Positions 1-64,000 of a stretch of 64,000 nt of DNA are shown in pieces. Source of the stretch: an uncultured Verrucomicrobiae bacterium (lineage in GTDB: Bacteria; Verrucomicrobiota; Verrucomicrobiia; Chthoniobacterales; UBA10450); assembly GCA_963772365.1 (NCBI GenBank), contig CAVYXA010000001.1, positions 160,001-224,000 of the forward strand, given 5' to 3'. The position numbers and the translations under genes are program-made. The notes beneath the pieces were generated by a model, which was not told the origin of the DNA, did not search any database, and worked only from the letters and a program-made list of their open reading frames with translations. Within the stretch, counting starts at the first letter, position 1. The number at the start of each line of letters is the position of its first letter.

Positions 1-535
1 GATACGCGGGATATTGATCGGGGAATTTCTTGAGCATCAGTTGCTCTTCGTCGCTCAGTTTTGTCCAAAAACCAACAAACACGAGAATGCCCCCGATCAA
101 TCCCGCCAGATGACCGGATACAAGGATGGTTGCCCAAAACATCATCAGGAGACCGGTGTAAATTGGATGCCGCGCGACGCGGTAGGGGCCGCGCGTAACG
201 AGCTCATGTCCTTCTTTCAGCGTAATCGTACCGCTCCAGTTGCGCCCCAGTGCCAGCCGCGCCCACAAGCAGAAGCTTAGCCCGGCGACGCACAGAAACG
301 CTCCGGCCCAACCGATAGCGGCGGTGTGCGGAATAATGCGAACATTGAGCGGGTAACGGAGCCGATCACCTCGGAAAAGAAGAAGAGCCCCAATCGCGAT
401 CGGTATCACGTAACGCAAGCGACTGACCCTGCTCTCGCGGTAAACCGTGTGCTTGGTAAAAATTGCGGCTAGCAGCCAAACCAAAATGAAAACCGTCCAA
501 CAAACGTTAATAATGTCGATCTCTACCAAACCCAT
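1..535 (-). CDS. Isoprenylcysteine carboxylmethyltransferase (ICMT/PEMT) family membrane protein; 3' end runs off the window
   Basis: Not in the ORF track. Manual translation from ATG at 535 gives MGLVEIDIINVCWTVFILVW...LGRNWSGTITLKEGHELVTRGPYRVARHPIYTG...EEQLMLKKFPDQYPAY, containing the family motifs GPYxxxRHPxY and EE...Y. Confidence 0.85.
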   Translation of the reverse strand, partial: MGLVEIDIINVCWTVFILVWLLAAIFTKHTVYRESRVSRLRYVIPIAIGALLLFRGDRLRYPLNVRIIPHTAAIGWAGAFLCVAGLSFCLWARLALGRNWSGTITLKEGHELVTRGPYRVARHPIYTGLLMMFWATILVSGHLAGLIGGILVFVGFWTKLSDEEQLMLKKFPDQYPAY

Positions 536-697
536 GCTGGAGCAAACATTATCGCGGATTCCATCGCATTACATCGACATCGTGAATCCTGAAGCGCAGC
601 GTGGCATCTTCATCCTGATCGTGATCGAAAGCTACGGAATTTCATTGCATCGCTCTCTCATGTTGCGTGAAGGCGGTTTTGTCAGACACTTTGATTT

Positions 698-1642
698 ATG
701 AAGAGCGATCACATTAATCGGCGGAAATTTGTGAGACTTGGCCTCGCAGGCACTGCGGGATTAGCCGTAAGCCGTAGGTTGTTCGGAATGGAGGGGACCA
801 CCAGTATGAATACGACATTTAGAATCGGAAGCGATCTTGTGGTGAACCGGCTCGGGTTTGGCGCGATGCGAATAACAGGCGACGGAATCTGGGGTTGGCC
901 GGACGATCGCGACAACGCGCTCAAAGTCCTGCGCCGGGCGATCGATCTCGGCGTCAATTTGATTGATACGGCTGATGCTTATGGTCCGGAGACAAGCGAG
1001 CTTCTCATTGCCGAAGCGCTTCATCCATATCCCAAAGGATTAGTAATAGCGACTAAGGGCGGTCTGACCCGACCCGGTCCGGGACAGTGGTCTCCGAATG
1101 GCAAGCCGCAGTATCTAAAACAATGCGTGGAAAAAAGTTTGAAGCGGCTTCGGTTGGAGCGAATCGATTTGTATCAGTTGCATCGGATCGATCCGAAGGT
1201 GCCGATGGCTGAGTCGTTAGGGGCACTCAAGGAGATGCAGGACGCAGGCAAGATCCGTCATCTTGGATTGTCTGAGGTGTCGCCAGAAGAGATCGCGGAG
1301 GCCCGAAAGATCGTGCCGATCGTGACGGTTCAAAATCAGTACAATATCGCGGACAGGAAATGGGACGATGTCGTTGGGTATTGCGAAAAGGAAGGACTTG
1401 GTTTCATGCCGTGGTCGCCCGTGGGCGGGAACCACGGGTTAAAATTAACGGAACTGCAAGCCGCCGCGAAAGCGCACAGTGCGACCGTTTATCAACTGGC
1501 GATTGCCTGGTTGTTGCAACGCTCTTCGGTCATGTTGCCAATTCCCGGGACGTCATCCGTTCCGCATCTGGAGGAAAACATGGCCGCGGCGAAACTGAAG
1601 TTGAGCGCAGAAGAATGGAAAAAGCTGGCTACGGAGGTTTGA
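698..1642 (+). CDS. Aldo/keto reductase with twin-arginine (Tat-like) N-terminus
   Basis: Motifs LGFGAM, IDTADAYG, IATKGG, IDLYQLHRID and PIPGTSSVPHLEEN; N-terminus INRRKFVRLGLAG. Confidence 0.9.
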   Translation: MKSDHINRRKFVRLGLAGTAGLAVSRRLFGMEGTTSMNTTFRIGSDLVVNRLGFGAMRITGDGIWGWPDDRDNALKVLRRAIDLGVNLIDTADAYGPETSELLIAEALHPYPKGLVIATKGGLTRPGPGQWSPNGKPQYLKQCVEKSLKRLRLERIDLYQLHRIDPKVPMAESLGALKEMQDAGKIRHLGLSEVSPEEIAEARKIVPIVTVQNQYNIADRKWDDVVGYCEKEGLGFMPWSPVGGNHGLKLTELQAAAKAHSATVYQLAIAWLLQRSSVMLPIPGTSSVPHLEENMAAAKLKLSAEEWKKLATEV

Positions 1643-1666
1643 CCGCAGCGTCGCCAGAAGGTTTCG

Positions 1667-3295
1667 CTAATCGACATACTTCTGCGCGATCGGCATGCGG
1701 CGGCCCAGACCGAAAGCGCGGCTGGTGACCTTCAACCCCGGCGGTGCTTGCTCGCGCTTGTATTCATTGCGATCGACGCGCCGTTGCACCCAGCGGACCG
1801 TTTTCTCGTCAAATCCGTGGGCGATAATGTCCCGCGCACTTAAGTTTTCTTCGATGTAGAGCCGCAGAATTTCGTCCAGGACGTCGTAGGGCGGAAGTGT
1901 ATCCTGATCGGTTTGATTCGGCTTCAACTCTGCGCTAGGCGGTTTCTCGATTGTCGATCTGGGAATGACTTCACGCTTGGCATTGATCCAGCGCGCCAAT
2001 TCATAAACCATGGTCTTGGGCACATCGCTGATTAGCGCCAACCCTCCCGCCATGTCGCCATAGATGGTGCAGTAGCCGACGGCGAGCTCGCTTTTGTTCC
2101 CGGTGGAAAGCACGAGATGGCCGAACTTGTTCGACAGAGCCATCAACGTCATCGCCCGCAAACGCGGTTGCATGTTTTCTTCGGTCTCATTCTCCGGCAT
2201 TCCTTTGAAGATTTCCTTGAATTGCGCCTTGAACACTTTGAACGCCTCAGTGATTGGCATCTCAAGAAATTTGATTCCAAGATTTCGGGCAAGCGAGCGC
2301 GCGTCGTCGATGCTACCCCGGGACGAGTACTGGCTCGGCATCGAAACACCGGTCACATTTTCTGGGCCCAAAGCATCGGCAGCGATAACCGCCGCGACTG
2401 CGGAATCGATTCCACCGCTCAAACCGAGTACGGCCGACTGGAAGTTGCATTTGTGAAAATAATCGCGAACGCCGAGCGACAGCGCGGCAAAAAGAACCTC
2501 CGGAATTGTTCCCTCGCGAAATTCCAGTGACGAAACTGTCTCAGTGTCGATGATCGATTCATCCTCAAGGAACCCGGCCAGCTGCGCGATCAGATTGCCG
2601 TTCGCATTCACTGCAATGGAATTGCCGTCAAAGATCAGCTGGTCGTTGCCGCCAACGGTGTTGCAATAGAAAATCGGGCATCGATACGTCCGGGCAAGTG
2701 ATGCGACCATTTCATATCGGATCGCCGGTTTGTGCAGTGTGAATGGCGACGCGCTTAAATTTACGATGATCTCGGCGCCCTGGTCGATGAGACCGCGAAC
2801 CGGTTCGACGTCATAAAGCGGCCGCGGAAGATAATGTTCTGTCCAGATATCCTCACAAATGGTCACGCCGATCTTCTTTCCAGAAACCTCGAATGCTTCG
2901 ACGCAGCTGGCCGGCTCGAAATAGCGGTCTTCATCGAAAACGTCGTAAGTAGGCAGGAGTGATTTGGAAGTTTTGCGAATCGGTCTGCCTTTCTCCAAAA
3001 TGGCGGCGGCATTGTGAAATGGTTTGCCTTTGCCGGGATTTCGATCGACGAAACCGACGAGTAACGGCGTGTGACTGACGCGAGAGTGGAGCTGATTGAC
3101 GATCTCGAGGTTTTGCGGAACGAACCGAGATTTGAAAACAAGGTCCTGCGGCGGATATCCGGGCACGACCAACTCCGGAGTGAGCACGAGCTCCGCGCCG
3201 GCTGCAACCAGCCGCTCGTAGGCGCGCACAATTAATTCAAAATTGCCCCTCAAATCTCCAACGGTGGGATTGAGTTGGGCAAAGCCGATCTTCAT
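1667..3295 (-). CDS. nadE: Glutamine-dependent NAD+ synthetase
   Basis: N-terminal nitrilase domain (PEL, KSLLPTYDVFDEDRYF, ICEDIW) plus synthetase domain (LGLSGGIDS, TGNKSE, PPSAELKPNQTDQD). Confidence 0.97.
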   Translation of the reverse strand: MKIGFAQLNPTVGDLRGNFELIVRAYERLVAAGAELVLTPELVVPGYPPQDLVFKSRFVPQNLEIVNQLHSRVSHTPLLVGFVDRNPGKGKPFHNAAAILEKGRPIRKTSKSLLPTYDVFDEDRYFEPASCVEAFEVSGKKIGVTICEDIWTEHYLPRPLYDVEPVRGLIDQGAEIIVNLSASPFTLHKPAIRYEMVASLARTYRCPIFYCNTVGGNDQLIFDGNSIAVNANGNLIAQLAGFLEDESIIDTETVSSLEFREGTIPEVLFAALSLGVRDYFHKCNFQSAVLGLSGGIDSAVAAVIAADALGPENVTGVSMPSQYSSRGSIDDARSLARNLGIKFLEMPITEAFKVFKAQFKEIFKGMPENETEENMQPRLRAMTLMALSNKFGHLVLSTGNKSELAVGYCTIYGDMAGGLALISDVPKTMVYELARWINAKREVIPRSTIEKPPSAELKPNQTDQDTLPPYDVLDEILRLYIEENLSARDIIAHGFDEKTVRWVQRRVDRNEYKREQAPPGLKVTSRAFGLGRRMPIAQKYVD

Positions 3296-3385
3296 TCTGC
3301 TCGAGCCAGATTATGCGCAACCGAGCGGTCGGCAATGTCTTTCGGTCCAAACCGGCTTCGAAAAACACTCAGTTAACGATCTGGA

Positions 3386-3544
3386 TCAGGGCTTCTCCGA
3401 TCCCAGGACCGCGTGGTGCTGATAGCCCTTATTCAGCGCGTCGTCCGCGCCTTCGATGAATGTTTTTGCCCATTCAATGACCGACGCCGCCAGAAATCCG
3501 GCAAAGGCACAGATGATGACTTTTTGAATAAAGGTTGAGTGCAT
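3386..3544 (-). CDS. Small single-pass membrane protein of unknown function
   Basis: 52-aa ORF MHSTFIQKVIICAFAGFLAASVIEWAK... with one hydrophobic helix, filling the gap between co-oriented genes. Confidence 0.45.
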   Translation of the reverse strand: MHSTFIQKVIICAFAGFLAASVIEWAKTFIEGADDALNKGYQHHAVLGSEKP

Positions 3545-3586
3545 CTGTCTTTTTGTGAGCAGGGGTGATGCCACCAGATGGCCTGC

Positions 3587-4261
3587 TTACCAAAATCCCC
3601 ATTGCTTGGTTTTCATGATCCAGAGACCGAGCAGCAGATTTGTGATTGCATGAGTCACAACACACGATGAAAGGCTTTTCGTCCGATACGCGGTGATATT
3701 GTAGATGGCACCGGTCAGCACTCCGGCCGGCCAATCCGCCATGGAATGGGAAAAACCGAAGACCAGCGCGACGATTGAGAAGGATGGCCACGAAAAAGTC
3801 CCGAACGGAACGCGGTCGAAATCTTCGTTAATGAAATATCGCAAAAGAAAGCCGCGCCAGAAGATTTCTTCGACCAATGGGACGACAACAACCAGCCGAA
3901 GAAACCGAAATGCGACCGTGACCCAATAGGCCGTCGGATTGGCTGCAAAAATCTCAGGGTTAAATCCCACTGCTCGCGCCTGGAATCCCAAGAATGTCTG
4001 AGGCGAAATCCAAAGCGCGAAAACCAGGATTCCGATCACGACAGTAAAAACGGGCGAGCGAACCCCGTGGAAAGAGTATTCGCGCCAAAACCACATTACG
4101 ATCAGCCCGCAGACGATCGTCTGAACCGGATAGATCCAGTAGGCAGCTGCGCTAAGGAAAAAATAATGACCGGCGCTCGGCAGAATGCTGGACAACCCGA
4201 GCAAAAGTACAAACACCACAAAGGGGATTGTGTAGGCGAGGAATTTTCGTTTGTTGGGCAT
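3587..4261 (-). CDS. CAAX prenyl protease-related (CPBP) intramembrane metalloprotease
   Basis: VVPLVEEIFWRGFL, FGFSH and HAITN motifs, ending W-G-F-W; resembles the exosortase/PEP-CTERM-associated subfamily. Start placed at MPNKRKF. Confidence 0.88.
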   Translation of the reverse strand: MPNKRKFLAYTIPFVVFVLLLGLSSILPSAGHYFFLSAAAYWIYPVQTIVCGLIVMWFWREYSFHGVRSPVFTVVIGILVFALWISPQTFLGFQARAVGFNPEIFAANPTAYWVTVAFRFLRLVVVVPLVEEIFWRGFLLRYFINEDFDRVPFGTFSWPSFSIVALVFGFSHSMADWPAGVLTGAIYNITAYRTKSLSSCVVTHAITNLLLGLWIMKTKQWGFW

Positions 4262-4284
4262 ATTATTTGCAGCCCTTTCTTTTG

Positions 4285-4548
4285 ATGATTCCTGAGAGTT
4301 CCGGCAAGATTGAATCAGCAAAAAATGAAGCGGACGAGCTTAGTCGACTGTTGGAACTCGAGCTTCAGGAGAAGCGCGCAGCTTGGCAGCGGGCCAGCGG
4401 CCGCTATCACGCGATCAAAATGTTTAGCTTTCTTTTTTTGTTCCTGGTCGTCGTTGGTGCGATTGCCGCTTCTTTCATGCTCTTCACGCGCTTGAACGAG
4501 CGGCGTGGAGCTCCGTCGAACGCCGAGCCTGTTACGGAGACTCGGTGA
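4285..4548 (+). CDS. Hypothetical membrane protein
   Basis: Charged helical N-terminus then one TM segment (MFSFLFLFLVVVGAIAASFMLF); divergent from the CAAX gene. Confidence 0.6.
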   Translation: MIPESSGKIESAKNEADELSRLLELELQEKRAAWQRASGRYHAIKMFSFLFLFLVVVGAIAASFMLFTRLNERRGAPSNAEPVTETR

Positions 4549-4565
4549 GTGATCTGGACGTTGGA

Positions 4566-5880
4566 TCAGCGCTGATAAGTCACACGCCAGATGGTGCCAT
4601 TGCCATCCTCACTGAAAAGCAGACTGCCATCCCTGGCCACCGTTACCCCCACGGGTCTTCCCCAAACCGTCGAGTCCGGGTTTACGAACCCGGTGACGAA
4701 ATCCTCGTATTCGCCAAGCACTTTGCCGGTTGAGTGATCGAAAGGGACGCGCGCGATTTTGTAGCCCGTTCGCTTCATCCGGTTCCATGAACCATGGAAC
4801 GCCGCGAAAATATCGCCGCGATGTTCGGCGGGAAATTGGTCGCCGTTGTAGAAGCACAGGTTCAACGAAGCCGAATGCGCCTGGACCAGCACATCCGGCA
4901 CGATCACTTTGTCAGCAAGATCGACATGTTCTCCCTTGTGCCTGGGATCGACATGATTTCCGATGTAGAACCAGGGCAACCCATAAAATCCGCCCGGCTT
5001 CACGCTGCTGATGTAGTCCGGCGGCAAATCCGCGCCGAGCTCGTCTCGCTCGTTTGTGCTCATCCATAGCTCGTTCGTCCCCGGGCGAAATGTGATTCCG
5101 ACTGCATTCCGAATTCCCCATGCGTAAACCTTTCGATTGCTGCCGTCCGGATCGAACTCGAAGATTCGAGCACGATTCCCTTCCGCGCGATTATCGGAGT
5201 CATTCGAGCGCGAGCCGACAGACACATACATTTTTTTGCCATCAGGTGAGAAAACGATGTCGCGCGTCCAATGTCCGCCGCCGATCAAAAAGCCGCCGCC
5301 GCTGGAAAGTTTCGCACCCAATCTTTCGGGTTTGCCTCGCGCTTTCAGATCGCCATTACGATAAGGAAAACGGATTACTCCATTGGTATTCGCTACGTAA
5401 AGATACTGCGGATCTTTGCCGGGTGGATAAAAGGCAAGCCCGAATGGTTTGTTTAAATCTTCTTCCGTGAACAATTGGGTGATGTCAGGCTTATCGGAAT
5501 TTTTGCTGTCTCGCAGGACCTTGATCTGGTTCTCCCGGCTTTCGGTTACGAAAATGTCCCCGTTGGGGGCGGTGAGCAAAAACCGCGGATCATCGAAGCC
5601 GCTGGCATACAATTCCACCTGAAATCCGGCCGGCGTGCAAAGTTGCGCTCCCGCCGGGCGATGGACGACGTGCGGCGGATTGATGGCGAGCGCGTTTGAC
5701 CCGGGCGGAGGCAAATCATTGACTGTGATTTTCCGCAGGACGCCCGGCGCGTCGCTCTTCCAGTCTGCCATCGCGGCTTTTCCTGTCAGGACCTCGCCCG
5801 TCCTGCGCAAGGCTAACTGATAAGCTAATCCAAAAAGCGCAGAGGATCGCACCAATTAACGTCGCGGGTCGCGCGTGCAT
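4566..5880 (-). CDS. Sorbosone/PQQ-dependent sugar dehydrogenase family beta-propeller, one frameshift near 5800
   Basis: Motifs GIRNAVG, NERDELG...PPDY and FHGSWNR, WGRPVGV. The signal peptide MHARPATLIGAILCAFWISLSVSLAQD lies in another frame and joins EVLTGKAA if one G is removed. Confidence 0.88.
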
Positions 5881-5897
5881 TTGGAGAGTTGACCCTG

Positions 5898-6767
5898 TTA
5901 CTCTCGAGCTACCGATCTTGGCGGCTTCGGCATCTGCGCGACGGAAATTGCTTCCTTTCGGGCATTGATCACGAACGTATTGTTGTCGCCGACCTGTGAC
6001 CACGGCCCGCGCGGCACGTCGCTGAAATCGACAAATTTCCAATCAGTCACGTCCGTGCCGTCCAGACCGAGAAAATCGCGCACTGCCGGCGAGACATCGA
6101 GACCCGCGCCTTTGTTAAGATTGGGTTTCGGGCGCTCGTTGCCGAACACGTATTGCCAATGATCGGTGCGGAATGGCCCGGCGTCCTCCCATTGCGCATA
6201 CGCCACTCGATTCCCTTTTCGAATCGCCACCCAATGTCCTTTGCAGGTCGAGGCACCCGGTCCCTGATACGCTTCCCGGAACCAGGGCACCACGCGAGCT
6301 GCTTCGGGCCGATGACCTTCTCGTGCCTTATCGTTATAGGGCAATGCACAGTAAAATGGATTTTGCTGCGGCGTAAAATTGGCCGGCATGTAATTGCTGC
6401 GGTGGGCCGGATTCGGATCGTCATAGCCGCCATAGCTCTTCGCCCAATTCTTGTCCCACGAGCTAGAGCGATTCGGAACGGGGTTATTCTCGCTCGGCTT
6501 TTCTCCAATCCAGAAAACTGTGGTTACAATATTTTTCTTCCACGGATAACGTTCTCCTCTGGTGCGCGGCGGGGGCGAGAGTTGACGCGGAGCGAAGACC
6601 AGCGAATCGATACTCACCACCGAATCGTCGGATATCCTGTCGGATTTTTTACTTAGCTTTACGTTTGCCGTTTCCGTTTTTGCCGGAGTCGAATGGGCGA
6701 ACAAAGAGGAGATCGAAGAGAGCAGTGCCGCGATCGTGTGAGTAATAGTTCCACGTTTGATTTTCAT
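5898..6767 (-). CDS. Secreted protein of unknown function, possible double-psi beta-barrel-like C-terminal domain
   Basis: Signal peptide, then YPWKKNIVTTVFWIGE, NPFYCALPYND, AQWEDAGPF and GLDVSPAV. Confidence 0.75.
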   Translation of the reverse strand: MKIKRGTITHTIAALLSSISSLFAHSTPAKTETANVKLSKKSDRISDDSVVSIDSLVFAPRQLSPPPRTRGERYPWKKNIVTTVFWIGEKPSENNPVPNRSSSWDKNWAKSYGGYDDPNPAHRSNYMPANFTPQQNPFYCALPYNDKAREGHRPEAARVVPWFREAYQGPGASTCKGHWVAIRKGNRVAYAQWEDAGPFRTDHWQYVFGNERPKPNLNKGAGLDVSPAVRDFLGLDGTDVTDWKFVDFSDVPRGPWSQVGDNNTFVINARKEAISVAQMPKPPRSVARE

Positions 6768-6925
6768 AACCACTTTCGTTCGGAAACGACTGATGCCGAA
6801 GGCGAACGCGCTTCTCTATTGGGTTCGTTCTGGGGATGAGTAATGCGCGTCCATCATCCAGAAATTTTTTCCGCGCACTGGCCTGACTAAAATCTGACAG
6901 GCCCGAAAATTGCCTGTTCAATTTA

Positions 6926-8311
6926 TCAACCGAGAAATTTCCCTGGATTCAAAATTCCATCAGGATCGAGAGCACGCTTGAGCGCCACATGGACTTCTCG
7001 CGAAACCTCGCTGGCAGCTTGCGGCCACCAGCGTTCTTTGGCCAAGCCGATCCCATGCTCGCCCGTGATGACGCCGCCCCACTCCAGGATGCGCGCGAAC
7101 AGTTGATCAAGCGCTGCTTGGACCTTTTGTCGCACAGCTGCCTCGCGATTGTATCGGTCCGCCATGATATTGACATGAATATTGCCGTCGCCCGCATGAC
7201 CGAAACATGCGATCGGAAATCCATGCCTGGCCTGAAGCTGTTCGGCGAACTCCACAAGATCGACAATTCGACTTCGGGGAACGACAACATCCTGGTTTAG
7301 TTTTGTCAGGCCTGTAGCCCGCAGCGAATTGCTAAACTCGCGCCGGAGCGCCCACAACTTCTCGCACTCGCTTTCGCTGCTTGCCATTTCCAGCGCATTC
7401 GCCTTCTTCGCCGCCAGTAATTCACGAATCGTGATTGCTTCACTGCGCACGCTTTCGACCTGTCCATCAAGATCGACAAGCAAATGTGCGTTCCCGGAAG
7501 GGACAATCGATTTGCCAAGATCTTTTCTGGCAGCTTCCAGCGTAAAGCTGTCAGCGATTTCGAGCGATGACGGCAGAAACCCGGCTGCGAAAATTTCATG
7601 CACAGCCGCGGCCGCCTCCGACATCGTCGGAAAAGCGGCGGAGATCGTGGCGCGGGCCGGCGCCAATGGCAGCAAGCGAAGCGTAATCTCGGTCACGATT
7701 CCAAGCATTCCTTCCGAGCCCACGAAAAGTCCGATCAAATCAAAACCGGTCTTATTTTTGTGAACGCGTCCACCGGTCCGCAAAATCTCGCCATTGGCGA
7801 GGACGACCTCAAGGCCGATCACGTAATTGCGCGTCACGCCGTATTTCAGACAGCGCGGCCCACCGGCGTTCGTGGCGACGTTTCCACCGATGGTGCAATT
7901 TTTCATGCTGGCCGGATCGGGCGGATAAAACAACTTTTGCGCGCGCGCGGCTGTTTTGAGATCGGCGGTGAACACACCTGGCTCCACGATTGCGACGGCG
8001 TCGGCAAAATTTATCTCTTTGATTCGATTCATCCGCGCCATCGAGAGAGCAATTCCGCCGCGGACTGGCACGCAACTGCCGACGTAACCGTAACCGCCGC
8101 CGCGCGCAGTGACCGGAATTTTCTCACGCGATGCGAATTCCAGAAGCGTGCATACATTCGCTGTCGATCTTGCAAACACGACTGCGTCAGGCGCGTGCGA
8201 AGCGAACCATTTATCGCCGCCGTGCGCAGCGAGTGTTGGTTCATCATCCGCAACGGCTTCGTTGCCGAGCAATTCCCGCAGCCGTTCCGCTAAAGTCATG
8301 CTCTTGCTCAT
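6926..8311 (-). CDS. FAD-linked oxidase, GlcD / D-lactate dehydrogenase-like
   Basis: PPDPAS, TIGGNVATNAGG, GSEGMLGIVTE, FGHAGDGNIH, GEHGIG and LNPGK motifs. Confidence 0.93.
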   Translation of the reverse strand: MSKSMTLAERLRELLGNEAVADDEPTLAAHGGDKWFASHAPDAVVFARSTANVCTLLEFASREKIPVTARGGGYGYVGSCVPVRGGIALSMARMNRIKEINFADAVAIVEPGVFTADLKTAARAQKLFYPPDPASMKNCTIGGNVATNAGGPRCLKYGVTRNYVIGLEVVLANGEILRTGGRVHKNKTGFDLIGLFVGSEGMLGIVTEITLRLLPLAPARATISAAFPTMSEAAAAVHEIFAAGFLPSSLEIADSFTLEAARKDLGKSIVPSGNAHLLVDLDGQVESVRSEAITIRELLAAKKANALEMASSESECEKLWALRREFSNSLRATGLTKLNQDVVVPRSRIVDLVEFAEQLQARHGFPIACFGHAGDGNIHVNIMADRYNREAAVRQKVQAALDQLFARILEWGGVITGEHGIGLAKERWWPQAASEVSREVHVALKRALDPDGILNPGKFLG

Positions 8312-8373
8312 GCTCGTAATCGTAATCGATTTTCTTTTATTTCGATCACGAGCAAGAGCACGATTACGACGAC
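8297..8373. repeat. Imperfect inverted hexamer repeat (CTCGTA/CACGAG type)
   Basis: CTCTTGCTCATGCTCGTAATCGTAATCGA ... TCGATCACGAGCAAGAGCACGATTACGA. A related run occurs near 62990-63022. Confidence 0.55.
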
Positions 8374-8377
8374 GGAA

Positions 8378-9154
8378 TCACATGCCCATGATTTCGTAGC
8401 CGCCATCGACGTAAATCACCTGACCGGTGATGGCGGCGGCGCCGTCGCTAGCCAGAAACACACCGGTTTCGCCAAGCTCAGCCGGATCACAACTGCGCTT
8501 GAGCGGCGCGCGCTCCTGATAATGTTTCAACATTTGAGTGAATCCGCTGATGCCTCGGGCAGCGAGTGTTTGGACCGGACCAGCCGAAATACAATTCGCC
8601 CGGATTTTTTTTGGACCGAGATCGTAGGCCAGATATCGAGTGCTCGCTTCGAGGCTAGCTTTGGCCACGCCCATGACGTTGTAATGCGGCACAACCTTTT
8701 CCGAACCGTAATAGGTCATTGCGAGAATCGAACCGCCGTTCGTCATCATCGGCGCAGCCGCGCGCGAGAGCGCAACCAGCGAATACGCGCTGATGTCATG
8801 CGCGGTACGGAATGCTTCTCGCGTCGTGCTCACAAAATCGCCTTCCAAAGCTTCCTTCGGAGCGAACGCAATCGAATGCAGCAGAAGATCGACACGGTCG
8901 GTTTCGCCCCGCACCTTGTCGAAAAACGACGTGATCTCTGAATCGCTCGAGACATCGCACGGAAACATCGGTGTCTTTTCCCCAAACTCCCCCACGAGTT
9001 CTTCGAGATTTTCCTTCAAGCGCTCACCTTGATAATTAAAAATCAGTTTTGCGCCCGCTGCGGCCCAGGCTTTTGCAATCGCCCAGGCGATGCTGCGTTT
9101 GTTAGCCACTCCGAAAACAACGCCAATTTTGCCGGCTAGAACTTGTTGCTGCAT
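8378..9154 (-). CDS. fabI: Enoyl-ACP reductase (NADH)
   Basis: GVANKRSIAWAIA, HSIAFAP, YNVMGVAKASLE and ISAGPVQTLAARGI motifs. Confidence 0.96.
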   Translation of the reverse strand: MQQQVLAGKIGVVFGVANKRSIAWAIAKAWAAAGAKLIFNYQGERLKENLEELVGEFGEKTPMFPCDVSSDSEITSFFDKVRGETDRVDLLLHSIAFAPKEALEGDFVSTTREAFRTAHDISAYSLVALSRAAAPMMTNGGSILAMTYYGSEKVVPHYNVMGVAKASLEASTRYLAYDLGPKKIRANCISAGPVQTLAARGISGFTQMLKHYQERAPLKRSCDPAELGETGVFLASDGAAAITGQVIYVDGGYEIMGM

Positions 9155-9223
9155 GGCCAATCACAATACGCAGGATTGATGCACGGCAAATATTCCCTGG
9201 GGCGCCCGCGCCGTTGGCGCACG

Positions 9224-12200
9224 CTATGCCGATTTCAAGATGTGTCTGATTCCGCGAACGGGAATGACCACCCAATCGGGTCGATTGTTGAGCTCGTAGC
9301 CGATTTCGTAAACCGCTTTGTCGAGCAGATAGGCCTCCAGCATGATTTGAAGATCGTCGCTGTTTTTTGGAATGAATCCGGCGCCAAGCGTCGCTTTCAA
9401 ATAGCTTTGCAAAAACATGCTGCTCATGTGCCGATACCAGAGATCAGCCCAGCGCTCGAGAAATGGCACGTCTTCGGAACGCATCGCCGGCTGCCAAAGC
9501 GCCGTGTAGGCGGCATATTGAAAAGAACGCATCATCCCCGCCACATCCCGCAGAGCCGATCGCTTCAATTTTCGCTCGCTTAACGGCCGTGCCGGCTCGC
9601 CTTCGAAATCGAGAATGATGAAATCCTTCCCAGTGTAAAGAGCCTGACCGAGATGATAATCGCCATGGATCCGAATTTTTGCAGCACCCGTCCTCCGATT
9701 AAGCAAAAGTTTTTCACGCTGGTGAATTTCTTCTTCAGCGGCAAACACCTGTTCGGCTTCCTCGCGAAAAGTTTCCGGCAGATCTGAGATCTTTTTTTGC
9801 AGGAGATCAAAGTTACGCCGCAACAAGGCACGCATGTTTTGATAGGCGGAGCGCTGAGACATGGTATTGAATGGCTCCGGCGCGAAAGCAACATCGTCGT
9901 CCACCGAGGCCAGGGCCAGGTGCAATTCACCGGTCCGCTGTCCAAGCAACGTAGCTTTCTCCGGATAAATGCCTCCGATCAATTCGTCGAGAAGCGCACC
10001 CGGTGGCGCGGTTTGATTCTGCAAATCGGCTTTTCGCCCCAGAACGCGATCGTAGTATCGACCAACCGCGTCGAGCGTCAGGCTCCAGGCATCAGATTCG
10101 GCCGTAACCGCGCTCTGCATCAAACAGACGACCGTTGGCTCAGATTTCGGGCGACAATATTCGAGTGCACCTTGAAAAGCGGGAACGTTCGGGAAATTTG
10201 TCCGCTCGGTGAGAAAACGCGTAATTTCCACGTCGGGATTCAGGCCATCTTCTAGTTTGCGGTAGAGTTTCAGGAAATATTTGTTTTCGAAAAGCATCGA
10301 CGAATTGCTCTGTTCAGCCCGCAGCACTTGTGATGAAGGAATTGCGGAAGCATCCTCGCCCGAAAGCGCGCTGCTTGGGCTTCCCGTCAAAGTTCCGCGT
10401 TGTCCTTTCAAATTCCCGGCGCCAGCGATCGTTCGAAACAATTGGGAGCGGAAGTGCGAATCCCAGATCGCATCATGCAGAATCGTTTCCTCGGACTCCT
10501 TAAACCTGGCAATGATTGCGCCGGGTACTGCCTGAGCAATCGTGCGAGCCGCGTCGCCGGTCGAGATTTGGACAGGAAACGCGTAAGTCTCTATCGGCCC
10601 GTCCAGGTAATCGATCTGGAGAAACCAGATCTGGGCCGAGTGTGGTTCGCTGGAAATGGGCATGCGTTCGATCACGCGTAGCTCTCGCAAAATGCGTGCT
10701 TTGGAGCCAAACCAGCGGCAGGTCTTAATATAATCGGGCAATATTTTCCGTTCGATTGCCGCGAGCTGATTGTTGGATAACAGAGCTGCCAGACTCGGTT
10801 CCGCGTCGATGATCGGAACCCGTTTTTTCTGTGCGGCCCGCGCGGCTGCCGCTTGTGCGCGCACCACAAACCAATAACAGGTGTGCGGGCCGAGCATTAT
10901 TGAATACGGCGCTTTCTTGATTCGCGGGAAGTAATTCTGGCTAAAGACCTCCATCAGTCCCGACCCTGAAAACCGCGAGAGATTGAGCTCGGTCGACTGC
11001 GAAAAGCGAGAGAGATTAACAACTACGAGGACCGTTTCGTCTTCGTACCGTCTGAGAAAAGCGATGATCCGTCCGTTTTCTGGATAAAGAAACTCAATCG
11101 ACCCGCGCGAGAAAGCTTTGAAATTCTTGCGCATCGCGATGATGCGCCGGGTCCACCAGAGTAACGAAGAGAGATTCTTTTGCTGATTCTCCACATTGAT
11201 CGCCTCGTAATGATATTCCGGATCGATGATGATCGGGAGGTGAAGCTGTTGCGGATTTGCTTTGGAAAATCCGGCGTTGCGGTCTGGACTCCATTGCATG
11301 GGAGTGCGACAGCCATTGCGATCCCCCAGGTAAATATTGTCGCCCATCCCAATCTCGTCGCCGTAATAAATGATGGGTGTACCGGGCAACGACAGGAGCA
11401 TCGTGTTGAGTAGCTCGATCTTGCGCCTGCTATTGCCTATCAGAGGCGCCAGCCGGCGGCGTATGCCGAGATTGATCCGGGCGTGGGGATCGTTCGCGTA
11501 AACGCGCCACATGTAATCGCGTTCCTCGTCCGTTACCATTTCGAGCGTCAATTCGTCGTGATTGCGGAGGAACATGGCCCATTGGCAGTTGTCCGGTACC
11601 GGCGGCGTTTGATCGAGAATGTCGATGATTGGAAATCGATCCTCCATCTGCAACGACATGAACATCCGCGGCATGAGCGGAAAGTGGAAATTCATGTGTG
11701 ATTCGTCCCCGTTGCCGAAGTAAACCACGGCGTCCTCGGGCCATTGGTTCGCCTCCGCCAGCAGCATTCGGCCGGGGAATTTTGCATCGACATGCGCTCG
11801 CAGCTTTTTCAAGTAGACATGCGTCTCGGGAAGATTTTCGCAACTGGTTCCCTCCCGCTCGTAGAGATAGGGCACGGCATCGAGCCGAAGACCATCCACT
11901 CCCATTCCCAGCCAAAAGTCCACCACTCGCTCGACTGCTTCGTGAACTGATCGATTGTCAAAATTCAAATCCGGCTGGTGCGAGTAAAAGCGATGCCAAT
12001 AATATGCCTTTGCCACCGGATCCCAGGACCAGTTCGAAGTCTCGAAATCTTTAAAAATGATTCGAGCGTCCGCGTATTTTTCTGGCGTATCGCTCCAGAC
12101 ATAGAATTCGCGCTCATTCGAACCCAGCGGCGATTTTCTCGATTTTTGAAACCACGGATTCTGATCGGAAGTATGATTGATCACGAGCTCGGTAATCACG

Positions 12201-12499
12201 CGCAGCCCGCGCCCGTGCGCTGCATCGAGGAAGGCGCGGAAGTCCTCCAACGTGCCATAGCGCGGATTCACATTGAAATAATCGGCAATGTCGTAGCCGT
12301 CATCGCGCAGCGGCGAAGGATAGAACGGCAGGAGCCAGATCGCGGTGATCCCGAGCTCCTGAAGATAATCGAGCTTTTCGATCAGACCGCGAAAATCGCC
12401 CATCCCATCGCCATCGCTGTCGTGGAATGTTTTGACGTGCAATTCATAAATGACTGCATCTTTGTACCACAACGGATCGAGCGCGGTTTCCGCCACCAT
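9224..12499 (-). CDS. treS: Trehalose synthase (maltose alpha-D-glucosyltransferase) fused to maltokinase
   Basis: GH13 motifs [26 protein letters not shown] and [12 protein letters not shown]-terminal maltokinase motifs [18 protein letters not shown] and DFEGEP. Confidence 0.96.
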
Positions 12500-12555
12500 G
12501 CGACAACCTTTGCCGCACAAATCTCATCATGCAACGCGGCAATCGAAACCAAATA

Positions 12556-12586
12556 CGGCAGCCCCGAAAAAATTCCGGGGCTGCCG
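12556..12586 (-). terminator. Probable intrinsic terminator of the 12633-13289 gene
   Basis: 11-bp stem CGGCAGCCCCG / CGGGGCTGCCG followed on the minus strand by TATTTGGTTT. Confidence 0.6.
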
Positions 12587-12632
12587 CGAAAATCTTTTCC
12601 AATCTGATTTAGAAAAAAGTGAGTCGGCTACC

Positions 12633-13289
12633 TTATTTCGTGGCCAGGTTTGCCTGACTGGCGACACACTTCCAGGAGCCATTTTGCTTCACCCATGTAT
12701 CGGTGAACAGAAAAGTGCGGTCGAAAGCTTTGCCGTCTTTGCCGGTGCCCTTTTCACGATACTTGCCCACGACAACGGCAACATCATTGCTGTATCTGTG
12801 AACATCGAGCTTTTCGTTCTTTCCGTACGTGTAAGTGTCCTTATCTCTTTTCATCTCAGCCAACATGCCGCGACGATTCTGAATTTTACCCCTTGAACTT
12901 ACGCCGACGAAATCATCGGCCACCATCGCTTCGACCGCGGGCAAGCCCTGCTTTCCGTGAGCCTGGGCCCAGCGGTTTTCGTTATCCTTGAGCGCAGCTT
13001 CCACGCTCATTTTCTTTCCAGATGCCATCGCCGTCGGAGAAGCTGTCTTGGTGGTTTTGGTGGATGCGGCGCTCTTGGTCGGTGTTGCTGCGGGAGACGC
13101 GGTGGCGGAAGGGGTCGGAGACATCGCGGGGCTGGCTGTGGTTTCCACCTCAGGCGCAGCTGCGGGGGTTTCCGCGGCAGTCGTGGATGGAGTCTCCTCC
13201 ATTGGTGTAGCGCTGGGTTGCTCTCCTTGTCCAAAGACCGAGGCAAGCCCCAGTGTTATCGCTGCGATGAATGGTGTAAGTGATTTCAT
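12633..13289 (-). CDS. Secreted NTF2-like (DUF4440) protein with Pro/Thr/Ala-rich linker
   Basis: Signal peptide, low-complexity linker, and C-terminal ...FTDTWVKQNGSWKCVASQ. Confidence 0.85.
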   Translation of the reverse strand: MKSLTPFIAAITLGLASVFGQGEQPSATPMEETPSTTAAETPAAAPEVETTASPAMSPTPSATASPAATPTKSAASTKTTKTASPTAMASGKKMSVEAALKDNENRWAQAHGKQGLPAVEAMVADDFVGVSSRGKIQNRRGMLAEMKRDKDTYTYGKNEKLDVHRYSNDVAVVVGKYREKGTGKDGKAFDRTFLFTDTWVKQNGSWKCVASQANLATK

Positions 13290-13481
13290 TTCAATTTCCT
13301 TTCAGGGTTAGCTTTCGAACGCTGGATCGCGCAGCGGCCTTTGCCCCACTCTGGCGGTCACGACTCGAGCTATTTCGGAGTCATTTGGCGTTGTCAAAAG
13401 CGAGCGTATTGGGAACGGCGCGAAACGGTCAAGGTTTTATTGCAATCCTTAAAACGCGCGCTCGAGACGCCAGGCAGTTTG

Positions 13482-13517
13482 GTAAACGCTTGACCGATCG
13501 AGGAAGAAAGCCTCAAA
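13482..13517 (+). promoter_or_regulatory. Promoter-like motif, copy 1 (shared with 18293-18327)
   Basis: GTAAACGCTTGACC-N10-GAAAGCCTCAAA. TTGACC is followed by 17 nt and TCAAAT, a sigma70-like spacing. Confidence 0.5.
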
Positions 13518-13539
13518 TCATAAACTAAGATCAGGGGAT

Positions 13540-14343
13540 ATGGATCGCTATGCTTATCGTATCGTGTTTTTCCTAGCCATATGGTGGCTGGGAAATAGTG
13601 GATTTGGATCGACAGTTCGTGCGGCTTCCACTGATGGCGTCGCTCGCATTACACAACGCTCCGGCATCGTGCAATCGATCAAACCGGCCGGTCGGGCTGG
13701 TGCGGCCGCATTGCGCGACACCATCGAAGAGGGATCTGTGTTGCGAACCGGAAAAGATGGACAGGCTGAATTAACTTTTGACGATCAAACTGTCGTTCGG
13801 CTTGCGTCCGACACCGTCTTTTCCTTTCGCAATGGGGCTTGCGATCTCAACCTGAGCGAGGGCGCCGTATTGGTGGAATCGCCCAAGAGCGGACTAGCCG
13901 CAAAAATTGAGGCCGGAGAAATCTCGGCTGCGATCAGCGGAACGACGTCCGTCTTCGAATATCGCCACGGCGTTTGTAAATTTTTGGTTCTCGAAGGCAA
14001 AGGGCGATTGTATCGGCCGCGCCATGTGGGCGATTCGGTCTTGGTCGGCCCGGGTCAGATGGTCTTCGGCAATGCAAAGGATCCCCTGAGTGATCCAGTC
14101 GACTTCGATATCGCCCGTTTCATTCGGACCAGTCATCTTATTGTCGATCTTCCGCCTTTGCGGACTCAGGGAGCAATCGCGGCCGCGGCTCGGGCGCAGG
14201 ATGGTAAGAAATCAAAAAAGACATTAATGGAAACGAACCTTGTCATCCACGGCGGCGGCACTGTCGTTTCACTCGTCAACCCGGACGCACCGAAAGCCTC
14301 AAAAGCAGCGAGTCGCCAGTCGAGATCGAAAATAAAAAGATAG
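13540..14343 (+). CDS. Exported FecR-domain protein (short)
   Basis: Signal peptide; LRTGKDGQAELTFDDQTVVRL, ISGT, and VLEG motifs typical of the FecR domain. Confidence 0.85.
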   Translation: MDRYAYRIVFFLAIWWLGNSGFGSTVRAASTDGVARITQRSGIVQSIKPAGRAGAAALRDTIEEGSVLRTGKDGQAELTFDDQTVVRLASDTVFSFRNGACDLNLSEGAVLVESPKSGLAAKIEAGEISAAISGTTSVFEYRHGVCKFLVLEGKGRLYRPRHVGDSVLVGPGQMVFGNAKDPLSDPVDFDIARFIRTSHLIVDLPPLRTQGAIAAAARAQDGKKSKKTLMETNLVIHGGGTVVSLVNPDAPKASKAASRQSRSKIKR

Positions 14344-14372
14344 CCAAGCAGAAATTATCCGGGCAAAAATTA

Positions 14373-17300
14373 ATGAAGAGAAAAATTTCTATCAAAAGGT
14401 CAGATCGAGTCACAACCGCGGTCTTCGCTCTAATCTGCGGAGCGGTGGCTCTAAATAGAATTGTCGATGCTGCGCCCCTCAACTCTGCGCGGGTCTCCCA
14501 GGTGATCCAGGATGTGCGCCTGTTAAAGCCAAGCGCGCCGCCGCGTCCCGCCGTCGTAAACGATATGGTTACCCGCGAATCGGCAGTGCGTACCGGAGTT
14601 GAATCGCGAGCCGAACTAACGTTTCCCGATTTGACCATTACTCGACTCGGGCAGAACACAATCTTCACCCTGTCCCGAGGCGCTCGCGAGATCCATTTGG
14701 ATTCGGGTTCCCTTCTTCTGCAAATCCCGCCAAACGCTCCGGAGGCGAGAATCATAAGCCCCGGGGTCACCGCTGGAATTGCTGGCGCTACTGCTCTTTT
14801 TGCAGTCGGCCCGCCAAGGAAGTTCATGGTCCTGGAAGGCAACGGATTTCTCTTTCCAACCGGACATCCGGAACGCGCTGTTCATCTCCAAGCCGGAGAA
14901 ATGGTGATGATGACTGCTGATGGACGCATCACGCCGGTAATGACATTTAACGTCGGGCTCGTCCTCAGCACATCTCATTTGATCACCGATTTTCCCGAGT
15001 TGGCTAATCTGACGTTGATTTTGAATATCGTTAACCAGCAGGGAGCAGGCTTTGGCGAGTCGCCCGGGCCGCCTCCATACAGGGACATTATTGAAGTTGC
15101 CGATCAACGATTTGCCGCATTGCCAACTCTCACGCCAAGCGCAACACCTACCCCCACGACGACGCCGTCCCCTACGCCGAGCAAGTTTGGCACGCCATTA
15201 GTGATCAGTTCGCCCGTGCCCTACATCATTACTTCGGGAACGACGATCACGACCGACCCCTCCATCACCACTAACGGTGTGACTGCCTACGGAACAATTT
15301 ATCGCGGGCCCACCGCCGACGGGCCATTCACAATGTGGGCCTTTGGATCGACAAGACCTTTCGACACGGCGCTGAATCTTGATAGCGAATTCTTTTCTGA
15401 CTCAGCCAATCTGCCGATTGCCGTTTTTAAATTTCAAAGCTTGTCGCTGACCGGCAATCCAACGATCGACACAAGCAACGGCGGAGTCACACGCCTCGGC
15501 TTGATCGGTGTGAGTGGTATCACGTCTGGGCCGCCCGGCGGCCCGTTAACGTTTAGTGGCCTGGACGGGCTTTATCTCGGGACAGTCAATGGCTCGATCA
15601 ATCTTAGCTCTGACATTTCTTTTGCGAACCTTGACACGCTGGCGATTTATGCCCGTGGAAGCGGCTCTAGCCTAACGATCAACTCGCCAATTTCAAATAT
15701 CGCTAATCTCAAGCTTGCTGCCGAGGGATCGCTTCAGCTTACCAACTCCGGGAGCATGAGCGTCGGAAGCTTTGGCTCGACGGCCGGCGGAAATCTGAAT
15801 GTACAAATCCACGGCTCGCTATCGTTAGACGGTCAATTTCGCCTGGACACTCTGGTCTTGCCGGGAACGAGCGTACCCAATGGGGCCAATGTCACATTAA
15901 CTGTCGGCAACGATTTTACGAACAGCTCGGCTGACGATATTTCCCAGTTGCGAGTGAAGAACGAAAACGGCCATATCGGAAGGGGCGGAAATATTTCGAT
16001 GAACGTCGGGGGGGATCTGATGACCGCGGGCGATTTCGAAATGACGGTTCAAAACACCTCCGGTCAGATCGACAACGGCGGCAACATCGCACTGACGACT
16101 TCCGGCAGTGTCTCTACCGGCGGAGCGTTTAGTGTTCTCGTTGAGAACTATGATTTCAGTGGCAACGCTGCAGGGCACATCGGTACGGGCGGAAATATTT
16201 CCGTCGCGACGGGAGGAGATCTCTCCGCGCAATCGATCATCGCGCTTGTTAATAATCGTAGTGGCGGCCAAATTGATTCGCCGGTTAGCCTTACTTTGAA
16301 CGTCGGCGGCGCGTTGACGACTTCCGGCGAAAGCACCGATCCATTTGGATTTCCAGAAAGCCTCTCGGTTACTATTTCGACCAGGTTTGACAACATGAGC
16401 GGCCCGGCGCTCGCTTCAACCATCGACGGCAATGCGACTTTGACGATTAACGCAGGCACCGCTTCAATTGGCGGCCGGCTCTCCACCATCATCAGCAACA
16501 CTGGCAGCACTCTCAATGGGAGTGCGCTCATGAATCTTGGCATCACCAACGGCGTGTCCATTGATGGCGAGGCTGACTTAGAGATTTTGAATGACGCCGA
16601 CATCGCCAGCCCTCTCGGCGGCGTACTCCATGGCAGCGCGACTCTGCAGGTGCTCTCAAATAACTTCACGGCCAACGCGTTATTCGCCCAGATCGATAAC
16701 CGGGATGGCGCGTTGATCGATTCGAATGCTGCCATTGCTTTTGATTTGACAGGAAGCTTTGCCATACCTGGGACGAACCCCGGCAATTCAGGTTTCGATG
16801 CGACCGTGCCGGGCGAGGCGGATATTCTTATTGATAACCAAAAACGTGGTGTCAGCCAGGACAACGCTACAAGCGGCGGCACGATTGGGGGAAGCGCGTT
16901 GATTCAGTTGAGCGCCGCCAGCGCTTCCATCGCGGGTCTATTCGACGTTGAGATCGACAATTTCAACAGTGACAGCGGCGTCAGCGGTGGAAGTATCGGA
17001 AGCAATGCCGCGATCGACTTCAACATCACTAGCAGCCTCCAGGTTGTAGGCGACGCGGACTTTCAAATCTTGAACGAAAGCCGGGCTACCCGTTCGGCCG
17101 GTGGAACAATCGGCGGAGATGCCACGATAGACGTAAGCGCGGCCAGCATTTCTGCGAACTCTTTGCTTACCCAAATCAACAATAGCAATTTCGGCAGCAT
17201 CGGCGGAAACGCCACGATCGACGTAACTGTCCCTAACATTTCCATTGGTGGGAACCTGTTTAATCAAATTGACAATTCGAATGGCGGCACGATCGGCAAT

Positions 17301-18206
17301 GCCGCAACGATCAACATGAATGTTTCCGCCACTGCCACGGTGACCAATGACGCACAGTTCAATATTTTCGGCAGTAATGGGGCCTCGTCCGCCGCCATCA
17401 ATTTCAATGGCGGCAACTATAGTGTCGGAGGCATGTTTCGGAGTACCATTTCCGATGACGGTGCAATCGCCTTTAACAATGCCACGGTGCAGGCCGATGT
17501 GCTCAAAGCCGGTGTTTTCGGTCCGAATGGCGTGCTCAACGTTGGGGGCGGGATGCTTAGTGGCAACACAGAGTTCAAGCTCTACGCTTCTGGCAGCAAC
17601 GGTTCCATCAACTTTCTAACTGATGTAACTTTGTCAGGGCAAACGGCTGCGCCGATTATCGCTGCCAATACCGTAACCATCTTCGACGGCGTCGTAGTTA
17701 CCATCACCGGGCAATCAGGCATGGCCATGGTTTTTGCCAATGTGCCGAACTATTCTGGCTCCGGGGGCAATGGTAGTACTACAGGGACGTTCGGTGGGAA
17801 TGGAGCCCAGACCCAGTCTCTCTCTTCAGCGCCGCCATTTGATGGCCCGATTCTCGCACCGGAAACCATCGAGCCCAGCGGCGGGGCAACCTCACATCAC
17901 GGGACTGACACAACATCCGCAGCCGCGCCCCGAAATGCCGAAAGAGCTGATGATTTCAGAGAACCTCGCGCGAGAACGGCTGCTGCCACGATTAACATTA
18001 GAAACAGCTCTCAATTGCTGGCACTCCTTGACGATGCGGTTCCACGACCCCGAGGCAAGATCTCAAGTGCAGCGGGACATAAAACCGCCGGGGCAAAAGA
18101 TTCGAGTAGGATCGACATGGCCGACCGCCTGAAGAACGTTCGCATAAATTTAGACAGCCATCGCAACGGCGAGCACGAAAGGCCCGGCCTTCTGGCCAGG
18201 CAATGA
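14373..18206 (+). CDS. Large exported protein: FecR domain, Pro/Thr linker, Gly/Asn-rich beta-helix-like repeats (1277 aa)
   Basis: VRTGVESRAELTFPDLTITRLGQNT (FecR), PTPTTTPSPTP linker, and repeated GGxIGGxAxIxVxAxxIS...IDN units. Confidence 0.85.
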   Translation: MKRKISIKRSDRVTTAVFALICGAVALNRIVDAAPLNSARVSQVIQDVRLLKPSAPPRPAVVNDMVTRESAVRTGVESRAELTFPDLTITRLGQNTIFTLSRGAREIHLDSGSLLLQIPPNAPEARIISPGVTAGIAGATALFAVGPPRKFMVLEGNGFLFPTGHPERAVHLQAGEMVMMTADGRITPVMTFNVGLVLSTSHLITDFPELANLTLILNIVNQQGAGFGESPGPPPYRDIIEVADQRFAALPTLTPSATPTPTTTPSPTPSKFGTPLVISSPVPYIITSGTTITTDPSITTNGVTAYGTIYRGPTADGPFTMWAFGSTRPFDTALNLDSEFFSDSANLPIAVFKFQSLSLTGNPTIDTSNGGVTRLGLIGVSGITSGPPGGPLTFSGLDGLYLGTVNGSINLSSDISFANLDTLAIYARGSGSSLTINSPISNIANLKLAAEGSLQLTNSGSMSVGSFGSTAGGNLNVQIHGSLSLDGQFRLDTLVLPGTSVPNGANVTLTVGNDFTNSSADDISQLRVKNENGHIGRGGNISMNVGGDLMTAGDFEMTVQNTSGQIDNGGNIALTTSGSVSTGGAFSVLVENYDFSGNAAGHIGTGGNISVATGGDLSAQSIIALVNNRSGGQIDSPVSLTLNVGGALTTSGESTDPFGFPESLSVTISTRFDNMSGPALASTIDGNATLTINAGTASIGGRLSTIISNTGSTLNGSALMNLGITNGVSIDGEADLEILNDADIASPLGGVLHGSATLQVLSNNFTANALFAQIDNRDGALIDSNAAIAFDLTGSFAIPGTNPGNSGFDATVPGEADILIDNQKRGVSQDNATSGGTIGGSALIQLSAASASIAGLFDVEIDNFNSDSGVSGGSIGSNAAIDFNITSSLQVVGDADFQILNESRATRSAGGTIGGDATIDVSAASISANSLLTQINNSNFGSIGGNATIDVTVPNISIGGNLFNQIDNSNGGTIGNAATINMNVSATATVTNDAQFNIFGSNGASSAAINFNGGNYSVGGMFRSTISDDGAIAFNNATVQADVLKAGVFGPNGVLNVGGGMLSGNTEFKLYASGSNGSINFLTDVTLSGQTAAPIIAANTVTIFDGVVVTITGQSGMAMVFANVPNYSGSGGNGSTTGTFGGNGAQTQSLSSAPPFDGPILAPETIEPSGGATSHHGTDTTSAAAPRNAERADDFREPRARTAAATINIRNSSQLLALLDDAVPRPRGKISSAAGHKTAGAKDSSRIDMADRLKNVRINLDSHRNGEHERPGLLARQ

Positions 18207-18292
18207 CATTTCATGCGCTACAAATCGCGCCATTTTTATGCTAAGTGCCGATGCGCTGATAACATTTTTGACTATCTCGGCCGATCCTCGCA

Positions 18293-18327
18293 GTAAAAGC
18301 TTGACCCAGTAGGCGGAAAGCCTCAAA
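18293..18327 (+). promoter_or_regulatory. Promoter-like motif, copy 2
   Basis: GTAAAAGCTTGACC-N9-GAAAGCCTCAAA, about 70 nt upstream of the third FecR gene. Confidence 0.5.
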
Positions 18328-18396
18328 ACGTAGCCTTTTCCCGTGGGACCGGGAACTCGGGCTAAAGCGACAGGCGGCTTTTCGCAACGATAACCA

Positions 18397-21300
18397 ATGA
18401 AAAGAAAGACTTCCGTCAAAAAATCGGATCGAACCACGATGGCAGTATGCGCCCTTATCTGCGGTGGCGTGGCCCTCGTTCATATTGTCGATGCTGCGCC
18501 ATTCGAGTCGGCGCGGGTTTCACGAGTGATTCAGGATGTGCGGTTACTGAAACCGAGTGCCCCGCCGCGGCCGGCCGTAGTAAACGACACCGTCACGCAG
18601 CAAACGGCGGTGCGAACAGGAGTTGAATCGCGCGTCGAACTAACATTTCCCGACTTAACTATCACACGCCTTGGGCAGAACACGGTGTTTAGTATGGTTC
18701 AAGGGTCCCGGGAAGTTCGCTTGGATTCCGGTTCCATTCTGTTGCAGGTGCCGCCAAACAGTCCGGCAGCAAGCATCAAAACCGGGGCAGTGACCGCTTC
18801 CATCTCGGGTGGGACTGCTCTGTTTGCGGTGGGGCCACCCGTGAAATTTATGGTGCTGGAAGGAATAGGCACATTCTTTCCGACCGGACATCGGGAGGAC
18901 GCGGTGACGCTTCATGGCGGTGATATGGTCATGAGGACTGCCGCTGGTCGCATCACCACACCGATGAAGTTTGACGTCTCACTCGTTCTGAAAACCTCCC
19001 ACCTGATCAGTGATTTTCCCGAGCTCGCCAATGTACCGCTAATTTTGAATGTAGTGAACCTGCAAGGAGGCGTTGGCGAACAGCCCGGCCCGCCGCCATT
19101 TAGAGACATTATTGAAGTTGCCGACCAACGATTTGCTGCATCGGAGACTCCCACACCGACTCCAAGTGCGACGCCAACACCAACCGTAACTCCGACTGCA
19201 ACTCCATCTGCTACGGCAACTCCAACCGCGACGCCGAGTGCCACGCCCACGCCCACCGCTACACCAAGTCCGACCGCCACTCCATCTGCTACGCCAAGCA
19301 AATACGGTACTCCATCTGTGATCAGTTCCCCGATTCCCTACACAATCACGTCGGGCACAGTTATAAACACTGACCCAGCCATCACCACCAATGGAGTTAC
19401 GGACTATGGAAAGATCTATCGCGGCCAACCTGATGGCCCATTCACAACCTGGGCGTTCGGTTCCACATCGCCATTTGATGTCGCCTTAAATATCGACACC
19501 GAATTTTTTGCCGATCCAAACCATTTGCCGATTGCGGTATTCAAGTTCCAGAGCCTTTCCTTGAATGGCAATCCTACGATCGACACGACAAATGGCGTCA
19601 CCCATCTGGGATTGGTGGGCGTAGATGGAATTACTTCCGGATCTCCTGGCGGTACGCTGACGTTCTCGGGGCTGGATGTGCTGCTATTGGCTACGGTGAA
19701 TGGTCCGATCAATCTGAGCTCCAATGTCTCATTCGCCAATCTTCCGCTGCTCGCCATGTATGCCCGTGGCACCGGCTCCGATCTCACGATTAATTCTCCG
19801 CTTTTAAATATTGGCGATCTGCGATTGGCGGCGGAGGGCTCCATCCACCTGATGAGAACTGGCAGCATGAGCACTGGCGCGATTCAGGCTACGGCTGGTC
19901 GCAGCATTGGTATGAATATAAGCGGCTCGTTGACGCTAAACGGCGTCGCCAGTTTTGAAACCTTGGTCCTCCCGGGGACAGCGGTATCAGGAGACATGAA
20001 TCTCAGCCTCGACATCGGCGGCAATTTCGTGAACAACTCGGCAGCCGATTTGACGCGGTTCCGAATCAGCAACGACGGCACTACAATCAATGGAAATGCC
20101 TCGATTCAAACTTCGGCCAACAACGTTTCGCTCGGAAATTCGCTTTTCGCCCTAATCGACAATCCGGGCGGACATATCACTGGAAGCGCAGACATCGGTT
20201 TTTTATCGCCCAATTTGACAACCGGCGGTGACGCAAGTTTCGACATCCGGAATCCCGCTTCGGGGAGCCCAGGGGGAATTATCGACGGCAACGGCGAAAT
20301 TCAGGTAACTGCATCGACGATTTCGACGGCCGGCCTTTTCGATGCAGAGATCGATAATTCCGGTCCTGTCGCGCCGATGGGTGCTAGCGCCGGCGGCACG
20401 ATCCTTGGTATTGCCGCGGTAAACGTATCCGCAACGAATCTTTCCAGCGGAGATTTGTCCGCGGCAATACTGAACCGTGGCGGCGGCACGATCGGCAGCC
20501 AGGCGCTAGTGAGTATTGGAGTCACCGATAGCCTGATGAGCAGTAATCTTTACACCCTCATCGATAACCGCGGGGGACAGATTGGTTCCGACGCTCTGAT
20601 CGATTTCTCCGGCAATGGAACGCTCAGCTCGCAAGGCGGCATGTGGTTCCAGATCTTAAATAACCCGTATCGGGAGGAGCGGGTGGCGTAATAAACGGCA
20701 TGGCGCTAATTGACATCGGTGCCTCCGGTCTCAACGCGGGCTCGCTTCTGGCGGAGATTGATAACACTTCTGGTCAGATTTCCGGCGCTATGGCCATCTT
20801 TTTCAATCTGTCGGGCAATGCCACGATAGACGGCGACGCAACCTTTGCTATTTATGGGAGGGATAGTCTCGGATCCGCAGAACCTGTAAGCGAAGGAGAT
20901 GGGTTGGCTCCTGTCGCACAGATTGGGATCAACGGCGGTAATTACGATGCGGGCGGGACATTTCTTGCCTCCATCAACCAGGATGGGGCGATCACGTTCG
21001 ACGGTTCAAGTGTTCACGCAGATGTGCTCAAGGCCGGAGTGTTCGGTTCAAATGGCACCATCACCATCGGCGGCGGCGGTACGCTCTCGGCTGATTCTAC
21101 CCTGAAGCTGTATGCCCCCGGTGGTAACGGACAGATTAATTTTATTTCGGATGTCACCCTTGGCGGCAGCGGCGCAAAGATTCTTGCCGCGAATTCGGTC
21201 ACCATCTCCGACGATGTCGTCGTCACAGTCGGCGGACCAGCGCCTGTTGATGTTTATACGAACAATGCCAATTACTCGGGTTTCGGCGGCAACGGAACCA

Positions 21301-21710
21301 CGAGTGGTATTTTTGACGGCCAGGGTGCAAATAATCCCCAGCCGCTGTCCAGTGCGCCTCCATTTAATGATCCACCAGGCGGCGAATCGACAACTGCCGG
21401 GGCCCAGAGCACTCATAATGGAAGCATTCCGCGAATTGTCGCTCGACACGGTGGAGATGGCTCGGTTCAAGATGGCGCCGCAAAAGGCGATGCATTGCAC
21501 GTTCGCAACAGCGACGAATTACTCGCTCTGCTGGATGATGCCGCTCCAAATCATGCCGGGAAAATTGTGGTCCCCCGTGGGAGAAACGCCGCCGGCTCGA
21601 AAAATCGGAATGGCCTGAACGAAGTTCGAGTGGAGAAAAGAACGCAACTCGATCGCGATCTTCAACGCCTGCGCGACCGACGACAACCGCACGTTGTCAT
21701 GGCGCAATAA
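18397..21710 (+). CDS. Paralogous large FecR / beta-helix exported protein, about 1100 aa, split by one frameshift near 20665
   Basis: ORF 18397-20691 matches the N-terminal part of the 14373 protein and ORF 20700-21710 matches its C-terminal part. The alternative frame reads GGAGGVINGMALIDIG across the junction. Confidence 0.85.
19147..19300 (+). repeat. Thr/Pro tandem linker (TPTPSATPTPTVTPTATPSA...)
   Basis: Low-complexity coding repeat, roughly twice as long as the equivalent linker in the 14373 paralog. Confidence 0.8.
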
Positions 21711-21715
21711 CTTCC

Positions 21716-22684
21716 ATGCGATATCAATCGCCGGTTGATTTTCAGTTAATTTGCGCGCTGCTCCTTGCTCCTTGGATCATTGTGGCGCAGACAAGCTTCG
21801 CGCAGACTGTTCAAACCGATCAACGCGAGTTGGTGCGAGGACAGGCGCCGTCGCCCTTTGCTCCCAATGTTCCGCCTGCCGGCACGGAAGCGGGGAATGC
21901 GGAGCCGATCGCGAGTGATGTCGATCTGGGCGAACAACAAATCTTAAAACGAGTCGAGGAATATCAACCGTTTACGGCATCGGTCGGCGTGCCGTTTTAC
22001 TGGACCTCAAATGTGGCTCTCACCTCCAGTGGCGAACAGGATGATTTCGTTGTGGCCCCGGCCGCGGCGGTGTTTTACGAGCCCCGAGTAAATCAAAACC
22101 TCTATGAGTTCCTCGGCGTTCGTCAGCAGTTTTTTTATTACGATCGGTTTGATTACTTTAATTTTGGCAGCTTCGACCTCGAAGTCGGCTTTCGATACCT
22201 AATCCCACACTGCCATAATCTGGTTTTGCGTTTTGAGTACCGATTTCAATCGGCTCACTGAAAAGGACAGCGCCGAAGCGTTTTATTCGGATCATCTCTT
22301 CATCGCCAATGCGGAAATTCCAATTCGCATTGGCCGCGCCCAAGCAGATCACTATTGGGAGTCAACGAAATTATCAGCGCCGCGGCTTGTCCGGAGACCC
22401 CGCGTCGCAACGATTACGAAGTGTACGCCGGTTACATTCGCAAATGTAAGTCGCGGGCTTTTAGCGTCAATGTGGCGGGCGCATTGTCCTGCGCGATTAT
22501 TACCACGAGGATTCGCGTGTCGATGTTAGCGAAATTCTTGCCTTGGGCGCGAACTATCGGGTAACGAGATATTTCACAGCCAGTGCCGTCGCTACTCTTG
22601 CCTCAAGCCGATCGAATCACAGCGTATTCGATTACGACGTGGCGAATTTGGGCGGCGTTGTATCCTTTTGCGATGCGATTCTAA
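21716..22684 (+). CDS. Outer-membrane beta-barrel protein, several frameshifts after about 22240
   Basis: Signal peptide; aromatic alternating strands (FTASVGVPFYWTSNV, FFYYDRF, YEVYAGY); the last fragment ends ...MRF-stop with a terminal Phe. Confidence 0.7.
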
Positions 22685-22844
22685 TCTCGAGGTAGAGATT
22701 GGCGGGTGATACAGTAAGGGCGCGTCTTTCAGTCTTTCCGTTGCTCTTCCACGTGGGAGAGACGGACGGACAGCGCCAGTGAGGGCAAAGGACTGGGTTT
22801 GGGAGAGGCAGATAGGGCGGGCAATACGCTGGAGCATCCGTGAG

Positions 22845-23767
22845 CTACTCGCGCCGCTCTCGTCGAGATATCCAGCGCCGAGCGACCAGTAGCGACGCGA
22901 GAGTCGCGAATGGTATGGGATCGAACGGCGCAGGGGGAAGATCGACAATTCCATTCCCGTCCATGCGTGCAGGTTGTCCACATAACGCCCATGCCTCGGC
23001 GCCGAAATCTTTCCGCAAATGCCTTCCATTCGACGTGGCAGATCACTCTTCGAAATTGGAATACCGTGACCACAACCAATAACGTTAGGCCGTAATTTGC
23101 GCGAGTGCGATCGATCGAGGAGCGCGCCGCATCCCAATCCAGGGTGAACGGTGCGGGCGGACGGTGACAATTGTTGCCGTCCGGTGAACAATCCCGCTCC
23201 ACGAATCCATATCTACCGATGGCAATTGCATCGCCAGCAATAAGGACTCCATCGGAAGGCCTGAAAAAATGAAATGTGACCGGGCGAATGACCGGGAGAT
23301 TCGGATCGATTCCCAGCCGGTCAGGCCGGGCAGTTCTCCATCCGGCAATTCTCGAACCGTTTCCCAAATCACTCGGGCGCGAGGGAGAAAACGCGACAGA
23401 AAAGCGAGAGCACCGCCCACGGTCGGATCGGCGGAGGATAATTCGATTTGCCGGTGAGATAGGGCAATTCCAGCCGATGAGCGTAGATCGTCACGTCCCA
23501 TTGTTCTGCTAATTCAATGCTGAGCCGGCATGATCCGAGTGACCATGCGTCAAAAAATAGCCTCCGGCCGTGAACCGTCGCCAAAGTGTGCTTCCGCTGC
23601 TTCAACAATCTCCATTGCCCGACCAGGAAAACCGGCATCGACCAAGTACCCATTTTCCGCCGGGTCGTCCGAGAAAATAAACATTGGCAAAGCTCACTGG
23701 CAGCCAGCCCACTTCCGGAGCGATGTCCGCATTGATCTCGTCCTTTCCGTCGGCCACTGATTTTCAT
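22845..23767 (-). CDS. MBL-fold metallo-hydrolase, multiply frameshifted
   Basis: Stitched fragments give WVLVDAG, FLTHGHSDHAGS (HxHxDH), LELPYLTG, PGHSPGH, LIAGDA and GCGHG. Confidence 0.8.
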
Positions 23768-24441
23768 GGGATGAACAAGCTTTGCCCGACCTTCAATTTC
23801 TCGGGATCGTCGATGTTTTTTTGTTAGCATCGAGAATCGCTTTCCAGTGAGGCGGCGTCTTGTAAAATTTTCGCGAGATCGATGCCAGCGTGTCTCCCGA
23901 TCGGCACGATGTAGGTCTGTCCTCCAGCTTTTTTAAAGCCTCCTGGCCGAATCGGACGGCGCCTGATTTTCTGGCACGCCCCGCGACGCGAGTTGAACGT
24001 TCTTCCAATTCCTTGCGCAACGCCAGATTCTCGTTTCGCAAGCGCGCGGCCTCGGCACGCGTGAGGACCGAATCGCCCGACAAGTCGTGAGCAACATCAC
24101 CTCATCGTGTTTCATGAGATGTTTCACCTCGTTTGCATGAGGGCCATCGGGACTAACGACGAGATAACGTTTGAAGTGATGCAGCGCATTGAGCGGATCT
24201 TTCATTTTGTCGTCATACACATCCGCCAGCTTATAATGAACTTCCGCGCAATGCGGGCTGTCGTCCAAGCGCCGCTTCATACAGATTGATCGCCCGCAAA
24301 AAATCACCCTGCGATGATTTTGCGATTGGCGTCTTTGACGAGTTGCGCATGCCGCGATGTCATCATGCGATTGCATCCAGCGAACAGCCCAGGCAGAATA
24401 AAACCCAGAGCGAAGATCGACAACTTGTCAGCGCGGTTCAT
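23764..24441 (-). CDS. Lipoprotein with TPR, coiled-coil and C-terminal LysM domain, multiply frameshifted
   Basis: Lipobox LFAG-C; AEVHYKLADVYDD...ALHHFKRYL (TPR); GDTLASISRKFY...W..I.DANK...LKVGQSLFIP (LysM). The stop overlaps the next start as ATGA. Confidence 0.78.
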
Positions 24442-24459
24442 CTCGGCAATCTGCTCAAT

Positions 24460-25040
24460 TGTGAGACGTTACGCGCATTTCAATTTTTCGCGTGCCTCAT
24501 AGTCCTTTTTACAACGGGACATCGTCGATGGCCGCCAGTTCACCGTTGGCCAAGACTATCGGATCAAGTTCGTCGATCTCGATGGTAACACGATAGTCAC
24601 GAATGACGGCCACGTCAGCATCATTGTCCTGACCACTCGCCCGAATTGGCCGAAGACCAGGAGGTGGGAGATCGCGATTCCGGATTTTTATCTGGGTAAA
24701 CCCGATTATCGGTTGATCGCGGTCGTGGATTTTGGCGAACATAGCGCTCCCGTCCGTGCACTTGCTCAAAGCCGGTGCCCATTTTCGTCTGAACAGCTGC
24801 AGCACGACGAGCTCAGCCGCAGATATGATCGATAGAAAATATCTCGCGATCCGCGGTGAGAATATTTTCGCAGTCGCGGATTTTGACGGAACGGCGATCT
24901 CTCAATTTGGTTTTGAACTGGCGAGGGCTCTTTTCGGGTCTCTGTGTTCGATGGAAAAGGCGAACTGCGGGCGAAATGGAACGATGTGCCCGGGGCGCAG
25001 GAATGAGCTGCAAAAGCTCTCAAATCAGCCTCAATATCTC
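24460..25040 (+). CDS. Hypothetical exported protein, possibly thioredoxin-like fold, multiply frameshifted; boundaries approximate
   Basis: Stitched fragments: FQFFACLIVLF, YRIKFVDLDGNTI, YRLIAVVDF, IFAVADFDGTA and FDGKGELRAKWNDVP. Confidence 0.45.
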
Positions 25041-26160
25041 GGCACGCTGGGATCGATCTTTTCCGACCAAGCGTCGATCCCGCCCTCGAGATTGAAAACA
25101 TTCCCCAGATCCACGTTCGCGGAGTAATCGCACTGCGGCTGCGCTCCGTTGGCCGCTGTGACAATGGACAATGATCGGTTGATCCTTTTTGAATTCGTCG
25201 CGCGGTTGGCCGATCTCCCGAAGCGGGATCAGTTTCGCTCCATCGATCCTCGCGATCTCGTGTTCGAATGCTTCCCGCACATCGATCAACTGGAATGATT
25301 CGCCGCATCCATTCTTTCGTTTCAATTCATGAACTGAAATTGCCGGTATCGAATCCTGCTTGCGCGGAATTCCGCAGAAGATTTCGTAATCAATCGGCTC
25401 AAAATTGTCGGGCTGTCGCCGCAAACAGGACAGTCCGGATCCCGCCGCAGATTCAATTCGCGGAACTTCATTTTCAAAGCGTCGAAATGCAACAGCCGCC
25501 CGACTAGCGGTTCGCCTGCGCCGAGAACCAGTTTGATCGCCTCGATCGCCTGCGATCAAACCGATGATCCCCGGCAATACACCCAGCACGCCCGCTTCCG
25601 CGCAATTGGGAACGCTGCCCGGGTCTGGCGGCTCGGGAAAAAGACAGCGATAGCACGGACCGCCCAAGTGCGGCGCGAAAACAGTGGCCTGTCCTTCGAA
25701 GCGAAAACGGAGCCATAGACATTTGGCTTGCGGGCGAACACACACACGTCGCTCGACAAATACCGCGTCGGAAAGTTATCGGAACCATCGACACTCACGT
25801 CGTATTGCTCGACCAGGCCTGAGAGCGTTCTGGCTGGTGAACCGGCATTCATGCAGTTCGAGATCGATGTTGGGATTGAGATCGTGCAACCGATCGCGGG
25901 CCGATTCCAATTTGCTTCGCCCTACGTCTTTTGTTCCGTGAAGGATTTGCCGCTGCAAATTGGTAAGATCGACATCGTCGAAATCGACCAGCCCAATCGT
26001 GCCTATGCCCGCTGCTGCCAGATATAGTGCCGCAGGTGAGCCGAGCCCGCCCGCGCCGACGCAGAGAACGCGCGCCGCTTTCAAGCGGCCTTGGCCTTCC
26101 GATTCCGACTTCCGGCATGATCAGATGCCGCGAATAACGAATCCGTTCGTCATCCGTCAT
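25031..26160 (-). CDS. moeB: MoeB/MoeZ adenylyltransferase with C-terminal rhodanese domain, multiply frameshifted
   Basis: RYSRHLIMPEVG, VGAGGLGSPA, NLQRQILH, DGSDNFPTRY, CYRCLFPEPP, CAEAGVLG, IDVRE, HCHSGQRS and GGIDAW across several frames. Confidence 0.9.
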
Positions 26161-26448
26161 TGTGAGTTTACCAGGTTCCATTTGATTCCCACGATCCGCT
26201 TGTTCTCGAATCGCTTCAACGATTTTGGAAAAATCAGATAACTGGCTGCTTTCGTTTTCTTTAAAGCCAACAATCCCAAATTCCGTTCCACTATCGCTTT
26301 TCTGAATCGTCATTACGTGATGATTCCTGATCGCCGGTTGGAGATGTCGATCCTGCGCCGGTTTTTGCCAAAGTGTGTAAGCTTCCGGTTTGCCCGCTTT
26401 TTCAACGGCTTCACTGAATCGTGCTGTCTTAACCTTGAGAAGTTTCAC
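26157..26448 (-). CDS. Small hypothetical protein, one frameshift
   Basis: GTG start KLLKVKTARFSEAVEKAGKPEAYTLW; the other frame ends RIVGIKWNLVNSQ-stop, overlapping the moeB start. Confidence 0.6.
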
Positions 26449-26449
26449 T

Positions 26450-26516
26450 GGTAGGGACCGACCGCCGGGCGGTCCTGGATTCAGGTGTTCGGCGCGCCCG
26501 GCGGTCGTGCCCTACC
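26450..26516. repeat. REP-like palindromic pair (GTAG type)
   Basis: GGTAGGGACCGACCGCCGGGCG ... CGCCCGGCGGTCGTGCCCTACC. Confidence 0.7.
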
Positions 26517-26535
26517 AACAATCGCACTGCAAAAG

Positions 26536-26631
26536 TCCGCCAGGGAGCTACGGCAAGGAGGATCAAACTACCGTTGCTGCATTCCTGCCCTGGCGGGGTT
26601 CGTAAGTCCTCAATCCATAGCCCCTGACGGA
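26536..26631 (-). ncRNA. ffs: Small bacterial signal recognition particle RNA (4.5S)
   Basis: Minus strand reads GAACCCCGCCAGG-GCA-GGAA-TGC-AGCAACGGTAG, the domain IV CAGG/AGCA loop with a GGAA tetraloop. The closing stem is TCCGTCAGGGGCTATGG / CCGTAGCTCCCTGGCGGA. Confidence 0.9.
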
Positions 26632-26810
26632 AAGAAAGAGTCGCGCAACATCAACATCGTGCAAATGACGACAGAAATTTGGCGCCTCCGGCGCTTTTTT
26701 TACCAACGCGTTGCGGAGAACGCGTTGCACCTGCCATCGCAACGGTGGGATCGGCTTCTCCGATATGCCAGTCCGGCTCGGACCGATGCTAATCAATCGG
26801 CAAAGTCGCT

Positions 26811-27021
26811 CTAGCCGTAACGGCAGGTTCGACTTAATTCGCGCCACATCCGTTTCGTGAACAAGTGCGGCTTTCCCCAACTGCCGTTTCCGTTTCGCAC
26901 GCTTGGAAGAAAGCAGATGCCGGCGCGAAGAATGCGCTCGTAAAACCTTGCCGCCCGCCGTGATCTTGAATCGTTTGGCAACGGCTTTTCTCGTTTTACT
27001 GCGGGCAATTGCTTTCGGCAT
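26811..27021 (-). CDS. rpmI: 50S ribosomal protein L35
   Basis: MPKAIARSKTRKAVAKRFKITAGGKV...HLLSSKRAKRKRQL. One extra base near 26820 hides the expected LPYG-stop. Confidence 0.93.
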
Positions 27022-27147
27022 AGGGCGACAAAGATAGCACAGTTAGTGATTTGGCGAATTAAAGATTTCCCGATTAGACGGGGTGATTGAATGTAAGGAC
27101 GAATGCAGGCAAGAAATCGTTGAATTACTAAATCATTCAGTCGTTAA

Positions 27148-28419
27148 ATGAACACACGACCTCATGTCGTTATCGTGGGTGCTGGATTCGGCGGGCTTGA
27201 GGCCGCGAAAAAGCTCGCCTGCGAGGATGTCGATCTAACCATCATCGACCGGACTAATTATCACCTATTCCAGCCATTGCTTTATCAAGTGGCGACCGCT
27301 GCCCTATCGCCAGCCGATATCGCCGCGCCGATCCGGGCCGTGCTAAGCAAATGTAAAAATCTCGAGGTCGTTCTGGCTGAGGTCCAATCAGTCGATGTAG
27401 AGACGCGAAAATTGAAAATCGCCGATGGCGGCGAAGTCAGTTACGATTTCTTGATCCTTGCCACCGGCGCGCGGCATTCCTATTTCGGTCACAATGAATG
27501 GGAAAAAGTCGCACCCGGATTAAAAAGTCTCGAGGACGCGATCGAAATCCGCCGTCGTTTGCTCATGGCATTCGAATATGCAGAGAGAATCAAAGACGAA
27601 GCTGCGCGGAAAGCGGCGATGACTTTCGTAATAATTGGCGGCGGACCGACCGGAGTCGAATTAGCTGGCGCCATTGCCGAGATCGCCCGACACACTTTGG
27701 CGAAGGATTTTCGTCACATCGATCCATCACAGGCGCGAGTCATACTTGTCGAAGGCGAACCGCTCGTGCTCGCAGCTTATCCGGAAGATTTGCGGATCAG
27801 AGCAATGAAACAACTCGCGGATCTTGGCGTCGAAGTGCGGACTGGAATTCACGCTACGAATCTCACCGAGGCCGGTTTGCAGGTGGGTGACGAGTTTATT
27901 CCATGCCGGGTGAAAATTTGGGCAGCGGGCAATAACGCGTCATTTCTCGGCAAGACTCTCGGTGTGCCGGTTGACCGCGTCGGTCGGGTCGTAGTGAACG
28001 ACGACCTGACCATCCCCGGTCATCCTGAAGTGCAGGTCATCGGCGATCTGGCGAATTTTTCACATCAAACCGGGCAACCTCTCCCCGGGGTTTCGCCGGT
28101 GGCGATGCAACAAGGTCGTCATGCAGCGCAGAATGTTATGACGATCATCAGAGGCAACCCGCCAGAGCCATTCAGTTATTTCGACAAAGGCAGCATGGCC
28201 ACCATTGGCCGAAACAAAGCCGTCGCTGATTTGCGGTTCATTCATCTGAGCGGCCTGCTCGCCTGGTTAGCTTGGCTTTTTGTGCACATCATTTTCCTGG
28301 TCGGATTTCGGAACCGGCTGGCCGTGCTGTTTCAATGGGCCTGGGCTTATTTTTCCTTCAGCAAAGGAGCCCGCCTGATCACGCGCAATTTTCAGGCCGA
28401 ACATAGACCGCCGATGTAA
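27148..28419 (+). CDS. ndh: Type II NADH dehydrogenase family FAD-dependent oxidoreductase
   Basis: GAGFGG, FQPLLYQVAT, GGGPTGVELAG, WAAG, AMQQG and DKGSMATIGR motifs. Confidence 0.92.
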   Translation: MNTRPHVVIVGAGFGGLEAAKKLACEDVDLTIIDRTNYHLFQPLLYQVATAALSPADIAAPIRAVLSKCKNLEVVLAEVQSVDVETRKLKIADGGEVSYDFLILATGARHSYFGHNEWEKVAPGLKSLEDAIEIRRRLLMAFEYAERIKDEAARKAAMTFVIIGGGPTGVELAGAIAEIARHTLAKDFRHIDPSQARVILVEGEPLVLAAYPEDLRIRAMKQLADLGVEVRTGIHATNLTEAGLQVGDEFIPCRVKIWAAGNNASFLGKTLGVPVDRVGRVVVNDDLTIPGHPEVQVIGDLANFSHQTGQPLPGVSPVAMQQGRHAAQNVMTIIRGNPPEPFSYFDKGSMATIGRNKAVADLRFIHLSGLLAWLAWLFVHIIFLVGFRNRLAVLFQWAWAYFSFSKGARLITRNFQAEHRPPM

Positions 28420-28421
28420 GC

Positions 28422-28515
28422 TTGTCATGTTGAGCGAAGCGAAACATCTCTCGCTTTTGTTTTCGCTTGGCGGACGAAAATGAAGTGAGATTCTTCGCTG
28501 CGCTCAGAATGACAA
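28422..28515. repeat. Intergenic palindromic repeat, GTCATnnTGAGCGAAGCGAA family
   Basis: TTGTCATGTTGAGCGAAGCGAAACATCTC ... GAGATTCTTCGCTGCGCTCAGAATGACAA; a related copy lies at 30986-31090. Confidence 0.75.
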
Positions 28516-28970
28516 TCGATACATTGGTCGGTAAAATCCGTGTCCGAAATCTTCAGCGAACCATTCGGGTAAAGATTGTCGATCTTGGAAAGTTCGCCGA
28601 TCGCGCGCTGGAACAGTGCCTGAAGTTGCTGCCACCAGGGCCGAGCAGGCTAAAGCAATTGACGGAAGTTTTCGTGCTGCTGATTTCCGACCGCCGAATG
28701 GCACGATTGCATCGACAATTCCGCTACGAGCCTGTCCCCACCGATGTGCTGACGTTCGACCACGGCGAAATTTTCATCAGCGTTGAAACAGCGCGGCGAA
28801 ATGCCCGCCGATTCGGAACCTCGACCATTCAGGAAGTTCGGTTGTACATGGTACATGGCTTGCTTCACCTGCATGGATTCGACGATCGGACCAAATCCGG
28901 CGCTCAAAAAATGGAGCAGCAACAGAAAAAGATTCTGCTCGAAATCGGGCGGCTGGAGGGTTTGAACTGA
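28509..28970 (+). CDS. ybeY: rRNA maturation endoribonuclease YbeY (start uncertain)
   Basis: PTDVLTF, GEIFIS and VHGLLHLHGFDD motifs. Confidence 0.92.
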   Translation: MTIDTLVGKIRVRNLQRTIRVKIVDLGKFADRALEQCLKLLPPGPSRLKQLTEVFVLLISDRRMARLHRQFRYEPVPTDVLTFDHGEIFISVETARRNARRFGTSTIQEVRLYMVHGLLHLHGFDDRTKSGAQKMEQQQKKILLEIGRLEGLN

Positions 28971-29017
28971 ATGCCGCGTATGTTAGCCTTCTCCTGATGA
29001 CTGGCGAGCGACGGTTG

Positions 29018-29338
29018 ATGGCGCAGCAAGTTGTAGCCGATGCCGGCACCGAAACGATTGAGCAACCCGGCACGATCCAGGAAACGCGCTCGAAGGAAGA
29101 GCTCGATTCTCCCTGGCTGGTCGTCGTTCATAACGATCCGGTAAATCTGATGACTTACGTGACGATGGTTTTTCAGCGAGTATTTGGTTATCCCCGGGAA
29201 AAAGCCGAGCACCACATGCTGGAAGTGCATAACAACGGCCGCTCGGTTTTGTGGAGTGGAATGCGCGAGCGGGCCGAGCTTTACGTGCAGCAGTTACATG
29301 GGTATCTCCTGCTCGCCACTCTGGAGAAGGCGGCTTGA
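29018..29338 (+). CDS. clpS: ATP-dependent Clp protease adaptor ClpS
   Basis: VVVHNDPVNLMTYV...MLEVHNNGRS...ERAE motifs. Confidence 0.93.
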   Translation: MAQQVVADAGTETIEQPGTIQETRSKEELDSPWLVVVHNDPVNLMTYVTMVFQRVFGYPREKAEHHMLEVHNNGRSVLWSGMRERAELYVQQLHGYLLLATLEKAA

Positions 29339-29339
29339 T

Positions 29340-29852
29340 ATGGAGATTTGCCGGCGAGACGATAGTATCGAAATATCCGATCTCGATCCCTTCCTGGCCG
29401 AGCTACTTCGCCAGATACCGACCAGCGCCGATCCGCAGGGCGTCCCGGCGGCGGAAAAACGTCTCTTTAGTCGTCCGGCCGATTCTGCTGAAAAAGAGGC
29501 TTGCAAGGAGTGGAAAATATACGTCGAACCCGAGTTGCGACGCCTTTTTCGATCCGCGACCGAAACAGTAGCAGCGGACTTAAAACAGCTTGGAGGCGAT
29601 GAAAAGAAATTTACGAATCGCACCCTGCGCATTCCGAAAAAAAATGCCGATGCCTGGTTGAATGCGCTGAATCAGGCGCGCCTCGCTCTGGCGGCGAAAT
29701 ATGAGTTCACCGACGGCGAATTGTGCGATCACTACCGCTCACCGGTCGCGTCCCGACGCGATCTAAGTTTGTTTCAGGTGAATTTCTACGGCTTTATCCA
29801 GGAATTTATCTTGCGCAGCGTCTACGGCGACGAGACGGAAACCGAACAATAA
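29340..29852 (+). CDS. DUF2017-like protein
   Basis: Directly after clpS; motifs RLFSRP, W..YV.PEL and AWLNALNQARLALA. Confidence 0.75.
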   Translation: MEICRRDDSIEISDLDPFLAELLRQIPTSADPQGVPAAEKRLFSRPADSAEKEACKEWKIYVEPELRRLFRSATETVAADLKQLGGDEKKFTNRTLRIPKKNADAWLNALNQARLALAAKYEFTDGELCDHYRSPVASRRDLSLFQVNFYGFIQEFILRSVYGDETETEQ

Positions 29853-29860
29853 ACCGCGGT

Positions 29861-29938
29861 TGTAGCGTCCGCTGTCCTCAGCGGAACTTTAGCCGCCAGT
29901 AACGCGGGAGGGATGCGCTCAGGAGAGCGCGCTCTACA
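29861..29938. repeat. REP-like palindromic pair (GTAG type) between convergent genes
   Basis: TGTAGCGTCCGCTGTCCTCAGCG ... CGCTCAGGAGAGCGCGCTCTACA. Confidence 0.55.
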
Positions 29939-29949
29939 CATTTCAACTT

Positions 29950-30186
29950 CTAGCTCTGTTTTCGTTCCCGCACCATGGCTATGAGGCGATCTTTAATCGC
30001 AGCCGAGGACTTTGCGGGTTGCAAACTCAGCGCAAATGCCTCATGCAAATTATAGCACTCCGTGATGAGGTTTTCGGCTTTCTTGCCGAATTTCCGGCGG
30101 GCCTTTTCAAATTCTCGAGCCTCCGCTGGCTCGAGCGCGCCGATGACATAGAGCCGGGCCTGCTTCTGAAATTCCTCAAAGCTCAT
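29950..30186 (-). CDS. Putative small soluble anti-sigma factor
   Basis: Overlaps the sigma gene 3' end; LYVIGALEPAEAREFE resembles the anti-sigma-domain helix. Confidence 0.7.
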   Translation of the reverse strand: MSFEEFQKQARLYVIGALEPAEAREFEKARRKFGKKAENLITECYNLHEAFALSLQPAKSSAAIKDRLIAMVRERKQS

Positions 30187-30919
30187 CTTTCAGCTCCTTG
30201 AGTCCGTCATAAATTTTTTTCAAACCTAGTTCAAGCCGCGTCTTGACTGTTCCTAATGGCGTATTCGTTTTTGCCGCGATTTCGCGCTGGCTCATGCCCT
30301 TAAAAAATGCCAGCTCAATGGCCTGCCGCTGGGCGGGCGGGATTCGGCCAATCATCTTTCGCACCAACGTGCGGGTATCGCTGAATTCGATCGCTTCGGC
30401 GGTTGTGTTCTGGACCCAGGCGTCGGGTTGTTGTTCGGTCTCAGCCTGCAATCGCTCTTCGGCCCGTTCGTAAGCCTGCTTTTTGCGCAAGCCATCAATC
30501 GCCCGGCGCCGGGCCAGAGTGACCATCCAGCCCAGCGGCTTACCTTTTTGCGGCGAAAAATTTTTCGCCTGGTTCCAGATTTCCATGAAAATCTCTTGCA
30601 GCAGATCGTCTGCCTCGGCTTCGTTGTGGACCACACGCAGAATCAGCGCTTTTAGAATTCCGTTATAACGATCATAAAGTTGGGAGAGCGCATCTGCGTC
30701 CTCTTTCTGAATGCCTAGCATCAAGTCGAGGTCGCTTGGTCCTTCCGTCTCCGGCTTGGAAACAATTGTCGATGATACCGGTGTCGCCGAGTTGCGCCCG
30801 GATCTGTTTGGTCCTGGGCGAGCGCGCATCGGGCGACGCTTTCGTAAAGCTTTTCCCGGTGTGACAATTTTCTTTCTTGCCCGAGACCGAGCGGTGGACG
30901 GGTGAGGCATCCGCCTCAT
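30176..30919 (-). CDS. ECF RNA polymerase sigma factor
   Basis: Region 2 (EADDLLQEIFMEIW, ARRRAIDGLR) and region 4 (MSQREIA...PLGTVKTRLELG). Confidence 0.93.
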   Translation of the reverse strand: MRRMPHPSTARSRARKKIVTPGKALRKRRPMRARPGPNRSGRNSATPVSSTIVSKPETEGPSDLDLMLGIQKEDADALSQLYDRYNGILKALILRVVHNEAEADDLLQEIFMEIWNQAKNFSPQKGKPLGWMVTLARRRAIDGLRKKQAYERAEERLQAETEQQPDAWVQNTTAEAIEFSDTRTLVRKMIGRIPPAQRQAIELAFFKGMSQREIAAKTNTPLGTVKTRLELGLKKIYDGLKELKDEL

Positions 30920-30985
30920 CTAGTCTGGCGCAGTAATTTCGTCCAACGCTTTCAATCGCTTATAGGGTTCGAAGCAAAGTTACAA

Positions 30986-31090
30986 CTGTCATTCTGAGCA
31001 AAGCGAAGAATCTCCATTCATTTCTGGAATACAATGCCCGGAAAAATAGAGGGAGATGTTTCTCCCGCGCCTGCGCGATTAACATGACAG
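30986..31090. repeat. Intergenic palindromic repeat, second copy of the GTCAT family
   Basis: CTGTCATTCTGAGCAAAGCGAAGAATCTC ... GAGATG...AACATGACAG. Confidence 0.65.
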
Positions 31091-31171
31091 GCCTAAAGAG
31101 CTGCCTGAATGTAATATTGATGTTTTGAATTTCCCTCGCGCTTGGATATTGGAGCTTGAGTCTTTTCAAAA

Positions 31172-31765
31172 ATGCCTTCCATCGGAATCACGGGTGGAGT
31201 CGCCACCGGAAAATCGAGCTTCGTGAATTGCCTGCGAGAACTGCTTCCCGCAGCAAGATTCTTTAATGCGGATGTGGCAGCGCGTGAAATTGTCGATCTT
31301 CCGGAAGTGAAACAGGAGTTGGTTGAACCCTTCGGCCAGGAGATTTTTTCCAGCACGGGCGACTTGAATCGGGAGATGCTTCGGGCCATAATCTTTGCTG
31401 ACGCAGCGAAAAAACGCGCGCTCGAACAAATTCTCCATCCGCGGATTCGACAGCAATGGAGCGCTTTGGCGGAAACCCATCGTAATTCTCCGGATTTTTT
31501 CTTTGCCGATATTCCTCTCCTGTATGAAACCGGTGGCGAAAGCTTGTGCGATCGAGTCGTGGTCGTGGCCTGCTCGCCGAAAATCCAGCTAGCCCGTCTG
31601 ATCGAAAGAATGTCAATCAAACAACCCGACGCCGAGGAAATGATCCATTGGCAAATGCCTTTGCCCGAAAAAATCCGACGAGCCGATCACGTAGTTTGGA
31701 ATAATGGAGATCAAACGGGATTGGTGGAACAGGCCCGCCTTCTTCTGAGTTTGTGGCGAACGTAA
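31172..31765 (+). CDS. coaE: Dephospho-CoA kinase
   Basis: IGITGGVATGKS, LEQILHPRI, DIPLLYE and ADHVVWNNG motifs. Confidence 0.96.
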   Translation: MPSIGITGGVATGKSSFVNCLRELLPAARFFNADVAAREIVDLPEVKQELVEPFGQEIFSSTGDLNREMLRAIIFADAAKKRALEQILHPRIRQQWSALAETHRNSPDFFFADIPLLYETGGESLCDRVVVVACSPKIQLARLIERMSIKQPDAEEMIHWQMPLPEKIRRADHVVWNNGDQTGLVEQARLLLSLWRT

Positions 31766-31828
31766 CGACAATGACGGCTCGCAGGCCGTCCGGCGCGCTC
31801 TGCGATTGCGCCCTTACCAAATTTTGAA

Positions 31829-33223
31829 ATGGACGAAGAGATAACGAAACAAGAAACAGCTGAAACTGAAGCTCAGCTGGAGTCTGCTGTCGGCGAGACG
31901 CAAGCCCCAGAGCCTCTGACTGAGGAATTCACTTCGCAGACAACGGCGAATCAACCGCCGCCGCTTGCAAATCTGGATTTGAACGAACTGCAAAATTTTT
32001 CCGACGCCAAACTGAAAGCCCTGGCGCGCGAGTTCGATTTTCATCTGAGCCCGATGCGCTCGGGTCATCAGCAGATTTACGATTTCGTCCGACACGCCCT
32101 GAGCCGCGGCACTGCCATCACTGCGACCGGATTTCTGGATGTTGTTGGCGATTCCTTCGGGATGCTGCGCTGGCCGGCTCTGAATTTTCTTCCTGTCGCC
32201 GAAGATGTATGTGTGCCGCGCGCGATCATTCAGCAATTCCATCTCCGTTCGGGTCACGCGATTTCCGGAACGCTGCGTCTGCCGCGGGAGCGTGAGAAAG
32301 GTCTGGTGCTCGATCAGCTCACCACGATCGAAGGAATTCCGGCCGAGGAATGGAACCCGCCACCGGATTTTGAAAAGCTAACGCCGCAATTTCCGCAGGG
32401 AAGAATCATGCTCGAAAACCCGAAGACGAACTCGATCAGTGCTCGGGCGATCGATCTTTTGACGCCGCTCGGGCGCGGCCAGCGCGGGTTGATTGTGGCA
32501 CCGCCGCGTGTGGGCAAGACGATTTTGCTCAAGGAAATCGCCAAAGCGATCCGGGCGAATTATCCCGACATCGTCCTGATTTTACTGCTGGTGGATGAGC
32601 GGCCGGAGGAAGTGACCGATCTCCAACGCGAGATCGACTGCGAAGTATATCATTCGAATTTCGACGAAACCGTCCATCGACATGTGGAAGTCGCCGAGAT
32701 GGTGTTGGAGCGGGCAAAGCGTCTGGTGGAATTGAAGAAAGACGTCGTCCTTCTGCTCGACAGCATCACTCGATTGTCCCGCGGCTACAATAATGTGCAG
32801 TCGAGCAAGGGCCGGATCATGTCAGGCGGCGTGGAGGCAAAAGCTCTGACCAAGCCCAAAAAGTTTTTCGGCTCGGCCCGCAACGCGGAAGAGGGAGGCA
32901 GCCTCACCGTTCTGGCCACGGCGTTGATCGAAACCGGCAGCCGAATGGACGAAGTGATCTTCGAGGAATTCAAAGGCACGGGAAACATGGAGCTGCACCT
33001 GGATCGGGCGCTTCAGGAAAAACGAATTTATCCCGCGATCCATCCCCTGCTTTCCGCCACGCGCCGCGACGAAATGCTCTATCATCCCGAAGAATGGGAA
33101 CGCGTCCTGATGCTGCGAAAAGCGATGACAGAAATGCCCCCGCTGGAAGGTATGGAGAAGCTTATTGAGAACCTGCACGCCACAAGGACGAACGCGGAAT
33201 TGTTGCTCAGCGGATTGAAGTAA
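31829..33223 (+). CDS. rho: Transcription termination factor Rho
   Basis: [35 protein letters not shown] and [12 protein letters not shown] motifs. Confidence 0.97.
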
Positions 33224-34339
33224 TGACGGAGCGCATTTCTTCAGCATCAGACGTTCGTCATTCGTCATCTCCGTCCCGGATCATCGACAATCCCGCCCAA
33301 CTTGGTGAACTGCTCGACAAAATCGCTCCCACTTCTCGCGTCGCCGTCGATACAGAAGCGGACAGCCTGCATTCCTATCGCGAGAAACTTTGCCTGCTTC
33401 AGTTGAGTGTCACGGACAACAGCCCACACGATTTCATTGTCGATCCTCTGGCCGATGTCGACCTTGCTCCGTTGCGGGAGACGCTGGAGAAAAAGGAAAT
33501 TGTCCTGCACGGCGCTGATTTCGATCTGCGAATGTTGCGGCGGGGAATAAATCTCAAAGCCCGCCAGATTTTCGACACCGTGATCGCAGCCCGGCTGCTC
33601 GGGATTCGGGAGTTCAGTCTCGCTGGCGTTGGTGAAGCGCTACTTTGGGGTCGAGCTTCCGAAAGGATCGCAAAAAGCAAACTGGGCTCAGCGGCCGCTG
33701 CCCAAACGAATGGTGGAATACGCCATCAACGATACTCGTTACTTGCTCCCGTTGGCCGACAAGCTGGAAGTGGAACTGGATCAACATCGGCGACTCGATT
33801 GGTTCCGGCAATCATGTGCCCGCGCCATCGAACAAGCAGCCGTGGAACGGATGCGAGGCGAAGATGAAGTGTGGCGGATCCGCGGGGCCGGCGCATTGCG
33901 CGGGAAAGCCGGTGCAGTGTTACGCGCATTGTGGAAATGGCGCGAGAAAGAAGCGGAAGCAGCCGATCGGCCCGCGTTTCACATTTTACAGAACCACGAA
34001 TTGCTTCGCTCGGCCGAGAAATTCACTGCGGGAGCTGTCCCCGATTATCGACATTTCTCGGAGCGACGACGCCGCAGTTTTCGCCAGGCGGCGGAACACG
34101 CATCGCAATTACCCCAAAAGGATTGGCCAGTCTGGCAGCGCCGTTCCGGAAACCGTCCCAGCACCGATGCAATCCGGCGCATGGAAGAATTGCGAGAGCG
34201 CCGGGACCGGGCGGCGCACGATCTCAAGCTCGAGGCTGCGTTTGTAGCGCCACGCGGGACATTGGAAGCGATCGCAAGTGATTCTGCGCTCACCGAAACA
34301 TTGCTGGCGCCGTGGCAGCGCGAATTGCTGCAAAACTAG
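33223..34339 (+). CDS. rnd: Ribonuclease D (3'-5' exonuclease plus HRDC domains), one frameshift near 33628
   Basis: VAVDTEADS, LHGADFDLR and FDTVIAARLLG in frame 1; SQKANWAQRPL...YAIND and the HRDC region in frame 2. Confidence 0.9.
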
Positions 34340-34515
34340 ACAGAAGACAACGAAGGAAACAAAGGCTTTCCACATTCTGTTCACCAATGGACTGCGTTAT
34401 CTTTGCTTCCTTTCCAGCCATCTTTGGTTCGGTGGCTCTTTGAAGCGGATCAAAATCGAAAACAGCGTTTGCTCGAAACTGCGTTCCCGGGCAGAATTCA
34501 GCCAGCATCATAATA

Positions 34516-36246
34516 ATGGAAAGATCTTCCTCAAGCAATCGCGCAGCACCTAAGAGGCAAATCGCTTTTTGGAAAGGCTTGCTCCTCGCCTTCAGCGTCG
34601 TCCTCGCAACTGCACTCGCCGTTCAAGTCAAAGCGGCCCCCAAAAAGAATTCCGACGCTGAGTCGAAGACTACGCCTACGCCCAGCGCAACCCCGAACTT
34701 TAAGCCTGAATCTGTCGCCAGCACAGGCAGCGTGACGGTTGAAGGCAGCGCAATCTCGTATCAGGCCGTGGCCGGCACGATCGTCGTCCATCCCAAAGGC
34801 TGGGATGACGCGGCCTCAGCCGCGCACTGGGAGAACAAGGAAAACCAGGAGAACAAAGAGAGCGAGGAACGGGAAGAGAGCGGAGAGCAGCACAAGAACC
34901 CGACGGCCGAAGCCTCGATGTTCTACGTCTCTTATACGAAACAGAATGTGGAAGCGAATAAACGGCCCGTTACATTCCTCTTCAACGGCGGACCCGGTTC
35001 TTCCACCGTCTGGTTGCACATGGGCGCCTTTGGACCGCGCCGAGTGATCACCGCGGACAATTCGCATACCCCGGCCGCGCCCTATCAAATTGTCAATAAC
35101 GACTACAGCCTGCTCGACGCCAGCGATCTGGTTTTTGTCGATGCTCCCGGCACCGGATTCAGTCGCATCGCCGGTAAAGACAAGGAAAAAGAGTTTTACG
35201 GTGTCGACCCCGACGCGCACGCCTTCGCGGAATTCATCGTGGCGTATCTCACGAAATACGGACGCTGGAATTCGCCCAAGTATCTCTTCGGCGAAAGCTA
35301 CGGCACGCCGCGGTCCGCTGTGCTGGTGAACCTGCTCGCACACGAATACGACGTCGATTTCAATGGCGTCATCCTGCTCTCCCAGATCCTGAGTTTTGAT
35401 CTGAGCGTGGACGAACCGGAAACCAATCCCGGAATCGATCTGCCTTACATCGTGGCGCTGCCCACGTATGCCGCCACCGCCTGGTACCATCACAGGTTAT
35501 CCGGGCCGAATCCTCCCGCTCAGCTTGAACCGTTTCTCAAAGAAGTGGAGCAGTTCGCGATGCAGGAGTACACGCATGCACTCGCGGAAGGAGCGGCTCT
35601 GCCGAAAGACCGACGCCAGGCCGTTGCCGAGAAACTGCATGCCTACACCGGTCTGCCTGTCAGCTATATTCTAAAGGCCAACTTGCGCATCGACGGCGGC
35701 GAGTTTTCGAAAAATCTCCAGGAAGATACCGACACCACCACTGGCCGGCTCGACACGCGCTTTTCCGGGCCCACCATGGATCCGCTGAGCAAAGAAGCCG
35801 ATTACGATCCGCAGGCCGCCGCCATCAGTTCCGCTTACGTCTCCGCCTTCAACGACTACGTGAGAAAATCTTTGCACTACGGGCAGGACAAAATCTTTAA
35901 ACCCGGAATCCAGATCTGGAAGACCTGGAATTACCAACATCAGCCACCGGGGGCGGACCGGCCGTTGCAGCAGGCGACTAACACCATGCCGGATTTAGCC
36001 AGCGCCATGAAATACAATCCGGAACTTCGAATCCTTCTGACCGGCGGCTATTTCGACCTGGCCACGCCGTATTACGAAGGTTGGTACGAAATGCACCACC
36101 TCCAGATTCCGGAAGCGCTCCAGGATCACATTCAATATCGCTACTATCAGTCGGGCCACATGGTCTACGCTCATCAGGAATCGCTTAAAGCCCTCCACGA
36201 CGACGCGGCGTCCTTCATCCACTCGACCGATCACCTCGGCAAATAA
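34516..36246 (+). CDS. Secreted serine carboxypeptidase, peptidase S10
   Basis: FNGGPGSS, DAPGTGFS, GESYG, GYFDLATP and SGHMVY motifs. Confidence 0.95.
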   Translation: MERSSSSNRAAPKRQIAFWKGLLLAFSVVLATALAVQVKAAPKKNSDAESKTTPTPSATPNFKPESVASTGSVTVEGSAISYQAVAGTIVVHPKGWDDAASAAHWENKENQENKESEEREESGEQHKNPTAEASMFYVSYTKQNVEANKRPVTFLFNGGPGSSTVWLHMGAFGPRRVITADNSHTPAAPYQIVNNDYSLLDASDLVFVDAPGTGFSRIAGKDKEKEFYGVDPDAHAFAEFIVAYLTKYGRWNSPKYLFGESYGTPRSAVLVNLLAHEYDVDFNGVILLSQILSFDLSVDEPETNPGIDLPYIVALPTYAATAWYHHRLSGPNPPAQLEPFLKEVEQFAMQEYTHALAEGAALPKDRRQAVAEKLHAYTGLPVSYILKANLRIDGGEFSKNLQEDTDTTTGRLDTRFSGPTMDPLSKEADYDPQAAAISSAYVSAFNDYVRKSLHYGQDKIFKPGIQIWKTWNYQHQPPGADRPLQQATNTMPDLASAMKYNPELRILLTGGYFDLATPYYEGWYEMHHLQIPEALQDHIQYRYYQSGHMVYAHQESLKALHDDAASFIHSTDHLGK

Positions 36247-36509
36247 TTCGTCGGCGATCGCGACGGGGTAGGGCGGCGCGCGGCATTCGTTCGGTTCTTT
36301 GCTGAAGAATGAAGAGATCGCCTAACGGACTAAAACCAATTCCCGAAAAAGATATGCCGAACTGAGCCCGCGAAACACGCGAGCGAAACTGCGGTGTATC
36401 TTTCAATTCTTCGGAATCGGCGAGTGATGTTGTTGACCGACGTGCCTGCGGTAAGGTTTGGGGGATGATCCGCGCACGCTTATCCGAACGCGTCAGTCGC
36501 GCACGGGCC

Positions 36510-37571
36510 ATGACGATTTCCGGTAGAGATCGCCTGGAGATAATTTGGATCGATCAAGCACCGCTGCGAGCCAATGCCGTCGCCGAATGCACCGACATGA
36601 TGGTGCGTCTGGAGCGAGCGCGATTTGGCTGGCAACAGTTTGAACGACAGGACAAGCCCGCGTTCGTCCGGTGGCGGGCCCGTGAGTTTGGCGCGTTGCT
36701 TAGCACCGCGCGGGATGTCGAGGATAAGATTCGGGACGCGCAAAACATCATTCATGAAGTGGAGATTGAAATGCGGCAACACATCCAGGATCCGCAGGGC
36801 GCCTATCGGCGCGTGCTGTTTCGACGCGAAAATCCGGGGGTTGCCGATGAGCGCGAGACTTTCTCTTATAGATCGCGATCGACACCTCATCTGAGCGAAT
36901 TCGAGCAGGAAGCTCTGTTTCAAGAATGGGTGAAAACATCTTTTGGCACGAACCCGATCAAGATGGATGACGACGTTTATTCGAGAAGCTTTGAAGTTTT
37001 TAAATCGCATATGTTCGTTAGGCCCGAAAGCGCTCCGAGTCGATCTGATCCCCGGCCGGCGGGGGTTCGGCCTTCTGCGGTTGATGAAGAGCCGGCGGGC
37101 CCAACTGAACCGGGGACGATTGATCCGCGGGTAAAGGAAATCTATCGGCGGCTCGTGCGTCGATTACATCCCGACTTGCGCGCCGATGGGGATGCGTCGG
37201 TTTCTTCGCTTTGGCATGAAGTCCAGGAGGCATATGCGGCTGGTGACGTTGCCCGCATGGAACTTCTACTGGCGCTCAGTGATTTGTCGGATGCGCCCGG
37301 CGCTGGCACAACCTTAGCACAGATGCGCTCGCTCCTCGGCGAATTGACACGGTCCGTGCGCGCGTTGGAGTTAAGCCTGGTCGAAGCCGGGCGGGAAGAT
37401 TCATGGAACTTCGCCCGAATAGGTCCATCGGAGGGTCTGCGGGTGCGCGTGGAGCGGCAATTGAAACATGATCTCGCGCTGCGACAACAGCGCCTGGAGC
37501 TGCTCACGAAAACGATTGCCGGATGGGCTGAGCGACCGCAGTTGAGTAGAGAGACATTGAGGACTGGTTGA
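36510..37571 (+). CDS. Coiled-coil protein with internal J-like domain (start uncertain, possibly 36465)
   Basis: VKEIYRRLVRRLHPDL...WHEVQEAY contains the HPD motif. Confidence 0.8.
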   Translation: MTISGRDRLEIIWIDQAPLRANAVAECTDMMVRLERARFGWQQFERQDKPAFVRWRAREFGALLSTARDVEDKIRDAQNIIHEVEIEMRQHIQDPQGAYRRVLFRRENPGVADERETFSYRSRSTPHLSEFEQEALFQEWVKTSFGTNPIKMDDDVYSRSFEVFKSHMFVRPESAPSRSDPRPAGVRPSAVDEEPAGPTEPGTIDPRVKEIYRRLVRRLHPDLRADGDASVSSLWHEVQEAYAAGDVARMELLLALSDLSDAPGAGTTLAQMRSLLGELTRSVRALELSLVEAGREDSWNFARIGPSEGLRVRVERQLKHDLALRQQRLELLTKTIAGWAERPQLSRETLRTG

Positions 37572-37780
37572 ATTCATCGAATGCTTTCCAACTGTTAGCC
37601 GCGAGATGGCGCACCGGGTGTTAGAGCAATCGAAAGACGCGCTGCTTCAGCCTGCGTGAATCCGTTGTATTGAAATTCCTCTCTAGCGTATCTACGCGAA
37701 GACGTAATGTCCGGGGATCGCACGCGCCTCGCGTGCTGGCGATGGCGCCCTCGCCATCGCGAACTTTAGAGTCTTATTCC

Positions 37781-38341
37781 ATGCCCGCCTCCAAACCCAC
37801 CATCTACCTCATCGCCGGCTGCACAGTGCCGGTAAAACCACTTTCGCCAAAGAATTTCTTCCGCATGAAGTGAAATGTCAGCGCTTCTACAACGCGGACG
37901 AGATTGCACGCGGCCTGTCGCCGCTTGATCCATCCGCCGGCGCGATCAAAGCCGGCCGTCTGCTTCTGAGCGAAGTGCGCGACTCGATAACTGAACAATG
38001 AAACCTTCGCTTTGGAAAGCACGCTTAGTGGCAAGACGTACGTTCGCATCTTCCAGCGCGCATTTTCGTTAGGCGTCGAATTGGAGCTTCATTATCTTTG
38101 GCCCTCACAAGTTGAGCAGGCGATCGCCCGCGTGCGCCGCCGCGTTCGCATGGGAGGACACAATGTTCCAACTACGGACGTCCACCGTCGATTCAACCGT
38201 AGTTTCAATCACTTGGTTGATGATTATCTTCCCCTCGCGACTCGTTGGGCGATCTGGGACAACCGTGGACTCCCCGCGAAACGACTCGCGACTTCCGCGA
38301 CCAATGATGTAAATTCAGTTCGCCGAATACTCGGAGTATGA
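37781..38341 (+). pseudogene. Zeta-toxin-like / AAA P-loop ATPase with at least two frameshifts (pseudogene or sequencing error)
   Basis: IYLIAGC then (N)SAGKTTFAKEFL, NADEIARGLSP, FALESTLSG and RVRMGGHNVP spread over three frames. Confidence 0.8.
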
Positions 38342-38520
38342 AAAGGAATCAGCGGAGCAATGGCGCGAAAAGGCCGCCGGTCTTTGTTGCCCGCGCGGAA
38401 CGCGCATTCAGTCGGGTGGCGCGCAAGCTGCGCGCAGAGAATCGAAAGCGCGGAATGTCGCGAGTCGTCTGGCCGAATGGGGGACCATGCGGCTCGTTGA
38501 AAGGCACTAGGGCGATGGAC
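38338..38520 (+). CDS. Small basic partner of the zeta-like ATPase, putative antitoxin; 3' end uncertain
   Basis: ATGA overlap with the ATPase; AERAFSRVARKLRAENRKRGMSRVVWPNG. The ORF reads on to 38784 through repeat-like DNA. Confidence 0.45.
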
Positions 38521-38858
38521 GTATTCATGTCCGAGCGGAAGCGCGAACGTGAAGAGAGCCACGAACTGCCGTCGAAAAATTCTAAAAAAATGACGGTGCT
38601 CGGTACCGTCGGTCTTTTGCTCGTCACTGGTCACATTGTCGCTCGTCACTGCCTACAGACGCGTGGCGCAGCTTTACGCGGTCGCAACGCTCGAGCAGGC
38701 AAAATCGCGAGGCCTCGAATATGTGTCTTCATAAGAGCGCTTGATTTTTTGAATATTTCTGCAAAGCATCTCGTGTCTCACTGAGTCGCGGAAAAGACCC
38801 GCAGCATTCGGTGCACCAGGAACCGTTGGTCGAGCATAGTAACAAAAGGAGATTCTGA

Positions 38859-39833
38859 ATGAGCCTGTTTAACGTTACCACGAAGCTTTGGCCAAGCGGC
38901 GCAAGTCTCGATACCGGCACGGACGACAACGTCGTCTCGGTGCCGCCGGGATCGGCGTCGTTCGACCGTCATGCGGCGCTGTTTGTAACTTCTCCGGATG
39001 GCACGGAGAATTTCGAATTCCTCTTCTGGAATACCGGCAGAAACATCACCAACAAGCGCCATGTGCATTGGGACTTCAGCGCCGGCGGCTGGACCACGTG
39101 GACCGCGACCAAGTGGTACGGCGTGCCAGGCAACGGAAACGGCGGACATGAAGTCCGCGTCGATCCCTTCAGCATCGCCAGCAATGGCCCGCTCACAAGC
39201 AGCGGCACAGCTATCGATTCCTCCGCCAGCTCGTTTCCGCCCGGCGCTTATCCGGACATGGGCGACGACCATCTCATCGATACCGAAGACGGAGCGGTGG
39301 ATGTGGCCGCGAAAAGTTCTCTCGCCTCCCAGCAATTCGCCGGCTGGGACCAATTGATCTGGGGCGGCGACGACTCGGATGTTTTCCTTGAATCGGATGC
39401 CGGCGCGTCGCAGGGATCGCCTGGGTTTTACCCGATCGGCAGTGGCCCCTTCCATGTCGGGCAGGGCGGCAGCGCGATTCTTCTGGCCCTGTACGGCAAC
39501 AGCAGCATCGTGAAGTTCTACAAGGAAAACCTGAAGAGCGAGATTGATGTCACCAAGGGTTTCCTGTCGGACTTCCCCAAACTAAAGGATAACGAAGGCG
39601 ATTTCCGGCAGCGTTACACTGGCGATCCACAGTGGGCGCAGGTCATACGGCTCATTGTGGAACGCTCGGATCAGTTACAGCAACAAGTTACCGAGTTGCG
39701 TTCCTTCATCCGCGCCCAGGAGCGGCCGCAGGTAGGGCGTGAAGTATTAATGGGCCGGCCGACACAGGTAGGGCGTGAAGCGGTAAAACAAAGCCGGCCG
39801 ACACAGTCGCGGAAGCGCAGCAGAAAGCGGTAG
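38859..39833 (+). CDS. Hypothetical protein, candidate substrate of the downstream ATP-grasp pair
   Basis: AGGAG RBS. Two beta-rich units (F.FW...A.KWYG and F.GW...LALYG), a K/E/D-rich stretch, a coiled coil, and an FIRAQERPQVG tail. Confidence 0.85.
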   Translation: MSLFNVTTKLWPSGASLDTGTDDNVVSVPPGSASFDRHAALFVTSPDGTENFEFLFWNTGRNITNKRHVHWDFSAGGWTTWTATKWYGVPGNGNGGHEVRVDPFSIASNGPLTSSGTAIDSSASSFPPGAYPDMGDDHLIDTEDGAVDVAAKSSLASQQFAGWDQLIWGGDDSDVFLESDAGASQGSPGFYPIGSGPFHVGQGGSAILLALYGNSSIVKFYKENLKSEIDVTKGFLSDFPKLKDNEGDFRQRYTGDPQWAQVIRLIVERSDQLQQQVTELRSFIRAQERPQVGREVLMGRPTQVGREAVKQSRPTQSRKRSRKR

Positions 39834-39836
39834 CGC

Positions 39837-40538
39837 GTGCTGGTGGTGGTCGCGAGCCGCCACGACCCCGGTGCGTGCGAGATCGTGCAACGATGGGAGC
39901 GCTGGGGCGCAGCGCTCCTGGGCTGTGAGGATTTGTCCGTCCCAGGATGGCGTTACAGCCCATCAAATCGCGCGGCGTCGCGCGCGGTGGTGAGCGGACG
40001 GGTCGTCCCCGACAAATCAATTCGCGGTGTGCTGCTCCGGCGACCGCTGATTCTCGAGCAGGAATTGATGCACATCGCTCCCGCGGATCGCGAATTTGTC
40101 GCCGCGGAAATGAGCGCCTTTCTGCTGGCCTGGCTGTCGGAATTACCCTGCCCTGTGCTCAATCGTCCCCAGGGCGCGTCGCTCTGCGGCCCAAACTGGC
40201 GGCCACAACAATGGGCACACATGGCCGCGAAGGCCGGCTTCCACGTCGATCCCGCCCGCTGCCAGATACCGGCCGACGCAAAGGCCGAAGGCGAAGAGAA
40301 TTTGCCCGCCGCGCAACCCGTGAAGGCGGTGGTGGTGGGCGACCGTTGCCTGGGAGACGTGAGCGACGCGCAGGCAGCCGCTGCCATAAAACTCGCGGCA
40401 GCGGCGGGCGTGGCGTTGCTGGCGGTCTGGCTTGTGCCTTCGAAGCGCAGGAGCCGATTCGTCGCGGCCAATCCAATGCCGGACCTGAACGACTCCTGCG
40501 TCGCGGACGCGGTTTGCGATTACCTTTTGAAAAACTGA
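39837..40538 (+). CDS. Truncated or degenerate ATP-grasp-like protein
   Basis: GTG start 3 nt after the upstream stop. DREFVAAEMSAFLLAWL...PVLNRP and VVVGD parallel the next gene, but the central KxxSG and FQEY motifs are absent. Confidence 0.75.
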   Translation: MLVVVASRHDPGACEIVQRWERWGAALLGCEDLSVPGWRYSPSNRAASRAVVSGRVVPDKSIRGVLLRRPLILEQELMHIAPADREFVAAEMSAFLLAWLSELPCPVLNRPQGASLCGPNWRPQQWAHMAAKAGFHVDPARCQIPADAKAEGEENLPAAQPVKAVVVGDRCLGDVSDAQAAAAIKLAAAAGVALLAVWLVPSKRRSRFVAANPMPDLNDSCVADAVCDYLLKN

Positions 40539-40550
40539 TCTCCAACTCCG

Positions 40551-41489
40551 ATGCGCACGATCCTGCTATGGGGCCTCGCCGCTGATCCTCCGCTGAGTTT
40601 GGTGCGCGCCGGCTTGTCTCGCGCGGGCGTTCCTCTCATTTTCCTCGACCAGCAACGCGTGCTGGAATGCAAGCTCGAGTTGGTAGTCGATCGCGAGGTG
40701 CAGGGCACGTTGCGGATTTTGCGCAAGGCGATCGACCTCGCCGCGATCGGCGCGGTGTACGTGCGGCCGTACGATGTGCGGCAGATTCAGGCGCTCGAAG
40801 GAAAACGCAGTGGCGATACGGCGTTCGATCGCGCACTTGCTTTCGAAGATGCGTTTAGCTCCTGGCTCGAGATGACTCCGGCGCTGGTCGTTAACCGGCC
40901 TTCAGCGATGTCTTCAAACAATTCCAAGCCGTACCAGATGGAGTTGATCCGTGCCGCCGGATTCGACGTTCCGCGCACGCTGGTGACGACAGATGTTTCG
41001 GCCGTTCTCGAGTTCTGGGAAAAACATCACAGCGTCATTTATAAATCGGTCTCCGGAGTTCGCAGCATCGTCACACGGCTTCGCCCGGAACATCGCGAAC
41101 GGCTGCCGGATGTCTCTCATTGTCCGACGCAGTTTCAGGAATATATCGAGGGCACGGACATTCGGATCCATGTCGTCGGAGAAGAAGTGTTCGGATGCGA
41201 AATCCTGTCGGATGCCGACGACTATCGTTATCCCTTGCTCGCGAATTCGGGCGCGCAGGTGCGAAACTATCCTGTTCCCGCGGCTCTCGCCGACCGTTGC
41301 CGCCGCCTCGCCGCCGCGCTCAGTTTGCCTGTGGCCGGGATCGATCTGCGTCGGACTCCTTCCGGGCGCTTCTATTGTTTCGAAGCCAATCCCTCTCCCG
41401 GGTTCAGTTTCTATGAAGAGGCAACTGGGCAGCAGATCGGAGAGGCCATTGCCCGGCTTCTGGTCAATGCCGCGCGCGCGGAATCTTGA
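40551..41489 (+). CDS. RimK/MvdD-like ATP-grasp ligase
   Basis: VVNRP, SKPYQ, VPRTLVT, IYKSVSG, FQEYIEGTDIRIHVVG, GIDLR and CFEANPSPGF motifs. Confidence 0.92.
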   Translation: MRTILLWGLAADPPLSLVRAGLSRAGVPLIFLDQQRVLECKLELVVDREVQGTLRILRKAIDLAAIGAVYVRPYDVRQIQALEGKRSGDTAFDRALAFEDAFSSWLEMTPALVVNRPSAMSSNNSKPYQMELIRAAGFDVPRTLVTTDVSAVLEFWEKHHSVIYKSVSGVRSIVTRLRPEHRERLPDVSHCPTQFQEYIEGTDIRIHVVGEEVFGCEILSDADDYRYPLLANSGAQVRNYPVPAALADRCRRLAAALSLPVAGIDLRRTPSGRFYCFEANPSPGFSFYEEATGQQIGEAIARLLVNAARAES

Positions 41490-41717
41490 ATTGCGTTACG
41501 AATGCCCATCAAATTAGATGGCTAGCACGGCGACGTTCCGTGCATCTTCAACAATTATCCAAATCCCGCCGCCTTCATCGTGGACATAGGAAGATCAATG
41601 ACCAGGACGATCTCGTAGGCACGAGCGCATCACCGGCTTCGAGCTCGATCATCGGCCAGACGACCACGCCCATCGCCGCGCCTCCTCGGATGGAATTGCG
41701 AGAAGAGCGAAGGATGT

Positions 41718-41800
41718 GATCGTTGCGCGCTTCCTCCAGCGTTGTGCCTTGCGTGTTCGCACCGGGCAATTCCTCCACGAATGCGGCGTAGCCCTCGGGA
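41718..41800 (-). pseudogene. HicB-family antitoxin fragment
   Basis: PEGYAAFVEELPGANTQGTTLEEAR matches the HicB N-terminal motif; no normal start or C-terminus is seen. Confidence 0.7.
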
Positions 41801-42038
41801 AACGGGTTCAGATCGCTTTCCAGGAAAATAAAAATGCGCTACAAGTCATTCTGTGAATTCGTTTTTCGCCTTCGTTTCGGAAAAGGCTTTTGGGCAACAC
41901 GCCCTGAAGATCAGCCCCCGCGATTCTCCGCTGCCAGTAGTTTCGTTAGCTGGTCCACTCCGGAGGTTCCGATTCATTTGCCTTTTGCGCCTGCCGTGCA
42001 AGGATTCGGCTATCAGCCAAAGAATGAGGAGGCATCAA

Positions 42039-42743
42039 ATGAACAAAAGAACGGCGGGGACATTAACGCTGATTGCTTCCTTTTGTTTCTGGTTGACCGG
42101 ATGTAACCCCACTCAGGAGTGCGGAACCTGGGTCTTCACTGGGACCCCGAGCGGAAACTCGTTCCCCTTGAATTCTGCCTTCACCTTCACTCCCGCCGAC
42201 TGCGGGAAAACCTGCCGGTGCAACACGGATGTCATGATTCAGATGACTTGGGTCTACGACGCAAACGAGAACAAAAATGTGTACGCCTCCGACCAGCCAC
42301 AAGGGGCCCGTTCCGATGTCAACGGCTGGAGCATCGACCGCGTCCCTGGCGCCGCCCACGGCTATTACGGTTTACAGAACGACGGCACGTTCTCCTCCGG
42401 CTGGAACACCACTGGCTCGAACGGGACTGCGAACACGCTCTACGACGAGCCCGGTGGCTGGGGCGCCAACACCTACTTCTATGCGGTGGATGTAGCCGTC
42501 TGCTACAAGTCTGACACCTGCGACAACCGTATCCTCGGGTACTACTTCTGGAGCTACATCCTTGACAACAACGACGTCGGGCAGAAGTTCATCACGGCCC
42601 CCGCGTGGAAAGACTTCGACACGGAATTTCAGAAGGCGTTGGCCGCCTGGAACGCCTGGGCACCGAGCTCTGGGTCGGAGACCGATGGCACCGACGGTAC
42701 CATTTCCCACGCCATCGCATTCCCAGCCTTGTCGGACCTATGA
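42039..42743 (+). CDS. Cys-rich lipoprotein of unknown function
   Basis: GAGGAGG RBS; lipobox LTG-C; six further cysteines in the mature part. Confidence 0.85.
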   Translation: MNKRTAGTLTLIASFCFWLTGCNPTQECGTWVFTGTPSGNSFPLNSAFTFTPADCGKTCRCNTDVMIQMTWVYDANENKNVYASDQPQGARSDVNGWSIDRVPGAAHGYYGLQNDGTFSSGWNTTGSNGTANTLYDEPGGWGANTYFYAVDVAVCYKSDTCDNRILGYYFWSYILDNNDVGQKFITAPAWKDFDTEFQKALAAWNAWAPSSGSETDGTDGTISHAIAFPALSDL

Positions 42744-42771
42744 ACCCGCAAGTATTTTGGAGGCAACGACT

Positions 42772-43489
42772 GTGAAAAAGTTTGCGACCACTGCCGCATG
42801 CGTTCTGCTTTGCCTCTGTATCGCTGGATGCTACAGCAGAGAAAAGGGAAACGAACCCCTGACGCAGGAGCAGAATCGCGCCAAGACCCAGTTGGAATCG
42901 CAGATGAAGGCGGTGGCTGAGACTAAGCGGACCTACCAAGCGATGGACAACGCTACGCTTCTGCAGAAGCTCATGGAGCAAAGCAAGTCGCAACAGGAGC
43001 CATTCAATTCCCTGGCTTACCGGGAATTGAAGACGAGAACGGATGTTGACTCCAAGTCTCTCGTGGCCTTGGTAAAAGAGAACGACAATGCCACAGGACT
43101 TCTCCCTTTGCTCCTGCTGAAGAAGCTGGACAACAAGTCGTATCTGGAAGTGCCCGCAGAAAATCGGGCGAAGATACTTACCGCCGCCTTGCAGGGGTCA
43201 AAGTACCTTCAATACCTGGGGATTGCCTCCCTTCTACCTTGAGGATGCATCGCACACCCTGATCGAAGCCGGCATGAGCGCCGTCCCCGCCCTTAAGCGA
43301 ATGCTATCCGATACCCGCCCCGCTCCCGTCTTTGGCAGTCAGGAGTACATGGTCTACAAACGCTATAACTATCGACTCTGCGACTACGCATTGTTCTTTT
43401 TGGAGAGGATTCAAGGTAACGCGGAATTCCAGTTGCCGAAGTCCACAGAGGAGAGGGACGCAGAGATCAAAAAGATGACTGCTGCGTAG
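42772..43489 (+). CDS. Helical lipoprotein of unknown function, one frameshift near 43207
   Basis: GGAGG RBS and GTG start; lipobox IAG-C. Removing one C joins KY to FNTWGLPPFYLED...RLCDYALFFLERI. Confidence 0.8.
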
Positions 43490-43552
43490 AGCTTGGGGGC
43501 GAAGGAAGGGGTCGTTCGCACAGTTTTCTCTGTTGCTTGTAACGGCGAAGTG

Positions 43553-44343
43553 TTACTCGCGGTTGAAGACGTCAACTTCCTGCTTGCTCTCTTCCGGAAA
43601 GGTAATGGTCTCGGTCAACGTTTTCCCGTCCAATGAGACCTCCCATGCATCAGTCTCAGTGACTTTGCCTTTCAGTTTGTAGGTAAGCTCCATCTTGTTA
43701 TCGCCTGTCTTTTTGGCCGAGACCGTCGTGCCATGGGCAACGTTCGGGCCTTTTGGTGCATAGGCTTTCCCATCGGTTTTGAAGTTTGTTTCTTCCTTAT
43801 ACTCGGGGTTCTTCATTGAGTAGCCATCCGTTCCCGAGTTTTCGATTTCCATCGTGCCGGGCGATCCGATCTTGATCTCTGTGCTTTCCCAAGTGCCGAC
43901 CAATCCAGTGGTGCCGCCAGCGGTCCTCTTGAGTGTGATTACATCGTGAGAAGTAGAACCATCCGGTTTCGTCTCGGTCGTGTCGTAGGTGGAAGTAGCG
44001 CCATCCTGTGCCACAGTCCAAGTGGCGTCGGAGGCAGTCTTACCGTGGATTTTACGGATCCACTTAAAGGTGTTCGCGTTCTTTTTGGTGACCTCCCAGA
44101 TATTGCCAAACCTTGTCGTGTGCGGCTTGCCGTCGAGTGAGACGGTCTCAGCAGTGTCGCCGAACTTGAAGATCATTTTATTCTTGCCGGCATCTTCGAC
44201 CTTATAGCTAAGGCCGCTAAGCTGCCCTTCTCCGGGTTGAACTTCCATTTACCGGCGAAGGAATCGTCCGCGGCAAGTGACAGCGGCGCAGCGCCGAGGA
44301 AAAGGACCGCGATGGCGATAAGTGAGGTAGTGTTTGGTTTCAT
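43553..44343 (-). CDS. Secreted protein with two tandem lipocalin-like beta-barrel repeats, one frameshift near 44225
   Basis: Signal peptide MKPNTTSLIAIAVLFLGAAPLSLA; repeats FAGKWK / LVGTWE, DGK, and WTVAQDG / WEVSLDG. Confidence 0.75.
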
Positions 44344-44594
44344 ACAGTGGGTTTTCTTGGTTTATGGGATTAGCGGAAGCGCATGCCGAACCCAGACTCC
44401 CTTCGAGCGCGCCACGTCGAAGCTAACGCTCTTCGACACGCGTGTTTTGCCGGTCAGACTGAGTGTCCCTCCTTTGGCGGTCAAGAGAATTTAAGAAACC
44501 AGGAGCGAGCTGGGGAAATTCCGAGCTGACGTGGCGTTCCGACCGCGAATGGACGTGATGGAGAGAGAGCTGACGCGGCCGCCTTCGCGCGCGG

Positions 44595-46136
44595 CTACGG
44601 CGAGCCGAGGAGATCGGAAGGTTTATCGCCGCGCTCGAGGGCGAGCTCGGCTTTGAGATTTTGTAAGTTCCGACCGACGCTGGCTACGGCGGTGATTTTG
44701 TTATCATCACGAAAAATCACGGAGCTACCTTTCGATTTCAAGTCGCCGGAGAAAGTTGTGCGCTGATCGCCGCGGCCGTGACCGACGTAGTGGATATGGA
44801 GATCGAAGTGATTGCTCCAGAAAAAGGGCGGGACGGTGAATGGCTCGTGTGCGCCGAGAATGTTCCGCGCTGCGGTCTGGCCCTGGCGCTGCGCTACCAC
44901 CCAGTGTTCGACGCGGATTCGTCCCGCCCGCGGGTCTGGCCAGCGGGCGATGTCGCCGGCGGCGAAAATTCCGGGGACATTGGTTTCCAGAAACTCGTTA
45001 ACTAAAACGCCGTTGTCGGTGGTGATTCCCGCGCTTTCAGCGAGCGCGGTGTTTGGGCGTACGCCGATCCCGACCACGACCAGATCGCAATCCAGTTTCG
45101 TTCCGTCATCGAGCTGGACACATCGATCTCGAATTTCTGCCGGCGTACGACCGAGGTGAAGTTTCACCCCGTTCGCCGCGTGGGTTTCACGAACCAGATT
45201 GCCCAGGTCTGGACCGAGAACTTTTTCAAGAGGCAATGAACTCTTGCCCACCACGGCTACTTCAAGTTTGCGCTCGCGCAGTGACCAGGCCACTTCCAGC
45301 CCGATGAAGCTGGCCCCGATGATCACGGCCCGCTTCGCGGTTTTCGCTTTCTCGATGATTCGGCGGCTATCCGCGAGCGTGCGCAAATAACAGACATGCG
45401 GCAAATCGGCGCCCGGAATTTCGAGACGAACAGGAGTAGAACCGGTGGCGAGCAGGAGCGCGGCGTATCCTAACGATCGGCCATCGCCCAGCGTGATCTG
45501 TTTCTCTTGCGGATCAATCCGCGTGACGGACGTTCCTGTTACAACCTCGATCTTCTGTTCGCGGTAGAAATCTGCCGGGCGCAACGGAATCCATTCCTCC
45601 GGCGCGTTGCCCGCGAGATAATCTTTCGAGAGATTCGGACGATCATACGGCAATGATTCATCCGCGCCGATCATTGTCACAGGTCCGTTGTAACCTTCGC
45701 GTCGTAACATTTCCGCCGCGGCGTTGCCGGCCGCGCCTGTTCCGATAATAACCACCTCCGCGGGCGACGATTTCGGTTTTCGCTGCGGTTTTCTTTCGAT
45801 CTTGCCGGTAACGAAAAACTGCTCGCCGCGTTTGTCGATCCTATAGCAGGCCACATCGTTTAATGCCGGCGCGGCAATCGCTTCTCCGGTTCGCAGGTCG
45901 AAATGGGCGTGGTGCCAGGGGCAACGCACTGTGCAATCAACCATGAGACCCTTTGCCAATGGTCCACCGTAGTGGGTGCATGTTGCTCCGATGGCGAAAA
46001 GTTCGTTCCCGCGCCTTGCCACAAGAACCGGCTCGCCAAACGCATGGCCCAGCAGCATCTCGCCATCTTTCACGTTATCGATGGCGCAGCCTTTTTCGAA
46101 ATCGGGACCTTCGAGCTCAGTTTTTTCCTCGGCCAT
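44595..46136 (-). CDS. Rieske [2Fe-2S] plus FAD-dependent pyridine nucleotide oxidoreductase fusion
   Basis: CTHYGGPL...CPWH (Rieske); GTGAAG, YDRPNLSK, GASFIG, AAGDIA and PFFWS motifs. Confidence 0.93.
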   Translation of the reverse strand: MAEEKTELEGPDFEKGCAIDNVKDGEMLLGHAFGEPVLVARRGNELFAIGATCTHYGGPLAKGLMVDCTVRCPWHHAHFDLRTGEAIAAPALNDVACYRIDKRGEQFFVTGKIERKPQRKPKSSPAEVVIIGTGAAGNAAAEMLRREGYNGPVTMIGADESLPYDRPNLSKDYLAGNAPEEWIPLRPADFYREQKIEVVTGTSVTRIDPQEKQITLGDGRSLGYAALLLATGSTPVRLEIPGADLPHVCYLRTLADSRRIIEKAKTAKRAVIIGASFIGLEVAWSLRERKLEVAVVGKSSLPLEKVLGPDLGNLVRETHAANGVKLHLGRTPAEIRDRCVQLDDGTKLDCDLVVVGIGVRPNTALAESAGITTDNGVLVNEFLETNVPGIFAAGDIARWPDPRAGRIRVEHWVVAQRQGQTAARNILGAHEPFTVPPFFWSNHFDLHIHYVGHGRGDQRTTFSGDLKSKGSSVIFRDDNKITAVASVGRNLQNLKAELALERGDKPSDLLGSP

Positions 46137-46448
46137 GAGCGTTTCTCTGTTGCAGCGTTACATTTGTGATTCGCATTGCGATAAACATTCGGACCTTACG
46201 TCAGCCTCTACACACGCCGGCGATTTATTGAGAAATCAGCAGCAATAGATCAAAATTTTCGGACGTTCGGGGGTCGATGAAAACGGGGTCGTTTCTAAAT
46301 ATTCAAGATTTGGCAGGGCGAATTTGATCCGCTTACGCGCAAGGCTACTCCGAACAACTTCGCGCGAGCGGGCGATGCAGCCGACGACATCTGGGAAAGG
46401 ATGAAGGATAAAGAAAGATTTAAGAAGGATCATGGTTAAGGTGGGTCG

Positions 46449-46937
46449 ATGCAAAAGATTTCACCATTCTTATGGTTTGATGATCACGCGGAGGAAGCCG
46501 CGAAGTTTTACGTCTCTGTTTTCAAGAACTCGAGGATCGACAAGGTCACCCATTACCCGGAGGCAGTGGCGAGCGGGATCGGACGGGCACCGGGCTCGGT
46601 GATGACGGTCGAGTTTACTCTCGATGGCGCCGAGTTCGTGGCGCTCAATGCCGGTCCGCAATTCAAGTTTAACGAAGCGGTGTCGTTCGCCGTCACCTGC
46701 GATACTCAGGAGGAGCTAGATTATTATTGGGAAACGCTGACCGCCAATGGAGGCGAGCCCGGCAACTGTGGCTGGTTGAAAGACGGGTATGGTTTGTCGT
46801 GGCAAGTGCAGCCGCGGTTTCTGATTGATTCGCTGGCCGATCCCGACAAGGCGAAAGCCGAACGCGTCATGAGCGCGATGATGGAAATGAACAAGATCGA
46901 CATCGCGGCGCTGAAGAAAGCCGCCGCCGGATCATGA
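46449..46937 (+). CDS. VOC family PhnB-like protein
   Basis: [18 protein letters not shown] and [14 protein letters not shown] motifs. Confidence 0.92.
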
Positions 46938-47010
46938 GCTGTGAGGGGTCGCTCTAATGGGGTTGAGCTTTTGCGCTGGAACATCCGCGATTGCCTGATC
47001 GCGCGCTTTC

Positions 47011-47274
47011 TTAGATTCGCTTGTAGATGTCTCGCCTGTTCCCAACGTAGTGCAGATAGATTCGGCCCTGCCTCAGATCGAATTCGTAAATCACCCGATA
47101 ATCACCGACACGAAGTTTGAACTCCGGGCGCCCTTGCAACCGCTTGTGCCGAAAACTTTCCAGCCGCGCGCCCATTTCGTCCACCCTGCGCTGAACAGCT
47201 TCGCGAACAGAATCGGGAAGTGAGTCAAATGCTTTGGAGAAAGTCGGCGACCAAATCTGAAGGGCCGCGGCCAC
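47011..47274 (-). CDS. RelE/ParE family type II toxin
   Basis: FKLRVGDYRVIYE...VGNRRDIY motif. Confidence 0.9.
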   Translation of the reverse strand: MAAALQIWSPTFSKAFDSLPDSVREAVQRRVDEMGARLESFRHKRLQGRPEFKLRVGDYRVIYEFDLRQGRIYLHYVGNRRDIYKRI

Positions 47275-47277
47275 GAT

Positions 47278-47466
47278 CTACTTCGGCTGGCGGGTTGTGT
47301 ACTGGCCCGCGGCGATCTCGCCCCGGGATTGATCAAGCTTCGTTTTCACGTCGTCGGTCAATTCCAACTGATCTTCGAGATAATCCTCGATCCACTCGCG
47401 TATCTGCTCGATTTCCGCGCGCGACAAGTTCGGAATCGCCTCTTGGATTTCCTTAACCGTGCTCAC
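47278..47466 (-). CDS. Cognate antitoxin (small acidic protein)
   Basis: GTG start STVKEIQEAIPNLS...EIAAG, ending 3 nt before the toxin start. Confidence 0.75.
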   Translation of the reverse strand: MSTVKEIQEAIPNLSRAEIEQIREWIEDYLEDQLELTDDVKTKLDQSRGEIAAGQYTTRQPK

Positions 47467-47659
47467 GGCAAGGATGCTAACCCAAAGATTCGCCGATGAA
47501 AAGAGCGAGTCTGAAGCGTCCCCTATGGCTGGGTTTGTGATTTCTCCGAAATCCAAAAAACTCAGCCTTCTCCCATGAACCAGCGAGGTGGACGCAGGCC
47601 GTGTAAATCGCTTCGCTCCACGCGGCTTGTCTCAATACGCGGATAACACGCAGCAATTC

Positions 47660-48901
47660 TTAGCTCTTTTTTTCCCATAACTCAGCGAGGTGGGTGCAGG
47701 CTGTTACGGCTGACTCCATATCCTGCACTGCAACCCATTCGAGCGGGCCGTGCGCGTTGTGCTCGCCGCAAAACAGGTTGGGGGTTGGCAGGCCCAGCTC
47801 AGTGAGGCGCGAGCCATCGGTGCCGCCACGGACGACGTGGTCGTAGGGTTTGAGTCCGGCGGCCGAGAAGGCCTCGCGCGCCAGTTCGACCGGGCGCATG
47901 TCCTTGCGTAACCAGTAAGCCATGTTGCGATATTGTTTGCGGATCTTGCAGCGGACGCGCGCTCGCGGTTCGGTGGCTTGTAACCCTCGGCAAAGGCCCT
48001 GCAAAATTTTGCCCTTCTCGGCCAGGCCGTTCAGCTCGAAATCGCGCAGGAGAAATTTTACGACTGCTCGCTCGGTCCGACCCTCGACATGGATCGGATG
48101 GATGAAGCCTTCTCTCCCATCGGTTGTTTCCGGCGCGCAACGTTCGCGCGGCAGCGCGGCAAGAAGTTTGCCCGCCAAATACGCGGCGTTCACCATTCCT
48201 TTGGCCTTCGCTTCCATGGTATGCGTGGTGACCCCATCGATGATGACCTCAGCCGCGTTAGCCGAAAAAGTTTCCCAGCAAATCTCCCCCGGCGCGCCGC
48301 CGTCCAGGGTGTATGCGACGTCGGCTCCGAACATTTGCAGATCGAGTTTGTCCACGCCATGGCCGATCTCTTCATCGGGAGTGAAGCAAACTCGAATCAG
48401 TCCGTGCTTGCGTTTCGTCTCCCGCAGCAATCGCTCGACCAAAGTCATGATCACCGCGACGCCCGATTTGTCGTCGGAGCCTAACAAGGTGGTGCCGCTG
48501 GCGGTTACGATGTCTTTGCCAACGGCCGCTTTAAGCTCCGGCGAGGTTGCGGGATCGAGAGTCAGGCCCGGTTTATCAGGGAATTTGATGATTCTGCCGT
48601 CGTACTTGCGATGAACGATCGGTTTCACGTTTTTGCCGGAGCAGTCCGGTGCCGTGTCAACATGAGCGACAAAGGCCACGGTCGGCACGCGCGGTTTGCG
48701 CGTGTTCGCGGGTATGCTGGCCAAGACGTAACCGTGCCGGGTCATTTGCACGTCCGCCGCGCCGAGCTCAGTCAGCTCCTGCTTGAGCATTTCCAGCAGC
48801 ACCAATTGACCGGGCGTGCTCGGAAACGTTTTACTGGTTTCGTCCGACTGCGTATCGATCTGGACGTAGCGCAGAAAGCGCGAGAGGAGATTGTCGGTCA
48901 T
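47660..48901 (-). CDS. pepT: Peptidase T (M20 family)
   Basis: RFLRYVQIDTQS, AHVDT, GTTLLGSDDK, FTPDEEIG and RGGTDG motifs. Confidence 0.96.
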   Translation of the reverse strand: MTDNLLSRFLRYVQIDTQSDETSKTFPSTPGQLVLLEMLKQELTELGAADVQMTRHGYVLASIPANTRKPRVPTVAFVAHVDTAPDCSGKNVKPIVHRKYDGRIIKFPDKPGLTLDPATSPELKAAVGKDIVTASGTTLLGSDDKSGVAVIMTLVERLLRETKRKHGLIRVCFTPDEEIGHGVDKLDLQMFGADVAYTLDGGAPGEICWETFSANAAEVIIDGVTTHTMEAKAKGMVNAAYLAGKLLAALPRERCAPETTDGREGFIHPIHVEGRTERAVVKFLLRDFELNGLAEKGKILQGLCRGLQATEPRARVRCKIRKQYRNMAYWLRKDMRPVELAREAFSAAGLKPYDHVVRGGTDGSRLTELGLPTPNLFCGEHNAHGPLEWVAVQDMESAVTACTHLAELWEKKS

Positions 48902-48985
48902 GCTCGGACTCTGCATGTCGAAAGTTGAATTCTCAACTGTCTGCTCGACTCGAGGCGGTCGGGTTTGAAATTTCAGATTTCAGAT

Positions 48986-49582
48986 TTAAGCCGAAGTTCG
49001 GTCTGTCTCCTGCAAAACGCGCGCGATGCGGCGATCCGGGACGAGCCACATTAACGCGACGAAGACGTAAATGCATCCGGCGATCCAGGCGCGGAAAAAG
49101 GAAGCCCCAATCGCGATGGCATATAGCACCGGAGATAATTTCCCTTTCCAATCTTTTCCGATTGCCGCGGCCAGCCGCGACTCGCAGCCGCCTTGCGAGG
49201 CGATGATCACGGTTTGCAGAACGTAATAGGCAATGGCGGCGAGCAGCAGCACTGCGCCATACAGTGCCGATGGCAACGGCTTGAATTCGTTTTCGCCCAT
49301 CCAGCCGGTAACGAACGGAAACAGCGAGAGCCAAAAGAGCAGGTGCAGATTTGCCCATAAGACACCGCCGTTTACCCGAGGAGATGCTTTCAACAGATGA
49401 TGATGATTGCTCCAGTAAATGCCGAGATAGATGAAGCTTAACACGTAGCTTAAGAACACGGGTAAAAGCGGGCGGAGCACCGCCAAATCCGGCCCGTGCG
49501 GCACTTTCAGTTCCAACACCATGATGGTGATGATGATTGCGAAAACTCCGTCGCTGAAGGCTTCGACCCGGTTGGTTTCCAT
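48986..49582 (-). CDS. TMEM175 family potassium channel
   Basis: RVEAFSDGVFAIIITIMVL and YWSNHHH motifs. Confidence 0.93.
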   Translation of the reverse strand: METNRVEAFSDGVFAIIITIMVLELKVPHGPDLAVLRPLLPVFLSYVLSFIYLGIYWSNHHHLLKASPRVNGGVLWANLHLLFWLSLFPFVTGWMGENEFKPLPSALYGAVLLLAAIAYYVLQTVIIASQGGCESRLAAAIGKDWKGKLSPVLYAIAIGASFFRAWIAGCIYVFVALMWLVPDRRIARVLQETDRTSA

Positions 49583-49739
49583 ATCGGCGATTGTTTGGCG
49601 AAAACTAAGCCGCAAGAGTTTCGGCGATCGTTAAGCGCTCGCAAATGTTTCCGCGCATGAGCCGTCGCTAGGATCGACAGTATCGGAGCCGCTCTGCAAG
49701 CAATGCTGCCTAGGCGTTCTGCGGAACTCTGTTTAGGAG

Positions 49740-49960
49740 ATTGGTCAGCCTTCGGAAATCGACCGGTTTCGTTAGATGATGATCGAATCCGGCCTCGTGA
49801 CTACGGCGAACATCTTCCCTGCGCCAAACCCGGTTAACGCGATCGCCTTTATCGGATAATGCTTCTTTGCAAAAGTGATCAGCTCGCACCCACTGCGATC
49901 AGGCAGGCCGATATCACTAAGGACAACGTCAAACTTTCTGACGATGCTAAGCCTTGAGTT
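49740..49960 (-). pseudogene. Response regulator receiver-domain remnant
   Basis: [15 protein letters not shown]...ALTGFG, then in a shifted frame [13 protein letters not shown]; the N-terminal strands are missing. Confidence 0.75.
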
Positions 49961-50171
49961 ACGCACGCCCCTGGCACTACTCCATCGACAACGTGAAATC
50001 CAAATACAGAGCGGTGGCGGGTGTGTTGAAATATTTCGCATCAGGTGTCGGTGAAGGAGTCCTCGTGCTCACGTGAGACACTTAGATGCTCAGGTCGGAT
50101 CAGACAAATATTTCAACGGCCCAGAGGTGAGAAGACAGCCGGAGAGTCAGGACGGAGATTGTCATTCGCCG

Positions 50172-50669
50172 CTAAGGAGGCGGTTTCTGGTCAGCTTTGT
50201 AAGCAAGAGCGGCGGCGGCAGCTCCTAAAACGATGCCGCCTAAAATGGCTATCACGGCTCGAATGCCCGATGTTAGACTGCCAGGCGCAACCGCGTCGAA
50301 TGCGGTCGCTTTCTGTAACATTGTCCACCCGACAAAAGCCAGCGGTGGAATCAGCATGCGGATCCAGTCCCAGCCATGCCATTTCGATTGGGGGAGGCGT
50401 CCCATCACATACAAAATGGCGCTGATTACGATCAGCCCATAAAAGGCCACCTTTAGCGCGCCCGGATCAGTTATTGTGACTGTTTGATTTCTGGTTTCGG
50501 TCGTGAACGTAAGGATCGCTCCATGGGCGGCGAGGACTTCAGCCGGGACAAGAGCGGCCAGAGCATCGGCATAGGTTTTTACCCCGGGCGAGCCACCTTG
50601 CTCTTTACTGGTGCCAGGCGGAGCCGCAGTCCGAAGACGAGTCATCGCGGCGTAAGCTAAAGTACTCAT
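50172..50669 (-). CDS. Hypothetical membrane protein, about 4 TM segments
   Basis: YADALAALVPAEV followed by hydrophobic helices. Confidence 0.75.
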   Translation of the reverse strand: MSTLAYAAMTRLRTAAPPGTSKEQGGSPGVKTYADALAALVPAEVLAAHGAILTFTTETRNQTVTITDPGALKVAFYGLIVISAILYVMGRLPQSKWHGWDWIRMLIPPLAFVGWTMLQKATAFDAVAPGSLTSGIRAVIAILGGIVLGAAAAALAYKADQKPPP

Positions 50670-50764
50670 CGGCTATGCGCGGTAGTAGGAGAGATCTGAA
50701 TAGATCACGGCTTTATTAGATTTCTTATTTATCTGTCAATGCTTAACGAGGCGAACCACGCGAA

Positions 50765-52195
50765 TCACTTCGCTCTCTCGTGTTCACCCGGAGCGAGGAG
50801 ATGGCCGAAGAAATAGCCGGCCAGAAGAAAGATTATGCCAGCCACTCCGGCAAAGCCCGCGTGCAACAACCAAAATTGTGCGGCCGGCATTTTTTCGAGA
50901 AACCCGCCAATCCAGCCGACGAGATTATTCGCGGCAAAAAACGCGAGATAATAAACGCCGATGATCGTGGCTGACAAAGCGGCCGGCGCCACCCGCGCAT
51001 AAAGCGCAAGCGAGACCGGGAAGATATTTGCAAAAGCGGCGCTGTTCAGAACATGAAACCCGAGGAGCCATCCGATCGAGACTTTGCCGCCGGTGCGAGC
51101 CGCAATTGCTGCGCCGCATACCAACGAAAGCATTCCGGTCACGGCGATGAAGCTGCCGATGGTGATCTTGGTAATCTCCGTCGGTTCCTTAAATTTCTTC
51201 GACCAGATGCGCCAAAACGCGACAGCAATAAAAAGAAAGCTGACCGAGACGATTGAATCGAGTGTGATCAACCACGTCGTCGGCATTTTCTTTCCAAAAA
51301 AGACGAGGTCAGCGCTGTTCTGCGCCCACACCAGGTAGGCGTTGAAGATTTGGTTGTTAGGTATAATCGAGATCGTCAGAACCGGCAGGAGGACAAGTAA
51401 CACGACGATCGCCATTTTCTCGCGACGTGTCAGTGGAGTTTTTTCGGGGACAGACTTGGCGCTGCCGGAGGAAGCGCTCCCGGCTACAGCGGGCGAATCA
51501 GGCGGCAGGTATTTGCGGCCAGTTAGATAGATCGTAAGCCCGATCAGCATTCCGACGCCGGCGGCACCGAAGCCCCAATGCCACCCGACTTTTTCGCCGA
51601 GCGTTCCGGCTATTAGCGGCGCGGCGATTACGCCGGCGTTAATAAAGATGTAGTAAATCTGGAACGCGTCGGCGCGGCGGTTGTCGCCTGTTTCATAAAG
51701 CGCGCCGACCTGACTGGCCAGGTTTCCTTTGAAACAACCGACGCCTGCCAGCAGACAACTCAAGGCGAGAAGAAAGGTAAAATCGAATGCCATCAAAAAA
51801 TGTCCGAGGGCCATGAGCGAGGCACCGATCGTTACAGTGACCGTGCGACCAAGCCAACGATCCGCAATCAAGCCGCCCGCGATCGGCGTGAGATAAACGA
51901 GGCCGGTATAAAGGCCAAAGACCGTGGAGGCGAGCGGTTGAATCCCGAGCGGGCCGAAGAAGAACTCGATGGTGTGCCGAAACGGTACGAACCCGGCGAT
52001 GTGCTCGATGTGACCGGTGTGCAATAGTCGATTGACCATGTAAAGAACGAGGAGGGATTGCATTCCGTAGTAGGAAAAACGTTCCCAGGCTTCGGTGAAT
52101 GCGAGATAGCCGAGCCCGCGCGGATGCCCGATGAAGCTGCGGTCTCCAGGATTATGCATCGCGTGGAGGGTGTTCTTTTCGTCGGGTTTTAGCAA
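50765..52195 (-). CDS. Proton-dependent oligopeptide (POT/PTR) MFS transporter
   Basis: GHPRGL, TEAWERFSYYG, GGLIADRWLG and FQIYYIFINAG motifs. Confidence 0.95.
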   Translation of the reverse strand: MLKPDEKNTLHAMHNPGDRSFIGHPRGLGYLAFTEAWERFSYYGMQSLLVLYMVNRLLHTGHIEHIAGFVPFRHTIEFFFGPLGIQPLASTVFGLYTGLVYLTPIAGGLIADRWLGRTVTVTIGASLMALGHFLMAFDFTFLLALSCLLAGVGCFKGNLASQVGALYETGDNRRADAFQIYYIFINAGVIAAPLIAGTLGEKVGWHWGFGAAGVGMLIGLTIYLTGRKYLPPDSPAVAGSASSGSAKSVPEKTPLTRREKMAIVVLLVLLPVLTISIIPNNQIFNAYLVWAQNSADLVFFGKKMPTTWLITLDSIVSVSFLFIAVAFWRIWSKKFKEPTEITKITIGSFIAVTGMLSLVCGAAIAARTGGKVSIGWLLGFHVLNSAAFANIFPVSLALYARVAPAALSATIIGVYYLAFFAANNLVGWIGGFLEKMPAAQFWLLHAGFAGVAGIIFLLAGYFFGHLLAPGEHERAK

Positions 52196-52227
52196 TCGTT
52201 CTCTTCAGCGGCTAAACGTTCGGCCAA

Positions 52228-52785
52228 CTAAGCCTGTCCCGGATCGTAGAAATGATCACTGCCGATATCGAACACGCGATTGAGCCGCGCTCGATAATTT
52301 TCAAATGCGATTTGTGCGCTCAGTTGCATCAATTGTTCTTCGGAAAATTGTCTGGTTAAACGCGCGTAAAGATCGTCGGAAATATTCGATGGTGCGGTCA
52401 CCATGGCGTCAGCCAGCTCAATCACTAAACGCTCCGGCTCGTTAAAGATCGACAAGTCGCTGCCAAGAACGGCTCGGAGTTTCTCATCGGTCAGGCCGGC
52501 TTTTCTGCCCACGGCAGAATTGATATCCATTCAGAAAGGACAACCGATCCGAGCGGCGGTGCGAACCTTTCCGAGCTGAATGTAGCGTAACGAAACGAGC
52601 CGTTTTTGGCGGAGTGCTAATTCCATGAGGATGCCGCCCCATACGACTCCCGGCACACGCATTTGAATTTTTACCGGGGTAAATTCTTTGCCGAACATTT
52701 TGCGCATCGTCCCGTAAAACCAGCGCAAATGCCACGGGGCCTGATTTCTTTCTAATCCCTGAATTCTCTCCATTAACGTCTCCAT
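52228..52785 (-). CDS. AhpD / carboxymuconolactone decarboxylase-like protein, probable selenoprotein (CxxU)
   Basis: ORFs 52531-52785 and 52228-52530 are in frame and separated only by one TGA: ...AARIGCPF-TGA-MDINSAVG... Confidence 0.85.
52503..52519 (-). promoter_or_regulatory. Bacterial SECIS-like hairpin
   Basis: UUCUGCC-GUG-GGCAGAA, a 7-bp stem with a G-initiated loop, starting 11 nt after the UGA. Confidence 0.75.
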
Positions 52786-52836
52786 TTATAGATCGGCGAA
52801 AAGCGTGTAGTCGGACTTGGATGTTCGCCATCGAAC

Positions 52837-53679
52837 TCACGCGCGATTTTTTTCCAGGATGACCAGCGCAATTCCGCCCAGGACGGCGAGGGATGCGAAT
52901 GCGTAGCGCAATGTGATCGGTTCGCCCAGCAAAAGGATTCCACCTGTCGCGGCCAGAACAGGCACGCTCAGTTGAACCGTGGCGGCGTTGGCGGCTTTCA
53001 GTCCGGGCAGAGCGGCATACCAAAGCACATACCCGATCCCGGATGTAATTGCGCCGGAGATTGTGGCGTAACAAATTCCGGCGGGGTCAAGACGAAGCCA
53101 TGGCAGCGATCCCATAACCATGACCGCAGCGAATGGAATGGCGCGGAGAAAATTTCCCGCGGTCGAAGTGATCGCATCCCCAGAATTTTTTCCCCGGAGT
53201 GAATAGATTCCCCAGGCGACGCCTGCACTCAGCATTAAAACAGAACCGAGAATGGACGGCGCAGACAGACCGGGCAGGACAAGAAGAACAAGACCGGCCA
53301 TTGCTGCAATGAGTCCAACTGCTTGAATGGCCCATAATCGTTCACCTTGTCGCAGGCCCCAAAAAATCATTGTTACTTGAACCGCGCCGAAGAGAAGCAA
53401 CGCACCAGTGCCGGCGGCAAGATCGACATAAGCAAGGGAAAACGCTGCCGCGTAAATGAAGAGCGCAACCGCTGACACCCAATTGCCAGTGACACGAAAC
53501 GAGCTGCGCCGAATCCTCATAATGAGCCAGAGCGCGATTGCGCCGGAGAAAACACGGACAAATGTGAAACTCGCGGGATCAATGCTCGTTTGTTTCAGAG
53601 CGACGCGGCAAAGGAGCGAATTGCTGGCGAAAGCAATCATCGCGAGCGCAGTGAGAAAAAGCGTCCGGGCAGAGGTCAC
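52837..53679 (-). CDS. DMT/EamA family transporter
   Basis: AMIAFASNSLLCR, AWGIYSLRG and ATVQLSVPVLAA; about 10 TM segments; GTG start inferred. Confidence 0.9.
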   Translation of the reverse strand: MTSARTLFLTALAMIAFASNSLLCRVALKQTSIDPASFTFVRVFSGAIALWLIMRIRRSSFRVTGNWVSAVALFIYAAAFSLAYVDLAAGTGALLLFGAVQVTMIFWGLRQGERLWAIQAVGLIAAMAGLVLLVLPGLSAPSILGSVLMLSAGVAWGIYSLRGKNSGDAITSTAGNFLRAIPFAAVMVMGSLPWLRLDPAGICYATISGAITSGIGYVLWYAALPGLKAANAATVQLSVPVLAATGGILLLGEPITLRYAFASLAVLGGIALVILEKNRA

Positions 53680-53708
53680 AGAGGGAAAGCCGAAGTGCTC
53701 CCGGCCTG

Positions 53709-54149
53709 TCAGGGTTGAACCGCGTGCCGCCGAATGTTGATCTCGGATGTGAGCGTGCGATGGACAGGGCATTTCCCGGCGATTTCCATGAGTTTGGCGC
53801 GTTGCTCTTGCGTCAGATCGCCGGTCAGCTCGATCGAGATGTCGATCCTGTCGAGCATGCCTTCTTTAGTTTCGCAATCTTTCGCGTGAATACGGGAATG
53901 CCACAGGGAAACAATAATATTTTCCAGCGGCCATTGTTTTCGCCGGGCATACAATCCCACGGTCATCGATGTACACACACCCAGCGAAATGAGCAGATAA
54001 TCGTACGGTCCGGGAGCGGCATCCTGGCCGCCGACATTTACGGGTTCATCTCCGCGCAGGTGATGTTTGCCGGTGACAACTTCCTGCAAAAATTCGCGCG
54101 CATTGCCGCGCACAATCACATGTGCAGGTTCAGTCAGCGGCTGCATCAT
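53709..54149 (-). CDS. OsmC family protein
   Basis: DEP...GG...PGPYDYLLISLGVCTSMT and KCPVHRTL motifs. Confidence 0.92.
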   Translation of the reverse strand: MMQPLTEPAHVIVRGNAREFLQEVVTGKHHLRGDEPVNVGGQDAAPGPYDYLLISLGVCTSMTVGLYARRKQWPLENIIVSLWHSRIHAKDCETKEGMLDRIDISIELTGDLTQEQRAKLMEIAGKCPVHRTLTSEINIRRHAVQP

Positions 54150-54837
54150 GCACGCGGTTTCTTTTTCGCGAACTGCCAAGAACCAGAAGGAGCCCAGCGG
54201 CAATGAGCGCAGTTGTCGCAGGCTCGGGCACGGCGCGGATATTATCGATCCCGAGCTGCCCGACGACGGGCACACCGCTCAAACTGTTTGTGCCGGGAGC
54301 ATGAATGAAGCGAACCTCACCGATGAAGAACGATTGCCACGGATCGGGAGTTCCCACCGGGATCAGGTCGGCAGGATTTAGTGAAATAGTGAAATGCTGC
54401 CAGCCACTGCCGACCGGCAATATCATGGCTTGCGTGAGATATCCCGATGCGCTGTTGCCGGGACCGTTTTTGAATGCCATTCGAATCGACAACTGCACGG
54501 TGCTTTGGTTGAGCAAGTCGACATCGATGGATGTTATTCCTATTCCAGGGTAATCGCCGAGCCACTGGTCGCGATTGAACACGGTGAGCTTGCCTCCAGA
54601 ACCGCTTCCATCGGAAGTCACTTGGATGTAGTGATCGCCAACTCCGCCCGGACCGCCATTGGGGATATTGGTGACCGGCGTTACTCCGATGATTCCTCCA
54701 TTGGTCCAATTTGCCGTTGTTCCATCCTGGAAATCGTCGATCTGCCCGATCACAATCGCGCTGGTGTGGCGGACGCACATCAACGAAACCAAAACAGCGA
54801 CGATAAAAGACGACCGAGACATGAGGGCGCAAATCAT
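54130..54837 (-). CDS. PEP-CTERM sorting domain protein
   Basis: Signal peptide; C-terminal VPEPATTALIAAGLLLVLGSSRKRNR. Confidence 0.9.
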   Translation of the reverse strand: MICALMSRSSFIVAVLVSLMCVRHTSAIVIGQIDDFQDGTTANWTNGGIIGVTPVTNIPNGGPGGVGDHYIQVTSDGSGSGGKLTVFNRDQWLGDYPGIGITSIDVDLLNQSTVQLSIRMAFKNGPGNSASGYLTQAMILPVGSGWQHFTISLNPADLIPVGTPDPWQSFFIGEVRFIHAPGTNSLSGVPVVGQLGIDNIRAVPEPATTALIAAGLLLVLGSSRKRNRVHDAAAD

Positions 54838-54910
54838 AGGAAATTTGCAGGCTTAAGGCAAGCATGACTAGCCCACCAATCGTCGGAAGGCGGCGACCTG
54901 TAAGCCGCGG

Positions 54911-55201
54911 CTATTCCCGGCCAAACACGTCCCGCAGTTCGTCTTTCGCCCGTTTCAATATGCCTTTGCGTTTCTTGGGAAGATTCTTGCCCGCTCGATT
55001 GATGTAGAAGTTTAACATCGACATCGCCGACTGATAGGGCTTCGCTTTGCGCCGTTTGCTTTTGCAAGCGGAACGTTTGAGCGAAAGCGCGATCCGCCGC
55101 GGATTGTTTGACTTGAACACCTTCGACTCGAGATCGAGCGCGTCGCTATGTTTTGTCACGCCCGCCGACCAGCGTCTGGATTTCTTCTGCGCCTTCGGCA
55201 T
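54911..55201 (-). CDS. DUF3175 family protein
   Basis: RWSAGVTKHSDALDLE...SAMSMLNFYINRAGKNL. Confidence 0.85.
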   Translation of the reverse strand: MPKAQKKSRRWSAGVTKHSDALDLESKVFKSNNPRRIALSLKRSACKSKRRKAKPYQSAMSMLNFYINRAGKNLPKKRKGILKRAKDELRDVFGRE

Positions 55202-55397
55202 TGGACCGCTTTCGAACTTGACTTCGCTGATAAGAAAGGTGGCAAGATTCTCCATTGTTTCTTCCCTTTCGGGAGCCAATCCGGCAGTAGCCGGACCAGT
55301 GAAGGGCCTTGCCTATTTGATATTTCGCATCAAACGCTCAAGGCACGTGCAATTTTTTTGCGTGTTGGTGATTCAATTTTAAGGAACAATCAAAGCC

Positions 55398-56105
55398 ATG
55401 CGGATCAGCGAGATGAACTGGATGATGGTGGAAGAATATCTCCATCGCGACGATCGCGTTGTGTTGCCGCTCGGAAGCACCGAGCAACACGCTTTTCTAA
55501 GTCTGAGCGTCGACAGCATTCTGGCAGAACGTTTGGCTTTGGATGCGGCCGACCCGTTAGGCGTGCCGGTTTTTCCTGTGCTGGCTTATGGAATCACACC
55601 TTATTTCCGGGCGTTTCCAGGCACGATCACGTTGCGCGTGGAAACGTACCTATCGATCCTGCGCGAAATCCTGGACGCGTTGGCAGAGCAGGGATTCAAG
55701 CGAATCCTGATCGTGAACGGACACGGCGGCAACACGCCGGGGCAGGGGATGATAGGTGAATGGATGGCGGATCATCCCGGCGTCCGGGTAAAATTTCATA
55801 ACTGGTGGAACGCGCCGAAAGTTTGGGCGCAGGTTAAGGCGATCGATCCGGTCGCGTCGCACGCATCCTGGATGGAAAATTTTCCATGGACGCGCTTGCC
55901 GAACATCGACATGCCCAGGGAACAAAAACCGATGAGCGATCTGGAACAGTTACGCCAGCTCGATCCCAAATCGCTGCGTTCGTATTTGAAAGATGGAAAC
56001 TACGGCGGGTTATATCAACGGCCGGACGAAGAAATGATGAAAATTTGGAAAGTCGGAGTGGAAGAGACGCGCGAGCTGCTTGCCGATAACTGGGCTTTGA
56101 GCTGA
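55398..56105 (+). CDS. Creatininase family amidohydrolase
   Basis: LPLGSTEQH, D, FPGTI, NGHGGN and HASWME motifs. Confidence 0.92.
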   Translation: MRISEMNWMMVEEYLHRDDRVVLPLGSTEQHAFLSLSVDSILAERLALDAADPLGVPVFPVLAYGITPYFRAFPGTITLRVETYLSILREILDALAEQGFKRILIVNGHGGNTPGQGMIGEWMADHPGVRVKFHNWWNAPKVWAQVKAIDPVASHASWMENFPWTRLPNIDMPREQKPMSDLEQLRQLDPKSLRSYLKDGNYGGLYQRPDEEMMKIWKVGVEETRELLADNWALS

Positions 56106-56133
56106 TGGGGGCTTCGCGCCGCTGCCTCATATT

Positions 56134-56202
56134 TGTAGCGGCACTCTGTGAGTGTCGCTGTATTGTTCGGGAAGTTTGCGACGGTCATAGACCGCCGCTA
56201 CA
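56134..56202. repeat. REP-like palindromic pair (GTAG type) between convergent genes
   Basis: TGTAGCGGCACTCTGTGAGTGTCGC ... GCGACGGTCATAGACCGCCGCTACA. Confidence 0.7.
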
Positions 56203-56226
56203 GACGCAAGTCGCGAATCGGAGCAG

Positions 56227-56601
56227 TCACGCTCGCACGAGTCCGGCGAAAGCGTTCCGACAACGCCAAATCAGGAACAACTCGAGAATTGTTACGACGA
56301 TGGCAGGACCAACGCCCTCTGGCGCCATCAAAATATGGAAGGCCCAAATATTCACAATGATCCCCGCCAGGATCGTAAGCCCAAGGGGCACGAATCGGTT
56401 GATAAAAAGGAGCAGACCGCCAAGTACTTGGAGGCCGCCGATCACATAAATATAGCCGCTGGCAATGAAGACTTTCAAAAAGTCTCCTGCAAGATTTGCC
56501 GGAGGCGGCGGCATGGGTAGAAAATGGAAAAACGCGTTGGAACCGAATACAACAAAGATCAATCCGAGTAAGACGCGAGCGATGATGCTGACGACTTTCA
56601 T
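56227..56601 (-). CDS. DoxX family membrane protein
   Basis: ARVLLGLIFVVFG.N.F, GGLLL..NRFVPLGL and FH motifs. Confidence 0.85.
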   Translation of the reverse strand: MKVVSIIARVLLGLIFVVFGSNAFFHFLPMPPPPANLAGDFLKVFIASGYIYVIGGLQVLGGLLLFINRFVPLGLTILAGIIVNIWAFHILMAPEGVGPAIVVTILELFLIWRCRNAFAGLVRA

Positions 56602-56742
56602 GGTCCGTTGATCCTGCTAAAGACGGCGGGATTGTCACGCTCAAATTATAATGGTGCGGTTACCGTAGGCCGATCTGAGCGGTCTTCGGGCCGGAGAAAG
56701 ATAATTTTTTTGCTTGCGGACGAGTACAGGTTCGACCAATAC

Positions 56743-56758
56743 TTAACCAGATGGTTAA
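56743..56758. promoter_or_regulatory. Putative ArsR autoregulatory operator
   Basis: Perfect 7-2-7 inverted repeat TTAACCA-GA-TGGTTAA overlapping the arsR start codon. Confidence 0.75.
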
Positions 56759-57101
56759 ATATCCCTCAGCCAAATTGAATCGGACTTTCGCCGCTCTGGC
56801 CGACCCTACCCGCCGCCGCATTCTCGAACATCTCTCCCGCGGCAATCATCGCGTCACCCATCTCGCGCGGCCGCACGCGATGTCGTTGCCGGCCATTTCA
56901 AAACACTTGCGCGTGCTAGAGAAGGCAGGATTACTGCGCCGGCGCCGTTATGGACGCGTCCACGAAATGCAGTTGGACGCCGAGCCCTTGAAAAAGGCCG
57001 CGCAATGGGTCGAGGAGTATCGAAAGTTCTGGGAGGGATCGCTCGATCGGCTGGCGGCCTACTTGGAGAAAACGAACAATTCGAAGAAAGCAAAGGCCTG
57101 A
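56751..57101 (+). CDS. ArsR/SmtB family transcriptional regulator
   Basis: FAALADPTRRRIL, SLPAISKHLRVLEKAGL and FWEGSLDRL motifs. Confidence 0.95.
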   Translation: MVKYPSAKLNRTFAALADPTRRRILEHLSRGNHRVTHLARPHAMSLPAISKHLRVLEKAGLLRRRRYGRVHEMQLDAEPLKKAAQWVEEYRKFWEGSLDRLAAYLEKTNNSKKAKA

Positions 57102-57104
57102 GTC

Positions 57105-57332
57105 ATGTGCCCGGTATGCGTCGCAAATATTGCCGTTTTGGCAACAGCATCGAGTGGAGGACTCGCAGCGCTCGTTCTCAAAGTATTTCACGGAGAAAAA
57201 CAACCCAAAGAAGAAAGAGAAGAATATGAAACAAGCAGAAATGGAGACGCGAAAAATCGTATCGCCGAAGGAGTGGGAAGCTGCCCGCCAGAAACTTCTG
57301 ATGAAGGAAAAAGAGTTGACCCACGCTCGTGA
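57105..57332 (+). CDS. Small protein with N-terminal CxxC and a hydrophobic helix
   Basis: MCPVCVANIAVLATASSGGLAALVLKVF; starts 3 nt after the arsR stop and its tail overlaps the next gene. Confidence 0.55.
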   Translation: MCPVCVANIAVLATASSGGLAALVLKVFHGEKQPKEEREEYETSRNGDAKNRIAEGVGSCPPETSDEGKRVDPRS

Positions 57333-57990
57333 CGCGCTAGCCGCCGAGCGTCGGCGAATGCCGTGGGTGGCCGTGGAGAAGAAGTACCAATTCGAAGGAC
57401 CAAACGGCAAGGTGAGCCTGCTCGACCTCTTCAATGGCCGGCGTCAGCTAGTTATTTATCGCGCGTTCTTTGAGCCGGGCGTAGTCGGCTGGCCCGACCA
57501 CGCCTGCGTCGGCTGCTCGATGATGGCCGATCACGTTGGCAACCTTGCGCACGTGAACGCACGCGATACTACTGTCGTGTTCGCGTCACGCGCGCCGCAA
57601 AAGGAGATCGAACGTTTGAAGGCGCGGATGGGCTGGGAGCGCATTCCCTGGTACACAATCACAGACGACTTCGATAAAGATTTCGGCGTGGATGAATGGC
57701 ATGGCCACAACGCATTCATTCGCGACGGCGACAAAATATTCCGCACCTATTTCATCAATGGCCGCGGCGATGAAGCGATGGGGACCACCTGGAGTTACCT
57801 CGATATGACCGCGCTCGGTCGCCAGGAAGAATGGGAGGACTCGCCGAAGGGCTACCCTCAAACTCCGCCCTACGAATGGTGGAACTGGCACGACGAGTAT
57901 GGCAACGCCGAAGCTTCTGCCAAGGTCCGCGAACAAATTCGCCGCGGCCGCGAAGCCGGACAAGCGGCGACCAGGCCAAATGCTCGATAG
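57226..57990 (+). CDS. DUF899 thioredoxin-like protein
   Basis: KEKELT..RD.LAAERRRMPW, CVGCS, SRAP and TALGRQEEWE motifs. Confidence 0.92.
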   Translation: MKQAEMETRKIVSPKEWEAARQKLLMKEKELTHARDALAAERRRMPWVAVEKKYQFEGPNGKVSLLDLFNGRRQLVIYRAFFEPGVVGWPDHACVGCSMMADHVGNLAHVNARDTTVVFASRAPQKEIERLKARMGWERIPWYTITDDFDKDFGVDEWHGHNAFIRDGDKIFRTYFINGRGDEAMGTTWSYLDMTALGRQEEWEDSPKGYPQTPPYEWWNWHDEYGNAEASAKVREQIRRGREAGQAATRPNAR

Positions 57991-58013
57991 ACTTTGAGCA
58001 GAAAGATCGACAT

Positions 58014-58388
58014 ATGAATCGCGTAACTCATTTTGAAATTTACACGGCCGATCCTAAGCAGGTGCAGCCGTTTTACGAATCTGTTTTCGGCTGGAAGTTT
58101 CAGAAATTCGAAGGTGGTCCGCTTGAGTATTGGCTGATAACGACCGGTGACGATAAGAAACCGGGAATCAACGGCGGAATGACGCGTCCGCGCGAAGGAC
58201 AAAGCCCGGGCACGTTAAACACGGTCTCAGTTCAGTCGCTGGATCAAACGATCAAGAAGATTGAGCAACGCGGCGAAAAGATCTGCGTTCCGAAAATGGC
58301 GATACCGAAAGTCGGCTGGCTCGCTTATGCGGAAGATCCAGTTGGCAATGTCTTCGGAATCATCGAGCCGGACACAAACGCAAAATAA
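58014..58388 (+). CDS. VOC/glyoxalase family protein
   Basis: HFEI, FYESVFGW, GINGG and DPVGNVFGIIE motifs. Confidence 0.92.
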   Translation: MNRVTHFEIYTADPKQVQPFYESVFGWKFQKFEGGPLEYWLITTGDDKKPGINGGMTRPREGQSPGTLNTVSVQSLDQTIKKIEQRGEKICVPKMAIPKVGWLAYAEDPVGNVFGIIEPDTNAK

Positions 58389-58399
58389 AAAACCAATCT

Positions 58400-58843
58400 A
58401 TGACTACAAAAGCCGAATCAGCTGACGCAGTAACAATCGAACGCACTTTCGATGCGCCGGTCGTGAAAGTTTGGAAAGCGCTGACCGATGTCGATCAAAT
58501 GCGGGAGTGGTACTTCGATCTGAAAGAATTCAAACCCGAAGCCGGCTTTGAATTTGAATTCACGATCGAGCACGAAGGAAATTCTTATCATCATCTTTGC
58601 AAAGTCACGGAAGTGATTCCGCAAAAGAAAATCGCTTACACCTGGCGTTACAAAGGCGAGCCCGGCGATTCATTGGTCACGATTAAATTAACGCCGGAGG
58701 GCGAAAAGACGCGTTTGAAGCTGACGCACACCGGAATTGAAACGTTTCCGAAAACGCCAGCCTACGCGCGGAAGAACTTCGAGCAGGGCTGGACTGCGAT
58801 CATCGGCACCGAGCTCAAACAATTCGTCGAAAGGAAAACGTAA
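58400..58843 (+). CDS. SRPBCC/AHSA1 domain protein
   Basis: IERTFDAPVVKVWKALTD...W...TRLKLTH...GW. Confidence 0.92.
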   Translation: MTTKAESADAVTIERTFDAPVVKVWKALTDVDQMREWYFDLKEFKPEAGFEFEFTIEHEGNSYHHLCKVTEVIPQKKIAYTWRYKGEPGDSLVTIKLTPEGEKTRLKLTHTGIETFPKTPAYARKNFEQGWTAIIGTELKQFVERKT

Positions 58844-59328
58844 TGGCAAAACAAACCCAATCATTGTCAGCAAACACCGTCCGGTTGCACCGCGTCCTGC
58901 GGGCGACGCCGGAAAAGGTGTATCGCGCGTTTCTCAATCCGGAGGCGCTGGCGAAATGGCTTCCGCCGAACGGATTCACCTGCAAAGTGCATGAGATGAA
59001 CGCGAAGGTCGGCGGCGGCTTTAAGATGTCGTTCACGAACTTCAGCAGCGGCAAGAGTCACTCCTTCGGCGGAACCTACGTCGAGCTAACGCCGCACGAA
59101 TTCATTCGTTACACCGAAAAGTTCGACGATCCGAATCTGCCCGGCGAAATGCAAACGACGATCACATTTAAAAGAGTTTCGTGCGGAACGGAAGTCACCA
59201 TCGTGCAAGAAGGAATTCCCGCTGCGATTCCGGCCGACGCTTGTTATCTCGGCTGGCAGGAATCGTTGATCCTGTTGGCGAAACTCGTCGAAGCTGAAAT
59301 TCCAGATCAGGAAGGAAACGGCCGATGA
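58843..59328 (+). CDS. SRPBCC/AHSA1 domain protein
   Basis: LHRVLRATPEKVYRAF...KWLPPNGF...CYLGWQESL. Confidence 0.92.
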   Translation: MAKQTQSLSANTVRLHRVLRATPEKVYRAFLNPEALAKWLPPNGFTCKVHEMNAKVGGGFKMSFTNFSSGKSHSFGGTYVELTPHEFIRYTEKFDDPNLPGEMQTTITFKRVSCGTEVTIVQEGIPAAIPADACYLGWQESLILLAKLVEAEIPDQEGNGR

Positions 59329-59759
59329 AAATTCCGTTTAGCGGCGGCTGCGCGTGCGGCGCGATTCGTTACGAGTGCGCGGCTGAGCCAACCCTGATGT
59401 TGAAATGTCATTGTCGCGATTGTCAGCATGTGACGGGAGGCGGATTCGCTCCGGCAATAGTGGTGCCGGCAAAATCGTTTCGATTGACGCGCGGACAGTT
59501 GCGCTACCATTTCACTCCGAGCATCGCACGCGGAAAACATAAACGCGGGTTTTGTCCCGAATGTGGGTCGCGAATTTCCGGAGCTGAATTCGAAGGAGAG
59601 ACATCGGAGTCTGTCGGAATTCTCGCTGGCAGCCTGGACGACCCAAGCTGGTTTCAACCGGAAATGGATATTTTCGTTTCGGACGCGCAGCCCTGGGATC
59701 TCATGGACCCTAATTTGCCCAAATACGCGGAGTATCCGCCATTCAAAAAATCAAAATGA
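59325..59759 (+). CDS. GFA (glutathione-dependent formaldehyde-activating) family protein
   Basis: GGCACGAIRY, CHCRDCQ and FCPECGS motifs. Confidence 0.93.
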   Translation: MKIPFSGGCACGAIRYECAAEPTLMLKCHCRDCQHVTGGGFAPAIVVPAKSFRLTRGQLRYHFTPSIARGKHKRGFCPECGSRISGAEFEGETSESVGILAGSLDDPSWFQPEMDIFVSDAQPWDLMDPNLPKYAEYPPFKKSK

Positions 59760-60202
59760 GAACAGAAGAAAAGACGAGCCTGGAAATCAAGCGATTCATC
59801 AAGGCGCCGCGCGCACGGGTTTACGCCGCTTGGACCGATCCGGCGCAATTGAAACAGTGGTGGGGACCAGAAGGGGCGCGGACCCGTAATTTTACTGCCG
59901 ACGTGCGCGTGGGCGGAAAATATCGCTGGGACCTGATTAATCAGGAAGGCGAAGAGATGAGCGCGTACGGCGAATACCAGGCGTTGATCCCGGACAAGAA
60001 AATCGTTTTCACTTGGAAATGGGACGACGACGAAGATTGGAAGAATGTGAACAGTGTGGTCACGGTGGAACTCTCCGACCGCGACGGCGGAACGGAGCTG
60101 CGCTTCAGCCACGAGAAATTGCCGAGTGAAGCCTCGCGCGATCGTCACAATGAAGGCTGGAACAGCGTGCTTGATCGTTTGGAGAAATTTTTCAACAAGT
60201 AA
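59756..60202 (+). CDS. SRPBCC/AHSA1 domain protein
   Basis: APRARVYAAWTDP...WWGP...HNEGW. Confidence 0.92.
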   Translation: MRTEEKTSLEIKRFIKAPRARVYAAWTDPAQLKQWWGPEGARTRNFTADVRVGGKYRWDLINQEGEEMSAYGEYQALIPDKKIVFTWKWDDDEDWKNVNSVVTVELSDRDGGTELRFSHEKLPSEASRDRHNEGWNSVLDRLEKFFNK

Positions 60203-60273
60203 TTGCCTGCCACGCCGCAGGTCCGAGCCGGACTGGCCGGCGAAGGCGGGTCGAGCTAAAGGAAGCCAAAAAA

Positions 60274-60627
60274 ATGAATACCGAACAAGTTGCAAAGAAA
60301 GTCGTGGAATTAGTTCGCAAGCAAGCGTGGTACGACGCGCTCGACTTGTATGACGACAACGTCGTCAGCGTGGAAGCAGATCCTGGGGCGCCGGAAACCC
60401 GGGGAAAAGACGGTCTCCGCGGCAAAATCGATTGGTGGATCAAGGCGATGCAGGTGCACAGTTTCGACGCCAGCGACCCATTCGTTGGCCACGATCGTTT
60501 TGTCGTGCAATATGACGCGGACGTGACGGAGAAAGAATCGAAACAGCGCCGAAGACTGTCCGAAGTCGGTGTTTACACGGTCAAGAACGGGAAGATTGTG
60601 CGCGAAGAATTCCTGCCCCGCGTCTGA
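60274..60627 (+). CDS. SnoaL-like / NTF2 family protein
   Basis: LYDDNVVSVE...EVGVYTVKNGKIVREEF. Confidence 0.88.
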   Translation: MNTEQVAKKVVELVRKQAWYDALDLYDDNVVSVEADPGAPETRGKDGLRGKIDWWIKAMQVHSFDASDPFVGHDRFVVQYDADVTEKESKQRRRLSEVGVYTVKNGKIVREEFLPRV

Positions 60628-60696
60628 GCTTTTGCAGAATCCGATGTAGAGATCGAGCAACCGCCAGAATCCGCTGCGCCATTTCCCAATATATAA

Positions 60697-62944
60697 ATGA
60701 AACGAACGCTGGTTTCATTGTCGATCTTCCCGATGTTTCTTGCAGGCAGCTTTGCCGGCCAGATATTTTCGGATCGCGCCGGCGTATCGCCGGGGGATCA
60801 GCGCGCTGCACCGGGATTGATCACAACGGCAGCGGTCAGACCGGATCACATTGTCATCGTGATCATGGAAAATCATTCGTTTGGGCAGATCATTGGTTCA
60901 CCACAGGCTCCGCATATCAATGCCCTGGCCGCGGAAGGGGCCAATATCATCAACGCGCCGTCGGATCCGAATGGAACGCACACTGGTTCGCATGCGGTGC
61001 GTCATCCGAGCCAGCCCAATTACCTGGAGCTATTTTCGGGTAACAATCAGGGGACAATTGGCGATGGACATCCCGGCACACCGTCTGAACCATACACATT
61101 GCCGCCGCCATTCGGACCGGCGAATCTCGGAGCGGCATTGCGACACGCCGGATTCAGTTTCACAAGTTACTGCGAAACTTTGCCTTCGGTTGGCTACGAC
61201 GGCGATAGCGCCGGCGGCTCAAACGGTTATCAACGCAAACATAATCCGGCGGTAAATTGGCAGAGCAGCGATGCCGGGCCGGGTAACAATCATCTGCCGC
61301 TCGAATTAAACCAGCCGTTTTACGAGTTGCCCGGACAACAGGGGACGGGATTTCCGAGTGATTTCAATCTGCTCCCCACGATCTGCATCGTTGTGCCGAA
61401 CCAACTGCACGACATGCACAATGGCAGCATCGCACAGGCCGATGGCTGGTTGTATGACAACATGATTCAGACTTATTACCAATGGGCCAAGACGCATAAC
61501 AGCTTACTCGTTGTCACCTGGGACGAAGACGGAAGTAACACACCATCGAACCAAATCCCGACGATTTTCGCCGGGCCGATGATTCAACCGGGCAATTACA
61601 CTGAGACAGATCTCAACATCGACAACCCATATGTCGGTTTTCCGGGCGATCCCGGTACGCAAACCCCAACTGGCACGGCCATGAACCATTGGAATGTGCT
61701 CTCGACACTTCTCGATCTTTATGGCTTGGCGCACATTGACAGATCGATCAATCGTCCGGCGCTCACGGATATTTTCCTGTCGCCGATGATTATCAATCCC
61801 GTAGTCGCTCCTAATGCACTGGCCGGGAGTCAAGGCGATGCAGGTCATCTCTTTCCGCTATTTTCCAATCAGCCGATTCGTTATCAGCAAGTCTATCGGG
61901 CCTCGGAATTTTCGCGATTCGCATCAGGCGGCGAAATGATCAACAGCATCGCGTTTCGCGCGCGCCTTCCCGGAGTTCCATTCACAGGCTCAATCCCGCA
62001 GCTTCAAGTCAATCTCTCGACCACAAGTAGATCGCCTGACGATCTTTCCAATGTCTTCGCGGAGAACATCGGCGCCGATGATACGCAGGTCTTTTCCGGG
62101 CCGGTTAATGTCGTCGTTACCGACAGCGGTCCACCAAATGGCCCAACGAATTTCGATGTCGTAATTCGCTTTACCACTCCATTCCACTACGATCCGAGTC
62201 AGGGAAACCTGCTCGTTGATATCCGGAGTTTCGAAGGTGGAACGCAGATGCCTCCGATGGATCAGCCGCTCGATGCGACCGATGCAAATGGCGACGCTGT
62301 CTCTCGCGCATTCAATTACGGCGATGCAAATGCCACGACGGCCGGACCTGGCGAGGTTGATACGATTGGCTTGATTACACAATTTGGGACCGATTCCAGC
62401 CCGGCAATCACGCCAGTTCATCTGCTCAACGTTGTGTCGACGAAAACGCACGGAGCCGGCGGCACGTTCGATGTCGATCTTCCGATTTCGGAGACCCCGG
62501 GAATCGAATGCCGATCCGGGGGAGCGAATGGAAATCACGTGATGGTTTTTACTTTCGCCGATACGCTCATGCAGGTCGGTGCGGCTGGCGATCACGAGTG
62601 GAACCGGCAGCGTAATGAGCAGCGAAATCGATAGCGCCGATCCGCACCGGTACATTGTCAATCTCACCGGAGTCGCCAACGCTCAGATAATCACGGTCGC
62701 ACTGATTAATGTGAGCGATTTAGCCGGCAACAGCAGCAGCGTCGTTCCTGTTTCCATGGGCGTGCTTTTGGGTGACACAAACGGGAATGGCAGCGTCAAT
62801 TCCACTGACATCTCGCAGGTGAAATCGCAATCAGGTCAGGCGGTTAACGAAACCAATTTCCGTGACGACTTGAATGTCGAAGGGAGCATCAACAGCAGTG
62901 ACGTCGCGATTGTGAAGTCGAAAGCAGGCACGGGATTGCCTTGA
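60697..62944 (+). CDS. Secreted phosphoesterase (acid phosphatase-like) with C-terminal dockerin-like domain, one frameshift near 62585
   Basis: [28 protein letters not shown] and TWDE motifs; the second frame carries the [13 protein letters not shown] and [12 protein letters not shown] calcium-loop repeats. Confidence 0.85.
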
Positions 62945-63029
62945 GCGCCAAGGGCTGCTGTCTTCCTGCCAGGTAAAAATATTTTTGTTTGAACACGAGC
63001 CCGAGCATGAGCACGGTCACGAAATAATT

Positions 63030-64000
63030 ATGAGCGCGATACGAGTCTTAGTCGGCACCCGCAAAGGAGCTTTCGTCCTTACTTCGGATGCGAAACGCAA
63101 GAAGTGGAAAGTCGAGGGACCGCACTTTGCGGGCTGGGAGATTTATCACATGAAAGGTTCGCCCGTTGATCCGGATCGGATCTACGCATCGCAATCGAGC
63201 GGCTGGTTCGGGCAAATCATTCAACGCTCCGATGACGGTGGCAAGACCTGGCAGACTCCGGGCAGCAGTCCGGAAGAATTGCAGGGTGAGGGTGGAATGG
63301 CCAAAGGCGAGAGCAACAAATTCGTTTACGATGGTATCCCGGGAACGCATCAATGGTACGACGGCACCCAACATCCATGGGAATTCAAGCGCGTCTGGCA
63401 TCTCGAGCCGGGTCTCGACAATCCCGATCACGTTTATGCAGGCGTGGAAGATGCCGCGCTGTTCGAATCGAAAGATGGCGGCACAACATGGAATGAACTT
63501 TCCGGACTTCGCCAACACGATACTGGCCCGCGCTGGCAACCGGGAGCGGGCGGAATGTGTCTTCACACGATTCTGATCGATCCGAAAAATCAAAAGCGAA
63601 TGTTTATCGCGATTTCAGCCGCGGGCGCGTTTCGAACCGACGACGGCGGTAAGAGGTGGAAACCGATCAACAAAGGACTGGTTTCCAATTTCATGCCGAA
63701 CCCGACGGCAGAAGTTGGGCACTGCGTTCACCGCATCGCCTTGCATCCATCGCGGCCCGACACGTTGTTCATGCAAAAACATTGGGATGTGATGCGCAGC
63801 GACGATGCCGGCGATTCGTGGCGCGAAGTCAGCGGAAATTTACCCACCGATTTCGGTTTTCCGATCGACGTGCACGCGCACGAGCCGGAAACGATTTACG
63901 TGGTGCCGATCAAGAGCGACTCCGAGCATTTCCCGCTCGACGGGAAACTGCAGGTTTGGAGAAGCCGAAGCGGCGGAAACAAATGGGACGTGCTTACCAA
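63030..64000 (+). CDS. BNR/Asp-box beta-propeller (sialidase-like glycosyl hydrolase family); 3' end runs off the window
   Basis: Not in the ORF track. [15 protein letters not shown]... with repeated [24 protein letters not shown] and SDDAGDSW Asp-boxes. Confidence 0.9.

Follow-up and report, generated by a model that had tools for sequence, protein, structure and literature searches.

Selenoproteins built on the AhpD/CMD fold have been recorded in several surveys. A review published in 2026 lists AhpD-like, CMD-like, distant-AhpD and AhpD-related families with a CxxU motif, the AhpD-like family appearing in its Table 1 with TIGR01926 (PMC13188914). Ocean samples (GOS) were reported to hold 299 AhpD-like 1 (COG2128) and 70 AhpD-like 2 selenoproteins (PMC2398784), and a survey of 2016 counted the AhpD-like family in 16 organisms (PMC5029168). 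The family is also present in BSepDB, which was built from 64,762 genomes including those of Pyrinomonadaceae (PMC13326102), and which may already list genes such as the one described here. The statement in the initial annotation that AhpD-like selenoprotein families exist is thus covered by these catalogues, and the class is already known. Among the Cys-type proteins of this fold, AhpD uses a relay of Glu, Cys, Cys and His plus a water molecule, the His does not vary among six AhpD-like structures, and the peroxidase activity of PA0269 is weak (PMC3141380). Bmp8, another CMD homologue, is described as a dehalogenating enzyme (debrominase) (PMC7918430).

The gene described here resembles the AhpD-like CxxU family in its AhpD/CMD fold, its length of about 180 aa, the predicted Sec at the second position of the CxxC motif and the wide occurrence of Cys homologues. 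However, the members of that family described in these surveys are marine or rare in isolates, whereas the clade of our gene is found in soil-type bins of Verrucomicrobiota and Acidobacteriota. Our protein also scores only 17.3 bits against TIGR01926, for which the cut-off is 81.8; the AhpD-like family is set apart here by this score and by the published descriptions.

The gene lies on the minus strand of the window, that is, the whole stretch of 64,000 nucleotides that was analysed, and the plus strand at this place is full of stops; the initial annotation had named no strand. An 84-aa ORF (52785-52534) and a 100-aa ORF (52530-52231) are in frame with each other and are separated by a single TGA (52533-52531), with GCPF before the TGA and MDINS after it; the second ORF begins MDINSAVG. 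The features are as follows.

52228..52773, minus strand: complete coding region of an AhpD/CMD-fold protein, interrupted by a single in-frame TGA; 181 aa from the likely start at Met5
52780..52783, minus strand: likely ribosome-binding site GGAG, judged from the sequence, 6 nt 5' of Met5
52540..52542, minus strand: Cys82 codon, opening the CxxU motif; Cys in 80/80 TGA loci (best 80 of 142) and in 59/59 distant relatives
52531..52533, minus strand: in-frame TGA, putative Sec codon (U85); TGA in 80/80 loci (best 80 of 142), Cys in 57/59 distant relatives
52503..52519, minus strand: putative bacterial SECIS, a 17-nt hairpin with a 7-bp stem and a GUG loop (52512-52510), 11 nt after the TGA
52228..52230, minus strand: true stop codon TAG, from the translation

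An alternative upstream start, the ATG at 52785, would give a protein of 185 aa, and the residue numbers used here (Cys82, Sec85) follow that form. Because 78 of 80 homologous loci (best 80 of 142) begin with an ATG at the position of Met5 and the GGAG lies just upstream of it, the protein probably starts at Met5 and has 181 aa. The read-through product that was proposed initially, of about 185 aa, would accordingly be slightly shorter. In a sequence search, the solved AhpD-like structures have a Cys aligned with the TGA column. The sequence and the Cys homologues thus agree with the initial annotation in placing one TGA, between two ORFs, at the second Cys of the CxxC motif, and the 7-bp hairpin with a GUG loop that it had noted 11 nt further on is present at 52519-52503.

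A scan of species-representative genomes, in which six search patterns were used (one of them the Cys form), gave 142 related stretches, and the best 80, from 79 genomes, were analysed. These 80 loci belong to Acidobacteriota (40, mostly Pyrinomonadaceae), Verrucomicrobiota (37, comprising Chthoniobacterales, Ca. Udaeobacter and unclassified Verrucomicrobiae) and Nitrospirota (1), with 2 lacking a phylum label. They are 71-87% identical to the query and are conserved in both halves. TGA occupies the Sec column in every one of the best 80 of 142 loci, while their terminal stops are divided among TGA (31), TAG (27) and TAA (22). Because the terminal stops are mixed and the internal codon is always TGA, the internal codon does not behave as a stop. 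Since 80 independent assemblies (best 80 of 142 loci) share the TGA, an error at this codon is excluded in practice. In the window's own family, one TGA was found in all 36 genomes whose match covers the column; in several members of the family the gene is incomplete or broken by a frameshift. In one bin (G185), the gene occurs on separate contigs in as many as three nearly identical copies, which may be a duplication or a redundancy of the bin.

The Cys counterparts come from a profile search, of which the best 150 representatives were used. Below 50% identity, 59 of them span the motif, and CxxC is present in 57 of these 59 distant relatives. The pairing of Cys and TGA at this column with a conserved hairpin, which had been named as a check on the initial proposal, was therefore observed, the stem being kept in 73 of the best 80 of 142 loci. 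Database matches to the gene are mostly of half length, and the 100-aa half is recorded as a separate protein. The presence of the gene on record mostly as halves is a systematic annotation error.

We compared the hairpin with the published bSECIS model, which asks for a loop of 3-9 nt, a stem of 4-16 bp, a G in the first two loop positions, a spacing of 16-37 nt and an MFE of -7.5 or below (PMC13188914, section 5). The hairpin has a loop of 3 nt (GUG), a stem of 7 bp and a spacing of 18 nt, and the 36-nt piece folds at -9.1 kcal/mol, so that it agrees with all the published constraints. The pattern itself is uncommon: among 21,595 candidate in-frame TGAs of the host genome, 11 are followed by a stem of at least 7 bp with a G at +19, and 94 by a stem of at least 5 bp that is capped by a GUN triloop. 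The folding energy is not exceptional compared with shuffled sequences (z -0.1 to -0.8). We therefore dropped the energy as proof, and the case for the hairpin rests on its conservation.

Among the best 80 of 142 loci, all seven stem pairs are intact in 73 and the loop is GUN in 80. The stem codons of these loci are nearly frozen (Ser90 TCT in 80/80, Gly93 GGC in 80/80, Arg94 AGA or AGG in 79/79 and Ala91 GCC in 73/79) and have the lowest synonymous entropies of the gene. All four codons are used for Val92, the third base of which lies in the loop, and four-fold sites outside the stem have a mean identity of 39% in the same best 80 of 142 loci. The related loci are kin and not independent, and these counts of conservation are no statistical tests. 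No two-sided compensatory change was seen in any of the seven pairs among 22 sequences, but covariation is uninformative here because the stem barely varies and sits on invariant residues. In the Cys-type genes compared (n=9, 26-31% identity), only 1-3 of the same seven positions pair.

The hairpin resembles the SECIS of the E. coli fdhF type in being placed in the coding sequence just past the UGA and in having GU in a small apical loop; it differs from that type in its perfect, bulge-free stem and its triloop. The fdhF SECIS has a spacer of 11 nt and a size of 17 nt, the same as found here. These values also equal those of the hairpin in the host genome's own formate dehydrogenase gene.

The host genome (3.35 Mb, 90% complete) contains the genes needed to read such a codon and further candidates for selenoproteins.

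G000:C3:484104-479693, minus strand: selC-selD-selA-selB cluster, a 4.4-kb block, from profile matches and tRNA prediction
G000:C3:479693-484385, minus strand: the cluster together with a SelW-like CxxU gene of 78 aa that precedes it and has an in-frame TGA
G000:C1:155241-158282, minus strand: formate dehydrogenase alpha subunit (FDH-alpha), TGA at C1:157718, 8-bp hairpin with a GUC loop
G000:C1:249227-249643, plus strand: Prx-like (AhpC/TSA) gene with a U-P-L-C (UxxC) motif, TGA at 249371, 7-bp hairpin; fifth selenoprotein candidate

The initial annotation had implied that selA, selB, selC and selD would be found elsewhere in this genome, and they are, in one cluster on C3. The matches to selA, selB and selD are above the profile cut-offs, SelB carries the winged-helix domain SelB-wing_3, and the tRNA-Sec has the anticodon UCA. 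It adjoins selD and is the only UCA-anticodon tRNA detected by ARAGORN at default stringency, while relaxed settings yielded noise; elsewhere in the genome TGA is used as an ordinary stop. The selD gene has an in-frame TGA of its own. The hairpins after the TGAs have the loops GUC at +20 in FDH, GUG at +19 in the AhpD-like gene, GUU at +23 in the SelW-like gene and GUU at +34 in selD, and that of the Prx-like gene has a five-base loop, AGUUG, at +17 with GU in the second position. The genome thus has at least five selenoprotein genes. Five is a lower bound because the de novo scan missed the Prx-like gene, which was recovered by a family search. The TGA-bearing FDH-alpha gene lies about 2 kb before the window; similarity in its frame fades near residue 990, possibly by a frameshift. 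In the first part of the same contig (G000:C1, about 1-60000), the peptides resemble by eye those of an organism of higher GC than the rest, which may indicate foreign or mis-joined DNA.

Among the 79 genomes behind the best 80 of 142 loci, selA was found in 73; in the other six, selB was found in 2, and selA, selB and selD were all not found in 4. A TGA-bearing FDH is present in three of these four sel-negative hosts. The fourth (G090) is apparently one and the same genome as G246, in which such an FDH also occurs. A second sample consisted of 146 genomes from the family to which the window belongs, each at least 90% complete; this sample and the 79-genome host set overlap in their carriers of the gene. 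Two of the genomes counted (G008 and G201) are unpublished, and none of our statements depends on either one alone. selB is present in 102 of the 146 (about 70%), and close orthologues of the gene (at least 60% identity, counted by hand) are present in 38 of the 146. The proportion with selB is 33/38 among these carriers compared to 69/108 among the non-carriers. In the remaining 5 of the 38 carriers, in which selB is absent, selA was also not found; a TGA-bearing FDH is present in three of them, a fragment in one and none in one. In all, the TGA gene was seen without detected sel genes in G224, G228, G239, G243, G246, G076 and G109, most of which keep a TGA-bearing FDH. The simplest reading is that the sel-negative carriers are incomplete bins that miss the one sel block, which can be lost whole because the sel genes sit together in 4.4 kb; a recent loss of the Sec trait in these carriers is also conceivable. 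The distribution of selB is patchy by genus, with 18/18 and 11/11 in two genera and 4/22 and 4/13 in two others. In the genus with 4/22, no orthologue of the gene was found, and two of its sel-negative genomes are also without FDH.

Use of Sec was taken in the initial annotation to be remarkable for a soil verrucomicrobium. This agrees with the 2016 survey, in whose tabulation SelD and both Sec columns are positive in 3 of 34 Verrucomicrobia and Chthoniobacter flavus is negative (PMC5029168). However, with selB in 102 of the 146 family genomes, the trait is common in this lineage and not exceptional. The same survey states that oxygen and Sec use are not strongly linked, while the later review describes selenoproteins as rarely kept by aerobes (PMC13188914). 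Our search of the openly accessible literature found no report of Sec use in Ca. Udaeobacter or Chthoniobacterales.

The encoded protein matches Pfam CMD (PF02627) at 29 bits against a cut-off of 23, and this gene is the only CMD-family match in the host genome. None of the NCBIfam cut-offs was reached by the clade. The best NCBIfam model is NF053654, the YciW-related (seleno)protein (GroundWater_YciW), which is covered nearly in full length, with residues 5-180 aligned to positions 1-177 of 179 (E 1e-26); the score is 93.7 bits, compared to a cut-off of 310, and the Cys relatives score 79-144 bits. On these sequence scores, the clade is a sister group of NF053654 and not a member. The CMD-like / AhpD-like 2 family (PF02627) has CxxU on the same helix pair. 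Against the GSU3128 family (NF041047), a model of 84 positions, the clade scores 22 bits compared to 110, and the AhpD-related model NF041238 gave no match at E 0.01. As judged from these profiles, the gene is assigned to the broad AhpD-like/CMD-like CxxU class, and no curated narrow family tested fits it.

In a structure model with Cys in place of Sec (mean pLDDT 73, above 80 over residues 61-170, poor at the N-terminus), the protein is all-helical, and helices 66-80 and 83-95 form a two-helix motif that carries the CxxU. The fold matches are Atu0492 and PA0269 (TM 0.58-0.63 of the query) and Bmp8 (TM 0.55), and a sequence search against solved structures returned the same three, with Bmp8 second-best at E 2e-6. 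In a quick, unrooted tree of 62 rows, a single group on a long branch (SH-aLRT 100) contains the 26 TGA proteins together with three entries that read Cys. These three are placed separately inside the group, which would fit rare reversion or sequence error. In some distant Cys relatives (P0160, P0171, P0177, P0206 and P0242), the protein is fused at its N-terminus to a hydrophobic domain of some 140 aa that has conserved His residues and offered no hint of function; no Pfam model was over its cut-off for this domain, and one of them showed a weak match to DUF4345. No fused form was found with this query among proteins of 325-2000 aa, which is weak evidence.

Atu0492 (2GMY), PA0269 (2IJC/2O4D/7XW1) and the AhpD of M. 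tuberculosis have CxxC at the same position, and the first two share the fold. Compared to these AhpD-type peroxidases, with which it is 21-24% identical, our protein has the predicted Sec instead of the second Cys, and Gln70 and Asn89 stand in place of the relay Glu and His. The positions tested were Glu at -12 from the first Cys and His at +4 from the second, and in the best 80 of 142 loci they are Gln in 80/80 and Asn in 79/80. The His position of the nearest Cys relatives is Gly in 48 of the 59 drawn from the best 150 representatives. We rejected the idea that the His/Glu relay became dispensable through Sec, since these Cys relatives also lack the His; the loss of the relay is for this reason common to the entire branch and was not caused by Sec. 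With the relay missing, a classical peroxidase reading is weakened and other chemistry is open.

The genomic context gives no clue to the substrate. The upstream genes on this strand encode an EamA transporter, an OsmC of the Cys type (53709-54275) and a PEP-CTERM protein, and a POT transporter gene lies downstream. The OsmC gene is indeed two genes upstream, as initially described, with EamA between, but a linkage is not borne out: among the best 80 of 142 loci, OsmC recurs as a neighbour in 0, EamA in 1 and POT in 0. A linkage to any of the three was accordingly dropped. The neighbours that do recur, named by eye as acyltransferase-like, kinase-like, gluconokinase-like and Fpg-like, look like lineage synteny, and no conserved partner gene was found among the neighbours of the best 80 of 142 loci. 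A recurring ahpC neighbour, as in AhpD-type peroxidases, was not found among the 30 commonest neighbour clusters. Other features were seen in the window.

47011-47556, minus strand: toxin gene of the ParE/RelE type (87 aa, PF05016), preceded by a small ORF that lacks annotation, with which it likely forms a type II toxin-antitoxin pair
48986-49615, minus strand: TMEM175-family potassium channel gene
50172-50669, minus strand: 165-aa membrane-like ORF, no Pfam match
43553-44248, minus strand: 231-aa Thr/Lys-rich ORF, no Pfam match
56751-60202, plus strand: ArsR-like regulator, then DUF899-like and glyoxalase-like genes and a number of SRPBCC-like ones, the names being assigned by eye to the translations

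On the present evidence, the two ORFs very probably form one Sec gene, directed by the hairpin and by selABCD, for a predicted oxidoreductase of the AhpD/CMD fold, and it is almost certain that the UGA itself is decoded as Sec. The conserved TGA and hairpin, the sel cluster and the co-occurrence support the Sec-dependent reading put forward initially. Frameshifted members of the family might suggest a pseudogene, or a sequencing error, with a nonsense change in a Cys codon; however, the same TGA occurs in 80/80 of the best 80 of 142 loci in two phyla, where both halves keep 71-87% identity while synonymous sites are saturated, and this conservation refutes the idea, the chance of which is negligible. 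Two translationally coupled genes, an N-terminal peptide of 80 aa ending at the UGA and a 100-aa protein starting from the next ATG, would agree with the ATG that directly follows the TGA in the host genome and with the half-length database records. This is highly improbable, because the codon after the TGA is ATG, GTG or TTG in only 20 of the best 80 of 142 loci and ATG in none, neither TAA nor TAG ever stands at the internal position in these loci whereas the terminal stop is mixed, and the break would fall at the second Cys and divide the pair of catalytic helices. A suppressor or an alternative code might instead have UGA read as Cys or Trp. This reading could be drawn from the many full-length database entries with Trp at this column and the three with Cys, and from the few genomes that have the TGA gene without sel genes in their assembly. 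The entries with Trp most probably arose where gene callers applied another code to short contigs. Moreover, no UCA tRNA other than the tRNA-Sec next to selD was found at default stringency, the genome uses TGA as an ordinary stop, most of the sel-negative assemblies still have a TGA-bearing FDH and could have lost the 4.4-kb block whole, and the two sel-negative genomes of the genus without the gene are also without a TGA-bearing FDH. We regard this reading as more improbable still than coupled genes.

What the Sec enzyme does is a separate matter. Redox catalysis at the CxxU is quite probable from the fold and the motif, and a peroxide or a disulfide as the substrate is somewhat favoured by analogy with AhpD chemistry. 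A selenoprotein that is not a peroxidase, in which the Sec centre on the same fold serves, for example, Bmp8-like reductive dehalogenation or the handling of metals and metalloids, is consistent with the rank of Bmp8 among the solved structures and with the missing relay His in the clade and its nearest Cys relatives, so that the substrate may differ throughout this branch. We consider it unlikely: Atu0492 and PA0269 outscore Bmp8 by fold, and no halogenase, arsenic or metal gene recurs among the neighbours of the best 80 of 142 loci. In Bmp8, a His three residues past the second Cys has a catalytic role. This position is Ile or Val in the clade, with Ala also seen. A broader version is doubtful and less likely again, namely that the gene represents a nearly Sec-only AhpD/YciW branch without a curated model, in soil Chthoniobacterales and Acidobacteriota, which lost the relay, carries out other selenol chemistry (reductive dehalogenation like that of Bmp8 or deiodinase) and is split in two by gene callers.

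Delivery of Sec by SelB is an established mechanism, and we infer that it operates here. For the preferred reading as a Sec-dependent oxidoreductase, the complex of SelB, GTP and Sec-tRNA would recognise the GU loop and bring Sec to the UGA. Sec85 would then act as the nucleophile on a substrate in its oxidised form, for which a peroxide or a disulfide is most likely. With Cys82 as the resolving thiol, the adduct would be resolved as a selenenylsulfide, which a cellular reductant would recycle.

The mechanism is not new and the class has long been known. The finding adds to the AhpD-like selenoproteins a tight, soil-associated branch with a very clean natural SECIS, in which the stem is frozen and one loop base is free. 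Because about 70% of the family genomes carry selB and at least five selenoprotein genes are present in this small one, compared to the rarity in earlier accounts, soil selenium is possibly a factor for these verrucomicrobia. Should the doubtful case of a selenol branch with a different chemistry prove true, it would mean a hidden selenium-dependent activity in very common aerobic soil bacteria.
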